DNA of 64,000 nt from the human T2T-CHM13v2.0 reference genome, Homo sapiens. This document shows positions 1 to 64,000 of the stretch, in pieces. The position numbers were made by a program, and so were the translations under genes. Below the pieces are notes generated by a model, which was given only the letters and a program-made list of their open reading frames with translations, ran no database searches and was not told the DNA's origin. Each line of letters starts with the position of its first letter. Within the stretch, counting starts at the first letter, position 1. The DNA lies in assembly GCF_009914755.1 (NCBI RefSeq), contig NC_060947.1; one strand, given 5' to 3'.

Positions 1-1847
1 TCAGTCCTTTGGGCTTTTTATATATTGGATTACTGTGTGAGTTTTTGCTTAAAGATGTGGTACCATGGGAAAAAATTTTTTAAAAGGTTGAGCACCACTG
101 ATCTAGTTTAACCTACTGCTTATTTATCAGAGGCAGAATCTACAGCTCAGAAAGGTAGAGGGATTGCCCATGGTAACCCTGCTCATGAGTATCAGATTGG
201 GAATTAAATTCAGATCTCCTGACTCTTGAGTTAGTTGTTGTTGGAGGCAAATGATTTTTCTTACATCCTTTGAAATGGAATGCAGTTAGAAAATTGGCCT
301 CCTTGCCTTTCAAAGGATGTAAATTGCATTTTATAAACCCTAAAGCAAAATATGAAGAGGAACAGCCTAATGTGGGGACTCAATAGTAATAAGAATTTGA
401 GGGGGGTGTTATTATGTCTTTAGCTAAGCACTGACTGAAGGAAAGGCCATAACTCAGTGGGTAGCATAGTCCAGATTTACTTGGCACACATGGAAGCGAA
501 GCAGTGGTGGAATAGATCTAGGTGGTACTATCCTAGAAAAGCAAAGAATGGTTATACTCCATTTGTAGAATCATCTGGGGGCAATGAGGGTCAATCTTAT
601 ATATATTTGTTCCTTTTGAGTACTTTGGTGTGTACCTTTTGGTACTTGCTTTAGATCATGTGAAGTGGAATAGATATTGTTGACTAATTTTGCACTCTAA
701 TAAAATAAAGGATCTTTAAAAACAGCTCATTCCTTGGTGCTTCTGTACTGCTTCAGTACAATGGTGATTGAAAACATTTCAAGGAGCCTATGTCGCAGTT
801 CTTATGGCTTTGTGTCATAGAAGTTGGCTCAGCCTGCTTGGGGAAGGTCATCCAGCCTGGACTTCTGTGGATGGGTAGACCTGATTATCCCCATTTATAA
901 ATTCTCATTACAAATCCAAATTTTGCATGTGGCCTGTCTTGCTTTATAAATTCTTTTTTGGGAAGGACTCCAACTTCTTGGCAAAGGTCTCCTTTGAATA
1001 AAGTGTTTGCCAGTTAAGGGGCATTTACCCAGCTTAATAGAGCAGATTTATCCTTATACTTTGTGATGGAGAAGTATCTAACTCTTTGGAAGCCTCTCCA
1101 GTAAAGTTGGACAGGTTATGTGATTAGCTAATGTTGAGAATCTACAGATACGTTTTTCACATCCCCAAATGTTAATCCTTTTCTTCATCATTTATTCTAA
1201 GCTTTCCTGTTTAAACAAAACCCACCAATTTCTAGATTGATAATGTAAGGTCCCTCCAGTGTATAAATACCATTTCCAAAGGAAGAACTTTTCCCTTTAC
1301 TTTACAGTGTTACTTAGTCAGCAGAGTGCCAGAATGACATGGATTTCACCCAGGCACATTAACCAGGGATTCAAACATTTTCCTCACCAGCTTTTTCTCT
1401 TAAGGAAGTTGTAAGTATGTGTTAAATGATCACCACATGTATAGGGCCTACTCTTGGGCTCTTTTCAAAAATGTTTCATGACTGCATTCAATATGCATGC
1501 TCTACATAACTCCCAAGGTCTTAAAATTTATGCAATATGCATATTAGGGATACAAAAATAAACTAAGTTGTTGGAGATTTGGGGGACAGCCATATTTCCA
1601 TTCTAAAAGTCCTTAATGTGGAATTTAGTGCCAAAAAGCATGACTGACTATACAATCTTGGAGACTGAATTGTCAGCCTTTTCTCATGGAGAAGTTTAAC
1701 TCAGGCTACAAGGAGGACAGCAATCCCATTATTTAATAAGCACCAGACCTGAACTCAGAGCCTCTGATTACCCAAAGTAAGATGTCAAACATGAAGCTAT
1801 TTTCAGGATAATTCGAGCTGAATGTTGTGTGGGAAAAGTATTAAGGT

Positions 1848-1848
<1 letters not shown>

Positions 1849-1886
<38 letters not shown>
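1849..1886. repeat. (GT)n microsatellite
   Basis: About 19 perfect GT units. Confidence 0.97.
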
Positions 1887-1888
<2 letters not shown>

Positions 1889-2064
1889 ATTATCTGAATT
1901 GGTAGAGAAGCACAGGTTGGGTGATACTAAAAATGCTGGATTTATAACTGCTCGAGTGATTATTCTGGTGGTGGAAGTGATGAGAAAGGAAGGGGCTATT
2001 AAAAGTCTGTGCCACCTGTAGTCAAGTTTCTGGGATTCTGCTACTTGTCATTATATGAAGAACA

Positions 2065-2420
2065 GTTGAGATAAATGGGAATGTTTAGCTTTGAGAAGAG
2101 ACAACTCAGAGGGTTAGGGAGAGATGGCATCATATCAGAAGCACTGTTAGGAAGAAACAGTCTTGTTCTGTATGACTCCACAGGGAGGAAGAATTACTAA
2201 TGATTGTGTCACAGAGAGAATAATATTAGACGTATATAAAGTAGTCCTTTTTAATGAAGTGACAAGGATTAAGAGAAGCTTTTGGAGATAGTGAATTCAG
2301 TGAATTTTCTGCCCTGGCCCCATGCAAGCATCACTGGGCCATTGTGTTGGCACGGATATCGTAGAGAGCATTTAAACACCGAAAGCTGAAGACTCTTTTA
2401 CCCTGAAAGTCTCAGAAGCT
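2065..2420 (+). mobile_element. L3/CR1 LINE 3' fragment
   Basis: gggaatgtttagctttgagaagagacaactcagaggg resembles the L3 3' consensus. Confidence 0.55.
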
Positions 2421-2547
2421 AATGATTCATTTGCAAATTGTTCCATTTTCCACTTTCTTTGCTTAGGTGGACACTGCTTACAAACCACTGAAAGAATGTC
2501 TGTTTATATGGTAATTTCCCACATGGATTGAGCCATCATCATCATCA

Positions 2548-2799
<252 letters not shown>

Positions 2800-3389
2800 T
2801 TATTTCTACATAGGGTCAGCCCTGCTCATCATAGAAGGATTCCCCCCTCCAGGTGAATAAGGATGAAATTAAGGAATGAATTGGGGTCTCAGTGGAGTGA
2901 AGCCTTGAGAGACAATAATCACTTGCTTTCCTACTCCACCTCCCAGTTTTGAACTTGCCAAACCTGGTAGGCTTTTCCTGAAAATGCCCATATGTTATAC
3001 TTTTCTGGGTACTACTCTTAGCATTTTTACTATAGTTACTGGAATGCTGTTGCAATTTTGGGTGCCTGATTCTACTTCCTTTCCATTTTGGAATGGGAAT
3101 AATTTCATCAATAAATTAATTAGATCAGTATTATCCCATAGTCCTTAGTTTCCACTGGGTTCAGGAAAGAGAACTTCTCAATGTGTTTTGAGGTGAGCAA
3201 GCTGATCATGGATCAAATTACCAGATGTTGGGGCTAAAGCTAGGCAATGGGGCCCAAAATAATTTATAACTCATTTTTTTTTCCTTTTTTCTCTCATCAT
3301 GTAGAAGTTTTGTAAAATTTTACCTGATGACATAGATGTTTCTTCTGCCTTGGAATAAAGAAAATAGTAAAAGCTGTGGCTGTGGTCTA

Positions 3390-3545
3390 GGGCTGCACTT
3401 TCTCAGACTTTAAAGTACATGTGAATTACCTGAGGATCATGTTAAAATTCAGATCCCGGGTGGCACCTGAGGTTCTTTGTGTCAAATAATCTCCCAGGTG
3501 GTACTGATATTGCTGGTTTGGGGACCACAGTTTGAGTAGCAAGGA
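3390..3545. mobile_element. MER5-like hAT DNA transposon fossil
   Basis: ttctcagacttt...gaattacctgagga...gggaccacagtttgagtagca pattern. Confidence 0.6.
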
Positions 3546-4059
3546 CTTAGAAGATGGCCATGTGTTGAAGAGTCCAGTGCAATCTAATTATGCCTGGAGA
3601 CTACTGGTAGGGCTGCTTTTACCATGATGTGTGAATTTCCCAGGTTTCCCCCTTGGTTGTGAAGTCAGTGTCCAAATAGGATGTAGACCCTGAACAAGAA
3701 CTGGGTCGTGTGGAGTAGCCATGAGAAATGAGCAGATTCATGCGCCCCTTGGTTATGGGAAAAGGTGCTTTGAATAGACTGATCAGCACTTGCTCTGCTT
3801 ACCTTACTTGAGGCCTGTCCTGACTGATACTTGGCTTTGTCTCTAGACTAACTGACAGACAGCTTCTCTGTCCTTGAAGATATTAAGTTAGCAAAAGCAA
3901 GCCCTAGGTGTACTGCCAATCTCACCATGGACCAGTGCCCGGGACAGAAGGAACTACATTTCTGAGACTCTCAACAAAGGACTACCACACTGCATGGGGG
4001 TGGGGTGGGGGTGCCCTAGTTCAGAGCTAGTCTGACTGCCTGTTCTAGTAGTTTATTTA

Positions 4060-4467
<408 letters not shown>

Positions 4468-4739
4468 TTAGGCATCTGGAATGTCCAGGAGAAAGTCTAC
4501 TGTCATAATACCTTTCCTAGTTTACAGTCAGCTCTGGCAAGGAGTTACATGGCCAATCCCCAGAAGAGGCCTGTTTTCTAGGTGCCTGTGAATGCATCTA
4601 ACCCCGGAGACGGCTCTTCATGTCAAACTATGAAACTAGATTTTCCTTAGTGTTCATTATTTTTTAATATATTAAAACAAAATCACTCTGTCTGGTTCAT
4701 GCTTTGGCATACCTTCCTATTGTCCCTCCCACCTTGTCA

Positions 4740-4930
4740 GAGTTGTGCTTCCTCAAACCTGGTTTTACATCAGAATCATCCAGGGAACATTAAAAAATCT
4801 AAATCCCCAGGTCCTTCCACAGACTGACTAAATGAGACTCTGGGGTGTGGATGGAGGAGAGAGTAGAGCCTGGGTAGCTGTTTTACAAACTCTCCTGGGA
4901 ACTTACATGCCTTTTAGCAGAGAATCATGG
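4740..4930. mobile_element. MER5A-like fossil
   Basis: catcagaatcatccagggaac...cagactgactaaatgagactctgggg. Confidence 0.55.
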
Positions 4931-5522
4931 AGATATTTCATTTCAAATTGATTCACATCCGCTCATTCCCTTAGTCTACGTGAGGTCATCATCAATGTGC
5001 ACTCTGTTTGGGCAAACACAAACTGGCAGGGAATAAGCCCATGCCTGTAGCTAGGGTTTGAAATGAAAATGAGTTCTCTGTTATATTTTGTTTTTATTTT
5101 TCTTGATTTTGTTTTGAGCACCTCTTGGTTAGCTTGTAATGAATCAGGTTGCTACTGTGCCATCTATTTAACTCCGTCTCTAGTCTAGACATGCAAAAGG
5201 AAAAAATATTTTGGGGCTGGCATTACGATATTGTATACTAACCCAGCTGGGATTTTACTCAAAGGCAATCTACAAAGTGTCAGTGATTAATAATTAAGGA
5301 ATCATCAGCATTGCAAATCATTATCCAGCTGCTACTTCCTGGTAAGTGACTCAACAGGGAGCTCAACTGTCAACTATGATTTTAAATACTGCCTACATTT
5401 GACTACCCCAGCTTCCCATGGGACAGGTTAAACAGAGCTGCACCATTTAGCTTACTAGTACAAAGGAAATAAACCTCTTTCATCATTTACCCAACACCAA
5501 AGGTAAACTTGCCTAACTTTAC

Positions 5523-5912
5523 TGTTAGTTTATCTGTGAAGGTCACTAGTTTCCCAGCACAACCATTCTTCTTCTCCTTGAGCACACAGCTGGACTACAT
5601 TACCCAGGCTCCCTTACAGTGAGGTGTGGCCACATGACTAACTTCTCACTGTGGGAAATGCTGTGTGGCACTACCAGGTCTGGCCTATAGAAGTTTCCTA
5701 TGTGTGCTCCTCCATGTTCTTTTCCTTTTCTGACTGACTGGGATGTGATAACCTGGTGTGATCTAGGGGCTTCTGTCAGCCCCTGTCCCTCAATAACCAT
5801 GTTAGCAGAACTAGCCTGCTGAATAAGAATACCTGTTTTGGACTGTTACGTCACGGAGAAATTTCTGTTGTGTTTGAGCCATTATATATTTTGGAGTCTA
5901 GCCTGTCCTAAA
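5523..5912 (+). mobile_element. MLT1-family MaLR LTR
   Basis: ggactacattacccaggctccct..gaggtgtggccacatgactaa and 3' ttctgttgtgtttgagccatt..ttttggag. Confidence 0.65.
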
Positions 5913-6199
5913 GAAGATTACTGGTATGAAACTACCAAAAATAAGCTCTAAAATGTTTTCATCCTGTGATGTCATTTCCTCCAAACATGTTCATGATCTC
6001 CATTATGTCCTCACACTTCCCTTCCACGCATTCATACACAAAAAGACAATATCCTATAGTCCCTTTCTACTCTTTTTTTTGCCACAGTAGCCTATGCCAA
6101 AGGCTGGGATGATGAAGTCCAAGAAAATACAGAAAAGTCAGAGTAAAGCAAGACCTTTGCAGTAGAAGAACTGCTGGGAGCTCAGTCTACTGAGGGAAA

Positions 6200-7177
<978 letters not shown>

Positions 7178-7269
7178 CATAGGATGAACCATTTTAAGAG
7201 CAATGAGAAGCCATAAGAAGTGTGTGTGTGTGTGCGTATGTAAAGTAGTATAATAAAGCAGTTGCAACT

Positions 7270-7460
7270 GGCTCTGTTGTTTACTAACTGTGCAACTGAA
7301 CAAGTTCTACTCTGTTTTTTAATGTCTTCCTCTAAAGAATGGAGATAATAATATCCACCTTGTAGGGTTGGTGTGAGGATTAAGATCAGTTACTACATAC
7401 GAAGTGCTTAGAACTATGCCTGGCACATAGTAAGGGCTCATTAAATCTTAGCTACATATA
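7270..7460 (+). mobile_element. MIR
   Basis: Core aatggagataataata..gggttggtgtgaggattaa..gtgcttagaac..cctggcacatagtaag. Confidence 0.7.
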
Positions 7461-7469
7461 TTATTATGC

Positions 7470-7900
7470 ATGTAAGAAAATTAGATTTAGATGTTGAAAA
7501 GATCCTTCTGGTTACTGGGTGGAGGATGGATTAGAAGCAGAGGGCAGTCAAAACTAGAGGCAGAAAGATTAGTTAGAAAACTGTTGTCAATCTTGAACAA
7601 AATGATGGTGACTTAGACTAAGGAAATGGCAGTGGAAATGGAGAGATGCGGTCAGATTTGAAATGCAGTGAGGAGGTAGAATTGGCAGGATGTGCTGATG
7701 GATGGGGAATGGAGTAATGGATGGGGTGTGGGAGGTAAAGGGGAGGGAGGCTTCTCATTCAGGTGAATTGGTGATGATAGTGCCATTAACTGACAGAGGG
7801 AACACTGAAGATGAAATAGGTTTATGGAAGTGCATGCCTTTTTAAGACTGTCAAATTAGATTTGTCTGTGAGACATCTAAATGGAGATATCCGGATTGAC
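7470..7900 (-). mobile_element. L2 fragment
   Basis: gaaaagatccttctgg...ggcagtggaaatggagag...gtgagacatctaaatggagat. Confidence 0.6.
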
Positions 7901-7922
7901 ATCAAATACTGATGTTATGTGG

Positions 7923-8122
7923 CAGGGATTAGCAGATTTTTCTGTAAAGGGCCACATAGTGTGGCTTTGCAGGCCACACTGTCACTGTTGTAGCTACCCA
8001 ACTCAGCTGTTGCAGTGCAAACTCAGCCATAGACAATATGTACATGAATGGGCTTAGCTGTGTGCCAATAAAACTTTATTCACACAAACAGGCAGCAAAT
8101 TGTAGTTTGCCAAACTCTGTCC
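7923..8122. mobile_element. MER58A-like DNA transposon
   Basis: ttttctgtaaagggcca..gccatagacaatatgta..gtgccaataaaactttatt. Confidence 0.75.
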
Positions 8123-8735
8123 TATGCTACTGCATCAGCCTGAACCAAACAGACATTTGGAGCTCTTCAGCAATGGTCTTGATGACCTCATGTGACTTCC
8201 CCTTATGTATTCCCAGAAACTCCAACCCCAGAAATCACTTTCTGCTAAGGCACAAATGCAGAAGTGAAGCTTCTTTTAATGGTGGATATACCATCCAACC
8301 TTTATCTTCAATGCCTCTGCTCTGATTTTCAATTTGGCTCAAGCTGGGCAATTTTAAAGTTGGACAGGTTTTTATCTTCTATTTTTATATCTGACAGAAG
8401 TAGTGTAGGGTGGTGTGGATTCTGGCAGAACAAACTGCAATTAGAATATGATAAAGGAAATTTTTATTAAGCCACCATGTAGTATCTAATCTAAACACAT
8501 TTGTGAGCTTTGAAAGCACAATCCTGATTCTGCTTGCATAGTGAAGTTCACATTTGACAGATTATTTAATCAATCTCTAGTCGATTCTAAGAACGCCTCA
8601 GAAAGAAGAATTACAGGAAAAACTGCAGAGTGCGTACCCACTAGATGCCTCATTGCACAAAAACCCGAACTGTCCAGAGCCTGGAGCAGTAGGTTTTTAT
8701 TTTAATGAAGTCCAATTTGTAGTTTTTGTTGTTGT

Positions 8736-9287
8736 TGTAAGAATTAAGGAAAGAGGAGAAACAAGAAGGTCGGCTCGACAGTCAACAGGTTTACTTCCAA
8801 CCTGGGAGGGACGTCTGATTGAGTTAGGTCAGAAGTAGCAATCTCTTACAGACTAAGAGTTTTTAAGGATTCAGGGTGGGAGAGTTATCAGAGGCTTGGA
8901 CTGCTTCTGTGTCTCTTTGTTGTGCTTATCTGGGAGGGAGAGTTGTGTGTCTGTTCCCCTACATCTTTGTGCAGCTGCAGGAATATCCCTCGAGTCTGCT
9001 TTTGGCTTCCCTATCTTAGTGTACCTGAAGGGAAAGGAATGTGCTTATTAAGGGCCACTGTTTTACTGGAGCCCATTGTATGAGGGTGAAGTTTGGCAGT
9101 TACCCAAGAGACTTTCCCCTGCCTTCCTCTGTGCCCCAGCCTTCTTATCTGTGTTTTACTGTCTGCTCTTTTTTGGCTGCTTGTAGTTAGAAAAGAAGTG
9201 ATTTCCTTGAAATGCATGAAGCTGGAAAGGCAGCTGGAACTTAAAGTGGCGGTGTTTGTCTGAGATGATGGTGGTCCTGCTCTGTCA
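8736..9287 (-). mobile_element. ERV1 (MER4-group-like) 3' LTR, 552 bp
   Basis: TG...CA termini (- strand TGACAGAGCAGG...AATTCTTACA), preceded on the - strand by a PPT-like tagggtctggaa and internal sequence. Confidence 0.8.
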
Positions 9288-11960
<2,673 letters not shown>

Positions 11961-13344
11961 CTTGACACTAAAAATAATGACTTATTTTGTAATTTGGGCA
12001 AAGTAGCGCTGAAATATAATGCTTTTTTCTTTCGATTTTAAATACCTGGGTAAAATCGGAAGATGAGTACTTAGGTAGAAATAAGTAACTACTGAACCGG
12101 TGGGAGCAAAGTTTAGTTGAGCAATACTCTTTATGATACTGACAAGTGAAGCCTTATTAGTTCCAAAAGTGCTGGCTTTATTTTTATAGTCACAGAGTAG
12201 TCTAAAGGCAAGGCTTACCCAGCTCCTGGCTCCCACATGAACATTATTTATTTAGTACGCCAGATTTTTTTTCAAGGTGCACTAGCCACTGAGGATATTT
12301 TTACTGGTGGGAACTGAGATTTTCTAGATGCATAAATTAACTGCTAATGCTGGTTTATTTTAGGGACATGTTCATTGAAACAGTATTCTTACTTAGCTTG
12401 AATCCTAAATTTTGTTCCCTTATTATCTCGTTAAAGTGATGGATATGTTTGTACAATGAAGACAACTTTTTTTGCATTTTTAGGTTAGAGCTTCGGCATG
12501 GGAATTATACTTTGACACAGAAAATTAGGTCTGTAAGTGAAATATAATAAAGTGTTCTGGAAAGAAGGATACTCTGCCTTACAACCTCAAGAGAAAAATA
12601 TATGGCACCAAGGCCTGATTCTTTCTTCCCTTATTGTTTTTTTATTTTCCCCAACTTTGGGAACTAAAATCTCTTCGCTTAAATGCTGAAATTATAAATT
12701 GAAACAGACTCTTGGGTTTTGTTATAAAGGCAAAGTAATAATACTTCTATGTATTTTATAGGGTTATATAGTATAATAACTGGAATCCATGGTTAGATTT
12801 GACTGAAGCTACATAGATACTAATCTGACAGACTTACTGTTGTCATATCTAAGAAATCATTGCCCAATCCAAGGTCACAAAGACTCACACCATTGTTTTC
12901 TTCTCAGAGTTTGATAGCTTTAGCTTTTATATTTAGGTATTTAATCCGTTTGCATATTTTGTGAGGTAGAGGCCCAATTGCATTCGTTTGCATGTGGATA
13001 TCCATTTGTCCCGGCACTATTTTTTGAAAACACTACTATTTCCCCATTATATTGTTTTGACACCCTTGTTGAAAGTCAATTAACCATAAAGGTAAGAAAA
13101 ATTTGGAGAATGTTACCATTTTAACAATATGAAGTCTCTAGTCCACGAACATGGAATATCTTTCCACTTACGTAGATCTTCTTTAGTTTCTTTGAACAGT
13201 GTTTTCTGGTTTTTTTCAGTGTACAAGTCTTACACTTCTTTTGTTCAATTTATTCCTAAGTATTTAATTGTTTTTAATGCTACTGTAAATGGAATTGTTT
13301 TCTTAATTTCATTTTTGGATTGTTCATTGCTAGTGTATAGAAAC

Positions 13345-13780
13345 TGTCAAAAGACAAAATCTCAACAAATTTAGTTATAGATCTAATTGGCTTTTTTCAT
13401 GATGTATGAATCAGGGAAGCCTCCATTCTACAAAATAGAATGAGACATTCCATTCTACTAGGCAATAGCAGAACAGTGGGTTTTGTAAGGTGGGAAAAAG
13501 GAAAGAGAACATAGGGGAAAAAAAATCGGTTAACATCAGGTTACTTTTTTTGGCAAGGGTTAAAACAGAGGCATCTTCCATATTACATGGACTCAGGTGG
13601 AGTAGAATCTCCTATTTTCAGGAAAAACTGGTCTGTTTGGGGATGTACCTGCTTTCTTAAAGTTTTAGTTTGATTATATGGCATTTAGCAGGTGATTCCA
13701 TTTTGGTTTGGTCTGGTCTGTTGGGGCCTAGTATGGGAGCTCAGTCCAAAACAATGGCCTTCCATAATTTTTGTTGAACA
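13345..13780 (-). mobile_element. Solo ERV1 LTR (MER65-like), 436 bp
   Basis: TG...CA ends with a perfect 4-bp TSD aaac (13341-13344 and 13781-13784), inserted in L1. Confidence 0.8.
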
Positions 13781-14244
13781 AAACATGATTGATTTTGTAT
13801 GTTATCTTGCAACCTTGCCCAACTCATTTATCAGCCCTAATAATTTTTGTTGTTGATACCTTAGGATTTTCTCTGTACAAGGTCCATGTCATCAGTGAAT
13901 AGAGACAATTTTAATTCTTCCTTTCCAAACTGGAAGCCTATTATTTCTTTTTCTTACCTAATTGACCTGGCTAGAATCTTCAGTATGATGATGAATAGAA
14001 GTGCTGTCAGTGGACATCCCTGTCTTTTTCCTGATGTTAGAAGAAAAGCTTTCAAGTTTCCTATTAAGTGTGATGTCAGCTATGGGTTTTTAATAGATGG
14101 CCTTTATCAGGCTGAAGAAATTCTCTTCAATTCACAGTTTTCCATGTGTTTTTATCATGTAAGTTTGTTGAATTTTGAAAAATGCTTCTTCTGTGTCAAA
14201 TGAAATGATCATGCATGGTTTTGTCTTTCCTTTCATTAATGTAA

Positions 14245-14628
<384 letters not shown>

Positions 14629-15339
14629 CATAGTGTCTAATTCGTTTTCTATGTTGCTGGATTTAGATTGCTTTTTCTTTAGCCTATTATTTGACCCAAT
14701 TGTTATCTACTGCCTCAGGCAGCCTTCATATTAAACAACTGTTGCTGATTTTTTTAAACAAATGCCCCCAGGAAAAGAACTATTGGTACTGAGTCAGATC
14801 ACATGAAGACCAGTCCTGGGAATTGGGCTTCTTAACGAAGTTGACTGACAGATAATGACAGTTCTCTGGGGATGGGTCTATTTGGGGTGCTCCAAACCCA
14901 GTTTGCTCCCCTTCAGTGGGTGCCAGGCTGCTGCTTTTTACAGCTACCATGGTTCCAAGGCTGTTGGTTTTCAAAGCTGCTGTTGAGCTGGGGAAAGGAA
15001 GATGGGAATTGGGCAAATTAAAATACCACAAAACTTGCTTTTCTTCGAAAACTTGGCTGTTTTACTTGAGTAAATGCTCCTCTGATCGTTGTAAACTTTT
15101 GCTTAATTTCCGGAATTGTGAAAGTTAATTTAAAAAAATTTTCAACGTCTTGTAGCTTTTGTGGAAGGGTAGATTTTCAGAACTCTGCCATTCTGGAAGT
15201 GCTTTCCCTTGTAACTTTTTAACTTTTCATGGGAAGTTATGTTGTTCTATTTGTGTGTGGGTTAGTGCAAATGATAGTCCTTGCCCAACGAATTCCCTTC
15301 CTCAGGGGCTTAAAAAGTTTAAGGAATATAGCAGCTTCT

Positions 15340-15966
<627 letters not shown>

Positions 15967-18900
15967 AGCTTCTTAAAAGCTATAAGACTGAGTGTTGGTC
16001 AAGGACTGGGAGCTTGTCTTATTCTTTATTATATTCCCAACATTTTGCAAAATGCCTGGTACAAGATGAATGCTGAATAGATATTTGATGAATGAGTGAT
16101 TGAATAAATAGCTCTGTGCTGGATAAATCTTGGTGGAATACTCTCTTTCCAAATTCTTCCTTCCTTAGTGTGTGAAAGGAGTCCAGTAGCTAACACAAGT
16201 CTCCTGGGAGTTGCAACTAGGAACTACTCTTAACATTGGAAGATTACATATCAAAGATTGAGCTCTTATAATGTGCCAGCAACTGTGCTGGATTTTTTAT
16301 ATGCATCATCTCACAGCAACGCTAATGGCAGATATAGAATTATATCATTTTACAGCTGATAGGACAGAGCCCAAGGTCACATTTCTTGGTAAATGGTGGA
16401 GCCAGGACTGGGGAACTAGCTTGGTTGATTCCATAGACCAAGCTTTCAAACACTGCACTCTCTGACAATCCATGGATGGTATGATCAGAGGCATGCAGAA
16501 AGCTAAATTTCCCAGTATCTTCCCCATTGGCCTTGCGGCCAGTGATTGAAATGCCCACATAATTTATTTCTTTGGATTAAAGCATTGAAACTATATTCAT
16601 GTTTGTAGGAAGTGGTAATATACAAAACTATCAACTACCTTAACAGCTTAAAGTGGGTATATCATATTAGCCAGTTAAGGGGCCTGAAGGCTAGCAAAGC
16701 CCAGAAGTGATGGGGCCCGCCCCAGGCCAGATCTGTATGGAATCCCCCTGTTTAATCTGTCTAAATCTTTTCTTCACAAATGAGCTAGGATCCTCACTGC
16801 AGTTGTTGATTGTTTTCCCTCTTCAGTGCTTCAGTTCTGCAATACTCCCAGACAAGGGCTGAACATTATTGTATTTTTTCCTTACTGCACACAACTTTTG
16901 GAAAAGCCCTGGCTTTCTTTGACATAAAGCTGTGTTGTCAATGGAGGGGCCCAATGGCTCTTGGCCCCTCCTAGGAATATTTCTTGATAGGAAAAATGTC
17001 AGGTTCTACTGGAAAGAGACCACCCCTCTGCCAGAAAACTAGCAAAATAGCTTTGATTTCACTGCAGCAGAGTTCTGAATTTTTTCATTCAGTGAAGAGA
17101 ATTATCTTCCCAGCCCCTCACCAGTCTACTGTATGTGACTTTTGTTTCTACAGCTGTCTAAAGGATCAATAGGATTTAATGCCTGATTCACATGCTTAAC
17201 TCAAGGCAGAATAGAATTTGACTTGCTTACTGCAAGGGAAGTGCAAGATTAATGTGATTCAGTTTAGGCCTTTCAACAAGTATTTTGGAGTACCTGCTCT
17301 GTGCCCAGCTCCGTGTGGCCTGTGGGAGAGGGTCATCGCAAGAGAGACCAGCCATGATTCTGGCCTGCAGGAGCTCTTTTGAAGGGATACTAGCCTAACT
17401 CATGCGAAACAAGTAACAGGACAATAATGTTTGTGTTCAGACGCCCACATAAATGGTACAGATGGTAAACATGTCAGGTTCCCAGATGGTTGGCTCTCAC
17501 AGACTGATTAAGGCCACTCCTCTCCAAATCAGGAGATTGTTTTGCCAAGTAAGGACATGAGAAAAGCCCACACCCCTTTGATCTCCTGTTACCACCATTT
17601 TATAAAAGAAAGGACAGAATAAAGGACAGTCATTCAATCTGGATCTATTTAGCTTTAGGAAAAGCTCACTGCTTTGTCATGAGGCACCACACTTTGGGAT
17701 CTTAGAGCATTCAGAGATGGAAAAAATCAGCAGGCACTAGAGTCCTAAGAAAAGGCTGCGGTGAATAATGAAATCAGAAAATCACTTCCTTCTGGAAGCC
17801 CTCCCTGATTGCTTCAGCCAGAGGTGTGACCTCTCTCCTTGAGCTCATACCACTTTGCTTTTTCCCTGTGGTACCTCTCAGAGCCTACCTTGTGTTACAT
17901 GTACTTCTATGTAGAATCAGTGACTCAGCCTTCTTAGTAGACGGTAAGCTTAGGAAGTGGAGGAACACTTCTATATATGTCATTTCTTACCCCCAAAGGT
18001 CTTTGCAGGCATTTACTGTTTTTGTTAAAGTGAAAAAATTCTTCATTCCGTCCCTGCTAAAATTTACACCTGAATGTTTAACGCCTAGTGGGCATTTCTC
18101 TTCGGCCGCTAAAACATATTTCAAACACATAATCCACACACAACTCTTCCCCGCCGTAGCATCCCCAAACCCACACACACGTTTCTCTTTTCACCTTGCA
18201 GTCTATATGTCCTTAAATTATTTCTCTAATAGAAGTTTTAATAGTCATAGATAAAATGTACACAGAACCTTCTAAGTTTTGGATACTTTTAAAAGCAGTT
18301 TATATGTATTAACAAACCTAGGAAGTTTGTACTATTATTACATCCATTTTACAGATGAGAAAACTGAGGCTCAGAGAGGTTAAATAGTAATAATAACAAC
18401 ATCTAACATTTGAGTGACTACTGGATGTCAAACATTGTACTTAAGTGCTCATTTAAGAATAATGAGGTACAGATAGACCTCCCTGATAATTAATTGAGTC
18501 ACCACTCCTTGAGGAGGCAATGAAAAAAAAGGGAAAGTCCCCTCATAGAAGCAGAGGATCTGGTCGTGGGGATGGGCTTTTGAGAAATAAGCCAGGCTGT
18601 GAGGTAGAGAAAAGCCACAGCAGTAAGCTTCCAGTGGCTCCATTAGGAATGGACAATGGTCAGAGGAGAAATATCTTTGTTACCCTGCTCAGTCCACCCT
18701 GTTCCCTGCTGGGAAAGCTATCAGCAAGAAAAGCATTAGGATAAAAACAAGTCAGTTTCACAGTTAAGTCACCTAACTGGTTATTTTCAGATTATTTTAA
18801 GTTTTTAGGTGTGTACAAAAAAGTGCAATAGGTGAGACTGAAAGAAAAGTCACCTTGACACATGTTTAATATTCAGAGGTTTATAAAGCAGTATAGGTCT

Positions 18901-20671
18901 GTGGTTCTCTAAAGTAATTGGCAATGAGTTATGTTCCCATGTTTCCTAAAAGAAATCAGCTGACTTTGAGCTGGGAGACTTACAGCTGTAAACACTTCTT
19001 CCTTTAGTCCATTTAGAGGAAAAGAAAATTTGAAGGGTGAGAATGAGTCGTCCCCTATACCAGAGGAGAAGGTGAGGATCAGGAAGAAACAGCAGTTACT
19101 GGCTATAGTAAGATCTGAGGTAAGGGCCTTTCTGGGAGGTTTGAAAAAGTCTACTGATCTTTTAAGAACTGCATCCTACTCCCTTCAGTGAATGGCTGCA
19201 CATAGAAATGGGCCCAATGTGTACTGTGTTAGATTTCAGTTCTTCAGAAGATAGTCCGGTTGTGTGTTAAGGATGTGTTTAAAAACCCGCCTCTACAGGA
19301 ATGACCCTCAAGAGAATGAGTTTTGTTTTTAGTTGCCAATCAAGCTGGGCTCTGAAGAGGAGAAAAACGCCCAAAAGGGGAAATCAGTGGCAATGCAAAA
19401 GTTCCCGAAGAGGAAGAAATGTTCAAGCACCTTTCTTCCCTCACCATTGTAGTGAGCTTGCTGAGTCATACTTTCATTAAGCAGTGCAGCATTTTTTTTT
19501 TTTTTTTGTAAACCACTGCAGCAGACATTTGAGATCAAGAAATAGGTTTTGACAAAAGTTTAGGTCCAGATAATGATTGGAAATAGCCCCTACCTTTTAC
19601 ATGTACTCTCTGTCTAGCACAGTTTAATATTTAATCACTCAGATCACTAATCCATGGCTAGTTTTATTTTTTAAAAAGAAGATATGTTCTTACCCAAGGA
19701 TTACTGAGACATTTTGTTCTAAGCTGGCTCTGTTGTTGCAATTAGCTAGCAGACTTAGTTCCCAAGCTGGGCTGCCAATATCAATGGCAACACAGGTGCA
19801 GACTCACAAAATCAGTCAACTGGAAGCCCTATCTTTCATTTCAAACTAGGGCTAAGCCTCACTACTTAGAACTAAATGGAGGAAGGTGAGGCTAGGTTGA
19901 AGGAGGAGGTTGAAAACTGTTTTAGAACGCATATTTTTTTAAAGTATAATTTTCCATTTGCAAGTGCATACAGCAGTCAGAATTAGCCCAATGGGGTTTC
20001 CTGGCAGATGTTATAATTCTGTGTTGGCGGTGATGGACTCTAAAAAGAACTAGTGCAACAGAATTAAGACTAATGCAATGGCTTATCCTAGCCATGAGAT
20101 GGCAGCAGAGGGTGGTAGGAGCTCACTGCCTACTACAGAGGAGAGTTCTGGAAGTAAAGGGGAGTCTGTGTTGGAAAGCTTCTTACCAGGAAGGAAGAAA
20201 GTGACATAGCATGTCAGAGCAATTGAACAGGAGAGGCTGGAAACTCACTAAAGCCAAGTAAGAAATCATAGAAAGTGTGGTTAGGTCAGCTGTGGGTTGC
20301 AGTCCTACTAGTTTAAATCAGGACACTAGAGGGGAAATACCTTGAAGAATAAATATATCAAAGCAGAAAGCATGCTAATGACCTATGAAAGACAGCAGAG
20401 GGGAAATCTAATGAAAGCTCAAGAGGCAAGGCATTGTGATGGGATAATTCTTTGAGAGGTTGTTGCTCTTTGGGAGCTGAGTCCCCATGAAGTACCAAGC
20501 CCAGTGCTGGGAGGATGCTATAGGTCCAGTGGTCCACAATCCCTTTTACAAAACTCTTGGGGACAGATTTGTTTTGGAATTCTAAATTTGTCAGATTTTA
20601 GAACAGTAATATGCTGTCTATGCCATATATTAGATAACACTCCCAGTGAGGTTTCAGGCAGCACCCATAAT

Positions 20672-20862
20672 TAGAGTTCCAAAATTTAGCAAATAAAAAT
20701 ACAGGATGCCCAATTAAATTTGAATTTCAGCTAAACAGCAAAAATGTTTTAGTATAACTAAATGCCCCTTATAATTTTGGGACATGCTTATACAAAAACA
20801 TTATTCATTATTTATCTGAAATTTAAATTTAACTATGTCCTATGTTTTATCTGGCAACCCTA
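20672..20862. mobile_element. MER53 palindromic MITE, nested in an older DNA transposon fossil (about 20525-21035)
   Basis: Arms tagagttccaaaat..aaatacaggatgcccaattaaatttgaatttcag and ctgaaatttaaatttaactatgtcctatgttttatctggcaacccta are inverted copies. Confidence 0.85.
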
Positions 20863-21719
20863 CTATAATCAAACACAATAAATTTTCAGCAGTGAAACCT
20901 GGGCATGCTTAGATGCAATGGGATAAATAAACACCATAAATTGCCTCCCATCAGTGCATGTCAGGTTTTGCTGCCATATGAGAGGTTTGATAGGGAATTT
21001 ATTTTTAAAAACTTTGGTTTTCAGAACTTGGTGGGCTTGGTGATCATGATATCTCCCCTGCCAGGTGAGTATTGCTCACCTGCCAGGTGGGTTTTGGAAT
21101 TTTGGACCTGTAATTGTCCAATAAATGTTTTTAAAGTGAGAAATCCACAATGAGATATGTTCATACCTTCAGTGTGTCCAGTTTTTAAGGGTCAAGGTCC
21201 CTCATTTTTTTTCTTTCAAGACACAGGATGTGGTCAGGTACTGCAGATCCTGAAGGGTTGGGGTATGTGGAAGACAAAGTGAGGTATACTCAAGTAGTTT
21301 TTACATTTATAGGAAAGCTTGGCTGGAGGGTTTAATGACCTGCTGTGGGCTGCCCACTTCCTTTCAAATCTTCAGGATGAAATCAGAATGAAGGAGGTGG
21401 AGGAGACTTAATCCCTAGCTATACCAAAGAACACATTTTGAAAATGTATACTGTACATTGAACTCTGACTCTGGCTTGGTCTCTCATTTGTGGAGTGGGA
21501 CTTGGGGCAAGCTTTTGTGTTTGGTCTTTATCTATGTAATGGTGGTGTTGCCTATGCCTGTCTTCCTCACAGGACTGTTGTGAAGATCAAATGCATCAGG
21601 GATGGGAAAGTGCTTTGAAACATTCTCAACACCAAATAGATGGAAGCAGGCATTTTCATGCATTTTTTTTTTTATCATAACAGGATAATGTGGGCTGCAT
21701 GCTCAAAGATGTTTCTAAT

Positions 21720-21960
21720 AAGGTAGTGTGGTAGGGTTAGGAGATTGGTCTCTGCAGTCAGACAGACTGACCTGGGGTTCACATTCCAGCCCCACCACTC
21801 CCTGGCTGGATTACCTTGGGCAAGTTACTTAACCTCTCCAGCCCTCAGTTTCCTCATCGGCAAAATGAGGATTACAATAGTAACTCATGGCATGAGGTCA
21901 TTATGAGGATTAAGAGAGTTAATTAAATGCCTGGCAACTAGGAAGCCAGTGTTATTATTT
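21720..21960 (+). mobile_element. MIR
   Basis: ccttgggcaagttacttaacctctc..cctcagtttcctcatc core. Confidence 0.8.
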
Positions 21961-22107
21961 TTCATGATGGATTACTATAGGAACTAAACAAGAAAGCACT
22001 CAATAAATGTTAGTTCTTTTCATCATTATGACTTACGAGATGTAGAATTGTCACTTCTGGATATGTAGTCTTGAAGTGACTGTATATGTGATTTGACACA
22101 CTCTATG

Positions 22108-22551
22108 TGCTATGGTTTGGGCATGGTTTGTTTGTCCCCACTAAAACTAATTTTGAATTTGATCCCCAGTGTGGTGGTATTGGGAGGTAGGGCCTAGTGA
22201 AAGGTGTTTGGGTCATGAGGGTGTAATCCCTTATGAATGGCTGTTCTTGCAGGAGTGAGTTCTCATTCCTGTAAGACTGTATTAGTTCTCGCAGGGATGG
22301 ATTTGTTTCCTTGAAAGTGAGTTGTGATAAGGCCAGGATGCCCCTCAGGCTTTCCTTTCCTCACACCTGTCTGCTTTGACTTTGACCTTCTCTGCCATGT
22401 TGTGACACAGCACAAATGCCCTCTCCAGAAACCAGGGCCATGCCCTTGAACTTCTCAGCCTGCAGAACTGTGAGCTAAATAAACCTCTATTCTTTATAAA
22501 TAACCCAGTCTCAGCTATTTTTTATTAGCAACACAGAATGAACTAGAATAC
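22108..22551 (+). mobile_element. MST-family MaLR LTR
   Basis: tgctatggtttgg...gaacttctcagcctgcagaactgtgagctaaataaacc..taacccagtctcag..gaactagaata. Confidence 0.8.
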
Positions 22552-23029
22552 CTAGTTCATGCCTAGACAGAGTTTGCATGCATCAGCACTGTTTCCATTA
22601 TTTGTTCCTCTGAATGTTTTGAGGGTATGTTCTGTCATGCCAATTACTGGCTTAGAATTCTGGAAAGGAGACTGATAGTGGTGGTAGTAGGCGGTAGGGA
22701 TGGTGAGGTAGGGGAGGAATAACGTGTTGGAGAAATACATCCAATTGCAGTCAGTATGGTCCTCATTGTATAGTCAGATCCTACAAATAAGTCTAACAAA
22801 TTCCAGAGTGAACAAACTGAATTGTTATACAAGACACATTTTAGAGGGTTGGAGACAACTTGGTAGATAAAAGAGAGAATTTTTCATTGAGAAAGATTGG
22901 CAAGTCAGGATTGCAGGAGGTATGGCTTTTTCAGGGCTGACTGACAAGTTGAGGTATCTTAGGGTATTTTTCAAAGCTGAGATGGAAGATTGCCTAAGCA
23001 TGGTTTTGATTCAAAGCAAAAAGCTTACA

Positions 23030-24217
<1,188 letters not shown>

Positions 24218-25071
24218 CTAAAGACATGAATGCATCTTGGCTCCTGTGTGCTTAATGTAACCAGGAACAGTGTGTCCTGTTCTTCCCTGCCCCTGCAACC
24301 ATCCACCACACTCCTACACCTTTCTTGCCCTCACCACACATTCTGTCTTTCTCTGGTAGAGAAAGGAAGGATCCTCAATGCTCGGATGGCTTTTAAGAAG
24401 TCATTTTCCATCTGTTTCCAGGTAAGACCACCCCAAATGTAGCCAGCTCAATTAAGCCAGCAACATTCACTGAGCACCTACTCTGTGCCAGGCCCCATGC
24501 CAAGTACTTGGGACACAGGCATGACTTCAGTGGTGAGAATCTCATTCCTGAAGGGAACACCTAACAGATAATAACAAAATCAGATTCCTGTTCTACCATG
24601 ATAGGGTTCCCAGTGCCTGACAAAAGCTATAATGAAGTCAAGAGACTTTCTTGCTAATGACTGCAACAGGAAACTAAACTCACAAGAGAACACAGTTCAT
24701 GTAGCTGAAGGGAGAATCAAATTAGCTGGAATCCCGAGAGAGTAATTATTTCTGTGGAGTATCAAGACCGTAGGGGCCCTGGTAGCTTGATTTTAAAGAG
24801 AGTTGTAATTATTCTAATCCATGTCCTTTCTCCTTCCTTCTAGGGACCAGCATGTGGTGGGCTTTTAATAAAATGACTGTCTGAGAAGTTGACTATGTGC
24901 CAGACATGCCTTTAATCCTTAATCCTCATGATGACTCTATGAGGGTGGTATTGTTGCTGTTCTACCGCTGAAGAAACTGAGACACAGAGAGACTAAATGT
25001 TTTGTCTAGTAAGTGGTGAGAGCCAGGTTTTGAACCCAGGTCTATCTGAGTACACCACTAGTGCTCTAACT

Positions 25072-25282
25072 TGAGGTGATCAAACTATAGCCTCTGGGCT
25101 AAATCTAGCCCATTGCCTGCTTTTGTAAATGAAGTTTTATAGGAATACAGCCACATTCATTTGTTTATGTATTACCTGTGGTTGCTTTTATGCAGAGTTG
25201 AGTAATTACAACAGAGACCATAAGGTCAACAGTGTCTAAAATATTTGCTATGGGCCCTCTATAGAAAGAGTTCTGGGCCCTG
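25072..25282. mobile_element. MER58A-like
   Basis: caaactatagcc..ttttgtaaatgaagttttataggaatacagccac. Confidence 0.7.
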
Positions 25283-25319
25283 CTGTAACCATAATACTAC
25301 ATAGTCTCTGGTATGTAGG

Positions 25320-25550
25320 CATTGGAGTAAGACAGACATGAGGTCCGACTCTGGCTTTGCCATTTATTAATAGTATGCCTTTGGACAAGTTCTTTTACTT
25401 CTCTGTGCCTCTGTATCCTCCTCTGTAAAATGAGAATAATAATACTGCTGATAGGGTAGCTATGAGGATTAAATGAGCTACTATTCATGAAAGGTTCTTA
25501 GCACAGTTCTGGTTGCCTGGCACATAGTAAACTCTTAAAAATGGTAGTTA
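25320..25550 (+). mobile_element. MIR
   Basis: ttggacaagttc..tctctgtgcctc..ctgtaaaatgagaataataata core. Confidence 0.7.
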
Positions 25551-26399
25551 AATTACTTGGAGTAGTAATGAGAACAGATAGAATGTGGCTGTGTGCCTGG
25601 CACATAGTGAATGTTCACTTAAATACCAAATACCTGTATTTGTCTGTTTCTTATTCTTGATGACATTTCTAGTGCCTTGAGTTGTTGAAGAAAAGACTGA
25701 AGTTTAGGGCCAGAGGTAGAAGTATGAGGATTAGCAGGACAGGGCAGTGAACAGGGTGGTTTTGGCCTGGAGGGGGACTGACAGCAGGGGATTCACTCTA
25801 GTATAAGCCATTAAAAGCTTTAAGCCAGAACCATATATGACCACAATGAAGTGTGTATGTGTAGGGCCCAGGAAGAAAGTCCCCAGTTCTGTGATGTTTT
25901 TCTTTTTTCTTTCTTTTTTTTTTTTTTTTTTTTTGGTGTCTTCAAAATCCTTCCCTTGTGTTGCACTTCAATGGACTCTGATTCCATTCTTTGATTAATG
26001 TGATGTTTTCTTAAAGATTGCAGTTTATGCTGACCTCCCCATTCTCCTAGTTCCTGCAGCAACTGTAGAAAAAAATAATGACTGTCAGATATACTTCTTT
26101 GTTCTTAGTTGGGCTTGGTTGATGCCTCTGATTAGATCCTCAACTCCTTTAGGGTAGCAACCATGGCTGTTCACATCTCCCAGGTTGAGGGAGAGGGAGG
26201 GTGTTAGTGCTATTAAACAAAGAAGGGATGTGTTTTTGTTTGTGGTGTGTGTGTGTGTGCATGTGTGTTTCTGACTGGGAAGTACCTAAAATGAAAGGAT
26301 AATGAATTTCAGAGGCAAGGTCTTTGGGAGATAAATGAAACACAACAATGTTTCAATGTCCTATTAAGCTAGGGAGAAAAAAAAAAAAACTAGAAAAGA

Positions 26400-26679
26400 C
26401 AAATGTGGCAAACAAAAACTGCAGGACCATAGTTGGAAGAGGTTTCTGAAGAGGTGGGAGCTATCTCTTAATTATGTAGACGGAAGAGGAGGTTACCTAC
26501 CATGTGATGAAAATTCCTACCATTAGAGAGGTAAGCCTTTGGATTACAGCTCTGATGTTTCTGGTAGCCATCTTTTTCTAATATCTCTGTGAAGGTCAAC
26601 CCCTGACTCCTAAGGTGAGTTGCTTCATAAACAATTTACCACTTGCAAGTCTATGAGAGAAGACAGAGGATAGGTAAGT
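26400..26679 (+). other. Candidate non-coding 5' exon of the antisense transcript
   Basis: Non-repeat-looking sequence with two strong + strand donors (GAG|gtaagc at 26531, TAG|gtaagt at 26674). No transcript evidence available here. Confidence 0.3.
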
Positions 26680-27379
26680 TTTCCTGAGAGAGGAAAGGAT
26701 GAGCTCTCTCTCCTCTAGGGAAAGCACTTGCCTTCTTCTCCTGGCAGTTTTTCATTTTTCATAATCTATATTGGGCACGCCGTACCCCTTATTCAAGTGG
26801 GATACATATTTCCTGTCACTGATATAAACATCGTTTATGTAAATTCTCTTTTTCCTTGCCAGTCTGAGATGGAAAGCCTATGGCTCTTGCAGCAGAGGTA
26901 ATTAGGGAGTAGGGCCACAGATCAGTTAAGACCTAATGCCCTGAGGGAACCAGTGAATTCTCTCTCAAGTTTAGTTTCTGTTTAATATGACTTCCAGATG
27001 ATTCTGTTTCATATGAATATCAAGGCTTTAATGAGTCTCTACCACCCAGAATTCCCTGGCAATATTTACTTTCCTTAACTGTGGTTATCATATACTTCTC
27101 TGAAGAAATGAAAAGATGCAAAACTGGAACCGACAAACTCAGTTCCTGGCTTCTCAAGGGTATGGTGGTGGTTTTTGTTTTGTTTTGATTTTCCCTTTCA
27201 CTTAGAGCTCATATTAATACTCCGTGTATTTTAGTCATTCATAACAACATTTCTTAGGTGTCATATTGTGTAGTCATCATGCTCAAATGCCTGGGAGCCT
27301 GAGTTTAATGCTGTTCTCGGAGTTCATTCTGTAAAACTTCAATATTGATTAGAAAAATACTATCTATGGATGATCACAT

Positions 27380-28460
27380 TTGTGTTTCAGAATGATCAAT
27401 CTTTGCAGTTTGGAAGATGAATTGGCAAAAGGGATGGGAGTAGGGTGATAGCATGGCTGGAGGCAGGTGGACTGATTGAGTCTACTGTAATTGTATAGGT
27501 TAGAGGTAATAAAGACCTGAATTAGAGCAGTGGAAGTTGAAAGGAAGTGACGTTAAAGAAGATATTTTGGAGATAAAATTGACAATATCTAGCAATCAGT
27601 TGCATGAGTAGGTGGAAGGCAAAGAGGAGTTGAAGTTTATGCAGAAGGAGGATATCTCTGCTACAAAATGATGGAGAGGAATTAGGAGCTCATGAGGAAG
27701 AATGGGTTTGGAACAGACACTGTTGAGTTCATTTTAGTTGTGGTGACTTAGTGTTCTGGTTTGCTTGGGGTTGAGGGAATTCCGAGGACACGGAACTTTC
27801 AGTGCTAAAACTAGGTCCTGGGTAAACCTCAAGTTTAGGATATGTTGGATTTGAGGTATGTATGGATGGTGTTCAGCAGGTGATCAGGCAGGTAGTGTGG
27901 TGTGTAGGAAGGACATCAGAGTCAGAGTCAGAGGCACAGCTTGGGGAGTTGCCTATATAGAGATGATGGGTAAAACCATAGGAGTTGGTATAATAATTAA
28001 GGAAAAATGCATAGCATGAGATTGTAACTACTGCAAATCCTTTGTGGAATGAGAAGGGACATAAATGAATGAATAAAATAATTAAGAGGAAACGGTGAGA
28101 GAGAAAAAGGCAGCAGGCTGGAGGTGGTGGCACACCTACCTATGTAGGTTGGCTGTAAAAAGAAACCTGAGGCTGAGCCACGAGAGGTCAAAAGTGGACC
28201 AGAACACAATGATGATGTCATAGAAGTCAATAAAGAGCGAAATTTTTAAAAGATGAGGGTTGATGTAGATTAATATTTGAGGATAGATGATAGGTTCTGG
28301 TGATTAAGAAAAATAATTTTCTATGGAGTCCTGAAATCAGAATACAAGATACTGATAGAGAGTGGGAAGTAAAGAAGTATGGGCAGCAAGCTTAGATTCA
28401 TCTTTCTGCCAGCAGTGAGGAGAAGGGAAAGAGTAGTAGCCTCCTTCAAACATCAGCTCA
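27380..28460 (-). mobile_element. L2 fragments, with a MER81-like insertion near 27740-27830
   Basis: Purine-rich antisense-L2 style sequence. Confidence 0.5.
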
Positions 28461-28844
28461 AGATCCAACTCTTCTTGGAAGTTTTCCTGAACTTCATATG
28501 CCTGCTGTTCTCCCCCTTCTATAATGTAAGCATATATCAAAATATCACATTGTATCCCATAAATAAATACAATTATGTCAATTAAAAATAAAATAAAATT
28601 TAAAAATGCTCCTATAATACCCAGAGGCTAGACCACACTGTAGAAAAAGAAAAAGAAAAAAAAAACTAAGTGATAAGTGATATACTGCATTATTTCCTGA
28701 TTGCTTCAGTGTGATTGGCTGATCTCCCTGTTAGACTCTAAGCTTCCTTAGGGCAGAGACTATGGATTATTTAGTAAACCACAGTGCCCACAAGAAAGAC
28801 CTTCAGAAATATTTGCTGGTTGTTAGGATGGAAAGATTCTTCAG

Positions 28845-29090
28845 GTCAGATTTTCTTAACTTGAACACTATTGGCTTTGGGAGCTGTATAATTCTTTATT
28901 CTTGGAGACTGTTCTGTGTACTGTAGGGTGTTTAGTATTTCCCCAGCCTCTACCCACTAATTGACAATGGCACCTCCCCTCAATCGTGACAACCAAAAGC
29001 CTCTCCAGACATTGCCAAATGCTCCTGATGGGCAGATGGGTGGGTGGAGGGGTGGTGGAGAGGGAAATCAGTCATGAGAACAACTGCTTT
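28845..29090. mobile_element. MER20 DNA transposon
   Basis: gtgacaaccaaaagcctctccagacattgccaaatg..gagaacaactgc. Confidence 0.75.
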
Positions 29091-31328
29091 AGGTGATCTG
29101 GGCCTAGTCTGTTTATCCCTTTGTCCTTCAGCAGGGGCAATCCAAATTCTTCCTTGAGTGAGAAACACTATTACCCAGTTCACAGCCTACAGAAAGACAT
29201 GTGTAACCTTCTTGGTTATTTGTTTTCAATTTTGAGACCCTTAAAGGCATTCTTTTCTTTGCTTCTCCCTGGAGTGAGTGAATGGCTCCATACTTGCACT
29301 TAAACAGCAAGTACTGAAACAATGCCAACATACTTCCCTTATGATCCGGAATATCAAAGTTAAGCTAGAAAGAGGTCTAGTTACAGCAGCGGTGTGTAAT
29401 GTTTCTGCAACAATAAGGGAAGTATTTATGAATTTGTTCATACAGTGCAACTAATAGTTAATAATACTTATTCTTTTCAAAGCATCTTTCAAATATGAGA
29501 TTGTAACTCTGCTGGTAGCCTCCTCAGAGACTGGCCAGAGAATGGAGACATCAGAAAAAGAGAGGGTTGTAAAAAAAAGGTAGAGAAGGTTTCAGTGCTC
29601 ATTCAGAGCAGAGAACTCAGGAGACGTTGACTCTCGTTCTTCAGGTTGAACTTGAAATGTCTTCCTGAGACTTTATGTATCATCCCAATGGGGCCTGTGG
29701 TCCCAGGAAGATGTTTATTTGTTATGGTCACAGGGAATGAATGGATGTGGGTTAAGCTGAACTAGGAGTGAGAATAAGTAAAATCCCTGATCTCTCACCT
29801 TTTCCAGGCTTTGGTCCTTGCTATTGCCCTTGAATCTTCTTACTGCCCTATGGTGAAGTCCAATAAACCAGTCAGCACATCTTTATCAAGTACCTGCTAA
29901 ATACTCTTAAGACACTAAAGAGTGATGCATCCAAATAAAAAGAATCGAGGTTGTGCAAGGCATAGCTCATTCTTCCTGTTTCTTAACAGAGCATGGCAAT
30001 TTATTGCAGTAAGCATTTTCCATCTTTTCTCAGGTGTTGTCCCCATGACAGCCCGAGATAGGCATGATTAGTATCTATCCTCTTTTTACAGAGAAAGAAA
30101 TATGAGGCTCATTCAGGTTAAATCATGCCAGGGGCATATAGCTACAAGGTGACAAGAGCTGAGATTCAAGCCCCCATCTGTTCAACTCTAAAGCCTGTGG
30201 CTCTTATCCATTGTGCTAGTGTGATTTAGGATTTACTTATCTAGTCAAGTTCCTCTTCATTTTTTTTTTCTCAAATGGGTAAGTGATTCCACTTTATAGA
30301 AGGAAGAACCGAAGACCAAAAAATATAAATGACTTTCTCAGAATGACGTGGTAGTGGTGGTGGTGATGTTAGGAAAAATCTCTGTTTTCATATTTTTAAA
30401 ATGAAGATTATATTCATTTGTTGCTGCTTTTTTTTTTTTAACCACATGGCTATTTTCCTACAGCTATTCTGTCGTTGTAGGCTTTGCCTATCACATCTGT
30501 CCTTGCCCTGTAGCATACAGATTGTTTTAATCTAGGCTTCAACTCATGGCTGTGCAGATCCTCTCCTGATTTTGTTTGTAGAATGAGAACTCCATTAGGT
30601 TAAGGGTTGTGTCTATATGTGCTTGCCATCATATTCCCAGTCTCAGGATAATATCTGGCACACAGTAGGTGATTAATAAATATTTGTGGGATGAATGAAT
30701 GAATGTGTTAACTTTCTAGTTCTGGTGCCCAGATCAGTTCTTTTGACATACTGCTATACATAGCTTAATGTAAAGACTGGTTACATCCCACAGCCACAGG
30801 CCCTGTCTGGGCACTGTCCTGTGAACAGAGCTGCTTACCTGCTTTGCTCTGAATAGTACCTACAAACTTCAGTTAGTCCATGCAGGACTGATACCTAAGT
30901 CACTGTGTACTTGAAAAGGTTAATAGGACTGTACAGGCCTATGTAAGTTTAACTTATAACTTGGTACAGATGACAAAAATGATTAGTTGGGCCAAAGTGA
31001 ACTCCTAATGTGCAATGAATCAAATGCATTTTACTAGGAGGTGTATGTATATACAAATACATGCTCCCAAACTAAATAATATAGCCAAGGTTGGAACCAA
31101 TTACCAGTCTTTCATCACTAGGAATCCATGAAGCTAATAGACAAGAATGACTACCTATGCTCTGGTCTGGATTTATCATCCTGTTGTTGGGTCATTAACC
31201 AAGTATTTCAGTATCTTATAGCAGGCCAAGCCAGCATATATCAGACTGGCTACTTCCTCACAATGGAACTGATAACTAACTGTGGAGAGTTCATAGGTTC
31301 TACAAATGCTCAAAGTTCAGCTTGGTGA

Positions 31329-32694
<1,366 letters not shown>

Positions 32695-32839
32695 GGTCTT
32701 GTCTCTGACTTCTTTATGACCCAGAGTACGGCCTGAAACTGCAGGATAACTGAGGTAATGGCAGATACAAACTGGAGGAGCTGAGGGCTAGAGGTAGTAT
32801 ATTATTGAGGTGATCCTTACGAAAGAGTAGCTGCAATTT

Positions 32840-35761
<2,922 letters not shown>

Positions 35762-35873
35762 TAGAGTGCCCAACTCATCCTAGTTTTCCTAAGATTTTCT
35801 ATATTTAGCATTGAAAACTCTGGGTCTTGGAAAACCCCTTATTCCTGGAAAATCAGATTGGTTGGCCACTCTA
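35762..35873. mobile_element. MER81-like hAT MITE
   Basis: Terminal inverted repeats tagagtgcccaac / gttggccactcta, about 112 bp. Confidence 0.7.
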
Positions 35874-36338
35874 ATCAAAGGGTTTTTTTTTTTTTAAAAA
35901 AAAAGAAAACTTTTCTTTGTCTTGGAGTTCATGGCTTATAAAACACATTCATAACATTATCTTGTTTGATTATTATGGCATCCACTTGAGATAGGTGTCA
36001 ACATCATCCTCAAAATATAAATGAATAAACTCAGGTTTAGAGAGAATAAGTACCTTCTGCAATGCCATACAATTAGTATCAGAAGTGCAGTTTAAATCTA
36101 TGTTTAAACTCAAAAGCCACACTTTTTTACAAACTAAATCAATAGGGCATCTCCCCATAATTAAACATTGTCTACATCACAAAATTAATACTTGCTTATT
36201 GTCATCATCCTTATTTCTGATCAGGAAAGTGAGTCATATTGAGCTTAAGTGAACTAAGGCAAGAAAACTTTTAGACTTGAACCTAGGTTTCTCTGCCTCC
36301 AAAGCCAATATTCCCCTTAAAAATAATGTTTTTTTTCT

Positions 36339-36632
<294 letters not shown>

Positions 36633-38099
36633 ATGTTTTTTCTTCCATCCGGCCTACTTCCTCAGTGTCAGATACTTCAGTACATACCCATGTAGCCAAG
36701 GTTGTTGTATGTTTCTTCATGTTTCAGTGATGTTTGCATCCATGTATTATCTAAAATCTGTTAAGTGTTTGGTAGATTATGCTTGCATTGACACTTCTTT
36801 TTTTTCAGCCTGAGGTTTATTTATTGAATTGTTGCATGCTGTTTCATTATGGGATATTTGTTGAGCCTTGCAGCAGAGTTGACTTAGTAGGGTCAAGCCT
36901 CAACCACTCGATTTGGCGTGATCTTGGAAAAGACAGTTCTGACAAGGGCACTGAAGACAAACCTGGTCTATTCAGTAATACTTCAGAGGGTTTCTGGATA
37001 TACCCCTGGTATAATGACATTCTGGAGGCCAAAGAAAGAGATCAAGGCCTCCCTCTCTGGTACTGTGGATTCAATTGCCAGAAGGTACCGAGGACTTGGC
37101 TTGCCTTTTTCTGACTGTGCCATTTCTGTCGCCTCCTGTGAGCTTACCAGGGGTGACAGGCATCTCTATTAAAAAGCCTGTATGTAAATATAGCTGCATC
37201 TTCCACTATGTTATCCTGAGGACAAAATAGTTGCCACCCCTGCAGAATGCAGCAGCTTCTGGGTTAGATGCCAATGGTAGCAGTATGCCAAGCATGAAAG
37301 TATCTTGTTCTTCCCCTGCCAAGTAAATACCAGCTTCCTGTTTGGTGGTACATTTAAAGGGACAGTCTCCACTCTTTGCATGTGCCAGTGGCAATGGGGC
37401 AAAGCTTTCAACATGGGCAGTTAGTGGCTTAGATGGTGGCACAGTGAAAGAGGCCACTGGGATATATGTTATGTTGCAGATGCCTTTTTGGACTCTCACA
37501 TCTCCCTTTATGCTATTACATTGCTTTGGAGAACTGTTTGGTTTAGTGGGTAATGCCAGAGGAAGGCAGAGCTAGTTAGGAAGAAACAAATAATTTATTC
37601 CACTAAGTAGATGGGATATTCAAATGTTGCTTTCTTTCTTTCTTGGAGAGAGTGCCATTTGGGAATCATTTTCTCTCATATTCACAAGGTGATTCCCCAC
37701 ATAAGCTCAGGTCTTTGATTGACTTCGCATTTGCTGGTGAAACACATTAAGCTTCAAGGCACTGGGTTAGTGGCACAAGCAGGGCATGTCCCCTTCCTAA
37801 CAAAGAATCTGGAAGGTCTTTCCTCAAGGACTACAGGCTTTGCAGTATAATATTGGAGGCTACAGAAAAAGGGTACAAAACTAGGTTTCTGGTTTTACCA
37901 CATTCCAGCTATGTAGAATAGCTCTTGGGTAGATCATTTTACTACTCTGGATTTTAATTTTCCTAAATGTGAAATGGAGATAAATTCTGTGTTACCCTAC
38001 CCACCTCATATAGTAATTAAGATGATTAAATGGGATACCATGTGAAAGCACTAGAAACATAAAACGCTATAAAAATGTAAGGAATTATTAGTCCTTACA

Positions 38100-39650
<1,551 letters not shown>

Positions 39651-40368
39651 ATAATTAAAAGTGTGTTTCAGGACATATGTATTTAACCTTGGTAATATCA
39701 GTCATAAGAGATGAGAGAGAAATTTTGTTCCCATTGAGTGAGCCTGCCTTCAGATTCCCCTGGCTCTAGCTAATATTAAAAAAGAAATCTTGTAAGAAAT
39801 CCTATAAGGAAAACTCCATTTATCTTTTCACTTGAACAGCATGCTGGTTTAGTATTGGGAGGGCTCATGCCAGAGGACTGTGTTGTAACCCTGATGTGCT
39901 TTTCTGAGTGTCAAGCATATAAAGCAATGGGATTCACTCTTTACCCATGTTTAAAATGCTAACCCTTGGCTCCCTTAGAAACTTTGGGAGGTAGAGGTAT
40001 GAAATCCTCAAGGGGAAAGGAAGTTCATGGCCAAGGGTAAAGCATTTTTTTTAGGATATTAGGAAATTTTTTTCTGCCTCATTTTCTTCAATTTATTCTG
40101 AGTGTATCTATCTCAGAGGTAAAAATAGAGAAGTTAGAAAGCAGCAAACCACATACTCTTGTCTTATTTTTTATTTTCATGGATCAGCATATGATCTTAA
40201 GGTGATTTTAATGTTCAGCTAGGCTTTTTGTATCTTTTCTTTTTAGTAGGGCTTTCTACTGTAGGAACACTCTGGGAACGATAGTATGTAGGGATGACAA
40301 TAATGAAATGGTTGTCCTCAAGGGGACTTTTGGCCTTTGATCCACTTGGTAAGCAAACTATCATGGCT

Positions 40369-40912
40369 ATACAGTCAGCCCTCTGTATTGTGGGTTCTGC
40401 ATCCATGGAGTCAACCAACTGTGGATCAAAAATATTTTTAAAATATTGCATCTGTACTGAACATGTACAGACTTTTTATTCTTGTCATTATTCCCTAAAC
40501 CAATATTGTAAAACAAACTATTTACATAGTATTTACATTGTGTAAGGTATCATAAGTTATCCAGGGATGGTTTAAAGCAAGCTTGTCCAACCTGTGGCCC
40601 AGGACAGCTTTGAATACGGCCCAACACAAATTCATAAACTTTCTTAAAATGTTATTAGATTTTTTTCACAGTTTTCTTTAGCTCATCAGCTGTCATTAGT
40701 GTTAGTGTATTTTATTTGTGGCCCAAGACAATTCTTCCAGTGTGGCCCTGGGAAGCCAAAAAACTGGATACCCAGGCTTTAAGGTATATGAGGGAGGATG
40801 TGCATAGGTTATATGCAAATACTAAACCATTTCATATCAGGGACTTAAACATCCACGGGTTTTAGTATCTGTGGAAGGTCCTGGAACCAATCCTCCTGTA
40901 CACCAAGAGACA
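40369..40912. mobile_element. MER2-like (Tigger) element with nested MER30-like element (about 40578-40776)
   Basis: cagtcagccctctgtattgtgggttctgcatccatgg...ggtcctggaaccaatcc; inner caagcttgtccaacctgtggccc...tggataccc. Confidence 0.7.
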
Positions 40913-41049
40913 AACATTGTGTTCTTGCTGATATCTTAACACTGGTTCTTATTCTGCTAGTGATGTGGAGGTTCCCAGAGCATCATTAGTCAGACCAGGA
41001 GTCTGAAGAAGGCCAAGAATCCGAAGAATCAGGTTCTTTTTAAAATTAA

Positions 41050-42186
<1,137 letters not shown>

Positions 42187-45059
42187 GCTACACAGGATTA
42201 TTATAAGTTAATGTATGTGAACATATTTGAGGATATAATTACCAGAAGAAGGAAACTATAAAATATTTGAATGAGTTACCAAGGGATGCTATGGAATGTT
42301 ATTTTGAAATCATTAAAAACAGAAGGGCCTTTCCTTTGGTGGACAGGCATTAAGCACATTTGCAGGCAGAGGGAAGCAATCTGTAATCGGTGATCATCTT
42401 TCCATGTGGTAAAATAAACTAACCTGTTCTTTCTTGGCAAGCTGGCATTTGCCACAGAAACATAGAGGAGGCCACAACTGGTGCTTAGTCTTTCTCTTAT
42501 CAAATTTCTGAGATATATTCCTGAAGTTAGGGACTAAATCCATGCTAGGATGGTATGAAGTAAAAAGTATACGAAGATGTTTGCATAATGCTCTCCTTCT
42601 TATCCAAATGATTCACAAAGGAATACTTGAAACTTTGGGTTGGTTTGGGTGAAGTCATGCTAGATATAGGATAATGGACCTTTATTATCTTGTCTCAATG
42701 ACCTTGCCAATTACTTTCCAAGTGGATGTTTCTAAAGATTTAATGCTTTGAAAGAATCATTGTCACAATACGAGGTGGAGGGCATTCTCTGTGCAACTGG
42801 CAGTGTGTTGGAGGCATAGCCAATGTGTAGCCCACAATATAGTTAGCTTTCGCCAGGCCAGGAGTGGTGCATGTGAGCTGCAGCCCCACCAGAGCTCAAA
42901 GCCAGAATAAGGAAGTGCTTCAGAGGAAGTTAGACTAGGAGGATTTGCTAATCCTCAAGGATTCCCTACAGTCTTTGATTGTTCTTAGGTCTCCTGAAAG
43001 GGTCATTTGTGAACTACAGCTTCAAGACAGTCCTGTTCCCTCACATTTTTACCCAAGCTCAAAGTCATCATCTAATATTGGTTCTAACTATGAGATGAAT
43101 TGTGTCTCTGGCATGTCCTTCCAATTTTTGTAATGCCTGCAGCCATCTCTTCTCCTGTCTTCCATGGGCAGCTATTCACTAGTCATGATGTACCACATAC
43201 TATTTCCTAGATCCTGGAATTTCTCCAGTGCAATTATATCAGCTAGCATTTATTAGGTGCTAATTATATACCAGACACCATTTTAAATTCGTTGTGCTAA
43301 CTAACTAATGTAATTCTCATAACTGTCATTATCTTCATCTTACAGATGAGGAAACTGACACAGAGTAGCTTAGCAACCTTCTAGTTAGTAAGTGGTGAAG
43401 TTGAAATTCAAATATAGGGTTTTTTTTTTTTTTTTCGGATACCAGATCCTATTCTTATAACCACTAGTATCATTTTATATCTCTCCCAAAAAGCATATAC
43501 AAACAAACAACCACAACTTTTTTTCCCTCTCAGAAAGCTGAAGAAAGACTTGGAAATAGAACCCCTTTTCCTGTTACCTCCAAGTTCTGTTTTTATTTCC
43601 CTTATTGTAGACCCTGTCATCTGCGCTGTAATATTTGAAAACCAAAAAAATCTTTCTAGAAGTATTACATCTCTTTCCAGACTCTCTAAGGGCCTGGGAG
43701 CCTCTCATAGCAGCCAAGCCTCAAGGACAAGCCTGTGTAGGGTCCTACCAGGTTAAGATTGAGTGTCTATTCTCATGTTTGAACAGTGTTTTGAGGAAAC
43801 ACTGTATCTGTCTAGGAAAATAACCAAGATGTATTTTCAAAAGTAGTTGTATTTTTCTACTAAGTTGTTTTTCTGAAGGGTAAGCCAGTCTGTGATTTTT
43901 CTCTGCAGCAATGAACAAATTTGGAGGAGGAAAGAAATTCAGTAGAATTTGGTTTAAATTGACCATAAGGACATTTCCTACTCCCCCTTTTTTTAGTTTT
44001 AGTTTTGAATTTTTCATATATTTTCAAGAAGGGGCCATGTTTAGCTCCTCAGCTGCACAATTCTTTCCTTTCTTTCTTGATAAATTAAAGATGCTTCATG
44101 GGGATTTTTAAATGTCAGATCCTATAACAGGCAAATGCTGTATTGCACACAGTTATTTTTTTAAAGGCAAAAGTTTGTAGCTTTTTCAAAAAGAGTTTAA
44201 AGTGTAAATACTCTTTTTTATTCATTGTATTCCCATAGAGATGCTTCTGTTATGTCAAAATTGTGAACATTTGCCCTTTGTGGATAAAGTTCTCTTGATG
44301 TTTCCTCAAGGGGTGAAGAGGGTAACGAGAAGTTACATGTCTGTAGGTGTTTTTTAAAACAAGCTATATTGAATGCATGTATCCAAATGGTACTGCAGCA
44401 CCGGAGAAGGGAACACTATGGAAAAAAATTTTCCTGTTTGTAAATAGGAATCTGGCACCCACCCTCACCAAAGGTGCATTTTAATCTTTCCCACATAACT
44501 GCCTCTGTTCTCCTTGGATATGAACTAATTTACCTTACCTAATACAAAGAAGCTTATCAACTATAAAGATAGACCCAGAGGATTTGGATTTCTTTGCTCC
44601 TTTTCCATCCTACTGTTAGACACTTATTGCCAGTTTTCCAGTTAGGAGCATTGCAAAATTGCCAGGTAGGACTTTCAGCTAAAAGAAAAATGGTGACTTT
44701 TGATTAGTTGTGCAGACAAAAAAAGTCCCAAGAGAGGTTAATAAAAATTCAATGGGGTCAAAGATCTCAGTTACCAGATGGATAGTATGGCCTCTGCCTC
44801 AGGGGTCTTTATGAGCTACTTGTAAGATATAGGTTATCTCATCTTGTATCAATTAAAAACTCGGCCTAGCTATCAGGGTCTCTTGCCTTAGCACTGCCAT
44901 GAAGTAGAGAGCCACACAGGCCAAAGGGACACTGCCCTGCACATTCATATTTCATTCCATTTTCATTAACTTTGATGACTGGCTTGCTGAATCCTGGTAA
45001 GACTCTTATCACTGTCTTGCTGTCCTCATTAGTTTTTATAGGATGTAGGCCTAAAATTT

Positions 45060-46230
45060 AAAAAATAAAACTATTTTTTTTGAGGTATGGCATGCATATA
45101 GTAAATTGCGCAAATTTTAAGGGTGCATATCAATGCTTTTATTTTTTAACATATGTGATTATATCAAGATATAGAACATTACCAGCACCCCAGAAGGCTT
45201 CCTCATATCCCTTCCCAGTCAATAACCCCCTACCCAGAGGTAACCACTTTGTTCCCGTAGATTTGTGTGCCTGTTCTTGGATTTCATGTAAATGTAGTGA
45301 TATGGTAGCTAATTTTATGCATCTGGTTGATTTCAACATTCTTGTGCCTGTATCTTGGTGGATATTTGTACGCTCTTTGGTTATATACTTAGGAGTAGCA
45401 TTCCAGGGTCATGTGATAGAGGTATGATTGGTTTTAGTAGATACTGCCAAATAGTTTTCCAAGGTAGTTTTACCAGTTAACAATTTCACCAGCAATCTAT
45501 GAGAGTTCCAGTTGTTCCATGTTTTCAGTGCTTGGTATTGTCAGTCTTTTTCATTTTAGCTCTTCTGGTGGGTTTTGCATATCTCATTGTGGTTTTAATT
45601 TGCACTTCCCTGATGAGCAATAGTGATGAACACCTATTTATATGCTTGTGAGCCATTCGGATATTCTCCTCTATGAAGTGCCAGTTCAATTCTTTTATAT
45701 TTTTTAAAAATTAGATTGATTATGTTTTTCGTATTGATTTGTAGTTTAAAAAATGTATGAATGTAGTGGATAGAAGTCCTTTGTTAGATATATATTGTGA
45801 ATATTTTATCCCAGTCTGTGGTTGGCTTTTCATCCTCTTAAGGTATAATTAATTAATCTTTTCTTTCATGGTTAATGTTTTTTGTCCTCTGGGAAATATT
45901 TGCCTACCTAAGGTCATGAAGAGTTTCTCTGGTGGTGTGATCTAGAAGCTTTGTTGTTTTGACTTTCATTTTTAGGCCTATGATTCATTTCAAATCATTA
46001 TTAGTATTATTTTGGTATCTGGTATGAGGTAAGGGTCATGGTTCCATTGATTTATTTGTCTGTCCTTGAGCCAGTACTACGCTGTCTTAATTTCTCTAGC
46101 TCTGTAACTAGCCTTGATATCTGGTAGCATATGTCCTTCAATTTGTTCTTCCTGAAGATGTTTCACTATTACTAGCCTTTATTTATTCTTATGCATTTTA
46201 GAATCACTTTGTCCAAATTGCCCTTTGGGA
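45060..46230 (-). mobile_element. Old L1M fragment
   Basis: ctcattgtggttttaatttgcacttccctgat; ccagtactacgctgtcttaat. Confidence 0.75.
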
Positions 46231-46290
46231 GTGGTTTTGATCTTTTTGACTCATTAGTTTTCCCTTTGTCCCTCTAACTTCAAAATCTAG

Positions 46291-46436
46291 GTAACCTTTT
46301 AAGGTGGAGACCGGTGGCCTGTTTGGGGCAGTTCCCCTCTAGAGGGAGAATTTGTCTCTGAAGTACCAGGAGACTGCAGGAGATTTTCCTGTGCTTTTCC
46401 TACCCAGACACCAGCCCAGAACTCAGGTGACTTCAG
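46291..46436 (+). other. Candidate internal non-coding exon of the antisense transcript
   Basis: Pyrimidine tract + ctaac + tag at 46290, alternative acceptor ttttcctacccag at 46407, donor CAG|gtaaga at 46437. Confidence 0.25.
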
Positions 46437-47257
46437 GTAAGAAAAACTAGCCCTGCATTTTGGGCTTCTCAAGTTTCCAGCCCATTATTTTAGTGTCTCC
46501 CAATGGCCCAAAGTTATGCTCATTTCTCCTTTCCTCAGGAGAGTCCTTCTGCCTTACAGCCAAGCTTCATCTTCAACAGTGCCCAGAATTAGCAAATGCC
46601 ACAGGAAAGGAAAAAAGCCCCTGATTGTCAGTTCACTTAGAAAGGGCTCTTTAATCTCGTCCTTGCTTATCCTTAAACCTATCGATTTCGCAATTTATCT
46701 TTTTTTTTTTTGGTGGGGGCGGGTGTGGTTTTTTTTGTTGTTGCAGGAGCGTTCACATCCTGTTTGGAAACAAAGTCTGCAAATTGTTTAATAGGCCGAG
46801 CCTTGATATCCGCATCCCTCTCAGCTCTATCACAGGTAAGTAGTTTATGAACATTTGGGCCAATTCAGTAGGTCAGTGGAAAGATAGGTAATGGATATAT
46901 CCCTGAACCTCCCAGTCACAGATATTGGGGATTTCCTAGGGGACTGATCTGCCTAAGTCACATTCAACTTGGAATTCAGCCAGTTTCTAGGGATAGCAAA
47001 TGACATTAACATTCTCAGTTCTATTCCTGCTTAGGAGAATGAGATGTCAGCTCTGGCCCTGAATAAGGCAAATTTGCTCCTGTAGTCACCTAAATTTGTG
47101 CCCTCTAGCACAGGACTTTAGAAGTCCGACCTGGGCTGACATCCAGCTCTGCATCTTTACTTATGTGATCATGGGCAAATTACTGAATCTCTCTAATCCT
47201 CAGTTTTTCCACCTATAACTTCATAGGCTGATTTTATTGTGAGGATTAAATGTACTA

Positions 47258-47577
47258 CAGGTTGAGTATCTCTAATCTCAACATTTGAAATACTAAATGC
47301 TTCAAAATCCAAAACGTTTTGAGCACCAACATGACACCTTTGCTTTCTGATGGTTTAGCGTACACAAACTTTGTTTAGTGCACAACATTATTAAACATAT
47401 TCTATAAAATTACATTCAGGCTATGTGTATAAGGTGTTTATGAAACATAAATGAATTTCATGTTTAGACTTGGGTCCCATTCCTAAGATATCTCATTATG
47501 TATATTTAAATACTTCAAAATCTGAAATCCAAAACACTTCTGGTACCAAGCATTTTGGATAAGGGATACTCAACCTG
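47258..47577. mobile_element. Tigger4/Zombi-like MITE inserted in a MIR
   Basis: TIRs caggttgagtatc / gatactcaacctg, flanked by TA on both sides. Confidence 0.88.
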
Positions 47578-47729
47578 TAATATAAGAAAAGTGGGTTTTA
47601 CAGTCCTTGACACACAATAGGTCTCCCATTAATGTGACAATTTATTAGAAAAATTTTTATGGGTACATCATTGCATCTGACATATGCTTTCAGAGGCTGG
47701 GGATTGTGCTTGGTTACTTTTTTGAGGGG

Positions 47730-48591
47730 AGTAAAATTTACATATAGTGAAATGTACAAATCTTTAGAGTACCATTCAATGAGTTTTGACACACGCATTC
47801 TCCTGTGTAACCCACAACCGTACCTAAACATGATCATTACCATCACTCTAGAAAGTTCCTTTATGCCCCTTCCCAATCAGTTCCTACTCCCATAAATGCA
47901 AGCACTATTCTGATTTCTTTCTACATAGATTATTTTGCATTTTCTAAAATTGTATATGGATGGAATCATACAGCATATAATCTTTTGTGTCTGGCTTCTT
48001 TCATTAAGTATAATGTTGATTATTCCTCCATGTTGTTGTCCCTCTCAGTAGTGCCTTTCTTTTTATTGCTTATTAGTATCACATTGTGTGAATATACCAC
48101 AGTTTGCTTATTCATAATCTTCTTGATAGTTACCTGAGCTCTTTCTACTTTTTGGTGATTATGCATACAACTTCTATAGCTATTCTTGTAAAAGTCACTT
48201 TGTGAACTTTCACTTAATTTGGGTAAATACCTATGAGTAGAATTGCTGGGATATAGATAGGTGCATGATTAGTTTTATAGGAAACTGATAGATGTTTTTC
48301 CAAAAACATAATATGATTTTATGCTCCTACCAGTAGTATAAATGTGTGTGAGAATTCTGGTTCCTCTACATCTTTGTCAATATTTGATGTTGTCAGTCTT
48401 TAATTTTAGCCAATCTACTGAGTATATTGCGGTATCTTAGTGTGATGTCAATTTGCATTTCTTTGATTACTAATAATGTTGAGGATGTTTTCATGTGCTT
48501 ATTAGCTCTTCATTTGAATTGTCTGTTCAGATCTTTTGGCCATTTTTAAGTTGGGTTGTTTGTCTTTTTATTATTGAGTTGTAGGGGTTCT

Positions 48592-48626
<35 letters not shown>

Positions 48627-48780
48627 GCGTGTGTGCGCACACACACACATATATCTGACAATGAACTTTATATATTCTGGTTGAAAGTTCATTGTCAGAT
48701 ATATATTTTGTGAATATTTTCTCTCAGTCTCTGGGTTGCCTGTTCATTTTATTAACTGTATGATTTGATGAGTTTGTCCA
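47730..48780 (-). mobile_element. Old L1M 3' fragment containing a (TA)n/(CA)n tract
   Basis: atggaatcatacagcat..gtctggcttctttca; gggtaaatacctatgagtagaattgctgg. Confidence 0.75.
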
Positions 48781-50169
48781 TTTTTGTATCCCCTGTTTCC
48801 CACATGCATGGTTGAAGCTTGATAATATTTACTGAATGAATGAGCTGAAAGTTGTTCCTCCCTCCCTCCTTCCATTATTTCTTTTTTTCAAAGACACTTA
48901 CTGATTATATACTATGCTGGCAAGCACTCTTCTGTTCTTTGGGGATATAGCAGAAAACAAATCAGACAGATTTCTTAGTCTCATGACAATTACATTTTAG
49001 TCTATATGTATGTGGGGGTAAGGTGAGAGACAGAAAAACAAATAATTAAGCAAGAAAATGTGAGCTAGTTATAGATACCATCATGCAAAAATGAAATTTG
49101 TGTGTAATGGGAAAGGAATGATTAGGGGCTTTACCCAGGTTGAGGGGTAAGAAATCTGAGGAGATAATATTAAAGTAGATATCAGAATGACACGAAATCA
49201 TTCCCCACTCCTCCCCCACCAAGGAGAAAGGGATCCCAGGCAGAGGATATAGCTAATAAAAAGTCCCTTAAAGTGAGTTAAGGCTAGGCATAAACTATCC
49301 AAAAGACCCCTTTAGGCTAGTTAAGGTGTCCAGAGTTGGTTGCTTTGGAAATTACCATAACTGGCATAAGCTGATGCCACACTCTTACTCTTTCTTATTA
49401 TTGGAATACTTAGCAGTTTCTTCAAGTTTCTCCTTGCCCTCTCCTCACCCACTAGTTGCTAAATTCTGAGATTGAGAATAAAAAATAAAAAAAAAGCTAA
49501 TACAAGGGTCAAGAAAGTTAAGGCAAGGTCACTAATTTTTTTTCCCATCAAAAGTGACTGAGTCCCCCGCCCCACAAAAAAACTCATGGGCCACATAAAG
49601 TAATAAGTAACTACATTTCTCTTATAAGAGAGCAAAATATGGAATGTTCTACCTCTCTGCTTTTTATGTTTAGGTTGTGTAATGTACAACTCAATAAATA
49701 CAATAAAAATTTGATGAATCAAATATAATTTATTCCAATTTTTTTCCAGTTTTAGGAGAGAGAGACAAGAAAAGATGATGGAAAAGGTTAAGAGTAGATG
49801 GAGATAGAGAGGGTGTGAAATAGAATGAAACACATAAGTGAATAAATGGAAGCATATTGATCAAGAGGAGGAATAAAAGAGTCCCAGAGGAAGATAGAGA
49901 AGCTGAGAAAAAAAACTGGGTGAATGGGAAGTCAGAAGTTAAATAGGTTTTGTGTGAGTGTGTTCCTGTCATCTTCTTGTGCCTTTGGGCTGTATATACC
50001 ATCTAGTAGTTATTGCTTCCTTTGAAAAATGTGATGGTGCTCTCTTACAATATTTAACACACATCTTTCTTCTGTGTTTTCCTTCTGATGAGCTGATGCA
50101 TGTTCTAAATAAATGCCAAATTCCTTTCCTTGATTTCTCTCCATATTTTCTTACATGAGACGTTTTTCT

Positions 50170-51850
50170 CTTAAATCAAACAAACAGATCCTTTGAATTA
50201 ATAAAACAAACTGCTCTGCCTCTAGTACCCGTTCTCCTATATTCCATATGGAAAATTGCCTCCAACAAAATCGTGCCTTCTGGTCATTATCGTTGTGACC
50301 CTTATCATCAGGACAAACCCCATGTGTACTGGTAGGATTTTGGACAAAAAAAAAATGTAGTGATCTGATAGGACTTAGGCTAAGTGGAGATACTATACAA
50401 CTGAGTGGGTCAAAAAAGGCCCTGTGAAGACCAGCAAGCTGTATGTGCAAATCACAGACCATCTGGCTGATGATTTTCTGTACTCCAATAAATATTCAAG
50501 GATTATAGTCAGCTGAAAGTGAAGCCTGTGGCTTGCTGGGCCCCACTCTGGTCAGAACTGCTGAAAACTGGGCAATAATAGACTTGGTAGAATCCTAAAG
50601 GAGTTATATAGATGACTACTTCCTAAGACTTTCAACTAGGAAAAGCCTGACTGGGACTGGAGAAAGGAAGTTAGCCCAATTTACAGAATTAATAGCCAGA
50701 AATTTAACATGTAGATATACCCAAGAAAAAAACTGGTCAAAGGTATATAGCTACACTGATCAGCCATATAGACCTGGACTATTGCAGGAAAAACAATCTG
50801 GTGAAGGGAGATATGAAAATAAATTGGTGAAAGAATTTAGAAATTCTTATAAAGACATGTGTCAGCTCATTAGAACAGAAAAGCAGAATAATCTATTTGG
50901 AATGAGAGGGGAGATAATCTAGGCCCCCAAAACTAATGTAGACCCTGAAGCTTCGGGGACTTTAAGTTTCAACTCAGCTCCCTTTTCAGTTCAATTTAAG
51001 GTTGTAGGATGGGCTTGTGAAACCTCAGGGCATATGGGCATGTATGTGCCAGGTTAGCAGAGAAGAAAGAGTTAGAAAACCTGTGAATCAAATAAACAAG
51101 TGAGTAAGAAATATGAGTGATATCAAAATATTAAAAACTTCTTGCATCCTCAGCAGATTCATTTTAAGTGTGGTGGGGAGTGGTAAACCAGACAAATGTA
51201 GCAGGTAGATTATATTGAGCCAATATCTAGATTTTCAAACAAATAATATTGCCTTACACAAATATATACTTACTCAGAAAGTGGGTTTGCAAAGCCCACT
51301 AGACACGCAGATGAAAATAGTACAACCATGGCTTTAGATAAAGTTGGAAGAACTAGCTGCTAGATATGGAAGTGGGGCAGTAATAGGAAATTATCAAGGA
51401 ACTAGTTTTATAACTGAAATTCTCCAAAGTTTGGCAAAATATGGAGAATATAGGACTTTCATTTACCATAAACTCCCCAGGCTGCAGGGCATCTGGAAAC
51501 TTTAATGAATGGATTCCTAGAAACACAGAAAGAATTCAGCAGCACCCAGATATAAATGGCAATGAGGCAAAGGTGCTAATAATTGACAGACCCTGCGTGA
51601 GTGTATCCTTCCTCAAAAGAGATGCTCAAGAAAGACAGACAAACTACCTATACTCACTTTTCTCCCAAATCTCTTAACAAGAGATAAAGACCATGAGGTT
51701 TTCAAAGGAAAGAGAAGTAGTAGAGCCTCACAAGGCCAGCAACAAAGGAGGGGCTATAGTTAGACATATCGTTTCAACCTTAACAGCAATTCTTGATAGG
51801 GGTAACCAGTAGCCATAGCCTGTAGGATGGATAAAGGCTCAAAGATACTA
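50170..51850 (+). mobile_element. Decayed pol (RT connection/tether, RNase H, integrase) of an ancient class III (ERV-L/ERV-S-like) provirus
   Basis: Hand translation gives colinear motifs: ALPLVP (50213), AFWSL..GFWTK (50335), KWRYY..GP..TSKL (50382), GERKLAQFTELIA..EKNWSKVYSYTD (50659-50760), WTIAGKTIW..HVSAH..WNERGD (50775-50915), WACETSGH (51010), *QVDYIEP..YCLTQIYTYSESGFAKP (51199), LAARYG..NYQGTSF (51389), FHLP*TPQAAGHLE..MNG (51458-51510). Many stops and frameshifts. Confidence 0.85.
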
Positions 51851-52159
51851 ATCTTTATATCTCTCTTTTTTATTATTAGGTCTGCTTTGCTGTTTTCTCT
51901 TGGCTGTGACAGTCCGCCTGATGGTCATTATAACAGCAGTTCACCATTAGTACAAACAAGAGTACCATACATAAATTCTGTGCGCGGTTTACCAACATCA
52001 TCAAAAAGTTATATTGTTCTACTGTTCTCATTCTTTACTTGATCACCATCATAATCATATCAACATCCTAATTTCTGGCCTAAACCAACCACAGAACCAT
52101 TGTTAGCCCCTTATACTATCCATTGTCACCAAGAGTCCATTTGCTAGAGCTTTTAGTGA

Positions 52160-52525
<366 letters not shown>

Positions 52526-52779
52526 GACCCAATTTCTGCCCCCGTCCCCAGGGATGTGAAAACTGATCATTTCTCTGTTTTAATATATTCTTATTTTCTG
52601 TATATTAGCAATATGTGTTTTCTCATAGTTCTGCACATTTTCATTACTAATAACCCATATAACAAGTGAGATTTGATTTACTTCTAGCAAAAGCTGGTCT
52701 TTTTTCATCTTTGTTGTTATTCAGAAAGTTCTGTCTTTTGCCATGTAGGTCTCCCTTTACCTGTACTTACTCTCATGCT

Positions 52780-53600
52780 AGAATTTCTGATGATGGGAGC
52801 AAACAATAGTAAAGAAAAGAAATTCCTTGCCTAATTATGGAGTGGAGAACTGACGAACTCTATCACATCTTGGGACTAATTTCACTGCTCTCCAATGAAT
52901 GCAAATGAAAAGGGGAATATCCCCCAGGGTAGCATTACAGTAAATGAATACATTCACATTAACAAGACAGTGTTGGGATACTTTTATTTGAAAGGATATA
53001 ACTCCTTACTTATCCTTTAAGAAAGCATGTGTCCGACAAAAAATGCTATAGCAGACTAAGGGAGGTAATTTTAAAAGAGTACTATCTACCAGATAATAAA
53101 AGTGCAGAAAGGTTTTCAAATGACTGTTGCCAAGGAGAAAACTGAAAAAGCTGGGACCAAGAGTTCCAGTGCAGGACTGTTCTTGCAAATTCTGACCACA
53201 TTGTAGCTACTTTGCACTATTATTCCCCAAATGGAAAAGGCACACTATACCAAATAATCAAAGAGAGAAGTAATAGAAGGGCTAAGCAAAGCCCTACAAG
53301 GACTATTCACCAATGGAAAGACAAACACTCACCATATTGGACTAAATATCTATGGACTAGATATAGTCCTTAGGCATCAAAGCAGGAAGATGCTACAACC
53401 CCATAATATGTGGAGCTGGCTGGACCCTTGTTTTCCTGGGTCACCTGAACAGATTGTACTGTAATGGTACCTCAGGAACTAGATAAGATATATTCCAGTG
53501 TTTGCTTTGATTCTGTAATTTTATGTGCTTAAGGATTGTTAAGATATAACCCCCGCTCCAAGGAATGGATTGTTGTATTAAGTATGTTTGCTCTATGGAG
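52780..53600 (+). mobile_element. Possible env remnant of the same provirus
   Basis: Frame from 53210 reads LCTIIPQMEKAHYTK*SKREVIEGLSKALQGL...LNIYGLDIVLRHQ...MWSWLDP, resembling TM heptad + immunosuppressive domain + membrane-proximal region. No CX6CC seen. Confidence 0.4.
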
Positions 53601-53676
53601 CAGAATTAGAGTTAATAGTGAAAAGAAATATTTAGGAAATAAGAAAATATTTAGGAACAAGAACTAGTGGGGACGG

Positions 53677-54319
53677 TGTTTTCAGGAGAGAGAAGCAAAT
53701 TAATAAATTGTCAACAGTTATGCGACGGTTTATGATGGAAAGCCATGATATGGAGTTAGTTTCTAAACAGGTTTATGAACAAAGCCCTGTTTTTGTCTTC
53801 TGCAAATTAGCCAACCCTAAGATGTTGCTATAAACAGCTGGTAGGCGATTGACATAAGTCATGTATCTGAAAGCTCAATTAGATGGAGAATTATTAACTA
53901 GTTTAGTCCACTGACTGGATATCGCTGATTGAAATCCTGCATCTCCTCCAGGAGAATGGAGTGAGTGGCTGATCCTTTATGCAAATTAGCCCTTTTCTGT
54001 ATCTTCTTAAGACCAGTGTTAAAGCCAATTATTATATAGCATGGCAGAAAAGAGAGGGGCTCATCATTCTGAGACAAGCTTAAAGGTGTGAAAATCAAGG
54101 AAGATAGGCTGGTAGATGGCATTAGATTAGGTAGTACAAGTTTTCATCCCTATTTGTTTGGGCTAAAATATGTGGGGAGTTGTGCCTATATAAATTCTTA
54201 TGTGTGATGATTACTGCTAGTTATTATCTTATGATTGTTTACAATCTGTATTAGCTATTGATCTAAACCATTTTATTGTTTTCTTTCAAGAGATTTTAAC
54301 TAATAAACTTTCATTCACA
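53677..54319 (+). mobile_element. Possible degenerate 3' LTR
   Basis: Purine-rich agtggggacgg precedes TG at 53677; two TGCAAATTAGCC copies; TATATAAA near 54185; AATAAA at 54302; CA at 54319. No partner LTR found. Confidence 0.25.
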
Positions 54320-54340
54320 AATCAAAAAAACGTGTGGTCA
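54302..54340 (+). terminator. Candidate polyadenylation signal for the TRPC5OS transcript
   Basis: AATAAA at 54302-54307, CA dinucleotides 5-20 nt downstream, then a GT-rich element (cgtgtggtc). Confidence 0.5.
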
Positions 54341-54659
54341 TCTTAAATTACCTGGTGGTGAATTTGGAGGCTACCAAATGGGCCCACAAGAACTTCACTC
54401 AACGTAAGGTAGCAGAGCATAATAAGAGAGAATGTTGTACCAGGATTCTGAAGTTATACTTCTGGCTTTGTCAGATGATCTTAAGCAAATCTCTAAACAT
54501 AGTCCTTTCTCATTTGCAAAATGAGGGTTATTAATAAATTTTCTGCTTACCTTCAGTGATAATAAGGAACAAATGAAATAATAGTTTTCAAAGCCTTTGG
54601 CATGACATATCTGGCATTGAGACAGAATATATGAAATCACGACTTTTCAGGAATATCTG

Positions 54660-55140
54660 AAAAATGTGCATGCGTATGTTCATTGCAGCACTATTCACAA
54701 TAGCAAAGACATGGAATCAACCCAAATGCCCATCAATGATAGACTGGATAAAGGAAATGTGGTACATATACACCATGGAATACTATGCAGCCATAAAAAG
54801 GAACAAGATCATGTCCTTTACAGGGACATGGATGGAGTTGGAAGCTATTGCCCTCAGCAAACTAACGCAGGAACAGAAAACCAGAAGCCACATGTTCCCT
54901 CGTATAAGTGGGAGCTGAACTATGAGAACACATGGACACAGGGAGGGGAGCAACACACGCTGGGGCCTGTTGGGGGCTGGGGTGGGGAGAGAGAGCATCA
55001 AGAATGGATTCCCAGCTAATGGATGCTGGACTTAATACCTAGGTGATGGGTTGATCAGTGCAGCAAACCACCAAGGCACGTTTACCTATGTAACAAACCT
55101 GCACATCCTGCAAATGTACCCCAGAACTTAAAAAGAAAAT
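54660..55140 (+). mobile_element. L1P 3' end
   Basis: ORF track MFIAALFTIAKTWNQPKCPSMIDWIKEMW; 3'UTR and A-rich tail. Confidence 0.93.
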
Positions 55141-55685
55141 TCACCCATCTGCAAAAAGTTTGTATGACAATACCTGAAAGTCTATTTGATATGAAATAAT
55201 TATCCAATAGTTTTACACCTGTTTTCTAAGAGATAAGAGCTTTCTTATTCTACTTCATGCCAAAGTTAGAGTTTGGAATCAGCTATTGTTTCATTCTTTG
55301 GAGCTGATTTTTTTTTTTTTTAACCAAATTGAATTCTTTTGGGGAGTCTACTTGAGTTCTAGTAGGAATAATAATGAGGAAAAAACAATATGAAAAAGCC
55401 CTTCAGGAAATAATTATATTCCATTTAAGGCTAAGATTTTGTTCCTGAGGGGGTTATGTAACTCTGAACGTTATTAACCCATTGTGATCCAACTTGATTT
55501 TTATGATTTTTTTTTTACATGAAAGCTATTGTGTTTTTGTATTGACAGTCTTACCTTAATAGACTAGATGTACTTAGTGATACCTCTTGGGAATACTGCT
55601 TATATTTTTTCAGAGATCCTACTCCCTCCAGCCCATATTTAAAACTGGTTTTCTTCTGTCTATTTAACCCTCAGAAAGTTCACAA

Positions 55686-55727
55686 ACCAACTAACCAACC
55701 AACCAACCAACCAACCAACCAACCAAC
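55686..55727. repeat. (AACC)n tetranucleotide repeat
   Basis: About 10 units. Confidence 0.93.
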
Positions 55728-55976
55728 AGAAAATCCCTAAAGAAAGAAAAAATGACTTCTAGTTCCTGAAGTTAGTTATTTGTGAATTACTTGTATTGAT
55801 AAATAAAACTGTCAGTTTCCAATATCACATCTCTTCAGGGTAATAAATAATCCTTGGAGGTGACTGCCATTATACTTATGAAGGTTGGAACTGCATTTTA
55901 CAAGATAAGGAAAATCACTGAAGTCTTATACCTGGTCACAATTTCATCTTAAAGACCCTAGAAAAATGCTGAAGGC

Positions 55977-56363
<387 letters not shown>

Positions 56364-56418
56364 TTATGAAACATAACTTTAGTGTTTCAGATTCCTCTAA
56401 TCAAAGATGTCATTAACA

Positions 56419-56720
<302 letters not shown>

Positions 56721-57689
56721 AAAGGTGTCATTAACAAAATCTGTTGTTGAACGCGTGTAAATACACATACCTCTGTATTATGACAGATTCTGGAAATACT
56801 GGTCATTCTAGTAACCTTATTCTTACTTAAACTTGGGGGAACACGCCTTTCTTGAAACTATAACTTCGAAGTTTTTAATGTAGGCAAACCCCCAACTTCC
56901 AGCTTTGGAAATCAGCTCTGTTGCAGCACATTTTATGAAGAAAAAAAATGTTCTGTGTGAAATACAGCTTTTAATCTCAAGTTTTAAAAAGACATGTTGT
57001 CTATTTGAAACTTAAGATGTGAATTGGCTTATCTTGGTCCTTATCCCAGGTGCCAGAGTTCTTGATGCTTCTCCCCCACAAACCTCGACTCATCGAGAAA
57101 AATTCCATTTGTACTGGGTATTTCTTCATTTTTTTCCCCAGTTGGAATCACAGCACACTTTAAAAGATTTAGCAAGTTGTCATCAGGTATGGCACTAGAG
57201 AGTGGAGAAGTAATGCTTCTGCTCTGTCCTATTCCTCATTACAGACATTGAGGAAGTAATCCTACCTATCCTTGAAGACAGAACCTCACAGTCCAACTGT
57301 TATTAAGCATGGAATCAAGTGGAAAAGACAACTTTTCTCTTTTAGCTCAGTTATTTCATTATCATCTAGAGGCTGTTTCTCTTTGAATAATTCTGTTCCT
57401 GGGAAATAATTCTTGTCCATTCCCCTACAGGCTTCTTTCGGGTATGAAGGTCATTTGAAAAAAAAAAAAAAAAGAAAATGTCCTTTCCATCTTGGTTTGG
57501 GGCTCCTGATATGTAACCCTCAGGGTAAATGTGTTCCACTAGATCCTGGGGTGTGACCCACTTAAGATGTTAATATGTTTTTTTCTTGATGAGTTAGCAC
57601 ACATAAACTATATGCCTTCAAAGAATCTGAGAAATTTCGTCTAACATGGAAAAGCTGAGTTAACTTGCCATAAACATAATGCGAGCATA

Positions 57690-58028
<339 letters not shown>

Positions 58029-59198
58029 TCATTCATTTATTTGCATCGAAAGGAAAGATTGGTTTGCCTAGTTTCATCCAATCCTACATGAGAAGAGTTT
58101 ATACTGCAAAAATCAAGTGTATTATATAATGTGATAAAATAAAGATCAAAATCATGACTTTTTTATGCTTGTGGCCCTAAGCACTGTGTGAGTGTTTCAT
58201 TTTTTTTTAAGACCAGATTTTGGATATTTACTGAACAGACTTATCAGTCTGATTCCTCAAATCAAGGACTTTTGAGAATGAAGTTCTCACAGACACTTGA
58301 ATTGTTGGAACCTCAGTAGCTCACATCATTGAGCTAAATTTATATGCTAAAGTTAAAATCACAAAAACACAACCCCAAAAAGGACATTGCTGATTTGTTT
58401 AAGAAGGTGGGATTATTCAGCCTTAAACCAGACATGTGAATTGAATAGAGAGAAATTAGAGGTTGTATGCATTTGAGACTCAATGAAACCACATATTTTT
58501 AAAAAACTCTAATTCACAGATTAGGAAGGATTACAGTTTTTTTTTCTAGAAATGAAGTCACAATTCAGAAGGGATTTATAGAGTTTGATGAGTATAAATT
58601 ATGTTTTACATTCCTGAAGCAATGCCTTTGGAGTGTAAACTTTAAGATATATATGATTTCTCAAGCCTGCCTTTCTAATCATCGTGGCTTAGTTTGAAGA
58701 GAAACTAATTATGTTAAAATTGATGTATGGCCATTGCTAAGATAATTTATCTTGGAAAATTTGGAGCAAAATATATAAATATAAATCTCCAAATGATTCT
58801 GAAGTCTCTGGCTATGAGGCTAAACTTTAGGCCATATTTGAGTTTCGGTGGCTCTTTGGAATTATATTCTTTATCACTATTGACATTGAAGTTGACAGTC
58901 ACTCACTATCCCGGCTGTATACCTGGAGCTAGAGTTTGATGTGACCTGATTGAAATAATTCAGTCTACTAAATACCATGGTTTTCATTTATTTGATTCAC
59001 AAATATCAGTGAATAGCACCAGGCCTAAAATTGTTGATCTTTGCATAAATAGAGTGCTTTTTGAATTACTTTTCAAAAAGTGATTTACTTTTGAAATTAC
59101 TTTGATTACTTACTTTTGAAATTACTGCTGAATATCCATAATATTGAATAGTTAAGAGGTGCTACTTTGCCAGTGTTATGGATTAAACATAATTTAGC

Positions 59199-59715
<517 letters not shown>

Positions 59716-60872
59716 ATTTTTTAAGTGTGTCCTTGTGAAATATGAAACTATGCTTAGATAAGTTCACTATTGAAAGTAAAATAGACACTCCAAAACTTGT
59801 GCATCTTCAAAAATGCATCCTAGTGACGATGGATGCACGATGTGAATGTACTTAATTCCACTGAACTGTAAACTTACAGGTGGTTAAAATGTGAAATTTT
59901 ATATTAGGTATATCTTACCACAATAAAAAGTCCACTTCAATGTACACAGGAATGGACCCTGGAAACAATGTTGGAATCTCTGATGCTTAATCAAGAGAAC
60001 AAGAAGAAATAAAACCCTGTGGCACATTCAGATTAGTGGGATGAGAGTTGAGAAAGATACGAAAATATGGTAGCACAAAGATATTATGTAAAAACAATGA
60101 TAAGAAATTATGGAATAAAGAACACAAGGGACAAAATTTCTGGACAGCAAAAGGACTAAAAGAAAGAGGAAAAAATAATGAGAAGGTTAATGAGGATTGG
60201 AGGGCAGTTAATGTAGAATCCAAAAGTGATCATATGACAAGCAGATCCCCATGAGAGTGAGAAAGTCATCACATTGGTTGTCAAATGCAACGGTAACTAA
60301 AACTGGCAAATGAAGATCATATGAGCAAGTGGAGTCAAGCCATACAACAGAAGGTGACCTACCAACACAAAAATTGATGAAATATTGCAGTGAAATTGTT
60401 TGCAAATAAATGCATTCTCAATTTTAAAGAGAACGGGGGGCCTAAAATTGTAAAGTTGATCTCATATTCAGTGGGGTGAGGACTGTAAACTTTAGTTGTA
60501 TTCTGCAATTATCTATTTTTTAAAAACTATTTTATTCCCATTAACCATTCTGTCACTTGGAAGCAATTCATGTTCTACAAATATCTGTGATTTTTTTTCT
60601 CACAGTATTATAACAATTTATGTAAAGTGAAAAAACACTGAAACAATAATATACATCTTTAATGGAAATATATACATATATCAAAGTGTAGATACGGCAG
60701 ACTGCTTAACACGATAACTGATACTTCACATCAACAGCAGGGCTGTGGGAGAGAGGGAGGGATAAGAGAAGGATGGGCCTTTACTATATCTATTACCTGC
60801 CATTTTACTGCACAGAATTAGACCATATACCACGAGTCCTCCATGTGTAAAAATAAAAATGAATAATTATAG

Positions 60873-61181
<309 letters not shown>

Positions 61182-62631
61182 TAATAGTTATTGACTGCTA
61201 CTGTATGCTCGGTATTTCGCTGTGCGTAAGTATATTACCTATTTTATTTTATCTTTACACTTCTCCAGGGAGGTGAGCACAACACCAGGCTTATTGAAAT
61301 AACTTAAAGCAGGTAAATGGCAAAAATAAAATAAGGGGACTCATGGGTGGGCCTAACCATTTACCACTTCCTCCAGTATAGCCCTTTCGATCTCCATGTT
61401 GCTCTTTTTCATTTTTTATCCCATTCCAGGTTGCCCTGGTATTTGTTTTTTGCCTCATTTCTAAGGCGTGGTAGTTTTATTTTTGCCTGAGAAAAAGGGA
61501 CCAGATAAACACACAATGACGTTTGCCTCAGAGCCTGGATCCATGAAGGAATGGCACTGCCAGTTGCCCTTCAGCTGGCAGGCACCCCTCAGCTGCTTTG
61601 ACTCCAGGTAGCATGGAAAAGAGATGGAAATGGACATCAAAGCACTTCTGGTGCCATGCACTGAATGTTAGCTTTTCTTATTTCCCACAATCCCCTATGA
61701 AGTGAAGAAACTATTTTCATCTCTATTTTATAAATGAGAAAACTAATGCCCTGAAAATAGGAGTGAGTTTCTTTAGGTCATACAGCTAGTGGGTTAAAAT
61801 TCTATCCTCAGTTGCTCTGGCTCCATAGTCCCTGCTTTTTCCGTGGTATCATGCTGCTTCCTTAAAGGGCTAAGTTAGCCTTGTTAGGAGGCTCTCCCAA
61901 ACTGTCTGATAAGTTGGCATAGAACTACACCTGTTTGATTGTAAATCTTCCCTAACTGGAAATCAAAGCCTCACCTGTGACCTGCTTGAACTGACCTCCC
62001 TCAAAGACGTGGAACCTAACATTTTGGAGGTCATACCATAGCAGATCCTGCTTCAGCCTTTCATTGACCTACAAACCTTGAGTATGACTTCATCTTTCAA
62101 ATGTGTTTTTTAGCCTTCTCGCTAAGGGGCTGCCAGGGATTCAGTTGTGCCAACAATTACCAGCATCCAGGCAGCGACCCTCCTGTAATCACTGCCCACT
62201 ATGTCCCCAGTATATAGGATAGGATCCTTTGTTATGTGCTCTCACAGAGCACTGTTCTTTCAGAGTACATATCTTAGTAGGTAATTATGTATTCATTAAA
62301 GTGATCATTTACTCTATATCCACCACCAGCTTGTAAGCTCCATGAAAGCAGGGTCGGTGTCTGTCTTCTGTATCGCAAACACTCCAAACAGTGCTCAGTA
62401 AGCATTTGTTAAATGCATGAATGCTTTTCCACCAAAGAATCAGATGGTTACTTATCTGGCCATAAAGAAAATACAAAAAGGTTGTCTGTGCCTCGGATAA
62501 ATGGGCCTAGCTGTGAGGCCTGCCCAACCATTTGTTTGTTAGGGGGCTAAATGGTAGAAAAATGCTGATTCTTGCTCTGCTGCTCCAGACTTTGGAGGCT
62601 TTAAGCTTCCCTGAAAGCAGACATGAGCTCA

Positions 62632-63159
<528 letters not shown>

Positions 63160-64000
63160 CTAGGTACAAGAAATGAGAAGAATAGAAGGGCAGGATTAAA
63201 GTTTGGAGAGAGAAGCATAGGGCCTATAAAATGCTGGCGATTCAGGAATTAGAGTCTCCATTCTTGTTTCAATTCTTTTGACCTCCTAAACCTCCTTCCT
63301 TATAGCTAATGTTTGTGGGATGCTTATTGTGTGCCAGGCACTATTCTAAGCACATTACATGTCTTTACTCATTTAATCTCCACAACAACCTTGTGAGGTA
63401 AATATTCTTCCCATATGAAGAAGCTGAGACAGAGGGAGATTAAAGAACACACCTAAGGTTACAAAGTTTTTAGTCAGCAGAGCCAGGATTCAAACCCAAG
63501 CAAGACTCTAGAGCCAAGCTCTAGAGTCAAATTGTCAATTATGCAATGACAACATGCCCATTTCTGTCTGAGACATACTGGAGAATACAGAGAAGTAAAG
63601 GACATTTTTTCTGACCTCCTGGAGAATTACTTGGGTAGAGCAAACTTTCATAAAACTGGTGACAGTACATAGTATTATCTGCTCAGTTCCAAATGAGCAG
63701 TAGAGACTATATATATAACTTCAGGGGACCAAAGCCCAAGGCCAGACAGGGTTCGTCCAACTTCCTGTAGGTCCCAGGAAGGTAAAGATAATTCGTTAGG
63801 GTCAGGAAGAAGTACTCTGAAAATGAAGACTTCTCGGCTTGGGGAGGGGATACTGATAGCAACAGTACCATTGATAAAACTGCTATGTCCATGATGTAAT
63901 GTTTAGTGTAAATAGCAGCTATAGGTGAAAGATGGGGGCTTCTTTGGGTATTCAGGAGCACTTCCGGGTGAGTGTGCAGAACCTGATCAATGAATTAAAA

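What the first reader, a model, noticed from the sequence alone, without database searches (positions are those of the whole stretch)
50170..51850. Deeply decayed ERV-L/ERV-S-like pol missed by the ORF track
Seen: nine motif blocks in the correct order and near-correct spacing, covering the tether (GFWTK, KWRYY..GP..TSKL), RNase H (AQFTELIA, YTD, HVSAH, WNERGD) and integrase (WACETSGH, QVDYIEP, NYQGTSF, PQAAGHLE). The second catalytic D (now Tyr, one base from GAT, at 51392) and the E (51496) are about 35 codons apart. Established: WQVDYIGP, DTYSGYGFA, SDQGTHFT and PxAAGxIE are class III ERV signatures. I saw no dUTPase motifs after integrase and no RT core, gag or 5' LTR upstream. Inference: a very old insertion, possibly a lineage poorly represented in repeat libraries.
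Basis: partly seen in the sequence, partly recalled or inferred. Interest (0 to 1): 0.7.

Follow-up and report, generated by a model that had tools for sequence, protein, structure and literature searches.

The report
Ancient broken retrovirus fragment beside TRPC5OS
A broken scrap of a retroviral polymerase gene lies in an intron of the human X-linked genes TRPC5 and TRPC5OS; it is not one of the common HERV-L copies, is likely much older than they are, and likely does nothing today.

Summary
All 12 motifs searched are at the stated places. Frameshift-aware alignments of 13 of 13 class III pol proteins score 86-144 against shuffle maxima of 39-53, covering tether, RNase H and integrase (about 50240-51530). 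The piece is dead: 14 stops in 296 codons, at least six frame changes. No RT upstream and no dUTPase downstream were detected. It is class III-like, but not a HERV-L copy: HERV-L copies are 85-90% identical to each other, this one about 60% to them, and it is A-rich. Its lineage is unresolved (long branch). Four unnamed proteins at 60-65% identity look like copies in other mammals, suggesting great age; the species are unknown. My added idea, that the provirus runs on through TRPC5OS's last exon as env plus LTR, was tested and is mostly unsupported; weak hints remain and the tests had low power. Dfam annotation could not be checked. Verdict: real, old, probably inert; modest interest.

The parts
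50242..50459 (+). pol tether (connection) remnant, split over two frames
   Evidence: P0068 score 49, 0/200 shuffles; P0057 score 53, 1/200
50623..50921 (+). RNase H remnant, split over two frames; 7 stops in 50775-50921
   Evidence: (scores 73 and 60, 0/200 shuffles; two other references not significant)
51001..51528 (+). integrase zinc finger and catalytic core remnant; 7 stops, two frame changes, Tyr at the second catalytic Asp position
51632..51730 (+). possible further retroviral sequence: 33-codon match to the post-integrase region of an A-rich class III copy (L084); borderline
   Evidence: score 60; 0/150 shuffles, 0/44 real windows, 1/40 whole-locus null; no DNA support (59/200), no extension
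51880..54330 (+). TRPC5OS last exon (annotation); its acceptor lies 384 nt after the integrase Glu; not shown to be retroviral
   Evidence: hub annotation; env tests negative
52190..52525 (+). TRPC5OS ORF, 111 aa, conserved across placental mammals; no retroviral similarity found
54046..54307 (+). LTR-like arrangement by eye: 14-purine run, TATATAAA, AATAAA; unproven
   Evidence: 2 to 21 of 147 AATAAA sites in the window show such an arrangement, by threshold; no paralogue

Best explanation
This is a broken, non-coding remnant of the tether, RNase H and integrase part of a retroviral pol gene, most like class III (ERV-L/ERV-S-like) elements and not a HERV-L copy, which likely entered the germ line early in placental mammal history and has likely decayed without function since. 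Shown: pol homology, loss of reading frame, distance from HERV-L, position antisense in a TRPC5 intron and sense in the last TRPC5OS intron (annotation). Inferred: integration as a provirus, later loss of the 5' half (LTR, gag, RT), neutral decay, removal from both transcripts by splicing, and the age.
For: Motifs; significant alignments; 14 stops in 296 codons, blocks alternate over three frames, CpG o/e 0.098. HERV-L-type copies have median pairwise identities of 85-90% (25 loci) but match this piece at only 59-66% over 94-158 nt; pol is 36% A against 26% in HERV-L; four HERV-L copies form a 92-100 supported clade without it in three trees. No DNA paralogue found. P0046-P0049, unnamed, match 50528-51072 at 60-65% over 65-93 codons, partly in non-pol frames, scoring 168-204 against at most 51 on three HERV-L copies; simulation puts 63% amino-acid identity at about 80% nucleotide identity.
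Against: No Pfam or PDB hit. The branch is long (1.15-2.5) and unplaced; AU tests reject neither sisterhood with HERV-L (p 0.47, 0.15) nor a place on the branch to class I (p 0.35). The species behind P0046-P0049 are unknown and their synteny untested, so orthology and age are inferred. The DNA search cannot see copies this decayed, so single-copy status is not shown. No class II, foamy or gypsy integrase was in the panel.
Confidence: 0.75

Rival explanations
1. It is an ordinary, heavily decayed copy of an old ERVL-class family that repeat libraries already model (family names such as ERVL-E, HERV16, ERV3-16A3 are recalled, not from a call).
For: Protein scores against HERV-L copies (116-137) are among the highest; the RNase H spacing ending W..V..YTD looks HERV-L-like by eye (recalled motif). 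Two copies each about 30% from their ancestor would not find each other. The human genome holds other low-copy class III families, found here at five loci.
Against: A-rich composition unlike HERV-L; no dUTPase; only 57-62% DNA identity to the A-rich family, whose members are 74-83% identical to each other; best single-protein match in 1.84 billion, apart from the probable orthologues, is a bichir element.
Confidence: 0.35
2. The provirus continues past integrase as a decayed env and 3' LTR; TRPC5OS arose inside it, using a splice acceptor near the end of pol and the LTR polyadenylation signal.
For: Acceptor 384 nt and purine run 2563 nt after the integrase Glu, a spacing that would fit an env-bearing provirus (own knowledge). 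Purine run + TATATAAA + AATAAA in 2 of 147 sites at strict settings, one being this site. A>T skew persists to about 51800 and returns at 52800-53400. One borderline 33-codon match after integrase. dUTPase-less class III groups carry env (PMC4724089, PMC8278194, passages).
Against: 14 class I-type TM references score mean 35.1 on 51800-54400 against 35.9 +/- 2.2 in 48 control windows, 30 of 48 as high. No match to the frog env, to two human class III env regions (0 of 6 frames) or to the A-rich family's env-like regions. No second LTR. The arrangement occurs at up to 21 of 147 sites at looser settings and the thresholds were set after seeing it. TRPC5OS profile finds nothing in 339 kb of fetched loci. 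Caveat: the same test misses the known tether/RNase H homology to a decayed copy (19/30), so power is low.
Confidence: 0.2
3. It is a 5'-truncated copy of a retroviral RNA inserted by L1 machinery, ending in AATAAA and a short A-run at 54302-54340.
For: No RT or upstream LTR; AATAAA followed by an A-run in the sequence.
Against: Needs the downstream 2.8 kb to be retroviral, which is unsupported (and others); no target-site duplication was tested formally; the A-run is 7 bases.
Confidence: 0.06
4. The motifs are chance, or belong to a class I or gypsy-type element.
For: No Pfam/PDB hits; one class I integrase scores 77; AU p 0.35.
Against: E 9.9e-8 genome-wide; three domains in order, each with at least two references beating shuffles; class III scores higher.
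Confidence: 0.04

Closest known systems
HERV-L (ERV-L; class III, MLT2 LTRs)
   Same: Tether, RNase H and integrase motifs and order; 30-35% amino-acid identity over 279-365 codons, top human hits.
   Different: About 60% DNA identity against 85-90% within HERV-L; A-rich; no dUTPase detected; outside the HERV-L clade in three trees.
HERV-S, HERVL32, HERVL66 (dUTPase-less class III groups with class I env; PMC4724089, passages)
   Same: Class III-like pol with no dUTPase detected.
   Different: No class I-type TM found. No copy identified as HERV-S was in my panel, so direct similarity is untested.
Low-copy A-rich class III family in the human genome (chr1:248.32 Mb, chrX:51.55, chr19:19.86, chr7:135.80, chr15:22.35; library name unknown)
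   Same: A-rich; longest DNA alignments to this integrase (scores 3937 and 3556 for two copies, 2129-2761 for three, HERV-L-type 2072-2788); sister in one tree at 84/85.
   Different: 57-62% identity against 74-83% within the family; protein scores 46-118, below HERV-L; the tree join is of two long branches.
Bichir (Polypterus senegalus) class III element P0050
   Same: Highest protein score, 144, 36% over 169 codons; shares ETSGHMG.
   Different: Fish element; not sister with support in any tree.
Chr17 ERV-L orthologue predating placental divergence (PMC3758187; abstract, parts 1-2 of 6, passages)
   Same: Ancient class III insertion, neutral.
   Different: That one has both LTRs and proven orthology in 11 mammals; this is a pol fragment with orthology only inferred.

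Membership tests
Class III ERV (spuma-like) | pol closer to class III than to class I/II | tested here: met
   18 of 19 class III integrases score 76-144, 3 class I 33-77; class II, foamy and gypsy not in the panel; AU does not reject a basal place (p 0.35)
Class III ERV (spuma-like) | RT-based placement | not testable with these tools
   no RT detected upstream
Class III ERV (spuma-like) | integrase D-x58-D-x35-E spacing (PMC8278194 table) | tested here: met
   184 nt and 104 nt against 177 and 108 expected from those counts, with frame changes; middle position reads Tyr
HERV-L | high DNA identity to HERV-L copies | tested here: not met
   59-66% over 94-158 nt against 85-90% among copies
HERV-L | dUTPase after integrase | tested here: not met
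   0 of 4 dUTPase-bearing references match 51500-52300; deletion or decay not excluded
HERV-L | MLT2 LTRs, Leu PBS | tested here: inconclusive
   8 HERV-L loci of 9.9 kb give no downstream match; no 5' end found
HERV-S / HERVL32 / HERVL66 | no dUTPase | tested here: met
HERV-S / HERVL32 / HERVL66 | class I-type env | tested here: not met
   panel redundant (about half of one group) and power limited
HERV-S / HERVL32 / HERVL66 | identity to the family models; Ser PBS | not testable with these tools
   no Dfam/Repbase library, no PBS
A-rich low-copy class III family | 74-83% DNA identity as among members | tested here: not met
   57-62%
Domesticated retroviral gene | open, conserved reading frame | tested here: not met
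   14 stops in 296 codons, at least six frame changes

The most novel reading that the evidence does not exclude
The fragment is the surviving pol of an env-bearing class III provirus of an undescribed lineage that integrated before placental mammals split, and the placental-wide testis microprotein gene TRPC5OS was born inside its env region, taking its last splice acceptor from the pol/env junction and its polyadenylation signal from the 3' LTR.
Probability: 0.17. Interest if true: 0.7.

Novelty: new member of a known kind. Interest (0 to 1): 0.3.

Why it matters
If age and lineage hold, it adds a dated fossil of a class III retroviral lineage that is neither HERV-L nor the A-rich family, and shows that such fossils slip under Pfam and DNA searches. 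If the bolder reading holds, it would give an origin for TRPC5OS, a paralogue-free, testis-expressed gene (PMC7436996, PMC9119839, passages) found here only in placental mammals. As shown so far it is an inert intronic fossil.

Tried and rejected
Pfam on 12 frames and 4 blocks, PDB on the integrase frame: nothing relevant. Rfam 46000-56000: two sub-threshold miRNA-family hits outside the element. IMG/VR with P0050: none. RT/protease upstream and dUTPase/IN tail downstream: none. Env: frog env, two human class III env regions, 14 TM references (12 of 80 PF00429 matches plus 2), A-rich family regions: none significant except one borderline 33-codon match and scattered 1/100, 1/40 and 1/30 results that are not collinear. 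A CX6CC-like motif near 53800 and a signal-peptide-like stretch at 51827-51900 were seen by eye; the first gained no support, the second overlaps the splice acceptor's pyrimidine tract and needs no env. Genome searches with the three downstream frames: self only or E>=0.67; the 27 weak hits match the pattern of antisense Alu read as protein with no DNA support, taken as chance. TRPC5OS as a piece of a longer or retroviral protein: none. Membership of HERV-L and of the A-rich family: rejected. No structure prediction was run. Literature: 10 searches, listings only unless noted; none showed this locus or an ERV link to TRPC5OS in title or abstract start; 'retrovir' has 0 occurrences in PMC9119839; 6 supplements of PMC4724089 hold no 'TRPC5' and no number beginning with my recalled hg19 prefixes (weak, coordinates recalled). 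PMC9604959 passages were read and not used. Earlier scan findings were not available, so overlap with them is unknown.

Full report
1. Observation. The integrase triad positions read D 51208, Y 51392, E 51496, 184 and 104 nt apart. Profile searches miss it: no relevant Pfam family in 12 frames or 4 single-frame blocks, no relevant PDB chain. Pairwise searches find it: the integrase frame gives 149 non-self matches in the human genome, best E 9.9e-8 at 32%. A frameshift-aware protein-to-DNA aligner scores 13 of 13 class III pol proteins at 86-144 against shuffle maxima of 39-53, 10 shuffles each. Domain by domain, tether is significant with 2 of 2 references and RNase H with 2 of 4. The shown extent is about 50242-51530.

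2. State. Seven aligned blocks (296 codons) hold 14 stops and alternate over three frames, at least six changes; CpG o/e is 0.098. RT/protease references find nothing in 42200-50400 (0 of 6 tests) and dUTPase/IN-tail references nothing in 51500-52300 (0 of 6). Gag was not tested in the window. Upstream lie old L1-like pieces at about 45300-46150 and 48000-48800 (translated matches to L1-bearing flanks; family label from recall).

3. Family. Eight top human hits carry HERV-L-type integrase motifs, 5 of 8 with a dUTPase motif (the label HERV-L rests on recalled motifs and on PMC4724089 passages). Such copies have median pairwise identities of 85-90% (25 loci) but match the window at 59-66% over 94-158 nt. 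The window's pol is 36% A, HERV-L 26%. In the 1.84-billion-protein search, 7 proteins pass E 0.001; the only long one is a bichir class III integrase protein, whose best PDB match is foamy virus integrase. Integrase scores: 18 of 19 class III rows 76-144 (one 45), three class I rows 33-77; a fourth class I stretch held no integrase and was dropped. In three trees the query is a long branch (1.15-2.5) outside the HERV-L clade (92/97, 100/100, 100/99) and outside a 9-12-row clade of dUTPase-bearing fish, frog, marsupial and primate elements. AU tests reject neither sisterhood with HERV-L (p 0.47, 0.15) nor a place on the class I branch (p 0.35). Of 8 further atypical hits, 6 were HERV-L-type, one a distant ERV-L and one (chr1:248.32 Mb) a different, A-rich class III element with four relatives. 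Two of these five give the best DNA alignments to the window (3937, 3556), but identity is 57-62% against 74-83% within the family, and their tree join (84/85) is of two long branches. So: class III-like, a member of neither family, lineage open.

4. Age. Two small unnamed proteins are 97% identical to the window's frames (near-identical copies). Four more (P0046-P0049) match 50528-51072 at 60-65% over 65-93 codons, partly in non-pol frames, and score at most 51 on three HERV-L copies. Random-DNA simulation gives 63% amino-acid identity at 80% nucleotide identity, deeper than anthropoid divergence (own knowledge). With no human DNA paralogue found they are probably orthologues in other mammals; species and synteny are unknown. 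The neighbouring TRPC5OS ORF has 43 matches among 49 candidates, all named ones placental, including armadillo, tamandua, elephant, manatee and golden mole, and a mouse-relative's N-terminal extension aligns to the human 5' UTR at 51955-52056 (score 71, 200 shuffles max 41). That dates the exon, not the pol piece. A class III orthologue of 104-110 Myr is already described (PMC3758187).

5. Does it run into TRPC5OS? The last acceptor is 384 nt after the integrase Glu; a 14-purine run ends 2563 nt after it, followed by TATATAAA and AATAAA. This arrangement occurs at 2 to 21 of 147 AATAAA sites depending on thresholds chosen after the fact. Env tests are negative: 14 TM references, mean 35.1 against 35.9 +/- 2.2 in 48 control windows; frog env; two human class III env regions; A-rich family regions. 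One 33-codon match at 51632-51730 is borderline (0/150 shuffles, 0/44 real windows, 1/40 for the whole locus), with no DNA support (59/200) and no extension. Power is low: the same method misses the tether/RNase H homology between the window and the chr1 A-rich copy (19/30). No second LTR was found. TRPC5OS has no longer homologue, Atlas look-alike or match in 339 kb of fetched loci. The link is therefore unproven and kept at about 0.2.

6. How it most likely works. It does not: a provirus integrated in the germ line (inferred), lost its 5' half (inferred from absence), decayed (shown) and is spliced out of TRPC5 (antisense) and TRPC5OS (sense) transcripts (annotation). Antisense orientation to the long host gene is the usual survival pattern (PMC1794541, listing and abstract start only).

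7. Novelty and score. New member of a known kind. None of 10 literature searches showed this locus in a title or abstract start; subscription papers and Dfam are not covered, and most supplements were not seen. Interest 0.3; the bold reading has probability 0.17 and would merit 0.7.

Noticed in passing
L077-L079 (chr1:248,312,500-248,322,400, minus), L080/L084 (chrX:51.546-51.550 Mb), L081, L082, L083: A low-copy, A-rich (38-42% A in four of five) class III ERV family, 74-83% identical among five copies and distant from HERV-L; RT, tether, RNase H, integrase, no dUTPase detected, then a long A-rich env-like region without Pfam match, about 2.3 kb longer in the chrX copy. Library name unknown.
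   Followed up: partly
L050-L051 (chr1:225.72-225.73 Mb, minus) and L052 (chr19:30.38 Mb): Class III provirus with LTRs 88% identical, gag-like, pol, dUTPase-bearing region and a class I-type TM; dUTPase plus env together differs from the HERV-L and HERV-S patterns given in PMC4724089 and recalls XtERV-S (PMC8278194).
   Followed up: partly
P0072 (Mantella aurantiaca): Class III integrase-dUTPase joined to a 460-aa env-like region with no Pfam family and no human match.
   Followed up: partly
window 52190-52525: TRPC5OS: N-terminal helix-like stretch and acidic repeats conserved in all four placental superorders, no marsupial match among named hits, no paralogue or longer form; candidate de novo gene.
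   Followed up: partly
window 46291-46436 and 46747-46835: The two middle TRPC5OS exons lie directly after an old L1-like stretch (about 45100-46290) and may be repeat-derived; by eye and recall only.
   Followed up: no
window 53850-54030: One frame resembles antisense Alu read as protein (best score 61) without DNA similarity; taken as chance.
   Followed up: yes
window 47264-47339 and 48588-48654: Sub-threshold Rfam matches to mir-1290 and mir-297, probably a DNA-transposon hairpin and a TA/CA microsatellite.
   Followed up: no
L071 (chr4:123.95 Mb): Distant ERV-L-like integrase remnant, 58-65% to HERV-L copies, cut by L1.
   Followed up: no
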